A stretch of 63,870 nucleotides of DNA, the filler included, from Porpidia crustulata (Eukaryota): NCBI GenBank assembly GCA_964255105.1. It is 12 parts of 12 records of this genome, joined end to end, with 100 filler letters (N's around TTAATTAATTAA, not from the genome) between each part and the next. Parts side by side here need not be neighbours in the genome. Positions count along the whole stretch, not along the records: positions 21,399 to 26,639 come from CAXUWE010001874.1; 11 more parts are not named here. The stretch is one strand, 5' to 3'. A model generated the notes under the pieces. The model was not told where the DNA came from. It was given only the letters and a program-made list of their open reading frames with translations, and ran no database searches. A program made the position numbers and the translations under genes. The number at the start of each line of letters is the position of its first letter. Position 1 is the first letter of the stretch. Below are positions 1-63,870 of this stretch, one piece after another.

Positions 1-1174
1 CCACAAATCCCCGCTCTCTCACAGCCCCCACGCTCCAGGCCTCGGAAGCGACTGCAGCAGCGAGATTGGATGCAAAAATTTACAACGATGAGATTGCGAT
101 AAATCTGGATCGCTGAAGGAAAAACAAGAGAAAGTGGGCTTTGGATAGGGCTTTACGTATGGCACGAAGATTCGGGATAACGAGTCATCGAGAGGCGGAG
201 ATACGTATCTAGCTGTGGTGACCGGATGTTTAGTGATGTGAGTGCCTTGACGACAGGGTGTAGATGTTGTTTGGAATGGTGTACCGGCACCGAAAGGGGG
301 TGTGTGCCTCCCTCGACCTATCATCAATACTCTTCGACTCTCTATATCTTTTTATATCCATATAGATCATCATTTTGATTGAGAAATTTTCTGACTTCAG
401 ATCTGATCAAATCCTACTGTTCTATTCATACGCTTCCTGGGTAGACTTTAGGATTGTCGCAGGGTGCACCACCAGCGTAGAGCCTTGGAATTGAGCTTAG
501 CTCCAAGGCTTTTGACCTTCATATACCTCTTTACTCGCTATGTCCCGACCAGACAATATGGACAATCGTCTCTGCCACCCCCCCCATCATCTCTGTGTAT
601 GTCTACCCCAACCCTCTAGAAAGATTGGAAAAAATGTTGGCATAATGTGAAGGTCGACGGCCGTTTAACACCTTGGAGCGTCCGCCATTCTTCCTTGCTC
701 GCTGGCTGAGTCACGACGCTCGAGGGAATCTTGAGGCAACTCAAAGGTTGAGAAAGACAGAGCGAGAGAAGGACAGTGGCGAGCATGTCAAAAACCCAAA
801 CAGGCACCAAAATCAATACAAGTCACGCGTTTGTTGTAATAAAATTTTCAGTGATGACGCGCTCGTACAAAGATAATAACAATGGTCAATTGGGTCTATC
901 TACCATCCGACCAACCAGCCAACTCGCCGTGCTTGCCCGATCCAAACCACGGCAGCTGCGAGATCACTGTACACATTACCACTGCTTGACCGCACTATTT
1001 TCCGCCGGGTACCAGGGCGCACCACTGGCGGAGACGCCTAGAATAGCTGGTCCAGAAAAAAAGGTGTCACTATGTACGCCATTTTCTAGATATGAGAGAA
1101 ATTATACACAGTGTGGGAATTCCCCCGTCCAATCCAATGCCCATTTTGCCTTTGTGTACCCACCTTGCTTTAAT

Positions 1175-4100
1175 TCAAGTTTCAGGGTAGTAGAGTTCCT
1201 GCAACTCCTGCTTATTGTCCAGTTTCTTCAATTTCCACGAACTCTTCTTGCTCTCGCGCTTCTTCTTCATCTCTTCCCAACCTTCGTCGTCATCATCGTC
1301 ACTGGCGACCTTCCTACGCAATTGTACAGCTCTCAGGTTCGACGACATAGTGCTCTTTCGATTACTGTCCGATGGTTGCAACATTGTGGATGCCCTCGAG
1401 CTTGGTCTCGGTTGTTCGTCGATGGGTGCTATCGAAACGGGCCTGTATCGTGTTGGCATTCCCACGTTACTCCTTTCGGAAGGCGCAATGGAAGGGGCGT
1501 ACCCTTGACCACCCATCATTATGCTTGGTGCTACAGAGTTCCTCTGCGTTTGGCCTGGCCATTGCGACATCGTCGGCATCATGCTCATCGCCCGTTGTTG
1601 TGCTTGGACTACACCTGGTGAAGCGGGCGCAGAGTGCGACATCGGCCTAGGCAGTTGACCGGGTGGAGTCAGAAATCCGTTGCCCATCACTGTTTGCTGT
1701 TGTGGGAGCATGAGCTGCGGTGGCGGCGGTCCCATTTGTTGGCCTTGGCCTTGGCCGCCTCCAGCCATCATTTGTTGCATCTGCTGCATCCATTGCATTT
1801 GCATTTGCATCATTTGTGTCATCTGCTGTGACATTTGAACCTGGGCTTCGTCTCCTGGAGTCATCATGCCCGGCATACCCATCTGAGACATGCCTTGAGG
1901 AAGGGGAGAACTCCAACCAGCATTAGCATTGGGGCTTCCTCTTCGTATGGCTTTCGCTCGTTCTTCGCCAGCGATGACCCCTACAAGACCTCCAGGATGT
2001 ACACTGGGCGAGGGGGCTCCATAGACTGATCCTCCACCGTTCCGTGGGGCTTCGCGGTTCGATGAATTGACCAAACCTGCGCCAAAATAAGGGTCAGATG
2101 GTAGATGCCTGGCAAATGGTGGCAGGCCCGGTGGTCTTCCAGCTATAGATGTACCTGCCGAGGACATCGGAGGTGGCGGATATGATTCGCTGGTATATTT
2201 GATGGGACCTGAGCCGAAAGTGCCGGCTGTTGGTGGTCTGTTTTTGGTAGGGAACCCATGAGCTGCGAGGATCCCCAATGGCACATCCTCGTCCTCATCG
2301 TCACTAACCCTTCCTCCGGGCGCCCTTTCAACATTGAATGTTGGTGGAGTACCTCGGTCTGCGAGATTTGGTGTGCTCATACTTGCTCTTTCCATCCCTG
2401 GCCGCAAGGCAATATGTGGTAAGTCTGAGGGCTGCTCTCCTGTTACCTTCATCATTTGTTGTCGATACACTGCAAGATGCGCTTCCTGCTTTCGCCTCTC
2501 TCTAGCTATCTGCCTGTTGCGCTCTGTCTCATCGTCGTCGTCATAATTATCGCTGTCTTCATCAGACGCTTGGCTCTTTGATGCATTACTCTTTGTACGT
2601 GTCATTTCCTGTTCTTTTCTGTATCGCTCGAATTGTGCAGGTGTCATGACTTTCTTCCGGGGAGCTTGCCTATATGACTGTTGGCCTTCTTGGCGAGGCG
2701 CAGCTATCCTTGCAGATGTTGGTTGGAAGTCGTCAAATAACCCCTGCTCTTCAGGCGTGACCATGTCAAGCTTTCTCGCCCGAGGCGTCGTCTCTGTAGA
2801 ACCTATTTGCCAATTGGAGCTTTGAAATTCTGAATCACTGCTGTCGAACGACGCCACCGGAGGGGCCTGCCTACTCCCTCCGTATTGGGTGTGGTCAGCT
2901 TCACCCCTGTCCTCTTTTGAAGAGTTTTGCTCCGCAGATAAGCGATTTAGTCTCCGGCTCGCACTAACAGAGTCCATGACAAGCCTAGCATCTTCGTCTT
3001 TGTAAGGGGCGGAATCTCGACGTGACATGTATGCACTGCTTCTTCGAAGAGCTGACCCGGTCACAGATGGGGGACGTTGCTGCCTTGTTCGACCGGAAGG
3101 ACTGGTGGAATCGGGCACAGGCTTGCGTGAGGGTGTCTGTGGCGGCGGACCATGTCGGGGCACTGGAGGGCTGTTGTTGTACCTTGAATTATAGCCCGCT
3201 GCCGTTGGGCTTGCAGACGACATCAAGCCATCTTCTGAATCATGGCTACTCCAGGAGTACGGTGAAGATTCCACTTGCCGAGTTCGATCGATCGTCAGAG
3301 GTGGAGGAGTATCCAGTGATCGTTCTCCAAAATATGATTTTGTCAGGTTCCTAGACGCTGGGGACATAGCCTCCTAATATTAGTTAGTAAGCACTAAAGG
3401 AAAGTAGCCTTTCCGGAACCAAACTTACAGGAGATTCCATCTTCGGTAAGCCTATGCCTGCTTTACTCTCGGGTATTTGGCTTTTCCTCTTGCCAATACT
3501 CTCGAACATGCTCCCCAAACCATCAAGGTCTGAATCCCCAAAGTCCATATCTCCGCCGAGCAGTTTTGGAGGCGTTGCCGTGCTTCCACTGGCATAACTG
3601 CTCTCCGTCAATGCCCGTTCGCGGCCAACGTATTGGTACTCCTGAGCGTTGGCAGCAATCATATCAGGTTGAGCAACGGGTGCAGGAATTGGCGATGATT
3701 CGGTTTTCCTTCTGCCAAAGGAGAATGCTCTGCCTTTAGACCGCCACGGCTGATGATGGGACTCGGGAACTGGGGGTATTGGAACATCTTGGGAACCTCT
3801 AAGATTCGGTAGAGGTTTGTCGTCGAGGGGAGCATCTGTTGAAGAAGGCAAAGTGGATGAGGAGCTGAAACGAGCCGAAGCGGACGAATTATCATTTTGC
3901 CCGCCGCTTGAAGATGAATTATTGGTACCGCCGCTACCACTGGAGTATATTAATATCTCTCACGATGATGAAGCGAGCCGCAAGGACATACCGATTATGA
4001 GGATTAGCGTCAGCTTTCCTGTTAACAAAGATATTATCCTCCAACGAATGACCGGCGCTGAGCGGCCGTCCCACGCTCATGCGCTTCAAGGTTTCTCCAC

Positions 4101-4227
4101 CATCGAAAGATTTGCTGCTCGGTCGCTCAAAGACACGGAATGACGGTTCCGGGGGATTTGGGAGCTCTTCGAGCGCGTTGCCGGACGCTTTCCTACGTGG
4201 AAAGCCTTTGGGTAATTTGATAGGCAT
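1175..4227 (-). CDS. Conserved fungal hypothetical low-complexity (Ser/Pro/Gln/Met-rich) protein, 3 exons (4227-3992, 3939-3429, 3373-1175), ~981 aa
   Basis: Three ORF-track pieces join in frame via introns 3991-3940 (GTATGT..CAG) and 3428-3374 (GTAAG..TAG). N-terminus MPIKLPKGFPRRKASGNALEE, KKVMTPAQFERYR, QM-rich tract. Confidence 0.8.
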
Positions 4228-5252
4228 TCAGGCAAGCTCCCACACAACCCGAATTCTTCTCGACGGCTATATGGTCTGACGGATGAGCAAGTGAAAGGCC
4301 AGCTTACAATGCCGTATGAGACTATGACAAGTCAATGAGTGACGGCTAGCAGTATGTTCTTCTGGTGCTCGAATATGGTGTCCAGCGTGATCAAACTGTA
4401 GGTCTCTCAGCTCTCGGTCTCCACCAAATTGGCCTTATTGTTCTCGTTGTTCACGAGTTCTATCGCATCATCGGCGAAGCGGCGAAGTGCAGACGCACGC
4501 AACCGAACGGGAACGCAGGATTTTGTTATTGGCTTTCGGTAGAGTTTCCGAGAGCGTGTTGACTGTATGTTGATATGGATATGAGAATGACTGGTTGCTT
4601 GAAACCTTAATTTGGTTGCTGGTGGTACAGTGGAAGGCGGCTTGCGTCGTTGCTGTCTGACAAGAAAGGCTCAACGAGCGACTTGTAGGGATTGGTGAGA
4701 GAAGATGTACGCGGCGATGTGTAACGAATGTTATATTTCAATGTTAGGCAATCGATACATGCTGGCTTGTATGGCAGTCAATAATGCTCAATTTGCAATG
4801 ATGTTGGTGGTTTTGCAGTGTTCCTTCTGAGATTGTGGTGGTTGGAGTGAAGGCTTCGTAAGTACCAAAATAGCTCTCTGCAGGTCAACAAACTAGAAAG
4901 GATGTGAGATCGACAGGGGTGGGAGGGAAGCACGAATTTCTCCGATCTGCGACGGGAACAACAGAAATGATAGACTGTAGAATAGAATAAATGAGCATCT
5001 GTAGAAGCGAATGGAAAGGCCTTGGACACCCGACGGGCGATGGCAAGGAAGACTCATGAAACGTGTCAGGTCAGCCAGCGTAGGTAGGTAGTCTCTGACG
5101 GAAAGCTCCCAATTTTAATGATTTTCTTCAAGGCCATTCTCCCCCAACGCACCGTAGCACTAAACAGGGTCTTACTAGTACTCTAACTGGAAATTTGTAG
5201 CTTAGAAGTGCAAGGTAACGGGAGCAGGGGAGCCGAGCAACCGAGAGAGGGG

Positions 5253-5352
5253 NNNNNNNNNNNNNNNNNNNNNNNNNNNNNNNNNNNNNNNNNNNNTTAA
5301 TTAATTAANNNNNNNNNNNNNNNNNNNNNNNNNNNNNNNNNNNNNNNNNNNN
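5253..5352. other. Artificial contig-joining spacer (N44-TTAATTAATTAA-N44); identical spacers at 10604-10703, 15953-16052, 21299-21398, 26640-26739, 31980-32079, 37312-37411, 42634-42733, 47950-48049, 53260-53359, 58567-58666
   Basis: Eleven identical 100-nt blocks. The TTAATTAATTAA core gives stops in all six frames. Segment lengths decrease monotonically. Confidence 0.99.
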
Positions 5353-6220
5353 ACTTAAAGCCCCACGCCAGGATCTGCACAGATCTCAATCTCAGCCGCG
5401 GCGATCAGAACCAAAAGCTACCGGCTCCCCAAGAAGGTATCGTCCAATTTCGACAGGAGGTAATCGTTCTCCGGCATCGCATCCTCGATGGAAGAAGGGT
5501 GCTGGGGGTTGAATCACAACGTGGAATCTCTAGCGGGTTGCCGGCTTGAGAGCTGGACGCGTTTGTGTGGGGCTTCCTCGTTGCGGATGAAGGGAATCTG
5601 TTGGGTAGCTGTTGCTTACCTTACGGTTGAAGGAGTCACTCTACTTGAAATTTCGGCAATCGCTGTGGCTTTCCGCACGTGGCTGGGGTCCACTCGTCTG
5701 GGCATCTTTGCAGTCGTTGGATTCTTGGGCATGAGGCTGGGTAGTATATGTATCTTCGACGTCTGCAGCTTTGTGAGTCAAATGGGCTGGCTCTTCCGAA
5801 TTCATGTTGAAAGCAGGTCCCGTATACTAGCATCGAGGGTGCCAATTTGGTTACTTAAATATTTGTAACATATGGCGAATTTGATATTGGCAGTACTCAT
5901 AGCCATTATTGATTCCACAATAGCTTGATATTCGCCCTACCCCGAGTTGTGTGTTTCATGTCCGTCATGATATAATGGTTTTCGTTCAGTGCTCACGGCA
6001 TTTTGGATATTGGAAATTTTGAAGGTGTACCAAGTAGGCCGTCCAAAGGCTGCTTTAAAATTTGTGTTGTAATCTCGACTTGGTGGTTCAATGGCCCAAT
6101 ATACATGGACCACTTAACACCACGTTAACGGTGTGGCTGAACGGCTACCTGTGTAAATTTCGCCTCGAGAGTCAAGTTTCAGAATTATTCCATTTAACAA
6201 GAGGAGAGCCGACGACTTGA

Positions 6221-7930
6221 TCCCAGCTAGAATGGAGAGAAGAGTTGAGCAGGATAGGTAGCAACCTTCCCACACAAGAAATTAAAATGACTAGAATATA
6301 TAGAAAAAGAATCGGAATGCTGCTCGATAAGCAGACGAGAGAAGAACAGGAAAATGCGCTGACGAAAATACGCGTCGTGTAGAAATGGATCCGAGCTTCA
6401 AATCGACTTTCAGCAGAAGCCGGCCTTTCTTCCAGCCTGAATGACTATCTTTAGACTGAGCAATGTTCCAATCATATTTCTGCCTTCAACAAACAAAGTT
6501 CATACGGTCTCGGTATGCTCTGTTTACAGTTGCTTGAGCTTTTGCAGAACTTGTGCATCCAAATCAATCGCATAATCGATTTATTAACCTTAGGAAAAAA
6601 TATGAGTAGCGCGGCGTTCGGTGTGTCTCGAATGTCAAAATCGTACGGATTATACATGTATATACCCCAATATGATAGCATTATGTGCTTTCTAGGAATG
6701 ACGGACAAAGAGTACCCAGATAAGGATGTCTATACACGCGGAGGACCGCTTGCCGCGGCCGCGGTGATACGCTCCTTATGAATAGATAGCCGCGGTCCTC
6801 GAGCGAGCGAGCATTTATCTAATCGCATCAAGTCAATCACAAAGTTAAGGTGTGTAAGATGTTCAATACACGTGGAGCGGAGAGCGACAAGGGAAAGACC
6901 CTTCCAAATCACGGGTCTGCGTAGTACCCATAGAATATTCTGCTCAAGACGGAGTGCACAATAGAGCGCTTATACATATTGATCGTGCGAGTCCTTAAAA
7001 GGAGAATACGCTCACATACTAGGAGATCTCTAGGCTCGTAATATCTCTGCTAGAAATGACCATGATAATCATCTCACCATCTCTTTCGGGAAATAATATA
7101 GCAATACGGCTTGGGAACCTTGATGTCCAATTGGAGGCCTTGTCTTCTAGCTTTCTCAAAGATCTGAACCAAGCTCAAACAAGTGGTATGATCGATCCAA
7201 AACTGGGGTTCCAAACTAGGCAAGAAGCACTTCACCACGTAAGAGAGTCCTAGTTGCTCGAATATATTACCACACGATCCGCTGCCGATGGATCTGAATC
7301 TTTGAGAGTCTTCGTTGGCTTGGACTCCTTGGTAGAATAGGAGTTATATTATTTCTTCTTGGAACTTGCCACGAGAGTTTGGATATAATAGGAGCTAAAG
7401 ACAAGACCGAAGAAGGGCATCTACTGGCAGCGCAAATGCCACCATAATTGGAAGACCTGATCGTATCAGATATTTGTTTTGGATGGCCATAAGACAATTC
7501 AAAGTAAAACCAGAGGTTTGTCTGTCGGAAAGCGCTCCGGATCCCAGAGCTTTCGTGTTATTACACTTATTCTCGAGCGTATGATCATCTTGTGGCCTGA
7601 TGCTCTAACACCTGGCGATACGGAAAATGTGCTGGTAAACATGACACCAAGATTTGTCATTCAATTTCGAAGGTGTGCTTTGTGCAGCAAGCCTCATGCA
7701 CCTTATATATAATTTGTCGGATATAATGAGCTGAGTAGATGAGACTCGACGATTTCCACCTACGAAGCCAATTTCATCACATAACCCAAGACTTGCAGCA
7801 ACCAGCGGTGACAGAAAGAACTCCGGATTATGGGTCACCTTATGGACCATCTTTGTCGACGCTGCCGAACGCATATGTCGAAGAAAATTTCGCAAAGCCC
7901 GTGAAGCGAGAGGAGTTCGGATATGCTTGA
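6221..7930 (+). pseudogene. Decayed gene remnant of unknown family
   Basis: The frame of ORF 6515-6781 stays nearly open from 6221 to ~6960, broken only by TAG 6380, TAG 6452 and TGA 6779. A second near-open frame runs ~6860-7390 with isolated TAA/TAG stops. The 3' limit is uncertain. Confidence 0.4.
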
Positions 7931-8604
7931 TTCACAATGACTGGAAAATTGCATTTGGGGTTTTGTCAATGGGTTAAGGAGAGAAGGAAGTGTCAATCTG
8001 CAGATAGGCGCATAAAAAGGCTGATCTAAGGATGAAGTGTACGATATGAGATAAGTCGCTATCGCAGGCCAAAAGCTTCGAGAGTGGCAAGACCAGATGT
8101 CATAATAGTAAGCTCCATTTTGATGGCACCGAACTTAGCTTGAGAAGATTTGCCGTGCCTTGATCGCTATGACCTCGCTATGTATCGGATGCTGGTAGAA
8201 AATATCAGACCTCATTGATGAGTGTATATGCAAATGAACACGGAGGTTGATCCCATAGCTCAGGTGGGTTAGTGCCGTAATAAGATACGGTACCGAAAGG
8301 TGTTAGCAATGTGATCTGTCGATAAGCCGCAGAGCTTGGTCTATGTGACCTTCCACTTGCGGAATTTCACCTCCTGCCTCTTCACAAGACCGAATAAACA
8401 TCGCTACTTGCATCATGCATCCCTACCGGTATCTGATGTGCCCTCGGTGGCGTATGGGCTGTGGGGAATCTCCAGTTCTTTCTATCCTTTTTCTCCCCGC
8501 TGTCATAGCTTCTAGTACGTTCAAACGAAGAGACTTTGGCCTTCGCGTACATATCAATAGATTCGATGAGTTACTCATTGTTTGTTTAGTTTCCTCAATT
8601 CCTC

Positions 8605-10603
8605 ATGGCTCGATCCTGGAAAGCTCACAATCTCCCCTACTGGCTCTTCCTGTGGGTCACCGCGCTCCAATGCTCGCAATGTTTAGCTTCTCGGCACACT
8701 CCTGACGATGCCATCACGAAACGCCAGGCACCGGTACCTGCGGCCCTTGTGGACTTCCAAGTATATGAGCCAGTCCTGACTCCCTCCGGTACTGCAGACC
8801 AGTATGGCTGTGTATATACCCAGCTGCTTATGGACCATGTGTTTGCCTACAGCTATGGCATGCCATTCGTAGGCATGCGTAAACCTCCGCCAGGCATTTC
8901 ACGTATGGAAAGCTTACATTATGGCTAGGAAGCTACACACCTCCTCCTTACGACTTCAATCGAGTCACGATGAACTTTACTGTGGTCTCCAAAGGACGCC
9001 AATTTGATCGGCTGGGGCTAATGTACCTTGGAGATATCGAAGTCTTCCGGACATCAACGGCTGAACCCACTACGAATGGAATTATATGGACTTATATCAA
9101 GGAGTTGGACGAATACGACGTGCTGTGGAAGTCTCCACAAAAAATCATATTCGATCTAGGCAATTTGATCAACAATATATACACCGGATCCTTCAATGCC
9201 ACACTGACTGCCACATTCTTCACAGTTCCTGGGTCAAGGGCTGTGGCTGATGACATACTCCCAATCTCAGCACGGCTATCAGCAAATAATCAGCCGAGTG
9301 CTTTCGACGTGCCAGATCAAAACGCTTCAGTAGCTTACCAACTCCCTCAAAACATTCAGAGGGCCGTGGTCTCACTCTCTGCTTGTGGACAAGCTGCGGA
9401 GGAATTTTGGTATACGAATACATTTTCGTCCGAAGTAGATACGTTCGATGCCACTGCGGGTACGTTGTACGGATATTCGCCTTTTCGGGAGGTTCAACTA
9501 TTAATTGATGGACAATTGGCGGGTGTATCTTGGCCTTTCCCTATCATCTTCACCGGCGGGATTGTTCCGGGTCTTTGGCGGCCGATAGTAGGTATCGATA
9601 CATTCGATCTTCGTGAACACGAGATCGACGTAACTCCTTGGCTTCCTCTGCTTTGTGACGGTGCTTCACATGCGTTCGAAATTAGAGTCGCGGGTCTAAG
9701 TGATGATGGTTTGGGTCATGCAAACCTGGTTGAATCTGTGGGATCGTTCTGGATTGTGACCGGGAAGATCTTTATTTTTCTTGACAAATCTGGCTCTGTG
9801 ACTACAGGCTCCGCGCCCAAGATCAACACCCCTTTGCCTCAGATCCAGATTTCCTCAACTATCACCAAAAATGCGACAGGGGCCAATGAAACTTTAGCCT
9901 ACAATACAGCCGTTAAACGCAATATAGCAATAACATCCACAATCAAAACCTCTGACGGGCCTCAGAGGGTTTCCTGGACCCAAGATCTTTCCTATACAAA
10001 TTTCAACGACCTGACCGCTCAAGGCTTCGTCCAATTGACCACTCAATCGACCACCGGTGTCGACGAATCCTCTAGCACCTACGCAAACACTTACAGCTAC
10101 CCTTTGAATGTCACTTCCTCCTTCTCAGTCTCTCCCACTGGTGACCTTGGCCTCAACGCCACCCTCTCGCGTGGCCTTGATTTCAATGTTTTCGGACCCT
10201 CTGTTTTTCCCTCGGGGATCCAAAACTTCAACATCTCTTCCCCCGCTACCTTCAGCACGCAAGCCCAATCGCCAAACTCGATAGAACTGCCCAAGGGACT
10301 ACCCAAATTCAGCGGCGCACTCCTCTCCACCACCCAAGTTGCCAGCGCCGAATACCTATCCGCGGGTAACCGCTCCTACAGCTTCGGCACTACAGAGCAG
10401 GATTTCGATTTCAAAGGCGCGGAACTCGGGTCTACTGCGACGTACGAGCTTTACCATCGGCACGTCAAGGCAGTCAATGCGACTATTACCGAGGATGCGC
10501 AGACGCTGGCAGGGCAGACATTTGGGGTGCCTGCGGCGCCAGGGGGACAGAGTGCGCCGATGCCTGCGATCGAGGGGTTCAGTGTTCGGGCGGTGTTGGG
10601 GAG
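8605..10603 (+). CDS. Peptide-N4-(N-acetyl-beta-glucosaminyl)asparagine amidase A (PNGase A family), secreted; 3' end cut by contig end
   Basis: Signal-peptide-like N-terminus. Motifs SYGMPFVG, GRQFDRLG, EVFRTSTAEP, EEFWY, PFREVQLLIDG, FTGGIVPGLWRPIVGIDTFDL. Intron ~8873-8928. Confidence 0.9.
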
Positions 10604-11229
10604 NNNNNNNNNNNNNNNNNNNNNNNNNNNNNNNNNNNNNNNNNNNNTTAATTAATTAANNNNNNNNNNNNNNNNNNNNNNNNNNNNNNNNNNNNNNNNN
10701 NNNAATGGGGGGGTTGCGAGTGTGTGGGTTTTCCTGTTACATTTGATTTTATTGGCTGATTGGAATTTTGCGTAGCATTTGGAGCTCGGATTTCAGCAGA
10801 ACCCACTTCATCGAATCATAACGCTCATCTCAAACGAACAGCTCCATGTCGATACGAGCCCTTCTTCTGATTCCAGCATTGTTTCTTTTCTCTCTCATAC
10901 GCAACGATAAGTCGATGTAACCGTATCAGCATGAGGGTATCTAGCAATACATATCTGGGCCTACCGACGGAATATCAAATATAGGAGCTTCTTATTACAC
11001 TGCATCATTGCATTTATCCGGCCATGACTGAAGGGTCAAGTGAAGGGCTCTCAATAGAGGATTTAGCTCCCCTGCGTGTAGGAATCACACATACACGTAT
11101 CTATGCACCGCCACTATCTAAGCCATTCTAACAGATATGCACACGCCATGAAACTGGATACAGCTGAATGCAAAGACGTACACTGAGAGGCCAAGACCTT
11201 TGCAAATATGCAATTTGTCACATCTCCAC

Positions 11230-12820
11230 TCAGAGCCATACAATTACCCCCATCAGTACCCCCGCCAATCCCAGAATCATCCCGCCGACCTCACTTCCTC
11301 CACTCGCCGGCGCGGCTCCTTTCGTCGGACTCGGCGACGCCGCACTCCCGGTTGTACTTCCTCTTGTGGTGGCGCTTGCGGATGCAGCGGCAAGATCGAG
11401 CGTCTGACCCAAACTAGGTAGCGGTGCCTTTGGATCGACTGCCCACCCGCTGGGCGTAGACAGTGGACACGCTACAGCGGAAAGAGCTGTGGCGGATGCG
11501 GAATAGGTAGAGAGTTTGACGCCGGTGGGTGAGAGAGTGGACCACTGGGCTTTGAGATTGCTGTAATCGGGGGACATGGGGGTGGGGGTACCGGAACGTG
11601 GATAGCCATCCAAGGCCGCTGTTGCGGTGGTGGGATCCACCTTAGGTCCTATTACAGAGGATCAGTATACAGGACAGTACAGTACTAATAGGGCCTCCAA
11701 TTTAGAGGGAGCATACCATAATTGACTAACCCGTATTCGTTAGCTTCCTGTATCCATTCATAAACGACAGCACCTGACCAGGTGTTGGACATGTTCTGCC
11801 CGAATATGGAGGATTGGTCGGTAAAGAGCCTTGGTTGTGGTTTTCTGCAACCAGTCTCCGAGATGAAGATTGGGATATTGAGATTGGTCGCATTTTGCTC
11901 AAGCATAGAATACCCGGAACCATCGTATGACGAGTCGCCGCACCATTCATAGACATTCAGGGAGAAGAAATCAGATATGCCGGCTGCGTCTCCGCAAGCC
12001 ATGTAATTCTGGAGCATAGGTCGAAGCTCAGGGATGTCAGCTACCATGGATTAGCATTACATCAAGAACGACAATTAAAGAATGGTACCAGCAGAGTAAC
12101 CTATTGGGATCTTGCGGTAGTTCTTCGAATCCCGATAGGCCTTTACGTCCCTCACAGCCGCCTTCACATAAGGAGCAACGATTGAAGCGTTTGCTACAAA
12201 ATGTATGTCAGCAAAGGTGGCTTTGTTCGCGCATGAAGACCAACCTTCAGTGAGTACCTCGTTGCCAACAAAGACACCCGCAGTATTATCGTATCGCTGG
12301 AATTCGTCCAAAACGCCATTGAATGCTGTAAGTTGAGACTGAGTCCATGCCGTATTATTCTGGAGAGGACGGTCAACTATCCATAGTGCTGTGACAAGTA
12401 AGAGGGTCTTATACGGGATCAATTTGGGATGTGAAGGTATCCAAATCTACAAAGAGGTAGATTCCCTGGGCTTCGAAGGCGCTCATGCAGCCACTATGGT
12501 CTTGTGTTGGATCGACGTGATACACTCGAATCGCGTTCGCTCCCAAGTCTTTCATCTGCTTTGCATCGAGTGCACATTGAGCTTTGTCAAGAAGCGGGTC
12601 GAGGGAGGTGAGCTGATAAGCCACGCCTGGAATTTATGATCAGCAAATGCCGGCTAGTATATCTATCAATTCAAGACTCGCCTTTGATGAAGAACTGGTT
12701 CCCATTGCCATCGAAGAATTTCGAGCCAACTGCAGTGATATGTGGGAGACCTACGCCAGTACAGAGGGTGACGATTGTTGCCGCAAAGACGACAGCGAAT
12801 GTAAGTAGTCTTGAGTGCAT
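11230..12820 (-). CDS. GH72 1,3-beta-glucanosyltransferase (Gel/Gas family), GPI-anchored, multi-exon
   Basis: Signal peptide from ATG 12820. Motifs FFIKGVAYQ, LGANAIRVY, FVGNEV, IPIGYSA, NVYEWCG, IFISETGC, WSGAVVYEW. Ser/Thr-rich tail and hydrophobic GPI signal. Confidence 0.93.
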
Positions 12821-13840
12821 TGTGGCTCAATTGGACGGAAGAAGTGATTATGAATTGTAGATTAATACTGCCAATGCGTCGTTGAGTAGAATGGAAGTGG
12901 AATCAGGTAGTCAATGGTCGTGTTCTCTCTGAGCCTAAAGAGGAAAGCACGATACAGTGAACGAAAAGAAAGACTAGCTCCTTAACGAACGACGAGAGAG
13001 AGCCCCCAAGCGCGACACAGAGACAAGAATGAGAAAAGTTGATGAAAGTAACACGAAGCAAATTTGAGAAATTCCCAGATCTTCAGATAACAATTACGGG
13101 GAGATCCTCCATGGATCATGCGTTTGATCTCGTGCAGTAGCCTCCGCTGATAAGCCGCGCCATAGACAGATAACGGACTGCTGATGTAACAGCAGGCAAC
13201 GATTGCACAGAAGTCTGTTGCTGAAGTACACGGCGATTGAAGCATCACTAGATCCCATCGGCTCTACACCCTTTGCTGGACGTCTAGGGGGTTGAATAGT
13301 TTGTTTAGGTTGCGCAAGCAGAGAGCCTATGGCGATCAGCCGAAGCCCCGCATCAGACCCATGCGACAACTCGGGGGTTAAAGTACCTCTGCGGCCAAGC
13401 ACAGATATGTGATGCACCGCTGTGATAACAATAAGTACGAAATACCACCTGGAGGGTATGCTACTGACAGACTTCATACATGAAGGTATCGGTGACAAGA
13501 ACCTACTCGTGCAGCAACCCACGCGATATGGATTATCCTACTGGTTTCCGACAATCAAGAACTTGTTTTATCTAATCGATAGCGTGCCACTCCCCGCATT
13601 GGCGCCAAACAGGTTCGAGTCCTCGATTCCTTGTACACAGCGTGACAGCATAACACCAATATCAACATCACGACTTTCACCTGAATCACTTGGGCAATTT
13701 CTAAAAGCTCGCTTCGACACTAGTGTATTGCTGTCATTCATGTCCAAGGCTTTCAAATTTCGAAGATATTATAAAGTCGAATTTGGACCCATTTGTACCT
13801 TATCACTGTTCGATAGGGCAATAGGCATTACTGAAGTCCC

Positions 13841-15400
13841 ATGACCGCTGCCAGTGCGTCTAGATATAATCTTCCAATGGTATCGAATCCTCCAATTACC
13901 GACCGTACCCTGACCACCCGACGGCCATCCTCAGTCTCATCCCGCAGCACCACTACGCGCCGCCATCGCAGTGGTCGTTCGCATCATGGAGGGCCTTCTC
14001 TTCGGCCGCAGAATGAGTTTCCCAACTTCGCGCAGACCGGAGACGTCGAAATCATCATACACGCTGATGGCCAGGAGAAAAGATACATGCTCCATAGATT
14101 GATCTTGGCACAGTGCTCCGGGTTTTTCGAGGCTGGGACAAGCGAGGATTGGTCAAGAGCACAGGCGCGGGCACAGCTTCCTGATATCGGGCCAAGGTCT
14201 GGCAACGGGCTGACTAGGATTGGAGAGGAGGAGGAGGACTATGGTCGACAAACGGACAGGTCTGGTCCCCGAGGCATACAAGCAGGCGATAGACCCCTGT
14301 GGAGATATGAACTAGACTGGGGAAACAAAGATAATGAGATACCTATGCTGGTACAGAGGTCTCCGACATCATCTTTGTTTGGTGGCGACCATACACCGCG
14401 GCCACCTCCTGTCCCAAATAAGCCGCCACCACCCCCGTCAGGTTTCTTCCGCTCGATGGCCAATTTCTCAGCTATGCAATCAGCTTCTCATATACCAAGC
14501 TCAAACGTTCAGGCGAGTGCGGATAATGAAATAACACGCGACTACGATAATCTATTCCGCATATTCTATAATTACCCGCCAACCCTAGACTGTGTCAACA
14601 TTGCAGAAACCTACATCCAATGCAAGAGTCTGCTGGCGATAGCCGACATGTACGATGCTCTAGAGGTCGTTGGACCCCGCATAGACCACCATCTTCTGCA
14701 ATTTCAAAGCCGTCTGTGGAAGCAAATCGCCAAATACCCACCAAGTTACCTTAAGCTCGGTTATCTAGCCCGATCGAAAGTCATTTTCTCCGAAGCTCTC
14801 GTGCATGTAGTCGGACAATGGCCCTCCGGCTCTGCACAATTACGTAGTAGTGTTCCCGACTCCGTCCTCGACCTTATTGAAGACAAAGTCGAGGAATTAC
14901 AAGAGAAGAGAACAAAAGCGGAAATGCGGTTGTTCCGCCTTTCGCTTTCAACCTCAAGAGGTGATCGTGTAACACCTCAGAATTCTTACCTCGATTGGCT
15001 GGCTCTTTCTCTGTTCCGCCAGTGGCTGGCTGAGAACACTACGCCCCCACCTCCCCCCACTCCAAAGACTTCGAATCCAGAATCAAGGCGACCTCTTCCC
15101 GTTCAACCACCATCCATGAGTCCTGGAACTCTATACCGCCTGCTCGGGACTGGTGGAAATTCCTATCTTGCACACGACGAGCTGAAACGCTTTATTCGTA
15201 TACGGCCGGAAGAATACACTAGGGATACCCTGAAGAAGTTTGAGAAACGCATGAATGAGATCAAAGATATGGCAAGGGAATCAGTACGGCCACTCCTGAG
15301 GAGCTATCTCGAGCTAGACGTGGGACGAGAAGGTGGCGGGAGTTTAGGATATCTGACCTGCACTAGAGTTGAAGAGGGTGATTTCCCTTGGGAGGAGTGA
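13841..15400 (+). CDS. BTB/POZ-domain conserved fungal protein (519 aa, single exon)
   Basis: GDVEIII...YMLHRLILAQCSGFF BTB-like start. IAKYPPSYLKLGYLARSKVIFSEALVHVVGQW. C-terminal YLTCTRVEEGDFPWE. Confidence 0.8.
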   Translation: MTAASASRYNLPMVSNPPITDRTLTTRRPSSVSSRSTTTRRHRSGRSHHGGPSLRPQNEFPNFAQTGDVEIIIHADGQEKRYMLHRLILAQCSGFFEAGTSEDWSRAQARAQLPDIGPRSGNGLTRIGEEEEDYGRQTDRSGPRGIQAGDRPLWRYELDWGNKDNEIPMLVQRSPTSSLFGGDHTPRPPPVPNKPPPPPSGFFRSMANFSAMQSASHIPSSNVQASADNEITRDYDNLFRIFYNYPPTLDCVNIAETYIQCKSLLAIADMYDALEVVGPRIDHHLLQFQSRLWKQIAKYPPSYLKLGYLARSKVIFSEALVHVVGQWPSGSAQLRSSVPDSVLDLIEDKVEELQEKRTKAEMRLFRLSLSTSRGDRVTPQNSYLDWLALSLFRQWLAENTTPPPPPTPKTSNPESRRPLPVQPPSMSPGTLYRLLGTGGNSYLAHDELKRFIRIRPEEYTRDTLKKFEKRMNEIKDMARESVRPLLRSYLELDVGREGGGSLGYLTCTRVEEGDFPWEE

Positions 15401-16052
15401 TCGGGTGTAGAAGTTGAAATTGGAGAAGGTGCTATCAAATGACAGTGTTGTCATGAGGTCTTGAATCTGTTGGAGATACCCTTGTGTTTTTTGATAAGTG
15501 TATCGTTGTGTTTAGTACGAAATAGTAAATATTTGTCTTGGATCATGGATACAGAATTACAATAGTATCGTATGTTAAGGCAAAGCTCTTTTGATTTGCG
15601 TATGGAGGTACAAACATGTCTATCAGATCTCCGAATACTAATGATAAAATGAGGTTCAACAGATAGTAAGGAAAGCGAAGTGGACGGGTAGATACCTCGC
15701 CTTCTCCATTGGCTTGAATATCCGCGTTAAGCGCTTCAGGCACCTTGGCTCCTGACCTCAAAGCGTATGATCCTCTATGCTCACCAGGTAGTCACGCCAC
15801 GCAAACTCTCGCGCTCTCCACAAAAACCCTCCCCTTTCTCCCAAATTCAATACTTCGCCATGACGGTTCGATAGCGCCCATCACTCGCCTTGACAATCGA
15901 GCCAACCAGCACCATGCACGACCCTTTCCCCATCCCCTGCCCTCCCTTCCTCNNNNNNNNNNNNNNNNNNNNNNNNNNNNNNNNNNNNNNNNNNNNTTAA
16001 TTAATTAANNNNNNNNNNNNNNNNNNNNNNNNNNNNNNNNNNNNNNNNNNNN

Positions 16053-19000
16053 CCCCCAACTGATAATTCTCCTCCTCGATATTATGCTTGCCCACAATCG
16101 CCAGAAATACCTGATCCAGCGTCGTCTGGCTGACGGAATAATATTCGAAGCCTAATGCTGCTTTCTGCGCTTCTAGCGTCGTGAAGAGGGCGCCGATGCC
16201 GCTGGTTGTCGTGCCGGCATTCGCGGTGGCGGTGGTGACGGTGGTGGTATTAGGCTGCGTGGGTGTGATATCGTCGTCGGGTGATGGATTGGTATTCGAG
16301 ATCGGGGGTACGGGGGTCGATCGGGCTGGGACGCTGAACCGCAGCTGTCCATGATAGGTCTTACTCTCGACCAGCGCGCCGTCTAGATTCGCCACGATCC
16401 ACGCCTTGACGCGCTCCATATCCTCCGCGCTCGTGTGCGGGGCCGTCGCCATGATCAAATGTACATGATACCGATCTCCGTGCTTGCGGCGCAGATAACC
16501 GCTCGTGCCCAGCGCCAACATCTTCTGACCCATGATCCCGGCACGGTCCGCGAGCGCGTCCGCTTCCTCCATGCTGTGTGTTGTGAGCACGAGGCTGCGG
16601 CCCGGCACGACGGAGGCGAGCGTGCGCCACATGACGCGCTTGGCGCAGACGTCCATGCCGGACGAGGGTTCGTCGAGGAGGAGGACCGAGGGGTTACCCA
16701 TGAGGGCGATGGCGAGGGAGAGTTTGCGCTTGTTGCCGCCGGAGAGCTTGGCGGCCATGCGGTGCTGGAATTGCTGTAGGCCGACGCCGCGGATGACTTC
16801 GCGGACGTTGTGTTCGACGCCGTCGACACCGCGGACGCGTGCGTAGAAGCGGAGGTGCTCTAACACGGTCATTTGGTCGCAAGCGTCGACTTGCGGGCAG
16901 ACTCCTAAATTGTTGCGCGCGGCGGCTCGGTGTTTGCTGATGGGGGTGGATTCGACAAAGATTTCGCCGCTATTATAAGAGGGACGGATATCGCCACGGA
17001 TTAGGGAGATGGTGGTGCTTTTGCCAGCTCCGTTCGGGCCGAGAAGAGCAAAGACTTCTCCGCGTTTGACGCCAAAGGTAATGTCTTTTACGGCCACGTT
17101 GTTGCCAAAGGCTTTTGTGATATGCATCACTCGAAGACCATCGTCGGGGGAATTGTTGACTCGTTTGACTTCGGCGGAGATTTCATCCTCGACACCTTCG
17201 GTTTCTTCCAAATCTTCGGGCTTATAGGTTCGACGGCGGACCTTGTCCCAGAGGGACCCACTGTCCCACCAAAGCAGAAGGCCAAAAAGGAAGATGGATT
17301 GTAGGATAAGGTAGAGGATTGGACCTCCGTATAGTTTGATATCTCCTGGGTATGATGCAATAGTTCTGTCTCGACAAAGCACAGAAAACACATTGAGGGA
17401 TACGAACAAGGCACGGATCAGACTTCCTGTGGGTGTGACTAAAGAGATGGTGAAATGTACAATGAGTATGTATGAATCGACTTTCTCGACTGGGGCATAA
17501 GTAAGGACGCTCAGATAGGCAATGAAGTAGAGGAGGAACAGGACCCTGAAGATGAATTAGTACCAATTATGGTCATCTGGGGATATCAAACTCACGCTTG
17601 GCTGCCAGCAGCAAAGGCAAAAGCCGCCAGTTGAGACCGTGAAACGAGCGATATGGCATAAGATAAAAGCGTAGAAGCCAGGCCGTAGCAGAAGAAAACC
17701 ACGAAGAGGTACTCCAAGTGATACCATTGATTGCTCGCGCCACGGAAGATGATTATGGAAATAACACTGCTGGCTAGAACGATCAAGAAATCGAAAGTGA
17801 CATAAGCCGACCAGAGACATACGCTTCGAACGCCTTGGATATAATCATATTAGTAGAATTGAGATCTATGATTGGGAAAGTACATACCATTGCTATAATG
17901 TAGCTGCCTCACGTTGCGCAAACGTTCAAGAGTGGGATACAGAGCAAAAAATGCGGGAAAGGCACACATAGCCAGGCCAAAATAGACAATCAGTTGTAAT
18001 GTCTTACCCGCACCAGAAACCCAAGGTACGTCAAATGCCTGATATTGCGTGCTGATGGAGACATTCGTCAAAAGTGTGTCGAGAGCGTTCTGAGTTATTG
18101 TTGCTAGAGAAATATCTGCATCGCCCTTATAAGCAAAGGTCGGTGGTGCTCCATTTTCTCCAAGATAAAAGCCTCCCGGAGTGACATTTGCAAAATGCGT
18201 GTTGATGTAGTTGTTGAAGTCGTTCAAGGTACCATCGATCGCACGCACAGATTGCTGTAACGCGGTCAATCCTCCTTTGCCTGATCCACCACCAGGGAGG
18301 GTGGCTCCAATGCGCTGCAAATCCGTCTGGGAAAACCTACTTGCCGGTCCAACGACTAGGGTATAGTTGATCTGCGTCTCCAATGATACAATTTTAGACG
18401 AGGAAATACGTTCAGTAGGAGAGCAGCCTGGAGCGGTAAACCCTTTCAAGAACAGGGTCACTAGACCAGCCGCGATGACTGGGAGTAGGAATGCTGCCAG
18501 ATAAGGAAGATAATTCCGCTGAAAAACAGTCCATCTCTTGCGGAATAAGGTAAAGGCTTGACGCATCAATCCAATCCGCTTCCCTGTCTGAAGTTGCAAC
18601 TCTTTCTCGGATGCATCAATATCCGAGTCTTTTCCTTCCGTAACCACGGCTTCTTCACTTGATACTTTACTAGGCCGGTCCTCCGTATCTTCAAGCTTAA
18701 GACGGCCCTCTGTATTGGCATCCGCCTCTTCTGCGACGTTGAAAAAAATCTCTTCGATGGAAGGCGAGTTGATCTCGTAATTAGTAATACCTGCAGCTTC
18801 TAGCTCCTTGACAAATCCTGCGGCTTGAGCGGAGTCTGGCACGGTATACACTGTTTTATCCTCCAACACCTTTCTTGAAATTCCCTTAAAGTCGGGCATA
18901 TGACTGTCGGTTGTTCCAGGAACCTTGAAGACATGTATCCTATAGCCTCCACCGAGCCGGTGTTTCAATTCCACCGCCGAGCCTTGTGCTTTGAGATTTC

Positions 19001-21081
19001 CCTTCGATAAGATGGCAATCTGATCTGACAGTAGATCTGCTTCGTCTAGAAAATGGGTCGTAAATATGATTGTCCTAGCACCTCTTTCCGCGAGTAGTAT
19101 CTGCCATAACTTTTGGCGTGCTAATGCGTCTACTCCGCTAGAACATTCGTCGACACAGCAAACCCTACTACCGCCGGTGAACATCATACTCAACTGTAAT
19201 TTTCGTTTTTGGCCTCCTGAAAGTTGTCGCGCTTTTGCTCCAATCTTCCTGTCGAGATCGCATGCTGCAATGAGTTCGTTGATCTCGGCTTTCGAAGCTG
19301 GTTTCCCAGTGGATTTTAGTCGATTGAATATTCGGACGTGCTCATATGAGGTTAGTTGATCCCAGAGAACATTGCGCTGTGGACAAATGCCGAGCCCACC
19401 GTAACCATCCACAGCTATATTGCCTGAGGTAACAGTGTTCAGTCCCGCAATGGCTTCTAGAGTCGTAGATTTTCCGCTGCCATTGCTACCCAATAAAACC
19501 ATAATTTGGCCTTGAGGTATCGTGAGACTCAACTCATTGACCGCAACTACCGTCTCCTTTCTTTTTCCAAAGCGAGTCGCAATATTCCTGGCCCACCAAG
19601 ACGGCTTGTAGCATTTTGTAAATCCAGAGAGCTCAACTGCAGCTTGGGACCTATCGAGACTACCGACAAAGGTACTCCGCCCTTTCGAAGCCGTCCCATA
19701 CAACCTTCTTTCGACCAATGCTCCCAGTATAGGAAACACAGCAATGTGGATTATAGCGAATACAAAGAATGCAATTCCCGGAATTGTCCATGGATTCTGA
19801 GGTGCTGACTTGACAAGATTGGTTGGTAGGTTCTGACGTTCCCACCGCGCCATCAGAATCGTGAAGAAATTATAGTTCATTGGCGGGAAAAGCAGGCTAA
19901 GTACTGCAACGGCCCCGGTGCTTAATTGCTTATTGATGGCCTGGGAAAGCACGGCTAGCAAGAGGGATATGATTGTAGTCGAGATACCGCTGAGTTGTGC
20001 CTTGTGGAAGAAAGCAGCCCCAAAGATCGAAAAGGAAGACAGAGAAAGTCCGGCAAGTATGTTGAAGACTAGCAGAATGCCAAAACTCGTTTTGGCAAAC
20101 ACCCCATAACCCAGGATGAGTGCTATACCGATCCAACCCGGAAGGAACATGAGGTCAAATGCCACGTGATTTGCAATCAACCTAGCAGCTTGGGGTTCCC
20201 AGCGTCGTTTGTTTGGCATGGAAGCATCAATAATCTGAGTCATCCCTAGCTCTCTTTCTGAAGCCATCAGGCCGACCAATTGGTAGATGACACCAACAAT
20301 ACTGATGAAGAAAGCCACGCCTAGAATATCAATGATTCCTCCCATGTATCTCACCCGTATATTGTCGTTCCTTTGCTGCTGTGTCAACGAGGTGAAGGGG
20401 TACTCGTACACGTGGCTTGATAATGCACCCTGGTCGATGGTTTTGTTGTTCCCAGCTATGGAAAAATCGATGGCATGCTGCAGCGGAAGCGGGTAGACTT
20501 CCACTTCGTTGTCGGCGTTTGTTGTATCGATCTTATTACCCAATCCCCCATCTGCCCGTAGACTGTAATTCCACATGCCTCCAGGCCCTTCCGTTGGTGA
20601 ACCGTAGAAAACAGCCGCGCCATAGCAAGCCGAGACGCCACGCAGGGAACTTCGGCATACCGTCAACAGTTCCTCCTCTTTTGACAACATCTGCGCAATC
20701 TTCCCCTGTCCTCTGACTGTTGCTGCGACCGAGTGTATGACGGCTTCAATATCCCCTCCGGAAAACCCACTATTTACAAACGCTACCGTGTTCCTTCCTC
20801 CTCCAGCGGTGTTGAGTGCGTCAGCGAGCGATCGTACGGGCGTGGAATTCCCAATGCCGAAATGAGAAGGGGGGATGAAGAGGTTCCGCGCATAGGCCAA
20901 GAAGCCAATGAAGACGCTGGGTCAATGCGATCAGCATCATAGGACTTCTCTCTCTGCTCTGGCATTCTTTCACTTACAGAGGCAGTAGAAAACAACGTAG
21001 GGGCGTGGAGAATGCATGGCGAACGAGCACAATCAGTATGTTTTTTTGGGTCAATGTCCAGACTTGGCGAAGGAACAACAT
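16053..21081 (-). CDS. Full-size ABCA-family ABC transporter (TMD-NBD-TMD-NBD); last codons cut by contig end
   Basis: Start MLFLRQVWTLTQKN at 21081, intron 20977-20917. NBD1 GSNGSGKST/LSGGQKRK/TTHFLDEAD. NBD2 GPNGAGKST/LSGGNKRK/LLLDEPSSG/TTHSMEEA. C-terminal YSVSQTTLDQVF. Confidence 0.95.
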
Positions 21082-21599
21082 GGCTCTGAGTAGCCTCAAT
21101 TGGGCGTCCTTTCACACTCAAGTCTCTCACTAATGCGCCATTTTAACCATCAACAATACTTCAACAAGAAGTCATTTCCACGACAGACAGCGAAGGCGGC
21201 GTGAGAAGTAGACGTGCTACAGGTGCATCACCGTATGTCTCAACATTATTGATGCTGGAGCCTAAGTAACGGCCGTTAGGGCTTGGAGTATTCTACAGNN
21301 NNNNNNNNNNNNNNNNNNNNNNNNNNNNNNNNNNNNNNNNNNTTAATTAATTAANNNNNNNNNNNNNNNNNNNNNNNNNNNNNNNNNNNNNNNNNNNNGG
21401 GTAAGTGGGTGGGGGCAAATGTTCCGATTGTGATGCGTGGTTGTTGTGTATGTGGAAGTTGTTGTAGTAGATAGAGTAGGGGGGGGTTAAGGACTTTTTT
21501 GATGAAGCTGTGTGCGAGTTGAAGAGGCGACAGAGTACTAGTATTTACTACTCAATTGATACATAATCTAGACAGTCAATTTATCTTTAAGCTATCCCA

Positions 21600-22140
21600 A
21601 AAGCGATTCAATGGCGTAGAACTTCTTCTAAAAGCCATTGTTTCTGTACTAAGATTTCTTGCGAAAAGACATGTAGCCTGATAATGTGCTTAGAAGATTA
21701 TAAAATAGAGTCTGTAGCTGTTAAAGTAGTCATGTTTCTTTCGCCCAAGAATTGCATGGGGATCGAACGCTCGGTATCTTGGGGGAAGGGATGCGGGGAT
21801 TCTCGTCTTCATATTCGTTCCAGAATTCTGAGCATAAAGTGAGCTAAAAGTTGGGACTCATGTAGGAAAAGACGCAGTATGGGAAGCCTAACTTGGCTTG
21901 CTTTGAGCAGTCAAAGTTGCTGAACATATGCTTCTCTGAGAGTTCGTTGTTGATGAATAGAACAACTTGCCTCACCAATTCCTCTTTGCCGCATGACAAA
22001 ATTCCTTGTGTGTTTCTTATCGCGGAGAGATTATCTAGAACAATTGTCTACGTACGAAGATCGCATGTAGTGAATCTAATACCTGACGATCTGCATAGGT
22101 TCAAATCGTTCAGACTCTACACTAATGCCATCTTCAAGAC
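21600..22140 (-). pseudogene. Possible decayed intron-containing gene remnant
   Basis: Protein-like segments (DNLSAIRNTQGILSCGKEELVRQVVLF...; ILERI*RRESPHPFPQ...SIL*SSKHIIRLHVFSQEILV) separated by GT..AG intron-like spacers, with isolated TGA/TAA stops. Confidence 0.25.
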
Positions 22141-23273
22141 AATCTATGCCCTAATCCAATTGACACCTGTCAGATCATGCACCGTACCACACCACATCAT
22201 TTTTTCCCTCAAAGCCTAAACTTAATCTTTCAAAATGACCGAATAGGGAAGCTTTGGCTGCACCATCAACATCAGTTGCAGCGTATCTCACGGGGGAAAA
22301 AAAGAAAATCCTCAGTGAAACGGTCTGTGCACCGTATGAGGCTGACGGGTGACATCTGCACGCCGCGCTGGGTCTTGGGGTAAATTCTCCGATTATGCAT
22401 GGCCACGGCGTTGAGTCTGCACATCTTGGCAGAGGAGTATGTGAGGATAGACTTCAGCGTGGCGATATATGAAAATCTCGCATCAAGTAACGCAGTTTCA
22501 AGAACCTCGATGTAGCAGAAGAGCAGAGTTGTGCGCAAGATGAAGAAGCGACAGCCGCACGTGATGGGCACGCTTAAAGGATTTCTCAATGTTCTACGTG
22601 CGCTTCCTTGTTCCTTACGTGATGGAAACGCGGACCAAACCTTCCAAAGCCGCCAACCCCCGCTATCAAGGGCACTTAGTGGGAGTATTGTGGAAGTCCC
22701 GTCCTGATGCTCCAGCCTAAAGCAGGAGTATTTTGACGGTGGTGCCGACTAGAGGTCTAGAGGAGAACGCCACGGATCACACGAACAAATGGGCAGCGTC
22801 GTGGGCAGACGAGACGAGCAGATCTGACAGTGCCATGACGAATTTGGCATTCGGCAGATCTGTGACCCTCGAGCCTCTACTACTCATGCCAGATCCACAT
22901 CCATCGGACTCGTTCAGGCTTGGTTCGCCCGCAAGACCGAATCGCTATGAGATCTGGTTAGTGGGCAGGAGCATGGATCAATAATCATCGTGCTGATTGA
23001 GACTCCTGATTATGTACTTCCTCTCAATCTGCCATACATGTTCACTATCCGCTATCTTTAATCTTGATGAAGGGGTCAATGCATCGTTCCGCTTTCATAT
23101 TTGCTTCTTGACAACCTCGACGTTGGGCGCGAGCACATGAGCTTTTAGGCCGTGGAGCCCATTTTCCATTCGCTCCGTTATCAACCCAGATTTTTATATC
23201 TATCTGTGGTCTCTTGCATCTTTGGTTGCGAGGTTCTACAACATCTCCCATCGTGTCTTGATCACTTCCCAAC

Positions 23274-24523
23274 ATGGCTCCACAGACCAGCATCCCCATC
23301 GCAGCAAACGTCTTGGGCACCATTGGCACGGTGTTTTGGTGTGTACAATTACTGCCTCAGATATGGTTCAATTGGAGAACAAAAAAGACCGATGGCCTAC
23401 CCGCGCTGATGATGTTCTTGTGGGCTCTGTGTGGGTACTTGTGTTCCAAGACCATGTGCATGTTGGCTGATATCTAGATAGGTGCTCCTCCTTTTGGTGT
23501 ATACGCTGTGGTGCAAGTAAGATACACTTTGCTCATGATGCAGTGCACATCGCTGACCGTGCCAGAACTTCAACATCCCTATCCAAATCCAGCCACAAAT
23601 ATTCTGCTTTCTATCTCTCGTGAGCTACGCACAAATACTAGTATACACACAGTATATATCATCCCTTCCTCCAAAATCTACTTGGACACCTCTGACATAT
23701 ATCCGAGTAAATGGCCCACATGGAAAGCCGCGGCGTTGTCCACAGCGCTTGGATTTGCCTTTGGCGTTTTCGAGGTCGTTTTGATTCTTACCCTCAGAGT
23801 ATGTTATCTCCATAGTAGCAGCAAACAAGCTAACATACGAAAGGGCCCCTATAACCGCGGAGTATCGTGGCCAATGGTCCTTGTTGGCGTCATTGCCGCC
23901 ATTCTCCTAGCTGCCGGCATCATCCCTCCCTACCCCGAACTCATTAAACGCGGCGGCCGAGTTGTCGGAATCAGTCAGCGCTTTCCCTTTACCCCCTCCA
24001 CCTTTGACCCTATTCTTTCCCCGAAATTTCCAAACCCGCCTAATCAAAAATTCCCACAGATTTTATCTTCCTGTCCATGGACTGGCTCGGCGCCTTCTTC
24101 TCCCTCATGGCCCTCGTCGCCCAGCAAACCTTCGACGTCCTCGGCGGCGTCCTCTATATCTGCTGCATCATGCTCGAAGCCGGCATCTTCCTCTCCCACT
24201 TCATCTGGCTCGTACGCACCCGCAAGCTGCGCAAGCAGGCCAAGGACGCCGGCATCGATTTCGACGATTTGCCCGGGACGAGCAAGTATCGTGTCGCCGC
24301 AGACCGGGATCCCGAGGTCGTGGGAGGCATGGGAGGGGACAAGGAAATGCGCGCGAACGGGAAGAAAAATAGATGGTGGCGAAAAGGCACGAGGAGCCCG
24401 GGCGAGTCGGAAGAAATAGGCACGCAATCCCCAGGCTTAGTGCCCGATACGCCGATAAGCCAGGATTCCGCAGCAGGATCTGGGTCCCGCCACAACGACA
24501 ACAGAGCTAGCGAAGCGGTTTAG
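23274..24523 (+). CDS. PQ-loop repeat membrane protein (Ilt1/YDR090C-like), multi-exon
   Basis: GTIGTVFWCVQLLPQIWFNWRTKKTDGLP. Second repeat LLAAGIIPPY..GRVVGINFIFLSMDWLGAFFSL after splicing. Multiple hydrophobic segments. Confidence 0.88.
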
Positions 24524-25632
24524 CACAAGCAAAACTTTAGTCACAAGTCGTCGACCGAGATTGTCAAGAGTGCCACAGTCCCTACGCCTCCGCCCAGGGG
24601 AAGAACAGCGGATAGCGCGCACTGAAAACGCCACTTTCACATCACCGCAACCGCTCCCTCGCGGCCCACAGTCCCCGTCTCGCACAGGAACCGAAACGCC
24701 ACCGCCAGGATACCGTGCGAATCTCCGCCGGAGTTAGGTGTTTCGTCCTCGCCATCTGCGTCGGCCACCGTGTCGGGTGTTCCTAGTACTGTGGGGAGGT
24801 GATGGGCTGGGTTGGGCTGTGCTGAGATGGGACCATGAGCGCGTGGGGATGCGCCAGGGTCGGGGGGTTTTGTGGGTCGAGGACGCCGTCATCGTAATGA
24901 AGCCGTAATCGTGACATTGTCGCAGGAGCGGAGGAATGGACGAGGGTGAGGGAGACGGAGGTTCAGTCAGTGATTTTGTATCCGCTAGTTTGGGGGCACA
25001 GATCAATAATTTCGACAGCTCAATGACGTTAAAGTTTCCGCTGGCAGCAACAACGTTTATCATCCACTAACTTACAAAAGCTACGATTTATCCCTTATAA
25101 CCTAATAAAACCTACCAATTTTTTTTTTTAAAATAACAATTAGTATCTACTTTTAGGTGTTTGGACGTCCCAATCCGGGGGCCTTTGAAGCCGCTTTACG
25201 ATGCCAAAACACCGAGGCCAAAAGACCCGGACCGGTAAAACTCTTGAGCCGGACTCGATGGGTGAACAAGGATCTGCTAGTCTCAGGTTCTCTCGCAGGG
25301 CTTGCGCTTCCTCATGAATTGCACTCCATTTCTGGCTTACAGCTTCAAAATAGTCCTGCCCTCCTTACCGCCGTGCGTCTCTTGGGGCCGTGAACGTTAT
25401 TACACCATGTTGTACCTTCCCTTCTCCCCTGGACCCTTCTATCCTCCTCTACTCTGCCCTCAACCACGGCGCTGTGCAATCCTTTTTCTCTTTATCTATT
25501 CACCTGTACAACACACCTCGAGTGCTATCGTTCTTTTTTCTGGTCACAAGCCTGCCACCAGGGTTCACAGCCGCACTATCTTGCTCTTCCGCGAAATGCT
25601 CTATTTGTCCTCCACGATAGCATCCATACATC

Positions 25633-26639
25633 ATGCAAAGACGGCGGAAAACTGTCAGATTGCCCCCCAGCTTCTACATCCAACAGCGCAAGGAACTCGC
25701 AGACCAGGGACGGACTCCTCCTAAGCCTGCCGACAGAACGATGAAGAGCCTGGCGTCTGTAATAGTAAAGGTCAAAAAGTAGGTACTCTCGATCTTCTAG
25801 GTGCCATGGCTGTCAATACTAGTGGAGACTCTAGGTATTGCCTCGAACTTGGGAAGCACCAGGAAGCCTTCTTGAAAGAAGCAGAGATGCCAGATCTCAA
25901 AGTCTTTTGGTTATGGGTTATGAATAACTACAAGAGGATAGAGGCAGCCTCAAGCCTGAAACTTTACTGGCGGGTTCTACAAATGCACATCCTTGATAAG
26001 ACTGGTCGAGTCTTCAGTGGAAGTGACAAGAGAGACATCCGCAATGTAAGATGTTTTTTGGGATCAGAAGAAACTTGACTGACCGCTCGGCCCGTGCAGT
26101 ATGTCAAACGTCTCGAGGTCCAGTTCCGTCTTCGTACACTTCCCATGAAAAAACCCGTCGCAGATTGCGACGATCTGTATCTTTGGCTCTATACCCATTG
26201 GGTCATTGATGATTCGGTATTTCCGGATGAGCGCCAGCGGGTTCAGCATTCCGCAGGAATACTTATGGGCGGATTCTTCGGTTGTAGACTGTGCTCCCTC
26301 TTCGATACCAGAGTCAAGCTTGACCTTTCCGACGTCGATGACCTCAGTTTGAGCGATACAACAACGATTAGATATCACGATACGAACAGCAATCGTGGAG
26401 ACGACACCTTGATGATGATCGATTCTGGCTGCGGAGTTGATAGCAAGTCCACCAGGCTTCATGATCATGACGGTGAAGGCTACTGCGATTCTGATACCGC
26501 TTATGACAGCGAGAGCAACAATGACTCTAATACGGCTTATGACAGTAACAGTGACAGCGACGGTGACTTGAGTTTGCGCAACAGTATCGCTGAGGATTGC
26601 GATACAGATGATGAATGTACTGCGGGATCCGAAGAAACT
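25633..26639 (+). CDS. DUF3435-type tyrosine recombinase (Starship captain-like), 5' part only; exons 25633-25778, 25835-26045, 26100-contig end
   Basis: In-frame splicing via GTAGGT..CTAG (25779-25834) and GTAAGA..CTGAC..CAG (26046-26099). Motif KKPVADCDDLYLWLYTHWVIDDSVFPDERQRVQ..ILMGGFFGCRLCSLF matches the DUF3435 pattern, followed by an acidic insertion. Confidence 0.75.
26487..26558 (+). repeat. Imperfect 36-nt tandem duplication in the acidic insert of the recombinase
   Basis: DSDTAYDSESNN / DSNTAYDSNSDS encoded by near-identical units. Confidence 0.7.
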
Positions 26640-27120
26640 NNNNNNNNNNNNNNNNNNNNNNNNNNNNNNNNNNNNNNNNNNNNTTAATTAATTAANNNNN
26701 NNNNNNNNNNNNNNNNNNNNNNNNNNNNNNNNNNNNNNNGACGTATCTGCTGGGGGAGTGTTGAAAATAGAGCATCTAGGTCCTACGACTAGGTTATAGC
26801 ATTAATAGAAGATTCGGTGGGTTCTATCGCTGGCCACACTGACGTAAACTTGTTCCTACTGAAAATTCCACGGGAATTGATTTCACCATAGTCTATGTTT
26901 TGAAATCAACATACTCGTCAAATTAAAGCGCAAGAGCTCTGTACTTGAGCCTATCACGTGAGTTTCAACGGTCAAACATTTCAATGCAACTATTGTACTG
27001 TGCATTTTATTCTCCTTCGTGGTTAGAAATAAAAAGAATGACAAAGATAGGACTTGCTCTTTCAATACTCTTCCACAAACTCCACAAGCTTTCCATTCGC
27101 GACGTTAACGCTGCTCCATT

Positions 27121-27963
27121 TCAGTTTCCAAGCCCCATCCCATCCCAGATTTCACGCTCACGCCTTTGATTCTTGCTCAAAAAATGGTTTAATTCCATGT
27201 CAGCCGTATCGCATCTGGAACTATCACCAGAAGCAGCACCGATTTGACTAGCGCACGCATATACCTGATATAGCCACCGCTTTGGTGACTTTGAGTTGGT
27301 TAATAGCTCAGGAAACTCCATACTACGCTTTTCCGCATCTGACACCAGTCGTACGCCTGCTCTCGAGAGTAACGGCTCGCCTAGCCGGAAATAGCGAGAA
27401 ACGTCAGCGTCAGATATCCAGAGCGGATGTTGCGTCCAGGGGTCAAAGAAACGGCTATCTTTCGTTTCGTAGGTACTTGGGACCCTCCATGCTGGATCTG
27501 TGATGTCGGTCGAGCAGTGGTCGGCTAGCAAGCCTGCTTCCCGGAGCGCAACTGCGAGATCAGCCCGCTCTTTGTGGACTCCCTCTCTAATGAGCCAGGA
27601 AATATAGTCGAGCGGAACGTCGCTCAATTTGTTTCCTGCATATGTGCCAAAGTCGAGGATGTAGGCGGATCCATCGTAGTTCAACATTGTGCCATTGTTC
27701 TTTGCAAGCTTACTGATCGTAATTTTCCTCGGAACGGCTTCTTCGCTTTCTGAGACTTGACGCTTTTTGATTGGGGTAGATGGTGAAGATTCAGGTCCCG
27801 CAGCGGATGAGAGGTATTTGCCTTGGATCAGCGCTGCTTTGAGATCTTCTTTGTTGGCGTATACTTCCTTCTCGATGAGCCAGGAGAGGTAGCTTGGCGG
27901 TACGTCCTGAAGCGTTCGACCTTCGTGCCTTCCGAATTTCATGCGGTATCGTTGGCCGTCCAT
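27121..27963 (-). CDS. Intronless 280-aa protein with two DUF3820/ExoX-C-terminal-like repeats
   Basis: MKFGRHEGRTLQDVPPSYLSWLI and LDFGTYAGNKLSDVPLDYISWLI, each followed by a DLxxAL helix. Confidence 0.7.
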   Translation of the reverse strand: MDGQRYRMKFGRHEGRTLQDVPPSYLSWLIEKEVYANKEDLKAALIQGKYLSSAAGPESSPSTPIKKRQVSESEEAVPRKITISKLAKNNGTMLNYDGSAYILDFGTYAGNKLSDVPLDYISWLIREGVHKERADLAVALREAGLLADHCSTDITDPAWRVPSTYETKDSRFFDPWTQHPLWISDADVSRYFRLGEPLLSRAGVRLVSDAEKRSMEFPELLTNSKSPKRWLYQVYACASQIGAASGDSSRCDTADMELNHFLSKNQRREREIWDGMGLGN

Positions 27964-28716
27964 TGTCGCGTCTGGCTGGCGACTAAGCGTTATTGGAGTC
28001 TACCTTAGTTTTGTACGGCAGCTGGGAAACTCCCCTCGATGATGTGATGGCCTTGTTTCGTTGGGGTTCTTGCTAGGAATGTCCTTATTATATCAGCAAG
28101 GCTGTGCATGCTTACTGTACAGAGGTACAGAAGCACACACGGCACAGTAATTAGAATACGCGTTGTCTTGGCGTACAAGCCACACTTCAGCAACAGGAAT
28201 TGCTCTTCTGCCACGCCCACCCAGTACATGACGTGTGCTCGAGCCTGGAAATGAGGCAAGGTAATGAGTTGATTGCCGACGATGGCATCCCCCAGTAGAA
28301 GATATACCTTCTGCACCTGTTAACAAAATGGACAAGGCTTCTCATGATTGTGCCCGGTACTTCTTTCAGCGAAGCCAAGGCGCACATACATACAACCCAG
28401 GATGCCAGGCTACACTGGTAGTATCGGGCCACCCGCACGTTCTGCACGACAACGTCAGGTAGGGCATATTCATGTTCCGTGCCGACATGTCTTAAAGTCA
28501 GTCCGACGTATAATCTTGCCGTCGCGATCATTAAGATTGTCGAATTAATTACCTGTAATCGATCTGTTTTATTTACAACGATATAGTAAAATTGTTCGAA
28601 AAACATATAAATCAGTATAATCGATGTCAATGCTCTTCAATAATAATATCTGCGATATCGTTCCGTTCTATCACTTCGAAGAATTCGCCGTGTTAAAATT
28701 ATATTCTAATTGCTAA

Positions 28717-31417
28717 ATGTCTTCGTCCCTTCTTACTTCGGTTTCTAAAGATCTAAGTCTATGCAATGTTTGTTGAGCGATTGACTTCTCGGCGGCTGCT
28801 CCAAATAAGCCACTTCCGAAATTTGGTTTTCACCTGGAGCTAGGATCATGGGATTTGATCATGGACAAGCGGATCATGTGTTCATTCTGCTACCTTATTT
28901 ACGAAGCTGTCGTCAAGGCCTGCGGTTCTGAAGACTATGTCCGAGACGATCCCCTGCAAAGATCTCGTGAATGTGGACTACATCTTAGCGAAGGGTTGCA
29001 GTTTACCGACGCAGCCGGAATACACAAATCTAGTCAGAAGATTTTCGAAATTGAGATTAAACCTTTCTGGCCTCTTCCAGTAAAGCTTTGGAATGTGGGG
29101 CATTTGAATCAAATTCTTCTCCCGAGGATAGGTGACGGTCACTCTAGCGAGGACTCGCTGAATTGTGCAAGACGGCTGAAGTCTGGTGTCATCGATTTCG
29201 AGCTCGTTAAAGCCTGGATACAGCAGTGCAGGTCGTGTCACGAAGAATGTAGGGATGTAGAACGGCCAGGAGCTCTAAATAGAATAGCTAGTCTACGTTT
29301 TCTTGATGTTGAGCGTCAGTGTTTGACGCAAACTGTAGAACATTGCAGATACGTGGCCTTGAGTTACGTCTGGGGAAATGCTCAGGTAAGTAGGCTTCGC
29401 GAGTATGATTTGGAACTACTTACACGTGAAGGAGCACTCAAAAACCTGGTCATTCATCGTACCATACAAGATGCAATAACAGTTGTCCAGCGCATTGGCG
29501 AGCGCTACCTTTGGGTTGACTCGTTATGTCTCATGCAGGACAGCCCAAGCGACCAAAAGATGCTGGCTGAGATGGGCGCACTATATAGCCATGCTGTTCT
29601 CACTATAGTCGTTGCCCATGGAGTGGATGCTGACGCTGGTATCCCTGGCGTTCAGCCAGGCTCGAGGCACATAGATCAGGTAATCACGGAGATAAAACCA
29701 GATCTCCATCTATCCATCTCCACGTGTCCAACCAAGGGTCATCTCGACCATTCGCCATGGAAATTCCAGAGGCTGGACTTACCAAGAAAGATTGATGTCT
29801 CATCGGATGCTCATTTTCCTACGAGAACAGGTATCTTGGCATTGCTCTGCTGAAAATTGGACTGAAAGTCGGTTCCTAGAACATCCTCGACGTACACGAT
29901 GGAGAGGGCCGCAACATCGCTTCAAATTTTCAGATGTTTGCACTCGCCATTCGCCCGCAATACACAATGTGCGCAAGCCAATTTTTGGTCCACGTTTGAT
30001 ACGGACCGGTGGCCTGGAGATGTATTTCTGCACAGTCGAGGCATACACAGCTCGTTGCCTTAGATTTGAAAAGGATGTTCGAGACGCGTTCGCCGGGCTA
30101 AGCAAGAGTCATGAGACGGCTATGGAGTCTAAAAATTTTTGGGGACTACCAGAGCGCTTCTTCGACATGGCAATGCTGTGGTTTCGAGGTCAAGTTTTCC
30201 TGAAGAGAAGGATATGTCACAGTAAAGTGCCGCAGGCTGGTGGTGAAAATGACAACTGCCAACCATTTCCTTCTTGGTCTTGGGCAGGGTGGGTGGAACC
30301 TATACGTTGCAGTACTGATGATTTACCTTATCGGAGTCGCGACCCACAAGAGGAGCATGTACGCAGCATTGTCAAGTGGTATCGCCTAATTAGAAGGGAG
30401 GAGGGCTTGAGTAGCCTGCTAGATAATGGCTTCAGTGTTCCGATTTCATCCACTGACACATTTGAAAGGATCACGCAAGCACACGAAGATCCCGATAATA
30501 AGTACGAGACAATGCCAGAAGAGATAACTATCAGTAGCGAAAGGAACACAGAGAGACACCGATTCGATCTACCACTTCAGACTAGCAGAGACCTAGACAG
30601 TGACGCTGGAGAAGCAGAGATTGATGATGTCTCAAAAATTGCAGAAGGTATTATTGCGATTCAGGCTTCTGCGATGCACAGATCAGGGCCAAAGAATGGA
30701 AATGTATCTGAAAGAACAATCTTATTCAAGGGATCGCACTGGGTCCATTCGATAAATGAAGAAGGTATAACATCTATAGTGCCACCCGAAGAACATGAAA
30801 AAGCATTCGGCAAAGACTTACCTATGGCTCCGCCTTATCAGTCCATCGACACATCCGTCTCTGAAGAATACCTACCTGGAAATCGCACGGATTTCACTCC
30901 CGGAGAGGAGCACCGCGAGACCCTTGACCTTCTCAGTAGATTCATCGCAAAGCGTGACTTCAGATATCTCTATTTCAAAAGCTCGACCACTTTCTTCCGC
31001 ATTCGACCTCACAAATATGAACCTGGTGAGGTTGCCTCACAATACGGTATCAGCGAAGAATACCCTTCAAGATACAGCATACTTGGCTACGATGATAGGG
31101 TAGTAGTTTGGGTCCAGCTCAACACTGATGTTAAAGACTTCCGCCCCAACCCTGCTATTCATGACTTCGTGATCATTTCCGAAGCCCAGCTGTATGGTGA
31201 GTACGAGCTCGATATGAACGGGACATTGCTAGACGCGGCGACGAACCCGGAGGGATTACTTTTGCATCAAGACTGGCGTCGTTTCAGGTTCTGGAATGTG
31301 TTGCTTGTTGAGTGGGATGATGGTGTAGCCTACCGTCTTGGAAAAGGTAGGGTATGGAAGTTTGCGTGGGCGTTCGGGGATCGGCCACCTAGGCTTGAAA
31401 TCATCACGCTGGGATAG
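28717..31417 (+). pseudogene. Heterokaryon-incompatibility (HET, PF06985-type) domain gene, disrupted
   Basis: ATG 28717, then LCNVC*AIDF (TGA 28774-28776). HET motifs YVALSYVWG, TIQDAI, RYLWVDSLCLMQD, MGALYSHA. An extra A at ~29761 shifts W-NSRGWTYQERLMSHR out of frame. Downstream FPSWSWAGW and GVAYRLGKG. Confidence 0.85.
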
Positions 31418-32079
31418 TCAGATCGTCCAATTTTGCTTGGAATTGCGGCCTGTGAGCCGGCATGCGTTTTCTTCTTATACGGAAGAACCCTTACCCTAGT
31501 TGGACGTGGAAGATATAGAGAATGCGGGTTTGGATCTGTCCGCGAGGAGCTATGACGATGAGATGTTGGGGAACAGGTTGCGCTGTTTAAGACAGCCAAA
31601 ACAGTCGCTGAAACAGCGGGCGAGTTTCGGGAAAACAGAGAACATGATCGTGAAGTGCAACTGAAGCGATCTTTTTATAAGGCCTGGTGCCCTGGTCTGG
31701 GTAGCTATCTAGTTAGCGTACTACGCTGTATTTGCACCGAATAATCACACAATTTTCTCGGAAGAAAATCGAGAAAAATAGAAGTGTAGCGAGAGAATCT
31801 CCGTTCTCTTCCTCTACAGATATCATTCAAGTCAGTAATGCTCGATCCTATCACGAAGCTTATTAATTATCTTGTATTTTAGTACTCGCGTTCCTTTAAA
31901 GATTTTCACAATCTCATTCATCTAAACAACATTTTACTGCTATATATAGAGCTTTGTAAACAGATAAATGCATTAATAANNNNNNNNNNNNNNNNNNNNN
32001 NNNNNNNNNNNNNNNNNNNNNNNTTAATTAATTAANNNNNNNNNNNNNNNNNNNNNNNNNNNNNNNNNNNNNNNNNNNN

Positions 32080-32860
32080 GGGGTGGGATCGTTTTGGATG
32101 GTTGATTGTGGTGCTGTGGTCTGAGTGGCGCTTTCCTCTTCCTTTATTGGGGTCCCGCCGTCCGGTTCCCTCCCTTCATTCGGATCGTAGCCCCAGCGCT
32201 TTAGCACGCTGATTTCTCTTCCCATGACCTTTACCTTTGGCTGCCCCTGCCCCCAGCCTTCCTCCTCGGCGGTGTTTCCCTTTTCGATTCCGAGGCTTTT
32301 GGCCTTGGTCTTGCTGTTCGCGCTGACGACGCCTTGTGCGAGGCTGAGACGCGAGGACAGTGGTTGTGAGGGCATGGTATATTTCAGGAGGGTGACGGCG
32401 AAGGCAAGAACAAGGGGGGCGCGGTTGGTATGTAGGGCTACTTCTGCTAGTTCTTCTTCCGTACAAGTGCTGGAGGGAAGAGCGAGAGATGCTTCCATGG
32501 CAAAGGGGGTGGTTTGTTCTGAGGGTAGGGTTGGTTTCTGCCGTTTAGCGGGCGACAAGGGTTGGGTGTCGCTGGACGAGCGCTTTTTGGTGGTCCGTTT
32601 GGCGGCGGCGATGATTTGTTTCGAGCGCTTCTCTTCGATGAAGATGCCTTGGACGGTTTGTAAGTCGGTCTTTGCTAGGATATCTGGGCTGTGAGAGTCA
32701 ATGATACTGAGTCAAGACTAGATTGAGATGGGACAGTAGCATACGATGTCAATCCAGCCTTCTGCAAGTCTTTGATCTTTCCCATAGCGACAGGAAGAGG
32801 TATCTTTGCATCTTGGGAAAGAAAACGTAACAGAGCTTGGATTTCCACCGTAGTCGCCAT
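32080..32860 (-). CDS. Conserved fungal hypothetical protein, one intron, 3' truncated
   Basis: LLRFLSQDAKIPLPVAMGK, TNRAPLVLAFAVTLLKYTMPSQPLSSRLSLAQ, EEEGWGQGQPKVKVMGREISVLKRWGY. GTATGC donor near 32744. Confidence 0.8.
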
Positions 32861-33046
32861 CGTGAGTCAATTCCCGGACAACTCTCAAGACGATTGCTGG
32901 CTATATGAAGGTCGAGGTGGAAAGCGGAACGCCCCACTTGAGCTCCATGTCCATTCAGTGCTGATTGTAAAATCCTAACTCCGACCACTTCTATATTCAA
33001 CTCAATTGCCTGCAGATTGTATATCGGCGATTTCAAAGACATCAGC

Positions 33047-35539
33047 ATGGCAGAGGACTCTAAGATTAAGGAATTCCCTGATATCGGGTCAAAGCTCACT
33101 GTACCGACTAAGAAGTCACTGTTCGAGCGTCAAAAAGCTGAAGCTGAAGCAAAACGCCAGCGAGACCAAGAAGAGACCGCAGCAGTCTACGAAGATTTCA
33201 TCAAGTCTTTTGATGATGAAGATGGTTCGCGACCACCAGATAACCCTGCCTCTCGAGGGGGATCAGCATTCGGAGCTTCAAAAGGCAGTTCTTTTGCTGG
33301 ACAATCAAAACGACATTTCTCTGGACCAGCTTCAAAAGGGCGAGGGCATAGTGGACCAGGTAGCTTAGGGCCTCCGCCGCCCTCACTGTCACGTAAAAGG
33401 GCCTTTGATGGATCCCAGCCATCACGGAAAGAGACAAACCACAATCTATTTGCATTCGAAGACTCTATAGGTCCGATCGACGCAAAGGCTGCGTTTCAGA
33501 CTTCTGATGACGAAGATGCTGCTACTCATTCAAGGGCAGCTGAAAGAGCTACTCCAAAGCCTACACTTCGAATGTCTTCATTGCCACCTGGAACATCTCC
33601 CGCAGTAATCAAATCTGTTCTACCCTCAAATATAAAGGTTGAGGGGATCCGAATTCTACCTCCTTCTGGGCCTGGTACCTCAGATCGCAGATCACTTTCA
33701 GCGATCATCACATTGGCAGAAGATACGCCTGCGATTGATATTGATACCACTGTAAGCGCTCTCCAGAACAGATATATGGGCCGCGGCTTCTACCTTTCGT
33801 TGTCGCGTCACCTATCCTCGGCTGCCATAGGGGCAGAAATGCCATCTATGGGAACCTCGTCTGCGGCATCCTCTCTACCATTCGGTGCTCGCCCTATACC
33901 CACAGGCCCGAGTGCCAATTTCGGCCGCGTACAGCCGTCGAGTACACATCGTGGTGGCTACGCTCCACCACAGTCATATGCTCCAAGTTCGGAACAGTAT
34001 GTTCGAGGCGCCCCCGCGGTTCAAGTTAATGTTACGCCTCCTGCCGATCTAAAACAGCTTAAACTCATCCACAAGACTGTGGAAGCTCTTATCACTAATG
34101 GCCCGGAGTTTGAAGCCCTTCTAATGAGCCGAAAGGATGTGCAGATGGATGAAAAGTGGGCTTGGTTGTGGGATTCTCGAGGTATTGGTGGAGTGTGGTA
34201 TCGTTGGCGAATTTGGGATGTTCTTACAGGAGCACAGAAAAGGATCAGTGCTAGAAAGGCTCCAGCTTTGCAACGCCTCTTTGAAGGGGGAGCGCCATGG
34301 GCTGCGCCTGAAAAGGGCTTACCATTCGAGTACACGACCCATATCGAAGAATTTGTCTCTGATTCGGACTACAATTCTTCAGATGATGAAGATTCTGGCG
34401 ATGAAGGACGACGTCGCTATTCCCATCATCACGGAGGTGCTCCTCCTCCGGATGTTGCTAACCTAGACGGTGACGACCAAGCCTATCTCACCCCGCTTGA
34501 AAAAGCTAAATTGACGCATCTATTGGCTCGACTACCAACTACAAACGCCAAGCTCAGAAAAGGGGATGTAGCCCGGATCACCGCATTTGCCATACAACAC
34601 GCCGGCGAAGGGGCTGAGGAGGTAGTGCAGATGATCACTGCCAATGTCCTCAAGCCATTTGCCGTGTCCGGCGCCAATCCTGAAAGAAAGATATCTGGGG
34701 ACGACCCAGCAATAAAGGAAGAAGACGATGGAAATGAAGATGATAGAAAACCAGTAGAAAAGGAAGACAAATCGTCCTCAAAGTTGATAGGGCTTTATAT
34801 CATATCGGACATCTTATCGTCGTCTTCCACCAGTGGTGTTCGCCACGCTTGGCGCTATAGACAGCTTTTCGAAGCCGCACTCAAGCAGAACAAGGTCTTT
34901 GAACGTCTCGGAAGACTAGATAAAATCATGTCTTGGGGCCGCCTGCGCGCTGAGAAGTGGAAGCGAAGCGTAAGCAGTGTTCTAGGATTATGGGAGGGTT
35001 GGTGTGTCTTTCCCCAAGCATCCCAGGAGCATTTCTCAATGATGTTCACAAATCCTCCACTCACAACAGCCGAAGAAGCTGCCAACGTAGCAGCAGAAAC
35101 CGCTATGGCGACGGCGTCTGCTGCCAAATCGCGGTGGAAAACCGTCGATGAGAAGGCACGCGAGATGGAAGTTCTTCATTCTGAAGCTGGCAAGTCAGGG
35201 CCAGCTGGTACCGGAGATTCTATGGATGTTGATGTAGATGGTGAGCCTATGGATGACGACGAAGATCTTAACGGCGAGCCTATGGACGATGGAGACATTG
35301 ATGGCGAGCCAATGGAGGATTCAGACGACAACGAACTGAATGGTAACGAAGCTTCAGGCGACAACGTCCGGGAGTTGAATGCAACAGGAGGCGAGTCCGT
35401 TGAAGCCGAAGGGGAAGCAGGTGTTGGGTTCAAGATAAGCAAGGACGGTGTCGGTGGACCTTCGAAGCACATCATACCAGCAAGTCGAGGGAAGCGACCC
35501 AAAGCTGAAGACATGTTTGCGGATTCGGATGGCGAATGA
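33047..35539 (+). CDS. U2SURP: U2 snRNP-associated SURP/CID-domain protein (SR140-like)
   Basis: AAVYEDFIKSF, SURP-like LIHKTVE..GPEFEALLM..WYRWRIW, CID-like LYIISDIL..VRHAWRYR..AEKWKRSV..WEGWCVF, three xGEPM repeats. Confidence 0.85.
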   Translation: MAEDSKIKEFPDIGSKLTVPTKKSLFERQKAEAEAKRQRDQEETAAVYEDFIKSFDDEDGSRPPDNPASRGGSAFGASKGSSFAGQSKRHFSGPASKGRGHSGPGSLGPPPPSLSRKRAFDGSQPSRKETNHNLFAFEDSIGPIDAKAAFQTSDDEDAATHSRAAERATPKPTLRMSSLPPGTSPAVIKSVLPSNIKVEGIRILPPSGPGTSDRRSLSAIITLAEDTPAIDIDTTVSALQNRYMGRGFYLSLSRHLSSAAIGAEMPSMGTSSAASSLPFGARPIPTGPSANFGRVQPSSTHRGGYAPPQSYAPSSEQYVRGAPAVQVNVTPPADLKQLKLIHKTVEALITNGPEFEALLMSRKDVQMDEKWAWLWDSRGIGGVWYRWRIWDVLTGAQKRISARKAPALQRLFEGGAPWAAPEKGLPFEYTTHIEEFVSDSDYNSSDDEDSGDEGRRRYSHHHGGAPPPDVANLDGDDQAYLTPLEKAKLTHLLARLPTTNAKLRKGDVARITAFAIQHAGEGAEEVVQMITANVLKPFAVSGANPERKISGDDPAIKEEDDGNEDDRKPVEKEDKSSSKLIGLYIISDILSSSSTSGVRHAWRYRQLFEAALKQNKVFERLGRLDKIMSWGRLRAEKWKRSVSSVLGLWEGWCVFPQASQEHFSMMFTNPPLTTAEEAANVAAETAMATASAAKSRWKTVDEKAREMEVLHSEAGKSGPAGTGDSMDVDVDGEPMDDDEDLNGEPMDDGDIDGEPMEDSDDNELNGNEASGDNVRELNATGGESVEAEGEAGVGFKISKDGVGGPSKHIIPASRGKRPKAEDMFADSDGE

Positions 35540-35818
35540 ACTTCGAAGTTTTGAATCTTGAGTATACCTGGCTACATCGATAAGATTAAGGTTGAAGGCA
35601 CAATCCTCCAGTCACTACGCAACAGGTGCTGGATCGTGTTCACTATTACTAAAGTCAAGTGGTAGCATTACCCATTCAAGTATTGTTGTAGCATTTCGTC
35701 ATCGAATCGGATATCCCAACAAGGCTCAAATACCGATCTTGGACTACATGCCGTTGCTAAGCAATACTCTATAGAGCTATCATCCCATTTGATGTGGGCT
35801 TGCCGAGTAGGTTAGAAT

Positions 35819-36921
35819 TTACGGCAGCGAGTCTAACAGTCTCTTTCCATGTGCTCTATGACTCAACAGAAGATCTCCTAATTCTATCAAACTCCTGATG
35901 CGGGGAAGGCCTTCATCCTTGTGTTCGTTTTCTCGATCCAGTAAGATACCACCCCAACCAGCGGCCATAGCGCCTCGAGCATCCTTCTCGACATCGTCGC
36001 CGCAATGAACGTATTCATATTCGACGTCTGACTCTACTGGTAACAGTGCCTTTGCGGCGTCGAATATCCTTCGGTCAGGCTTCTCGAAGCCAACGTCATA
36101 ACTCAGGACTACAAATTGGACATCGCTATTACCTCTTGACTGCCACACCGGCAAAGATGCTTTCGCGTTAGCATCATAGCGCCGAGCGGTAACACTTATT
36201 TGAAGACTTGAGAGAATGGGAAGGACGCGGTCATCAGAATTTGTTATGATGCCAACGACCACTTCAGGTATACTCGAGTCATGCCGCGACCTTGCCCTTG
36301 CCTCCCGTACACTTTTGAAGAACGGGGGAACGTCAGGATAGAGACGGTAGCCTATCGCGGAGCTAAAACGAGAGAGGAGATCGGGCACAAGCTTAGTGGG
36401 CAAAGAGGAAGATGTTGGGATCAAGGGGGAGAATGAGGACTGGATGACCTGAGAGTTGTCAGGAGATGGCGACGTCTGTTCCACGTAGATCTTTTGTGAT
36501 GCAGTTGCCACATGAGGAAGATTGTAAACTCCGAAATCATACAACGCAGACATTGTAAGAAGACGCATCAGGCAGTCATCCTATGATGAACAGATAACGT
36601 TTCCACACTGAACTATCAACATGCTTACATTGGCCCACCACTCAGACGCCTCCATCCTCACCGCCTTCCCGTAGTTCGGGCGATCACTCGACTCCCTCTT
36701 GAACGCTAACGCGCTTTGTCAGAACCTTCAACACCGGGGAAAGTAAACAATTAGGTAGCGATACCGGCGCGGAACCTCCTCTCCACTTCGGCGTGTGTGA
36801 AACCTGATAAGCCATGCTTCTTGGCCACCCTGGCATATTGCTTGGCTATGGGTTCTCGAGGAGTAAACAGGGTACCGAAAGCATCGACAGTCAGCACGAC
36901 AGTACGCCTTTTGGTGGTCAT
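35819..36921 (-). CDS. HAD-superfamily hydrolase (HDHD3-like); exons 36921-36765, 36705-36629, 36448-35819
   Basis: Motif I LTVDAFGTLF, ITNSDDR, SYDVGFEKPDRRIF, HCGDDVEKDARGAMAAGW. Exon phases sum in frame. Confidence 0.88.
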
Positions 36922-38240
36922 CGTCCAGAGCATGCAGATGATGCGGTATGAAAGTTCTTGGGTTCGTTCGGCTGAGATGATTTAGGCATTGTACGGGGTA
37001 TTGGTAACGATTCTTGGTCGAGGTGTCCTTGATTTGGGTATCATGCCCAAAGAGAACTTAGGTCCGGATAGGCCCGGAAGAGAAAGGCCGATACACATAA
37101 TACCGACGCCAAGCCTTGTTGGTAACATCCGGGGGAAAAGCCGATGACACTCTGACTAGGACGTTTCGAGCCATCATCCATACGGCTTCTTCTGTATTGC
37201 TGCTTGAAACAAACTTGAAGTCTTCCCTCGTCGGTGTAGGAGTTCCAAGTTCATGTATGCGCTGCAGATCACGGACTTGCTTTCTAACGTTTGCGTCGTC
37301 CAGGCTGTTAGNNNNNNNNNNNNNNNNNNNNNNNNNNNNNNNNNNNNNNNNNNNNTTAATTAATTAANNNNNNNNNNNNNNNNNNNNNNNNNNNNNNNNN
37401 NNNNNNNNNNNATCATGGTATGGATGAGCGAAGCGGAGTCTGGCATACTATGGTACTACGTCTGCCCGCTTCCTGGCTATCAGGCTGCGACAGTCATAGA
37501 GAAAAGCGAATTTACGAAACAGCAATAACCCATACATTTATGCATGATTTCCATTCACTATGAGTCAGAAAGCTATATCTACGATCCCCCGCAGCCGTTG
37601 AAGGCCTCCGCCATTTCTCATCTACACCTTTTCCCCTTGGGGATTTAGAAGAAAAAGAGAGAAAGAACACCACTATACATCTTCTCTGCAAAGAAAGTAT
37701 CTATGCTCAAGCCGGCACGAACCCCCGCCCCCGGATCGCGCGCCCCAGTCCAAAAAAATAAAATGTTACGATCGTAATCTATCGTTCCAAAGGTCGTTGA
37801 AGACCCTCTAAAAACGCCGCCCCCCTTTTATGCTCCGGCCCGCTTTTTTTTCTCCCGTGGAATTCGTTGAGGAAAGTAATTTTCGGGGTTATGTGAGATG
37901 GGGTGAAAATATGCTGGTGTGTCATGGATGGGGAGATTCTGCGGCGTTGAAAGTTTTGGGGGGGATTATATGGAAAGTTGGGAATTTGTTGAATTTGTTG
38001 GGGTTGGATAAAAACGCCGGCGCTATGCTGATGATAGAGTTGACCGCTGTATATGTGTGTGTGTGCTTTGGGTATGTTGAATGTTGAATGGTGAGGGGGT
38101 TGAGATAGTTATCGGGTGGCGAAAGGGTGACATTGATGGTAGTTTAGGGGTGTCGGTGTAGTGGATATGGTAGGTATTTCGACTCTTAGGGGTTCGTTCC
38201 ATCCATCTATTGATGTTTCGGACATGCTGTAGTTGCGTAT

Positions 38241-40320
38241 CTACTGGTTGACCTCGCTTTTGATCGCTTCATTGACCTCATAAAAGCCATTCATCGCTTC
38301 ATCGACTTTGTAAGAGCCATTCAGTCCATTCGTACCGTTAACATGGACGCCGTTGATCGCCGGCTCCGTGACAGCCGCCGGATAGTCCATGTTCTCAACC
38401 TCGAGGCCGTCGAAGAGCTTGAAGACGCCGTGGGTGTCGTGAAAGTCGTTGTGGACAATATTTATCAGGTACCAGTTCTCCACGATCCCATCAATGAGCT
38501 GCCGGCTCGGACTCAGCGCCGAATGGCACTTAGCCCAATCGGATCCCAGCTTGAATGCCTCATCCTTCCAGGCGAGGAAACTGATGGTTTCAACAATGGT
38601 TGGCTGGACAATCTCTTTACCGGGGAAGACACCCCATGTCACGGCATTGGGACCTTCGGTAGGGGCGTTGGTTCTGAGATCGCCGTCTTTGTTGACAGCA
38701 TGAAATGTGATGTGCTGGTCCTTGGCAATGCGAGCGATGAGTTCTGTGATGAGATGAGGAGGTATAAGTAACTCGAGGTAAGCTTTTTGGTAGACGTATC
38801 CGCCTTGAGGTCCCCAGCCGTGGACTGGGTGGGTGGATTTAACGCCGTTCACGGCAGGTTGGGAAGTTATGGTCAATAGACCTCTCTCGTTCAGGGCAAT
38901 GAGTTGGGGTTTGATAGAATCGGCCTCGCTGGTGATAGGAGATTCGCTCCACGGCAAGCTCAGAAGCTCTTTTTTAAGGAAGCGGATCAAGATATTGGCC
39001 ATGTCTCGCAGCGTCTTGGGGGATCCCCAAGTCTTGATATTCTGCTCGTTAGTGCCTTTCAACCCAATGCCGTAGGCGTCTAATTCGCCGAAAGCGGGTG
39101 ACCGAGAGTCGCCCCAGCGACCATTCGGAAACTCGTCCCAGTCTTGGGTACGAGCGATGTATGACTTATTGCGGTTCTTCCAGAAAATAGGTCTCACGTC
39201 TTCGTCTCTACGATTGAGTCCCAACGACTGCCTCCATGGTAGGGGTTTGGCGCTTGGAGTACCGTCTTTGGGTATGAGTTCCAATTCTTCAAGTACCATC
39301 TTGGTGGCTTGTGCGAGGTTCATTGTGTAACTGCGCAAAATTGTGAGATGAGAAAAGGAAATGCTCAAAGATAGCAATCTTACAAATGCATATGATACAT
39401 GCCTGCAGCGATGATTTTCTGGCACATTTCAGCCACCAGTCCTTTTCCTACTTCTCGTACTTGAGCATCATCATTCTTTACAGGTTCCAGAGCATCTATC
39501 CACTTCTGAGGGAGTTTGCAATTCAACCGACTGGCTCGTCTAAAGAAAGCCGCGTGCGTTTGTATGGGCATAATTCCTGGAACGATGGGCACCTTGATGC
39601 CTCGAGCGCGGCATTTTCCCGCCCAGTCTAGGAAATTGTCAACGTCGTAAAACATCTGAGTCACAATGAATGTTCCACCAGCATCGACTTTCTCTTTCAG
39701 ATGGTCCATGAGTATTGCCGGGTCCTGTTCATCGTCGCAGCCTTCAGGATAGCCTGCAACACCTATATCGAAATGATCACCATATCTCTCCTTGATGTAT
39801 TTGATGAGATCCTTGGCATAGCGGAAGCCTCCCTCTACGGCCTGCCATTTTTCCTTTTCTCTTGGGGGATCCCCGCGGAGAGCCAAGATATTACTACAAC
39901 CCGCTTTATAAGCCTCCTTTAAGGCGTTATCGACTTTCTCAATTTCCATATCAGTGCAAGTAAGATGCATGCACGTTTCCAGCCCGTAGGTCGTTTGAGC
40001 AAAATGAACCATCTCGCACGTAAGTTGTGATAAACTGCCACCAGCGCCCCAAGTAATATCAACGAAGGCAGGTCCTAGACCATGCATTCGATCCATTCCT
40101 GTGTCATATTAGCTGCGGTTCAAGGGTGGATCAATCTGGTATACGGGGGAAAGTACGATCATAAAGATTTTGGACTCCCTAAAGTAGCAGTCAGTGACGT
40201 TGTCCGTTAGCCTACACCGGCGGCGTGACTAACCTGCGCCGTTTTGGGAGGAAAGAACTCGAATGAGAATGTCGGCGTCCCCTTCTCCGCCGCACTCCCA
40301 AGCTTTTGACTGATATGCAT
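38241..40320 (-). CDS. MET13: Methylenetetrahydrofolate reductase; exons 40320-40234, 40178-40157, 40098-39384, 39330-38241
   Basis: [99 protein letters not shown]. Confidence 0.96.
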
Positions 40321-41169
40321 CGTGTTGACCGGCGGAATCGCTGGATCTCTGTCGTGTGCTATGTTAGTCATATGTACTTGTTTTGTTCTCGCAAACAGAG
40401 GTATAATGTGTCTGCCACAGTAGCATCGCTGTCACGACTGTAACCATCTCGCAATAGCGAGCAAGCAAACATTGATTTGGTTCCGACTCACCACAGATTT
40501 CGAGCCGGTAGACTTAACAATCGTAGCCTCAACTTGCAGCCAAGCTCACTACCCAAAGTATCGTTTGCGAGCCCACCTATCCACCTGCTTTCGCGACATG
40601 CACCACAGGGTTTGATGGCTGTTCTTTGGTATTCTTCGGTAACGATAGAGCGAAGGCCTTGGAAGCGGCTTCGGCGTTGTCGGTGTATCTTTTCGGGGAG
40701 TAAAATACAGTTAAGGATATCAGGCACTGTCCAATGGAATAACAAAGAAAAACATAGTGAGACGCCTAGTTGCAGGAATTGAATGCGATGGACTCCGACT
40801 TGCCCGTTGAACGACAATACTAATCAATACATACCCTTACCGTATTGGTATATTATACAAAAAAATGATGAGGTCAGCCACGAAGCGTCACTCCTTATCG
40901 GCGTTGATCACATTATGGAAGGTCCAAGCGATCTGCCCCGCCTCCTTTTTCCGTTATTCCGCACCTCTGCTAAACCCCCACAGTCAAACGACTATAGCGT
41001 CACAACGATGGCGATGATAATGGCTCCAGACTCCAATAGTTTCTGACCTATGCGGAATTGCTGGAGCAAAGCACAATCTAGAGTACCTTCAAGGTCTTCA
41101 AGGGGCGTCTCTGCACATAGACTACAACATAGACTACCATCGAATCCACCTCGATTGAAAACCCTCAGT

Positions 41170-41801
41170 ATGCAAGCCCAACATCCCAACGCTTCCCCGC
41201 AACGTATGTCCCGAGAGCAGCTTGCATCGATCCTGCTGTCCCCTGACGCCTCCAAAGTCGCCATCATCGATGTTCGCGGCGACGACCATGTTGGAGGACA
41301 CATCCACAGCTCCACCAATGTGCCGTCTACATCTCTAGACTATCGGATCCCGCAGCTTGTTCGGACACTGGCCGACAAAAGGGTCGTCGTCTTCCATTGC
41401 GCCTTGAGTCAAGAGCGGGGTCCTCGTGCAGCCCGGAGATACCTGGACGAGAAGAGACTGGATCAGGCGAAGAGAAAAGAGGTGGCAGATGAGGGTCGCC
41501 GGGAGGCCACAGTGCCCGTGATCGATCCGGATACCGGTGCAGGGAGCAAGGAAATGGGCGTCTTGAGCGCTGAGGATGTGGGATGTCCAGCAAAAGTTAC
41601 AGATCAGGAGGTTTACATACTCGATGGCGGATTCGTACAATGGCAGGAAAAGTACGCCGTGTCCTTGCAGTTGCTTGCCTTTCGTCCTCACCTTTACTTT
41701 GTGTACTGTAGCCCTGCCTGCTGACAGAGGACTCTAGGTACGGGACAGACAAGAGATTGACGGACGCGTATGCAGCGGACCTATGGAACGACTACTACTG
41801 A
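41170..41801 (+). CDS. Rhodanese-fold Cdc25-like phosphatase / arsenate reductase (Ych1/Ibp1/Acr2 family); intron 41652-41737; alternative start 41050
   Basis: IIDVRGDDHVGGHI, active loop VFHCALSQERGPRAA, VYILDGGFVQWQEKYG..LT. Confidence 0.88.
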
Positions 41802-42733
41802 AGCTTTTGTGGCGGAATACCGTGTGCAATCACACTGGACCTGGTTGATCACGTGGCTCGAAGCCGCGCAATTGTAGAAAGATCTACGGGCAGATATATG
41901 ATGGGTAAATTGAGATTACGAATGGATGATGTGTCAACTACATCAATAAATGACAGGCGCTACGGCAAGCCTCTGGAGTATCTCAAGAGACAAGCATCCA
42001 CTAATCGCAGTGGTCAAGCCCTGGGCGCTGGAGAAGCTTCAGTGACGCCCGCACGGCCGAGATCCAATCTCATAAACTCGGTCTTTGGGCATATCAACCA
42101 TATAACGAAAACGCCAGACTGAGCCCAAGATCTCGCCAGCTAGTCACCGGTAAGCCGTTATAGAAGACGTACTGGTAGATCGCGCGGAAACCAATCCCCA
42201 CGGTGATCCGGGATCAAATTGCATTTCTGTTGATATCGAAGCTTTGACTGTCGGACTCCTCATTAGAAACCCAATAGGCACATGGCAAAAGCTAGCCATA
42301 AGTAATCAAACATGTACACAATGACCCTGCAAGTATGAGAATATCAATGCATCCTGAGACATCCATGGTGATTCGTGAATTCGCGCTCACCCTCAAGCTT
42401 CAGATCCGACCTTCGGACCCGACAATCTCCATCCCCTCAAGGAACCGCCATCCCCCTCTCTGAATTCACCTTCCTAAAATCCCCTCGCAATAAAAAAGCC
42501 CCAATACCCCTAACACCTCCCAAATCCCTCCCCTCATAATCCCCGGACCCATCCCAGCTATCTAAAACCCACAACTCCAGTAACCCCAACCCCAACCCCC
42601 ACAAAAAAGCAAACAAAAATACATATCCTAACCNNNNNNNNNNNNNNNNNNNNNNNNNNNNNNNNNNNNNNNNNNNNTTAATTAATTAANNNNNNNNNNN
42701 NNNNNNNNNNNNNNNNNNNNNNNNNNNNNNNNN

Positions 42734-45688
42734 ACCCTCCACCTTGCGCCTCCATTTCTCCTCTTCCGCACGCTGTCTTCTAATAAATTCTGGACCAACG
42801 TCAAACTCCTCACCAACGAGCCATTCCTCATCCGCCAGTCCCTTCGGCGCGCCTGAGGATGGTTCGTTCTTTTGACTGGATTTGAGGCCTGGCAGGGCTT
42901 TCTTGGTGTCATCCAGGTCGTCGAGGCCAGCAAAAGGGTCTTCCTCCTCTTCGATGGCGTCGGGTGACATAGGATTCGAGCTTGTGCCAGAAGGCTGGTA
43001 ATGGCCGTGTGCTGGGGCCATCTTCAACCAGCACATGCGTTGGGGGTCAAATACCATTCCACCAACAACTTGCACCCCCTTGGTAACCCCCACGCTTGCG
43101 ATTAATGCTGGTGCTGCCTTCATACCACTTTGTCCTGTTATGGTCTTGGGCGAATGTGGTGCTGGCATAGGCGCGTCGAAAGGCGCAAGAGCATTCTCGT
43201 TTCCCTCCCAACGGAATAAGGTAGGGTTCCATTGCATGCCTTTCAAAGTCTTTGGGTTGTTGACACCCTCACCGAGGGGTTTGATGAGTTTCGGTTTCTG
43301 TGGCGGCACTTTGCCGCGCTTCGTTCTCTGTAAGCTAGGTGAAGAAAGACCTCGAGCTGCGACCTGAGCTTTCCAATTGGTGCTTAATGGCGCGAGCGGG
43401 CCACTTTCTCGGATTGCTGGAAGACTTGTAGTACCGTGGAGGGCTGCGCCTACAGAGCCAATGCGTTGCGCGCGAGCTGAGCGAGAGGCGTTGGTGTCGC
43501 GCGCGAAACTTGGAGTATGATCGGTCTTTGTAGGACTTAGGGGAGTAGATATTTTCGGGGGTGGCTGTTTGACGCTGCTAGCTGCAGGCTGGTGTACCTG
43601 AAGTCCAAGCTTGCTACGCAACTGCACAGACTTCGGTGCGCCATGAGCGATAGGTTGTCTCACGAATTTAGATTCCGTAGACGCAGAAGTTGGGAGATCG
43701 TCGAAAGCTTCAAGCTCTGTGCCATCGCCAAACGCCCGGCGGCGCGTTGGTTTGGTGAGCGTGCGTTTCGAAGCAGCTTCTCGAGTCAAAGCTTCTGGGG
43801 CCACATCCCGGCGAGAAACAGGTGTCGTAGGTCGATGATGGGTATTTGAGAGGCGAGATATTGGTCGATTGACAGGAGCATTCTCGTTCGAGTCGGATGA
43901 GCCGGGTCTATAATAGTTCCTTGAAGATTTGATGCTAATGTGGTGAGATTGAGCATGAGAAGTACCTGCAGGAAGAAAAGGGACCGGTGGTTTCCGAGAA
44001 TTGCCGAGACTGGATTCAGCTCGGTCGACTGGTGTCTTAGGTCGAGCAGGGAGCCCTTGACGACTGGTGTAGTCTCCGCCTCGAGAAATAGGGCGCTGAT
44101 AGGAGGGTTGATTTCGGGCTGGTGATGGCTGGCTTCCAATCACAGGCATCGAGCGTTTGGCTCTCAAGTACTGCGCCGGGTTTGTCGTTGGTTCTGATTT
44201 CAAAGTCTCCCTAGACGTTGCGCTCGTGAGACCACGGCGGCTCGGCGTAGATGGCGCCATGATGCGTGAAGAGGAAGGCGTAGAGGGTGTTGGGATATTC
44301 GAAATCGAAGACTGCGCTGAATGACCTCCCATTCGGGACTGAGGCCTATGATATTTGGGAACAGGACCGCCACTTTCCGACACAGACTCCAGGGTAGAAC
44401 GGGCTCGCTCATGGGTCTGAGGCTTCGGTATCCGCGTTGTACCACCCTGTAGCTTGTTTGTGAAAGTTAGTGACGTCGCTGGACGTCTCGTTGGGCTTGT
44501 TGGTTTTCCAGCTTTGTGTTTGATATTTCGGTTCAGCGTGAGCTTCCCAGAATCGAAGACATCTCCGTCACCAATTTCAATACCAGCAAAGAAGTCTTCT
44601 TTTACTGCTGAAGCCTGTTCAATGGCTTTCTCCTTGAGATGGTCTTCATGGACCGGCGATGTGTCCTCGAGCCGCTTCTTGAGCACTTCATCGAACTTGA
44701 GAGGGCCATCCGGAAGGACTAAACCGTCCAAGCCTTCATCTTCACTCTCAGCAGTCAAACAGCTAGAAGTGCTAGGACTGAACGCTGATATTGAAGAGCT
44801 AGGATTTGATCTTCCGTCTCGCCGAGTGCCACCAAAACGGGTGCCAAGGCTACCCTCGGCCCATTCCATGTCAAAATCGTCGTGCAGTTGCGAGGCTGGT
44901 GTTCTAGGAACTTCCTTCCGGGTCGATAGCTTCAAGGGCTCCCCATCCGCAGGAAACTCCAAGTCATCTTCCATATTATCTGTAGCCTTGGTATCCGTGG
45001 CTGGTGGAGGGGCGAAGTTGATTGGTTTTTGGGGCAATCGGTTCTTTGCAATCTTGATGGTGGGAACATCGCCAAAGAAATCGTCATCTTCATCATTGCG
45101 AAACTTGTCGAGCGAGAGGATCTCAGGTTTCAGCGTTCTAGCAGACTCCATGCGTTCCATGAACGTCATGCCTGTCTTGGGCTTGGCTGGACTAGGTGAC
45201 GTGTCAAAACCAGCACTGAACTGGCGCAATGACTCTGGAAACTCGCTGTCTGATTTCTTCTTCAACTTCAGGCCACCATCTTCTGCTTTTTGAAGGTCCA
45301 AATCTTCGCTCCAGTCGTCCCCTAGAACCTTTTTGAGTTTCCGACCCCCTAGCCTTTTAATGGTACCACCCATAAGCGCTGAGGCTGGCACATTCGTAGG
45401 AATTGGGATACCGGCAGTCTTCGCAGACGTGATGGCCTTGGTTGTCGAGCTCTCATCGTCGGTTGGGAGCAACACCTGCCAGTCCTCATCCCCACCGCCA
45501 AAGGAATCCCTATCCGATCTTATTGACATGCGCGACGAGATTGAGTCCCTATGGTGTGAGGTAGCTGCTGTCGTTCTGGACACGTTACGGAACTGGAGGT
45601 CGTCAATGCCTTGGAGGTCTCCATCGTCATCCCAGCACTCAATATCATCCTCGACAGGTTGCCGAGCTTTCAAAATTAGTGGCTCCAT
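42734..45688 (-). CDS. byr4: Byr4/Bfa1-like septation-initiation/mitotic-exit inhibitor; 3' end truncated
   Basis: IECWDDDGDL start, FGDGTELEAFDDLP, MQWNPTLFRWEGNE, VGGMVFDPQRMCWLK, EEFDVGPEF. Confidence 0.85.
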
Positions 45689-46163
45689 ATTAGATGTTGC
45701 TGATGTGAAGAATGAAGTCTGTGATCTCTTGAAGATATCTACAGCAGCGCTATCCTCACTTTAGGCTCAGAGGTTGACCGTTTTGGAAAGTATGAGCGCG
45801 TTTCCGCAAAGATCGTCGAGAACTGAAGGTCGTAAGTCGTAATGGTTAGTACTAAGAGCTCATTTTGTGGGTTTAAAGAGGCTGAATCGGGTATTCATCC
45901 GGTTGTGCTGCGCATCGAATTCCTCGTCGATGTGTGTCGTTAGATAGATAGAGCACGGAGATCCCTCGAAAGACTGCTAGATAACAACTTCCTAACCCTG
46001 CAAGAGAGTAGGAGCTGCAGCAATTAGTTACGTGCAAGAGCTATTAGATATGAAAAAGATTGTCGTGGTTGATGGGCGAACGTCAATTGACTTGGTGTTG
46101 AGGTTGAGGAGGTTGGAGCGCTAGTCTGGAAATGATACTAGCGTAGTCTGCAGCTCCAGGCCA

Positions 46164-46200
46164 ACGCGAACAGGCCCAGAGGCCTCAAGCTAAAACGCGT
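46164..46200. promoter_or_regulatory. Candidate MCB-like elements (ACGCGAA 46164-46170, ACGCGT 46195-46200) in the divergent byr4/XRCC4-like intergenic region
   Basis: Consensus matches ~160-200 nt upstream of a DNA-repair gene. Short motifs, so chance occurrence is possible. Confidence 0.35.
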
Positions 46201-46361
46201 CACCCTGAAAGTATCCTTGACCCCGCTAAAATCTTTCCCTAGCTGACCTCCAGGCAACTATTAGGTGCCAGTGTTGCTTGAAAACCATGGCTAATTGCTA
46301 GCAATTGCACTGTACATCTTGCTCTTGATATCATCAACGGTAGTCGCTTGCAGCTCAAAGA

Positions 46362-47593
46362 ATGACCCAGGAGCACATCCTCCGTATTCCTTGCAGCGGC
46401 AGTGACGGGGATTTCGTCCTCGTCAAGGTCTCTTCAAATGGCCCCTCACCACTGGATTTGAAACTCCTTGCGACAGAAGGTACCAATCCATATGTCTGCA
46501 CAAGTGAGCCACACGCCAGTCTTTATCTCGCCAACGACTGACTAATTACCAGCATACAGTAAAGCAGTCTCGCATATCTAAACTTCGCGCAAAGAATAGC
46601 CTACTTCAAGACAGTCAATGGGAGACTATTCTATCGTCGATCCTTTTGCAACGCCCTTTAATAAGCGACTTTGCAAAGACAGAAGGCCTTGATAAGGTAG
46701 AAATCATTTCAGCCATCACCAGCGACCAAGTCAACCTCATCTTCCGGAGAAATATCTCAGGCATTACCCAGCGATTAGGTGAAATCGCTCTCGCCGAAGA
46801 CGACGATGTAGAAATCGATCCGATCGCCTGGGCAGGGATTGCAGTGTCACGGGTCACAGAACTCCAGCAAGAAACAGAAGGCCTGCAGGCCAGACACGTA
46901 GAGCGAGGCAGAATACTCCAAAAATTAGAAAAACAGCTTGACGACCTCGTTGGGGCCAAGAAGAAGCATGAAGAATTGTTACTGGAAAAATTCCGTGAAT
47001 TGCTCAATGCCAAGAAACTGAAAATCAGAGACCAACAACGCCTCCTCGCCGGGGCAAAAGTCGACCCCAAAACAGCAGCCCATATCCAACGAAATCGCCA
47101 TCCCATGGCCTCTCGTACTCCCGGCCCCTCCCGTCCATCCAAACGCAAGACATTTCTTTCCCCTTCTCGCTCCAATTCATCCTCCGACTTCGAAAACCCA
47201 CCCAAACAAGAACCCCCTTTATCCCCCGCACGAGCCACGCCGGAGCACTCCGATCTCGACGCGACTGCGGACGAGGACGAGGATTCCGTCAATGACTCTG
47301 ACGATTTCAATTCCGTACCTAAGCCTGCGCCCCAGGCACTAGAGGAGGGAAAGCTTGTGAACAGTGCCCATGATGACTGGAATGGCCGGAATAGTATGGA
47401 TAATGCGGATGATGAGAAGAAGGAGAAAGAGAGAGTGGTACCGCCGAGAAGGGAGTTGCCGTTCAAGAAAGTAGAAGCCAGTGAGGTGAAAGCGAAGTCA
47501 CATGGTGCCAAACCAGAAGCGACTGGTGCAGATGGATTAGGGCCAAGCGATGACGAGGTTGACGGGGATGAGACGAGTGACGATGAGTTATGA
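46362..47593 (+). CDS. XRCC4: XRCC4-like NHEJ protein; intron 46504-46559
   Basis: LDLKLLATEG..PY, RRNISGITQRLGEIAL, coiled coil ending EKFRELLNAKKLKIRDQQRLL, acidic tail ETSDDEL. Confidence 0.75.
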
Positions 47594-48049
47594 TATTTTT
47601 GGGGGGCTTTGGATACGTGGATTTTGGACCGGGTGATGCAAGTGTGTAGTAACGGCCGACGTTCAAAAGGGTTAAAAGGTTTTGGTTAATATCGCGACCG
47701 TGAGCAATGGTCCTAAATCATTTAATTGGAAAAGGAAGTAAAAGTCCTGGTTTGGTATCTGTTGTGAGGATGAAAGATGGATTAGATCTTTGACCTTTGA
47801 AAAATGGTCTCGAAAGTGACTGCACTTACTGAGATGCCAGCACACTAAGATGCTATATAATCAGATAGTCATACTTCCTTTCCATCTGTTGCTTTTTAAG
47901 ACCGAGGTTATTTACCACGCCGCTGCCGCTGTCATGGACCATCAAGAACNNNNNNNNNNNNNNNNNNNNNNNNNNNNNNNNNNNNNNNNNNNNTTAATTA
48001 ATTAANNNNNNNNNNNNNNNNNNNNNNNNNNNNNNNNNNNNNNNNNNNN

Positions 48050-49853
48050 GGTTCACCCACCCCGGCGTCCCCGCCCGATCCCTCAGTCTCGACCCGTACA
48101 CGTGCAGAGCTGCGATGACGGGTACGGTCGCGAAAAACGTGATAATACCCTGGGCGGCGAAGGTTAGGGTCCAGCCAGAGTGGGCTTGCCAAGGGGCGAT
48201 GAAGAACTTGCGGGTGCATTAGCGGCGAAGCCAGAAGAGGTAGATTTGGAGGTGAAGGAGTGTGAAAGGAGTTGGAGGCGACTTACAGGATTTATAAAGG
48301 CACTAAGATTGAGGAAAACGGAGTAGAACGTGATGACACTCATGGACTGCAAGGGATAGCTGTCGACGATGTAGGATGTGATGACTGTATTTCCCATTTG
48401 AATTCCAGCGGCAAATAGAGCAAATGCAATCTGGCCCACAATCCAGTGGTACGCTTTATCAATGCTGATGCCCCAGATGATGAGACCGATCGCGCTCAAC
48501 ATTGCCGCCGGGTACGCCAGCCATAATCTCATTTCGGGAATCCTGACGCCGTTGTTCTTTTTGGCGAGCTTTGTCACGATGAAATCGCTCAGCCGGCCGG
48601 AGAAGAAAATCTCGGAGAATAAGGTACCGATTAGTAGGCCGAGGAAGAGGAGCCCTTGGATCTGGGGCGAGTAATTAGGGTAGGCTAAGGGGAGCATGGT
48701 GATGACGGAGAGGATCCACCAGTACCAGGCGAAGCAGTAAATCAGGACACTGATGACGACGATAGGGTATTTAAAGGTGAGCAAGAAGCGTATGCACGAG
48801 GCCCAAGGGGCAGGGTGACGCATCCCGGGGACTGGTCTAAAATTCAAAAATATGAGGTTCTTGGTGCGTTTAAGGTCGGGTAGTGCATCGCCTGCGGGCT
48901 TTTCGATGTCTGTCGAGGGAGATGTATCGCTGATTCCAGGCATACGGGCAAGCATATGGTTTCGCGGGTAGAGAGTTTCGGGCATGAAAGCCACTTCAAG
49001 TATCAAGAGGAGTGCGAAGAGGAGGGCGGTGAGCCATTGGATCCAGGCAGAGCTGACGAGGTCCATGAAACCTCCTATGATTGGGCCGACGAGCAGACCC
49101 GCATCGATGGCTAGTACCCAAAGCCCTAGCTTTTGGCCTCGCTCGTACTCGAAGAATAAATCACCAACTACGGCCATCCCTACCGTAGCACCAGGGCTGA
49201 CGCCAAAGCCCTGGAAAAACCTTGCAGCCATGTATCCGCCATAGTTCTTGGCGACCGCTGCACCGATAGTGGAGACGAGGGCGATGGTTGTGCCAACGAT
49301 GAAGATGATACGACGGCCGTAGATGTCTGCAAAGGAGGACCAGAACAGGGGCCCAAATGCTAGGCCAAGGGCAGGGATGGCGACGGTCCAGTTGACTTGG
49401 GAGTAGGAGATGTTGAGATCGGTTTGGAGTTGTGCGAAAGAGGGAACAGTGGTGGTGGTTATGTACGTGAACATGAAATATCTAGGGACGCTGATGAGCT
49501 TGGGTCATCCTTCAAAGATGGATTAGACGCGACTGGCACATATAGAACAAGCGATGTGCGCATGAGAGTAATGGCACGATTCACCTCTTGATGCATTGAA
49601 ATTTGTAGCGCGTAACTTACAAGTACATAACAATAGCCAATATGGTATGCTTCCGGAAGCTCGTCCAATTCAAAGGATCCAATGGGTCCGTGGTAGGCTG
49701 CGGGTGTGATTGAACACCATCTTTGGAGACTCCCACATCATACGATCCACCACGGCCTTGATCCATCATGCCCTTTTCATCGTTGACGCCCAGTATTTCT
49801 TGGGCTTTGCTGTCGCTGGAAGGTGCGCCCTTCTCATTCGCGTATTCCGCCAT
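48050..49853 (-). CDS. MFS transporter (DHA1-like); introns ~49620-49482 and ~48287-48208; extreme 3' end truncated
   Basis: PQPTTDPLDPLNW, motif A FADIYGRRIIF, ARFFQGFG, PETLYPR, IPEMRLWL, about 12 hydrophobic segments. Confidence 0.92.
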
Positions 49854-51260
49854 GCCCGCGGAAAGCGCTACACCAGACGCTCAGAGAGAAGTTCCGATGA
49901 AATGGGTTGATGTAAGAATGGTGAAAAGGCTTCCCAAACGATGATAGAGTTGGGAACCTGGCCAGTGCAGATGCACGTCCGAGATGCGAAAGCAAAGAAC
50001 AATGACTCTTGGGGCCATGCAGTGGCATGCTTCCGACCCATGTGCAGTAGTCTGGACACCACCACCATTCCCGTCACACATTTCACACGGCTGTTCCAGA
50101 TCCACGGGATTGGACAACAGGCCAGCATGGACAGGCACACAGGGAGGACGCAATCGACCTAGCTGGTTGTAATTATCAATTCAATCTGATGACAAGATAG
50201 CGACCCGTTATCTGCCACGTCTGCTTATCTGAAATGAAGACCCTCCTTTTGCCCTGCTCTTTCCAGGCCTTCGACCACCACGCGACTACGTCGAAACGAC
50301 AACCGAGATCTGCCTCTAAGCTGCCCCAAGTCTCCATGGTCTCCGAATACATGGACGCGAGGCAACGTCATGGACGTTCTCGGGGGAACAAGTCTGTCGA
50401 TCACGCTCATGGTGCCTGGAAGCTTACTTGGGTAAATCAGACGTGCGAAATGCCGCTAAGCCCCTGCTAGTTAACTTCCCCCACTAAACCTCTTCGAGTT
50501 AGTTCTCTCCGAACTAAAGGCCGTACGAAACACATGTGTAACCGTAAAATTTCGTGTATTTGGCAAATGCGTTTTGATTTATAACATTTACATAAATCTT
50601 ACAAGTATCTTTCAAAACTGCTCACCGCGCAAGTCAAATAATTACACGTAATTGAATTAGAAAAGATTTAACAAGTGTTCTGATTCATTTATTCTTCGGC
50701 GAGTAACTCTGTATTATTCCAGTTATATTAAAAAGATCCGAGGAATAATTCCTTCGACGAAATGAGAATGCAGTGCAAAACAGATTTAGGAAGATCTCGC
50801 AAGCAGAAAGTGTCACGATTATCGATGTTGGATGTTGAAGTTTTGCGACATCCAGTTTTAAACAAGAAAAGATTCTACGCTTTTAGCGAGCAAGGGCGTG
50901 TGATAATATGGAGCATGAGACTACAAGTCGTCGACGATTGATTCTTTCTCTGTTCACTTTCTTCGAAGACGTTAGATGACTGCGTTAATAGTGTGAAACG
51001 ATTGATATAAGCCTGTCTCCTCGGGACGCTGTGTCCACTGCGCTGGAGAAAACATTTTGCAACGTAGATCCTTGGCAATCCGTGGTAGTACTGCTAGCGA
51101 TGGATACGGTGCTCTGGATTGTGTCATTAGGCAAAAACTTGTGTTGTCTGGTGTCTGCTTGCAACCACGGCGACTCTGTGCTTTCATATAATCATCTGAC
51201 ATGCCTTGCAAGGTTCAGCGTACACTGATATATGCCAACCTTAAGCAAAGAACCGTCAGG

Positions 51261-52735
51261 TCAGAGCTGCGACTTTGTCGCCTGTCCCACCCCCTTTCCA
51301 CCTGTCCAGGCTTCCATAGCCTCCACTTTCTTCTGCATAACACGCATCATCTCGGACCTTGCCAAAGCCGTAAGGCATCCAACTTCGATACTGGTCGCTT
51401 CCCCGTCCAGACCAAATATGGAACCTTCAACAAAGGCTTCTTGGTTTTCCACGAGCTCCGTGCAGGCTTCGGCCCACAACTCTACAGCTTTCCTGCCCTG
51501 CCACCAGTCTTTGCACGTCAAGACCCATAGATGCGGCATCCTCTCCCATTCAGTCCATTTCACTATACAGCCATCCCTTACTGCAACCCTTGCTACCACC
51601 TTTGCTGCGTCCAAGAGTCGTTCTCCTCCACCCATGGCGATCCACATTGGCGGTGCGCCTTTCCAATCTTTCGCTGTGCACGGGCTTGCAAGTGGATGTA
51701 ATAGCGTCAAAGGCTCCGCATATGGATGGCCACGAGGTGGATCTGATGGCCATTTAGTGCATCTGGGTTGGCTGTCTGTGGTGGCCGGAATCTGATCGGC
51801 AAAAATGTCGGTCTCGGCATTAGTTTCCCACGACGGAGCGCTCATGGATTGATCGAGACCTGGAGATGCAAGCGCTAGCCCGGATGGGAGTGGAAGAGGC
51901 GTGGGATGGCCATAGAATTGAATGCTAGAGCCGGAATTTGGGGAAGACGTACGGCCGAACGAGAGCAATATTTGTACAAGAGACAAGACAAGGCAGGCAC
52001 CGGCGGAATCACCGGTAAGCACAATCAATGAGGGTGCAACAGGCGCATGGAATGCTCCAGAGGGTGGAGAAATCAGGGTGAGATACGCGTGTAGAATGTC
52101 GAGCAGTGCAGCCGGGAATGGGTTCTGTGGCGCCAGCCTATAGCGAGCGATGTAGCACCTTCCACCTGTGAGACGTGCTAGTGTAGTACAGATACCTCGA
52201 CAGCTATGGGGCCCATTGAGCCTACAGTCCGAGGTATCAGCAATGGATAGGTAAAGGAATAAGTGGATAAAGTTCACTTGTCTACCATAAAAGGCAATAT
52301 GAGAGAATCCACCTACATGAATGCTCCACCATAAACATAGAATACAGTCACTTTACTTCTAACGTCCTTCATCAAGCCTTTATATTTCTCCGATTCGGTC
52401 TCTGATACCTCAGGTTCGTCCTTGTCCACCCCCGAGCGCCATCCTATCCATTGCGCCTCCAGTTCTCCAACCTCTGGCACGTCAAATTTCTCAGTCCCAT
52501 CTCCAAGCTCTTTGATGGCATTCAAGACGACTCCTTGCATGGCATTCTCCGGAGGTCTGGGGTATCTGGTTCGGGACACCCAGGTTGACCCTCTTACCCC
52601 AGGATCACGACCTGTGGCCTTTTGCCGTGAGGAAACAGTTCCAACAGTGCTTTTGACCATAGCACCACGGATATGGGCGACCCTGGTAGCTATTTGAGTA
52701 GCTGTCGGTTTGACTTGGCCATCGACTTGAGACAT
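51261..52735 (-). CDS. Alpha/beta hydrolase (HSL-like esterase); intron 52316-52222
   Basis: YVYGGAF, YRLAPQNPFPAALLD, nucleophile elbow GDSAG, ERLLD, MPH. Confidence 0.85.
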
Positions 52736-53928
52736 GTCTTGTGGATATGGAAATAGTTCCGACACTGTCTGGGGATGTTGAACGACAGTGATCAACAATC
52801 GTAATAGCGGGCACTGAAGATGGCCTTAGATGATAGCATCGAAGAATTGGAGAGTCATGCTGAGCTACGAATTCCGGACCCTCTTCCAGTCACTTTGGTT
52901 CTGCTCCGCATTAACTGTGCCATTTCTCGGCTGTAATGGGCATTGCTCCTTGCTAGTTCACATGCGTGTAGACACTGGAGTACGCGACCAACAGGTATGA
53001 ATATCGAACTTACGACTGTGAGAGGTGGATAGGTAGGTGGGAGGTAGGAATCTAGCATTGATGTTGCGATGCGTTGCATTAGTAGTTAATCTACACACTG
53101 CTTGTACAGAGACAAACGATCTGATCCCCGTGTCCCATCAGTGCTCCTACTCTGGCTCCCGCAGCCCGATGTGCCAACCTCTGCTCTCCCGGTCCCGCTC
53201 CGCCCCCCCCCCCCCGACCACCGCAAAAACCACAAACCCCAAAAGACCCAACAAGAAAANNNNNNNNNNNNNNNNNNNNNNNNNNNNNNNNNNNNNNNNN
53301 NNNTTAATTAATTAANNNNNNNNNNNNNNNNNNNNNNNNNNNNNNNNNNNNNNNNNNNNGGAATGGGGACCTGGGTTGATTTTCGGGGGATAGGTGGTGC
53401 ATTGGCTGGAGTTTTCTGCTTCGATGTACATTTTTCATGGCGAGAGTCAGATCGAGGTTTTCGATCGGCATCTACATTCTACTGATGCTCGTAAGCGTTG
53501 CGCTCGCATCGGGAAGCAGATTTTTTAATGTATGGAATCCCATCTCAATGCAAGAGAAATCTTCACTGCAATGAATCTCGATTCAAATTTACAGTCTGGT
53601 TAAAGCGAAACACATTTGCAACGTTATGGTATAAGGTTGGGGTATCTCCGTCGATAGAAAAAAAAGCGCCGCGGAGCTCGCTAGCTGTGGATATCCTGAC
53701 TCGAAGACACATGTCCAGAAGACGTGTCCGATCCTGGGTATCCGTCTGTGGTGTCGTCCGTTGCGGAAGACGATGCACGCTTTGTTCAGAGTCAAAAGAG
53801 AAATATTGCTGACTTGGCATTACCATCTTTAGCAAGATTCGCCATACTGACGGAGAGTTGGGGGAAAACCATGCACGCAAGCGATGAAGTGAGAGGGCTG
53901 TACATAGCATCCGATGAGATCATTCCTC

Positions 53929-55992
53929 TTAGTATCCGTTCGCCGGCATCTTGAAATCCTTCATGTCTTTCAGCATGACCGCGGCCATGCCCTCGGCTTT
54001 CCACTTCAAGATCTGGATCTTTGACGGCTCGCGGTCGTGCGGGATGTGCTCGACCGGGGGTTCGTTTCTGCCGCACATGTCGTCCCATTCGTTTTCGGTG
54101 AGGGGCACCGTTGATCCTGAGTGGTTGGAAGAGACGGAATTACATCGGTCGTGAGTGCTGGTGTCATTGACGGTGGCGGCTTCGGTGGCGGCGTCGATTT
54201 CCTTGGTCGCGTGGTTCTCATGATCGGGACCAGGTTCTTTGCCATCAGAGTTGCCTTCTTTACCGATCTTGAAGCTCTTTTCAATATTGGCGGTAGGATT
54301 GTCCCCCGCACCTTCAAGACCTGCTTTCTCTTTTGCTTTCGCTGCGAGTCGTGCCGCTCTGAACTCCGCCCTCTCCTTCTCCTCGTTGGGGTCAAAATCC
54401 TTCTCGATGAGCGCACTAACGACAATCGATTCTTTGATGTAGCACACAGCTATCCATAATCCATCCATCTCGATGACCATCTGACGGAGACCATTGTTCT
54501 CTTTATTTGTAGTGATTTGATGTATCTTGACATCTACTACATAGTTATAGGGAGCTTCGAAATCGCTGCCGGCGAGTAGGTTGGCGTTCTTTTGACGCCA
54601 TGTCAGGCCGGTCAGGGCAGCAATCTTGCGGGCTTGGACAATTCCCAGGCCGTCGCTATAGCCGATTAGAGTACCATGGAGGGAGTGCATGCTGTTGAGC
54701 TGTTAGTTATACAACGAAGGAGAGAGTTTAAAGAATAATTAAAGTCAAGATTGAGCATATTCAATATAATACGCTTAAGTAAGGGAGAAAGGAGCTCGGC
54801 GTATTGAAGCAACAGCTGAAGGGATGACTGACACGTATTTAGAAGCATGCTCGTCAATATTCTCTGTCAGGAGCGCAGATATGTTGCGTGCGTTAAACAT
54901 CTCGGCAGGGTCAAAATTATTTGTGTGATATTTTGTGATGGTTTCGATGTCGATAACAACGGGTTTGGTGCGTACAAGATACTGTGCTTCTTGAAGAGTG
55001 AAGTCGTAAGGCTCGTCGTTGTCGTCAAGGTGCTCGCAATCAGTATAAGCTCCTTCGAATTCCTCACACTCGTTACACTTATCGTAGTGGGTACGTGTCC
55101 CAAGCACTTCCTTGGGTATTCTGTTGGGTTTCTCCGGTGCAGGCTTCTGTGGGTCAATGGCGTTATACCTGGTGTCGCGCTGATAATCTAAGATGGCAGC
55201 AGCGCTGTCTGAGAAAACCGATTTCTTGACGTTGGCTACTTTTGCACGTACACAGTCGGCGCCTTGCTGAACACCCGGCTGAAAGGAGTTGGCAGCAACC
55301 TTGACGAGTGAGTCTCCGTTCTTTCCAATATTCGAAACCACACGAAGTTTGCGTTTGCTCCCTGCACCACGACCAGAACCTGCAATATTCCGGCTGGGCT
55401 CCGGCGTAATTTGTACTTGCGGATCGAATTTGACGCGCAAGTTCGATGTGCAAAGAGGAGCGTCTGTAGAAGTTCCGGTGATACTTGGGGTGATTAGCGG
55501 AGGCGCAAGGCTTGACTTGGAGGCTCCCTCGAAATCAAAAGCTGGCAGAAGAGATGCGCGCGGACCAAGGCAGATAGATAAAGTTGGAGCTGGTTTTCCA
55601 GTGACTGCCTTACGGTTCAGGTCGATGTTGGTGCCACCAGCTTTGTCGGAGAAGGATCGGGGCGGAGGCTTGAAAAGGTCGTGACTTGCGACCGGTAACG
55701 AACTCGGAGCACTGAGAAAGGGAGGATGAATGGTGTGATTTGTCGCTGCTCCGAAGATCAAGCCGTCATTTGAAAGGGGAGGAATGAAACTTTCGAGGGT
55801 AAGCTCAGGGGGTATGTAAGCTGAATTCCTGAAAGGAACGTGGGATGGCGATATCAAGATTTTTTCGCTTTCGAACCGAACAACAGGTTGTACAGGATCA
55901 ACAAACTCTGGTTTGGCTAGCGCTAAAACAGGTACCGGATTTACAAGGTCTTTTGGGTGCTGACGGCGTTGGGTTCCCTGAGGCGGTGCCAT
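53929..55992 (-). CDS. ~640-aa protein: long Pro/Ser-rich N-terminus plus C-terminal roadblock/LAMTOR2-like domain; intron 54832-54692
   Basis: A GTCAGT..CTAAC..CAG phase-2 intron joins two ORFs. Spliced pattern ISALLTEN..GTLIGYS..IAALTGLTW..LRQMVIEMDG..VVSAL..ILKWKAEGMAAVM. Confidence 0.55.
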
Positions 55993-57175
55993 GGCGGGCG
56001 ATGTCAGTATGGTTCAGGCGTATGAGGGACAAGTATTAAGGACGCAGTTGGCAATGAAGGCATTTTGATATTCACATTACAGAAATTCCAAGGACTCACT
56101 TGATCAGTGTTGAGGGTTGCGACTGAGTTAATCTCTCATCGTAATTCGTCGGCCGGATTGTAGATCCGAAGGCAAGAAGGTAGAGCCGATAGGGCAGCGA
56201 GAGAGAAAGTCGATGATGAAGTAGGGAATTGAAAGTTATCTGGGGCAGTGAATGAACAGTTGTTGGGGGGGGCAAGAAAAGGCGGACTAATATGACGAGG
56301 AGAACAGTGAAGGAGGCACGGAGATGGAAATTAACACGAACATGAACACGGTCGGGCAATCAACTCAACATCGGGATATTACAGTATTACAGTATTACAG
56401 AGATAGCAGACTTTCAATTCATACGCATGGTGATACAATTTACAGGAACAGGCAAAGGGAGGATATATCAGAAGTAATGGATGTCTTCGGTCGGTGGTCT
56501 AGGTAGATTCTGACGTTGAATCGATACTCTAGTGGTATCTAGCGGTATCTGTCTCCGGAGCTAAACGATTGTATCAGTGAATTTCGTGCATAAATTACAC
56601 AAATTGCATCAATTCACTCGAAATTGAACCTCCTCCAGCATCAATTCCTTCACGGCCAAAAGGTGATTTCTTCGGAGCTACATCCACAGAGAATCAGGAA
56701 GCTGCTCGAAACAGGAGACATTGCTATTTCTGATAATACAATGGTCAATGATCCGAGGGCCACTATCAACACTTCATCGTCTTGACCCTTGACTTTGGCA
56801 TGCTTTATCTTACCTGATATCCGAGGATGATGATGGGCGCTAGACATCAGCCGCACAGACGCTGGAGTGAAGCTGGGCCGAAAGATGGACGTCTTTTAAT
56901 AATAATATCGACCCCTCATCGAGCGTGGAGATACAGACGTCATAGCTCCCAAAACGATTAATTGATACAGTATTCTTTTCTAACATATACTATTCTTCCA
57001 ATTGATCTTTTGCATACTACGAAAATACCTTTCTATGATTGTTTTACATAATTCAACACGTAGCCCCAGACTTTATATCATTCTACGACAGAGCATCAGT
57101 TCTTTAGGTATCACTATGACGTCCCTACAGCGTATCCGGATCTAAATATCGCCAGGTCGATTAACATACGCCACA

Positions 57176-58457
57176 ATGGCTACCGATACATCTCATTACA
57201 AGTTCAATCGTACGTGTGGGCCAAGATGAATCTATGGGGCTTTGCTAATATCTTGCAGACTCGATGCTCCGAGTCAAAGATCCCAAGGAATCAGGTATAC
57301 CTTCATATTACCCATGCTCGGCGCCATGCTGATGGTGTCTCAAAAGTCAAATACTATGAATTCCTGGGCATGAAACAAGTCAGCAAACTGTCAATGCCGG
57401 AAGCCAAATTCGACAATTACTTCATGGCCTACGACGCACCCAACAGCGCATCATCCGGCGCCCATTGGACCGACCGTGAAGGCGTTATTGAGTTAACCCA
57501 TAATTATGGCACGGAGAATGACCCCGACTACAAGATTGCCAATGGCAATTCAGAGCCAGGGAAAGGATTCGGACACGTTTGTATCAGCGTGGATAACAGT
57601 ATGCAACCCGGCATTGCTTAATACAACAAACGGCCGCTCAATAAAACTCTCTAGTCCAAGCCGCCTGCCAAAGAATCGAGGATGCCGGCTACAAATTCCA
57701 AAAGAAATTGACCGACGGCCGTATGAAGAGCATAGCCTTCGCTCTCGACCCTGACGGCTATTGGGTCGAGATCATCGGCCAAAATCCTGTCGAGAATACC
57801 GAAAACATCAAGACCACCGACACAGGCTCCTACCGAATGGTAATCCCTCCCAAAACCCCATCAACAGACCATCGCCTAACCACTCTCGCCTATAGAACCA
57901 CACCATGATCCGCGTCAGAGACCCCACCACCTCCCTATCCTTCTACCAAGAAACCATGGGCATGTCCCTCCACCGCACCTCCGAAAACCCCTCCGCTGGC
58001 TTCACCCTCTATTTCCTCGGCTACCCGACCTCCCCCTCCCTCTCCTCGTCCTCGTCCGCCAACAACGTCAACCCCACCGCCACCCGCGAAGGCTTGCTCG
58101 AATTAACCTGGAACCACGGCACCGAAAAAGACGTCGGCTTCAAATACCATAACGGCAACGACCAACCGCAAGGCTTCGGCCACATTGCCATCACCGTCGA
58201 CAATCTCGACAAGGCGTGCGCGCGGTTTGAGGCCCAGGGTGTGAGTTGGAAAAAGAGACTAACGGACGGGCGGATGAAGAACGTAGCCTTTGTATTGGAT
58301 CCCGATGGCTATTGGTTCGTTCTCCGTCTTTCTTTCTTTCTTTCTTTCTTTCTTATTTTTTCGCGATTCGTCAAATCCATAATATAGTAAAACTAATAAT
58401 GCCCGCAGGATCGAAGTCATCCAGAACGAAAGGATCAAGCGGTCGAGTAATTGGTAG
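57176..58457 (+). CDS. GLO1: Glyoxalase I (lactoylglutathione lyase), two-domain fungal type, multi-exon
   Basis: YKFNHSMLRVKDPK, REGVIELTHNYGTE, GFGHVCISVDN, NHTMIRVRDP, REGLLELTWNHGTE, GFGHIAITVDN, DPDGYW twice. Confidence 0.96.
58327..58354 (+). repeat. (TCTT)n microsatellite in the last GLO1 intron
   Basis: About seven tandem TCTT units. Confidence 0.9.
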
Positions 58458-58862
58458 CGTCGACAGATGCTGTACTTCTTGTATATAGCCGTGTGCCACC
58501 ACATCCATCCGCGTATCGCAAAACCAATCTTTACCCTGTAACACCTATGATCCCCGTTCTCAGGTGNNNNNNNNNNNNNNNNNNNNNNNNNNNNNNNNNN
58601 NNNNNNNNNNTTAATTAATTAANNNNNNNNNNNNNNNNNNNNNNNNNNNNNNNNNNNNNNNNNNNNCTCCTGCGCCGGTGCCTCCTGCTGGGGGCGATGG
58701 CTCGAAGGTTGTCAGTGCGGCGGTGGATAAGGAGGGTTTGCCGTATGTTTGGGGCGGTGGAGGATGTGATGGTCCTTCGGGCGGAGGGTTTGATTGCTCG
58801 GGTGGGTTTCCCTTTTCCTTGCAAGCCTCCGTGATTGTCGGAGCTGATCGTTCCTGATCCAG

Positions 58863-59213
58863 GCCTTACCCAATACGCGATCTGCCAAGCTGTGGGCAAG
58901 ACCATCCCGCGCACTGCCGACACGCAGTATGGCTCCTCAATGGGCAAACATATTCCACGCGCGGAAGCTCAGGCTGGAGATTTGATCTTCTGGGCTAGCA
59001 GCGCGGACTGTGCTGGGTCGGTCTCGCATGTTGGGATATTCAAGGAGCCGGGGATGATGGTTAATGCTGCCCATACTGGGACGCCGGTCAGGGAGCAGAA
59101 AATTTGGATCTCTAGCGGCGGGGAGTCGATCTGTCCCGATGCTGTCAGGTAACTGGTCTTCAATTCTCTTGCTATCTAGTAACAGAAGCTCACCCTCTAC
59201 TAGGTTTTGGTAA
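58863..59213 (+). CDS. NlpC/P60 (C40 peptidase) domain protein, 3' exons only (58863-59148, 59204-59213)
   Basis: GLTQYAI..IPRTADTQY..AQAGDLIFW..SHVGIF..MVNAAHTGTPVRE. The catalytic DCS exon presumably lies upstream of the contig start. Confidence 0.85.
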
Positions 59214-59698
59214 ATATAACTTGGAGCATGAATCAGAAAATATAGACGAGAACGAGATGCGGTAACAGATGCGTACGCCCTTCTGTTTGATATTACAAAC
59301 TTGCATTGCGTTCTCAATACCCATATGCTGTATTGCTCGTGTCAAAGAGCTACATCTATGCCTTTGGCACGTCTTTGCGTAGTCGTCTCTAGACACCAAC
59401 TACCTTTTATAGAGTCATCCCAACAACAAGGACGCTTGAAAGTGCACAAGACCTTCAGAAAGGAGACATCTTCTCCAAATCTTCGTTAATCGTCTTGGAG
59501 TATTGCTCAGTGATTGAGCATGAATCTTTTCATTCGCCTCGGAACCGTACATCAAGGCTCAAGATTCTTGCTCATACACTTGGCAAGATTGTACCTTTAC
59601 AGATTGAATACTTCTTCACGTAAACAGCAGTAAAACTCAATAAGTGAAAGGGTAGGTTGCGTGGTTGCATGATATATGAGGCATTCCATATCGCCGCT

Positions 59699-59728
59699 GG
59701 AGCTTCAAGTCGCCGTTAGCGCGGTGGC
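59699..59728 (+). promoter_or_regulatory. Candidate proteasome-regulon elements (GGAGCT 59699-59704; PACE-core GGTGGC 59723-59728) upstream of RPT4
   Basis: Short motif matches ~220-250 nt upstream of the ATG. Confidence 0.3.
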
Positions 59729-59946
59729 CCGAGCTTTCGGGATGTTGATGGAAAGGTCGTTCACACTTCGTCGATATATCTTCCTCATCCTCTGTTTGAC
59801 TCTTCGCACCAAACTAATCGCCACAGCAAAGCCTTTGTAAATCTCTCTGTTCTACGATTCGACCCCATACGTCCGCCGTGAACAGCTAATTGGCCCACCG
59901 TATCGTGACTGCTTGCCCAGTGTCTAGACAGACTATTAACGCCGGT

Positions 59947-61303
59947 ATGGATGGTAGTGATCCAGAGAGGGCAGATGCCCTTGAACAGTACAAAAATAAG
60001 CTGTTGGAGTCAAGGGAGATGGAGGCCAAGCTGAAAACATTACGGCTGGATATCAAGGGCTTGCAGAAGGAGTTCGATACGACGGAAGACAACATAAAGG
60101 CATTACAGAGCGTTGGGCAAATAATAGGCGAGGTCTTGAAGCAGCTCGATGAAGAGAGATGTAAGTCGATGGGCTTCCTTCTGTCGTGCAGCGTAGTAAA
60201 GGCCATTCACTGACGATTATGTGTAGTCATCGTCAAAGCTTCATCCGGTCCCCGATATGTAGTCGGCTGTCGGTCGAAGGTCGACAAAGCCAAGCTGAAA
60301 CAAGGAACACGTGTTGCTCTCGACATGACCACCCTCACAATTATGCGAATGCTACCTAGAGAAGTCGACCCGCTAGTGTATAACATGTCCTTGGAGGATC
60401 CAGGCCAGGTCAGCTTCGGGGGTATCGGTGGGCTGAACGAGCAGATCAGGGAACTACGAGAGGTCATAGAACTACCACTTAAGAATCCCGAGTTATTCCT
60501 CAGGGTTGGTATTAAGCCGCCAAAGGGTGTTTTACTCTACGGACCACCAGGAACAGGAAAGACACTATTGGCGCGAGCAGTGGCCAGTGGGCTAGAAACA
60601 AATTTCTTGAAGGGTATAGATAGCCTCGCTTGTCTCCTATGAAGAGGACTACTGACAGTTTTCAGTCGTTTCGTCAGCTATTGTCGACAAATATATTGGA
60701 GAGTCTGCCAGGTTAATACGAGAAATGTTCGGATACGCAAAGGAGCATGAACCCTGTATCATCTTCATGGACGAAATTGACGCTATCGGTGGTCGAAGGT
60801 TTTCAGAAGGGACCTCCGCCGATAGAGAAATCCAACGGACCTTAATGGAATTACTAAACCAACTAGATGGGTTCGATTACCTGGGAAAGACTAAGATCAT
60901 CATGGCAACCAACCGTCCCGATACCCTCGATCCTGCATTGCTACGAGCAGGCCGTTTGGATAGGAAGATTGAGATTCCTTTGCCAAACGAGGTCGGTAGA
61001 TTGGAGATCTTGAAAATCCACACAACCGGCGTTGCCCTGGAAGGAGAGATCGACTTTGAAAGTGTAGTCAAAATGAGTGATCAGTTGAATGGTGCTGATC
61101 TACGAAATGTGGTCACAGAAGCGTGAGTAATTCCCATATGACATCTAAGATATAGGGGACTTGCTGATTAGTTGCGCTACAGTGGGCTATTCGCTATCAA
61201 GGACTACCGGGATTTCATAAATCAAGACGATTTCAACAAGGCGGTAAGGAAAGTCGCAGAATCGAAGAAATTAGAGGGCAAGTTAGAGTATCAGAAGCTT
61301 TGA
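59947..61303 (+). CDS. RPT4: 26S proteasome AAA-ATPase subunit Rpt4, 4 exons
   Basis: [76 protein letters not shown]-terminus [11 protein letters not shown]. Confidence 0.97.
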
Positions 61304-61815
61304 TGGCGTGGTTTTCCCAGTGCGTAGATTCACGTTAAGGTAATTGACCTCAAGGGTTTTAGGGGCACAATAGACATGTACAAATATCTCATCAAGCACG
61401 GTCTACTTCATTCGTGACAGATCTAAGCATATGACTGTAGCTGTTTCCATTATAAATTCGTAAACTCCCCTGGGTAGGTGGACGATCTTGCCGAGTCTTG
61501 GCATGATGTATTGACCAGATATGGTATTGTGTCTACAGCAGTCGATGCCTGCGACTGTCGCTGTCTGTCAACAATCCCAACTTCTCACATTTCGACTCTT
61601 TACTCCATCCTAATCATGTCATTCCGGTGTCATGACTTACGAAGGGTTTCATGCTTCGCGTTTTGAATCTGACACGACTCTTGGCTGCTGCACGTAGTCC
61701 ACACGAGTGCGCCGAGGGAACTACAGCTCGAGGTTCGACGAAAGTATAACAAAAGATCGACAGTGAAAGTTTACAGCGGAGGGCAGATCTGAGTGGGGGC
61801 TGTTGTTTTAACGGA

Positions 61816-63870
61816 ATGTCCTTCTCCGAACCTAGAAACGTTCCAAACTTCACCAGTCATCAACGCCCCTTGGAAGATACAACTTGGCGCAGCTCAGGGC
61901 ACTCAAGAACTCAAAATGGGCACACTCGGTCGGTCATGGGTAGCAAGGTAGACGGGTATTTCGAAAAGCAGCAATTACCCATGTACAAGGACAAACCTTA
62001 CAATTATGCGGCGTCTGGAAGGAGGCAGCCTTTGTACAAGCAGTGGCGGGCCATGCTTGGAATTGTGTGTTTCCTCGTGGGAGTAATATACTGGTTTTTC
62101 TCATCATCGTCGACGCCTACAAAAGTCAAGAGTAAGGGTACAAGTGCATGGGGTTGGATGAGTGGGCCTGGCGCTGCGACTGTGGATTGGGACGATCGAA
62201 GGGAAAGGGTGAAAGAAGCGTTCACGCTCAGCTGGGATGGATACGCGCAGTACGCTTGGGGTATGTCTATCGCTCCGAAGTTCTCTGGAACCTTTGAGCC
62301 CTGGAACCAGCTCTTGGCCAGCTGCATGTGGTACTTCAGGCTCATAGACTGACTTCCTACTCAGGTTTTGATGAGTACCACCCCATCTCAAAGGATGGCA
62401 GCCAGATGAAAGACAAAGGCATGGGATGGATAATTGTAGACGCTCTTGATACCCTAATGATAATGAATCTTACCTCCCGCTTGTCGCATGCTCGAGAATG
62501 GATCTCGACAACTTTGGATTATGACCAAGATCATGAGGTCAACACTTTTGAGACGACAATACGTATGCTGGGAGGACTCCTTTCGGCTCATTACCTATCA
62601 ACCACGTACCCTGACATGGCTCCCTTGGCCGATGATGACAAGGGGGCACCAGGCGAAGACTTGTATCTGGAAAAGGCTGCAGATCTAGCAGACCGCATAC
62701 TTGGCGCTTTTGATTCGGAAAGTGGTATACCGTACGCAAGTGTAAATTTGCACACACTCCACGGAGTTCCCTCCCACGCTGACGATGGGGCGTCGTCTAC
62801 TGCCGAGGCCGCAACGCTTCAATTAGAATTCAAGTATCTCGCAATGCTCACAGGCGAGAAGAATTACTGGGATAGAGTAGAGAGGGTCATGCAAATCATT
62901 GACGATAACGGTATGGAAGACGGCCTTGTCCCGATTTTCATCTATGCAAACTTCGGCCATTTCAGGGGCGACAACATTCGCTTGGGTAGCCGAGGAGACT
63001 CTTATTACGAATACCTCCTGAAACAATACCTCCAAACCTCCAAGCAAGAACCTATCTACCTTGACATGTGGAACCAAGCCCTTGCCGGTGTTCGCAAACA
63101 TCTAATCGCCTATTCCTCCCCTTCCCACTTTACCATTCTCGGCGAACGCCCACACGGACTCTCTGGAGCACTTTCCCCCAAAATGGACCACCTCGTCTGC
63201 TTCATGCCCGGCACTATCGCTCTCGGCGCCACAGGCGGTGCCACAATCGAAGAAGCGAAGTTGGCCGGCAAATGGGGTAAGAAACAAGAAGACGAAATGA
63301 ACCTCGCAATCGAACTGACCAAAACCTGCTGGGGCATGTACAAAGTCACCGCCACCGGCCTCGCGCCCGAAATCACATTCTTCCAAACCACCGACCCGGC
63401 GCACATGGAACAAGACGGCAAGCTCAAAAGCGCCGCCATGGACACCGACGCCTGGAAGCAAGACTATATCGTCAAGCACCAAGACAGCCACAACCTGCAG
63501 CGGCCCGAAACGGTCGAGACCCTCTTCTACATGTGGCGCATCACCGGCGACCCGCTATACCGCGAATGGGGCTGGGACATGTTCAAATCGTACGTGAAAT
63601 ACAGCGCGGCGGCCGACGGCGCCGGCTTCACGTCCGTCAACAACGTCAACGAGATCCCGCCGATCCTGCGCGACAATATGGAGAGCTTCTGGCTCGCCGA
63701 GACGCTCAAGTACTTTTACCTGCTGTTCAGTCCGCGCGAGCTGCTACCGCTCGATCGGGTCGTGATCAATACCGAGGCGCATGTTTTCCCGCGGTTTGAA
63801 TTGATGCGCGGGTTGAAGACGGGGGGGGAGAGGAAGGTGAGGGGGGAGGATGGACGGATTGTGCAGGAAG
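61816..63870 (+). CDS. MNS1: Class I alpha-1,2-mannosidase (GH47, ER Mns1-like, type II membrane); one intron near 62262-62365; 3' truncated
   Basis: N-terminal TM, AWGFDEYHP, IVDALDTL, FETTIRMLGGLLSA, RGDSYYEYLLKQY, MDHLVCF, LQRPETVETL, MESFWLAETLKY, NTEAH. Confidence 0.93.

Follow-up and report, generated by a model that had tools for sequence, protein, structure and literature searches.

A DUF3435 captain gene at the probable left end of a Starship-superfamily element in Porpidia crustulata

Introduction

Starships are cargo-carrying transposons of the Pezizomycotina and are led by a DUF3435 captain, as described in PMC9156397. In the account given in PMC10104507, the captain is always the first gene of the element and carries an RKHRY pentad. 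The same report deals with Hephaestus, whose captain, HhpA, is needed for movement of the element and which inserts at TTAC(N7)A. PMC11162782 presents a TTAC core in the direct repeats as the mark of the Hephaestus family. Table 1 of PMC9156397 lists TTTACA as the Phoenix site; that paper also counts NLR and FRE genes among conserved Starship cargo. Elements shorter than 15 kb are discarded by the starfish program (PMC11162782).

Starships transport entire genes inside a fungal genome and from one such genome to another; descriptions of what they do in lichen fungi have only recently started to appear. A 2026 survey (PMC13486527) reports 1,508 captains in 554 lichen-associated genomes. It defines the Tangerine family, a Lecanoromycete-specific clade whose captains mostly lack the core-binding domain, and it places many Xanthoria captains in the Phoenix and Galactica families. 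The literature thus already contains Starship captains from lichen fungi, and the captain described below is most likely a further member of the Starship group.

Here we examine a stretch of 63,870 nucleotides from Porpidia crustulata (the window), in which one contig breaks off inside such a gene. The last 1.5 kb or so of that contig, 25134-26639, is in all likelihood where one copy of a multi-copy Starship-superfamily element begins on its left (5') side. A junction of the T(A/T)AC type would be followed there by 492 nt of non-coding terminal DNA and by the first 299 captain codons out of about 810. The argument draws on the gene model, on the boundary that the locus shares with related loci in metagenome contigs (designated by L numbers), on the family and predicted fold of the protein, and on the DNA that follows the captain in the related copies.

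The captain gene model

The window consists of 12 pieces of about 5.3 kb, separated by 11 linkers that each have the form N run, TTAATTAATTAA, N run. The captain locus occupies the right end of the piece 21400-26639, on the + strand (Table 1). Position 26639 is the last base of the contig and not the end of the captain gene, and the sequence past 26740 is physically unlinked to it. Outside 21400-26639, a blastn search of the window for other pieces of the captain gene returned 0 HSPs; likewise, tblastn of the proteins P0001, P0006 and P0007 against the window matched at the captain locus alone.

Table 1. Features of the captain locus and of the element boundary (window coordinates)
Feature	Position	Strand	Remarks
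AT-rich host flank, outside the element	25034..25133	.	68% AT; contig mean 50.3%; no related locus aligns left of 25119
Junction heptamer TAACAAT	25134..25140	+	T(A/T)AC core present as TAAC at 25134-25137; 24 junctions compared
5' terminal non-coding region	25141..25632	+	492 nt; begins TAGTATCTACTTTTAGGTG; conserved in 25 loci
Captain exon 1	25633..25778	+	starts with ATG; 48 codons + 2 nt
Intron 1	25779..25834	+	56 nt; GTAGGT...CTCTAG; phase 2
Captain exon 2	25835..26045	+	211 nt
Intron 2	26046..26099	+	54 nt; GTAAGA...GTGCAG; phase 0; CTGAC branch-point-like motif
Captain exon 3, partial	26100..26639	+	first 180 codons; holds the last part of the core-binding domain and the beginning of the catalytic domain; the contig end cuts the exon
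Assembly join (N run, TTAATTAATTAA, N run)	26640..26739	.	not biological; next piece unlinked

An earlier note on this DNA had proposed that three coding pieces are joined in frame through two introns of about 55 nt. This proved correct. Both introns have GT..AG ends, and the spliced CDS of 897 nt, or 299 codons, contains 0 stops and is open to the last base of the contig. The peptide quoted in the note (DDLYLWLYTHWVIDDSVFPDERQRVQ...ILMGGFFGCRLCSLF) and the acidic, Asp/Ser-rich insert that it mentioned were both located in exon 3. The spliced product is collinear from Met1 with two annotated full-length DUF3435 proteins, P0005 of Bacidia gigantensis and P0006 of Xylographa parallela, and the alignment spans both splice junctions.

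Models were built for 23 of the metagenome loci; L018, L020, L024, L025 and L027, which are duplicates, insertion-bearing or very short contigs, were omitted. Both introns lie at matching positions in all 23. Their GT..AG ends are found at introns 1 and 2 in 22 loci, the exception being L026, with AT..AG at intron 1. Intron length varies among the relatives (57 nt for intron 1 and 51-56 nt for intron 2), the exon frame being kept in the modelled loci. Since the alignment with P0005 and P0006 is unbroken and the introns are kept in the related loci, the splice model is, on the strength of these comparisons, not a chance reading of the DNA.

Further along the gene, the related loci possess a third intron of 72-75 nt, and in intact relatives the captain has about 809 codons in four exons. 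Contigs from the read runs gave no usable extension of the window captain beyond 26639. The contigs of L012, L013, L015 and L017 also break inside the captain, 730-990 nt past the start of exon 3. The simplest reading is that coexisting, diverged copies in the same data confuse the short-read assembler, which would probably explain why the contig ends within the captain.

The left boundary

A scan of metagenome contigs yielded 78 loci, 28 of them close. The match to the window begins at 25119-25142 in 25 of the 28 close loci and at contig ends in the other 3. Left of 25119, none of these 25 boundary-reaching loci matches the window, the PQ-loop gene included, and their flanks are unrelated. 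That gene region lies at 23262-24523 (PF04193 at 23262-23477), its last open frame being about 610 nt before the AT-rich flank. Inside the boundary, the terminal non-coding region is 90.7-93.3% identical to its counterparts in L001, L002 and L003. Because homology sets in within the same short interval in 25 loci and the DNA before it is unrelated, this alignment puts a mobile element's left end at about 25134-25141.

Two pairs of loci have identical flanks and were merged, which leaves 24 independent junctions (23 loci and the window). Their consensus is T-(A/T)-A-C-A-C-T, with T in 22 at the first position, A in 17 and T in 6 at the second, then A in 23, C in 23, A in 20, C in 17 and T in 20; CAGTATCTACTT follows. 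In the window, TAGTATC begins at 25141, right after the heptamer. There is no conservation left of position -7 across the 24 junctions. The left flanks are AT-rich, 22 of 23 having at least 60% AT, with a median of 71% and a value of 68% for the window.

The same edge is visible in read data. Run X1 contains 0.88 of the contig's words and is its probable source. In this run the left flank is a single contig, at a depth of 10.6, and from 25133-25174 rightwards there are several contigs that are 86-99% alike. Four of the run's contigs run left into differing sequence, with loose ends at 25133, 25137, 25140 and 25174. The junction itself is bridged by one contig, whose element side measures only about 33-37 nt. 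Run X1 possibly represents a mixed (lichen) sample, so that the summed depth is not a copy number. Three other runs show an edge at 25131-25141.

It is likely that the T(A/T)AC region at 25134-25140 is the crossover or direct-repeat region, while 25141..25632 probably holds the recombination site together with the captain promoter and 5'UTR. The captain ATG (25633, + strand) is situated 492 nt inside the boundary with no gene between, and this layout is repeated in 25 related loci. This order, with the captain in first place and reading inward, is the Starship layout as described in PMC10104507 and PMC9156397. The earlier note had also claimed that the contig holds the left end of an element. 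At the level of the family this largely holds good, with a boundary at about 25134-25141 and a captain that comes first and points inward.

Family membership and predicted fold

None of the window's three exon translations matches Pfam at E<=1. This is because the PF11917 match begins just past the contig end: in PF11917-bearing homologues the profile match starts at profile position 50, directly after '...SEET', which is where the contig ends. When exon 3 was searched against a database, 8 proteins out of 511 candidates reached E<=0.01, and PF11917 is present in 7 of the 8. Intact orthologous copies, with 84-94% nucleotide identity to the window, carry the whole PF11917 domain; in L009 and L022 its positions 50-210 fall in exon 3 and positions 221-417/418 in exon 4, with E values of about 1e-22 to 1e-23. 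The nearest named relatives of the captain gene are lichen-forming Lecanoromycetes. The membership of the window fragment in the DUF3435 tyrosine-recombinase family, which the earlier note had asserted, is supported by homology with these proteins and orthologous copies, and not by a profile score of its own. A PF11917 match is seen in the relatives and is missing from the window's own product.

A full-length relative from a Variospora MAG, P0009 (789 residues; PF11917 E 3e-59), was taken for structural comparison. A library search with this protein gave 1,552 representative clusters at E<=1e-3. Its AlphaFold2 model, built on 43 sequences, has a mean pLDDT of 78.6 and is disordered at residues 194-298, the equivalent of the acidic insert in the window product. 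In Foldseek, the best PDB matches of the model are all Cre, with prob 1.00 and a best E of 1.3e-3 (none passes 1e-3). Over residues 26-480 the model can be aligned with Cre, XerH, XerA, lambda Int and Tn1549 Int, 240-275 residues matching at 3.2-3.6 A with Z scores of 12-14; helical models may reach such scores by chance, but here both domains are covered and the match list consists of recombinases. The best Z scores are those of XerA (14.3) and XerH (14.1). Cre comes next with Z 13.7 for 268 residues at 3.2 A, model residues 26-473 lying on Cre 24-314, and Flp is also among the structural matches, after lambda Int and Tn1549 Int. The full-length relative is accordingly modelled as a two-domain (core-binding plus catalytic) tyrosine recombinase of the Cre/Xer type.

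The window portion corresponds to P0009 residues 1 to about 305. It codes for the core-binding domain, for the opening helices of the catalytic domain, which include GFFGCR, and for the acidic loop. The Arg of GFFGCR is R182 (codon 26286-26288), and the Asp/Ser-rich acidic insert extends from about 26322 on. We take G-x-R-x-x-S-L to be a box-I-like pattern. A single catalytic residue of the five, the first Arg, is visible in the window product. After Arg I, the relatives show HTKGED (with the hairpin Lys), LRRG, FDH and GYYLD in order, and R452, R453, H474 and Y482 are each at least 90% conserved among 43 family members. By comparison with the model, R182 would occupy the expected place of Arg I in a Cre-like catalytic domain, following the core-binding domain and preceding the beta-hairpin Lys. 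The proposal in the note that the G-x-R Arg is the first catalytic residue fits this predicted order.

Selection and state of the copies

The captain is complete and open (809 codons) in 9 of the 23 modelled loci, namely L001, L006-L011, L014 and L016. In 6 others it is open as far as the contig reaches, and in the remaining 8 it is degenerate, with stops or frameshifts. One degenerate locus has received a 3.6 kb retroelement insertion that encodes an integrase H2C2 zinc-binding domain. Among intact copies dN/dS is 0.19-0.36, also when the first 299 codons alone are considered. The nine intact captains are under purifying selection, their dN/dS values being well under 1 between them. Copies at different sites are from 98.4% (L009/L011) to 99.97% (L020/L021) identical, which, together with the nine intact captains, would be a sign of recent movement.

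The window captain presents another picture. Compared with its nearest relatives, L001 and L003, it shows a dN/dS of 1.0-1.1, with 31-34 non-synonymous vs 8 synonymous differences. Polarised with eight other copies, the window branch comprises 20 non-synonymous and 6 synonymous codon changes, and 18 residues that are invariant in nine other open copies are changed. Since a ratio of 20:6 is what neutral drift gives, the window copy is probably no longer under selection. Transitions on the window branch are about equal in both directions, and a RIP-like bias was therefore rejected.

These figures lend weight to the view that the window copy is a relic, i.e. a solo, inactive or internally truncated captain remnant without cargo, at the left end of a dead element. 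We regard this as a serious possibility, though not as the one to be preferred. Besides the neutral-looking branch, the 8 degenerate loci among the 23 fit it, and degraded Starships are said in PMC9156397 to be common. Conversely, the 299 codons of the window captain are free of stops and frameshifts, and GT..AG is kept at both introns. The force of this last point is limited: to find no stop in about 40 substitutions would be only mildly unlikely under neutrality (about 0.2, by a rough estimate) and is not decisive.

Downstream DNA and payload in related copies

The only part common to all copies is a core of 3.14-3.2 kb, made up of the terminal 0.5 kb and the captain and ending just past the captain stop codon. 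The DNA after the core is of at least four types among the related loci.

Type A is represented by L009, L011, L010, L016, L019 and L025/L026. L009 and L011 are 98.4% identical over 8.1 kb and have different flanks. Their common stretch terminates in ...GTTTACTA, and they part together at ...GATTGTTTACTA; TTTAC occurs at both ends of both copies, and the left junctions of both read TTTACA. The joint end point at TTTAC seems, from this comparison, to be the right end of the element, which would make this an element type of about 8.1 kb. The L019 match ends 70 nt earlier, and 1.5 kb on there is a second, different DUF3435 gene. A search of L009:9020-17140 for terminal inverted repeats found 101 short pairs, of which the 25 longest were listed, and none linking both ends; no such repeat beyond about 5 nt was seen. 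A TAGTA/TACTA-like 5-mer was seen by eye at the L009 element ends.

The 5 kb payload of type A has no Pfam match. It encodes a lichen-specific protein of about 225 residues that is conserved in Lepraria, Stereocaulon and Dirinaria (44 matches); a 254-residue ORF of the 8.1 kb type gave no usable match in the ESM Atlas. Past the 8.1 kb point there is a ferric reductase gene in L009 and a NACHT gene in L011. Because of the TTTAC repeat at the shared end point, these two genes are better read as flank or as part of an outer element than as cargo, or so the arrangement suggests.

Type B comprises L006, L007, L014, L021, L022 and L023, which have six different left flanks and hence represent six independent junctions. 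L022 and L023, whose left flanks are unrelated, are 92% identical over at least 10.9 kb, up to the end of the L023 contig. Their common stretch contains an NB-ARC+TPR NLR gene with 126-nt repeats and a NACHT/NPHP3_N+ankyrin NLR gene. In type C (L001 and L004) the core is followed by an FtsJ-like methyltransferase gene, a SET-domain gene and a Piwi fragment. Type D is represented by L002. DUF3723 and patatin were absent from the 76 downstream ORFs scanned (56 + 20). The related elements appear compact, at about 8.1 kb for one type, which is under the starfish cut-off of 15 kb, and at least 10.9 kb for another. For the window copy, a giant size and cargo on other contigs, as inferred in the note, would be conjectural.

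That the shared core ends after the captain stop codon could also mean that the mobile unit is a Crypton-like transposon of about 3.2 kb, consisting of the recombinase gene alone, and that the downstream DNA of the relatives belongs to the host. Long terminal inverted repeats were not found, as this would have it, and PMC11162782 describes Starship recombinases as related to those of Cryptons. However, copies with unrelated left flanks share 8.1 kb (L009/L011) or at least 10.9 kb (L022/L023), and six junctions lead into the NLR type. Host DNA shared on the right side only is unexpected from independent insertions, and the domain is PF11917, as in Starship captains. A Crypton-like unit is for these reasons improbable.

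Least credible of all, and by a wide measure, is a domesticated or ordinary host gene with a DUF3435 domain, fixed beside the PQ-loop gene: its frame would be open, as it is throughout the visible part, and many fungal DUF3435 genes are placed outside defined elements in PMC9156397, but the PQ-loop flank is shared by 0 of the 25 boundary-reaching loci, nothing is shared left of 25119, the left flanks are of 24 different kinds, run X1 contains several diverged copies with other flanks, and the window branch is without purifying selection.

A model for the element and its relatives

It appears, then, that the contig ends in the left part of a Starship-superfamily element. According to this model, the captain would be a DUF3435 tyrosine recombinase with a Cre-like core-binding domain and with a catalytic domain that is interrupted by an acidic loop of about 100 residues. 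By analogy with HhpA, which has been studied experimentally, cleavage and rejoining of DNA at the element ends would be the task of the complete protein. Its target may be short T(A/T)AC(A) sites in AT-rich DNA, and the captain would move together with everything between the element ends. What is carried would vary by copy, the relatives' payloads being NLR genes, the lichen-specific protein, or methyltransferase, SET and Piwi genes.

A broader proposal can be put forward only tentatively, and we hold it to be rather doubtful. It assumes a lineage of compact Starship-type elements in lichen-forming fungi, measuring about 8 to more than 11 kb, present in multiple copies and recently mobile. Its members would use T(A/T)ACA sites in AT-rich DNA for insertion and would exchange the payload (e.g. 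NLR genes) behind an unchanging captain module of 3.2 kb. If such a compact lineage exists, at least one of its types (8.1 kb) falls under the 15 kb filter and would be systematically missed by the standard pipeline, since starfish removes elements of less than 15 kb. A mildly new angle is that the relatives look compact and have modular payloads.

The window locus adds little by itself, being a truncated and possibly decaying copy. The surrounding family is more useful, as it offers 24 independent left junctions that show a clear target motif, a captain model whose four exons are conserved, and payloads of several types on one captain module. These data would permit the annotation of compact Starship-type elements in fragmented lichen assemblies, and they permit testing whether such elements shuttle NLR genes.

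Comparison with known systems

With Cre, XerH/XerA and lambda Int, the captain family shares the two-domain fold of the predicted structure and the order Arg, beta-hairpin Lys, Arg, His, Tyr, although the identity is only 10-16%. Captains of the P0009 type differ from these recombinases by three extras, which are a disordered acidic loop of about 100 residues after Arg I, a helical C-terminal extension of about 300 residues and a Cys/His-rich tail. Cryptons are alike in having a eukaryotic tyrosine-recombinase gene with introns, in the lack of long inverted repeats and, as regards the 8.1 kb type, in compactness. They are unlike the window family in that the latter has the PF11917 domain and, past the 3.2 kb gene core, additional genes that span several kb and vary between copies.

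The Tangerine elements, as described in PMC13486527, resemble the present family in several ways. They have a Starship-type captain, located about 0.5-1.4 kb from the 5' end, and Lecanoromycete-like hosts; NLR and methyltransferase genes are found downstream, and short-read contigs break in or near the element. In contrast to most Tangerine captains, the window captain encodes a core-binding domain, and in the P0009 model residues 28-135 match the N-terminal domains of both Cre and XerH. Because this domain is present, the window captain is in domain make-up not Tangerine-like. Moreover, the Tangerine elements of that report measure 85-102 kb and occupy a single locus, whereas the window family is multi-copy.

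Hephaestus of Paecilomyces variotii, with its captain HhpA, is similar in that the first gene at the 5' end encodes a DUF3435 tyrosine recombinase and the cargo is variable (PMC10104507). It also has a short end repeat of the TTAC type, to which T(A/T)AC corresponds here, L009 and L011 each bearing TTTAC at either end, and in both systems the element termini appear to carry target-like sequence. The downstream A of the Hephaestus site TTAC(N7)A is present in L009 and absent in L011. The window family differs from Hephaestus in its occurrence in a lichen-type fungus and in the preference for A over T (17 vs 6 of 24) at the second junction position. Furthermore, the Hephaestus family is reported in PMC11162782 not to be enriched in AT-rich sites, whereas the flanks of the window family are AT-rich.

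Phoenix of Macrophomina phaseolina is comparable in its site (PMC9156397), since TTTACA stands at the left junction of both L009 and L011 and T(A/T)ACA is the family consensus. Its average size, given there as about 74 kb, is far from the 8.1 kb or at least 10.9 kb of the window's relatives. Judged from the junction motif alone, T(A/T)ACA suggests a use of insertion sites like that of Hephaestus or Phoenix.

Contig breaks and the left flank

The window joins 12 unrelated contigs, each of about 5.3 kb, across positions 1-63870, separated by N runs and the TTAATTAATTAA linker. Features on separate pieces are not genomic neighbours, and genes reaching the edge of a piece are cut. The contig carrying the captain (the DUF3435 tyrosine recombinase gene of the element) breaks off within that gene, as do many related metagenome contigs (L003, L005, L012, L013, L015 and L017). 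Contig ends within the captain are consistent with assembly collapse among repeated copies.

To the left of the element lies an intron-split gene for a PQ-loop family membrane protein, whose end is about 610 nt from the element junction. Its exons are matched at about 85-90% by a contig of a related organism in sequencing run X6.

Features in the window and in related captain-bearing loci
Feature	Position	Context	Remarks
PQ-loop family membrane protein gene	23262-24523	left of element	intron-split; PF04193, E 1.6e-16 on 23262-23477
Linkers	5297, 10648, 15997, 21343, 26684, 32024, 37356, 42678, 47994, 53304, 58611	window	
~225-residue protein	L009:16150-16911; L019:11187-11948; weaker in L033, L058	near right end of 8.1 kb type	no Pfam family
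Second, different DUF3435 gene	L019:13605-15093	1.5 kb past truncated right end of type-A element	same orientation
3.6 kb insertion	L021:10837-14478	captain exon 3	ORF matching retroviral-type integrase zinc-binding domain, PF17921
NB-ARC+TPR NLR	L022:9157-10311; equivalents in L006, L014, L021, L023	type-B elements	run of 126-nt (42-residue TPR) repeats

Terminus in L020 and L021

The captain-bearing loci L020 and L021 are 99.97% identical across 5.7 kb. To the left of the common CAGTATC start they share 16 nt (GTAATTTATAACACT-like), beyond which their flanks are unrelated; this shared stretch exceeds that at other junctions by 9 nt. In this subgroup the true terminus or the target may lie further left, or the site preference may extend beyond seven bases.

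Structure of the captain gene

Directly after the lysine of HTKGED, all close copies of the captain carry a stretch of 23 residues (residues ~341-363 of the spliced product, in exon 3 of L009), which is missing from the related proteins P0009 and P0017. This stretch could be a fourth intron of 69 nt, in-frame, stop-free and invisible to ORF reading. Exon 3 also harbours, in three copies (L018, L020 and L021), the same insertion of 3.6 kb, a retroelement fragment nested in the captain and disrupting it.

Accessory and cargo genes

The ~225-residue protein encoded near the right end of the 8.1 kb type has 44 database relatives, and the named ones all come from lichen fungi (Lepraria, Stereocaulon, Dirinaria). 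A stretch resembling it is also found about 10 kb downstream of far more distant captains. It may represent an unrecognised accessory gene of these captain-led elements. In L019, with its second DUF3435 gene, the elements may be tandem or nested.

In type-B elements, the number of 126-nt repeats in the NLR cargo gene varies from copy to copy; repeat variation of this kind has been described in fungal NLRs.
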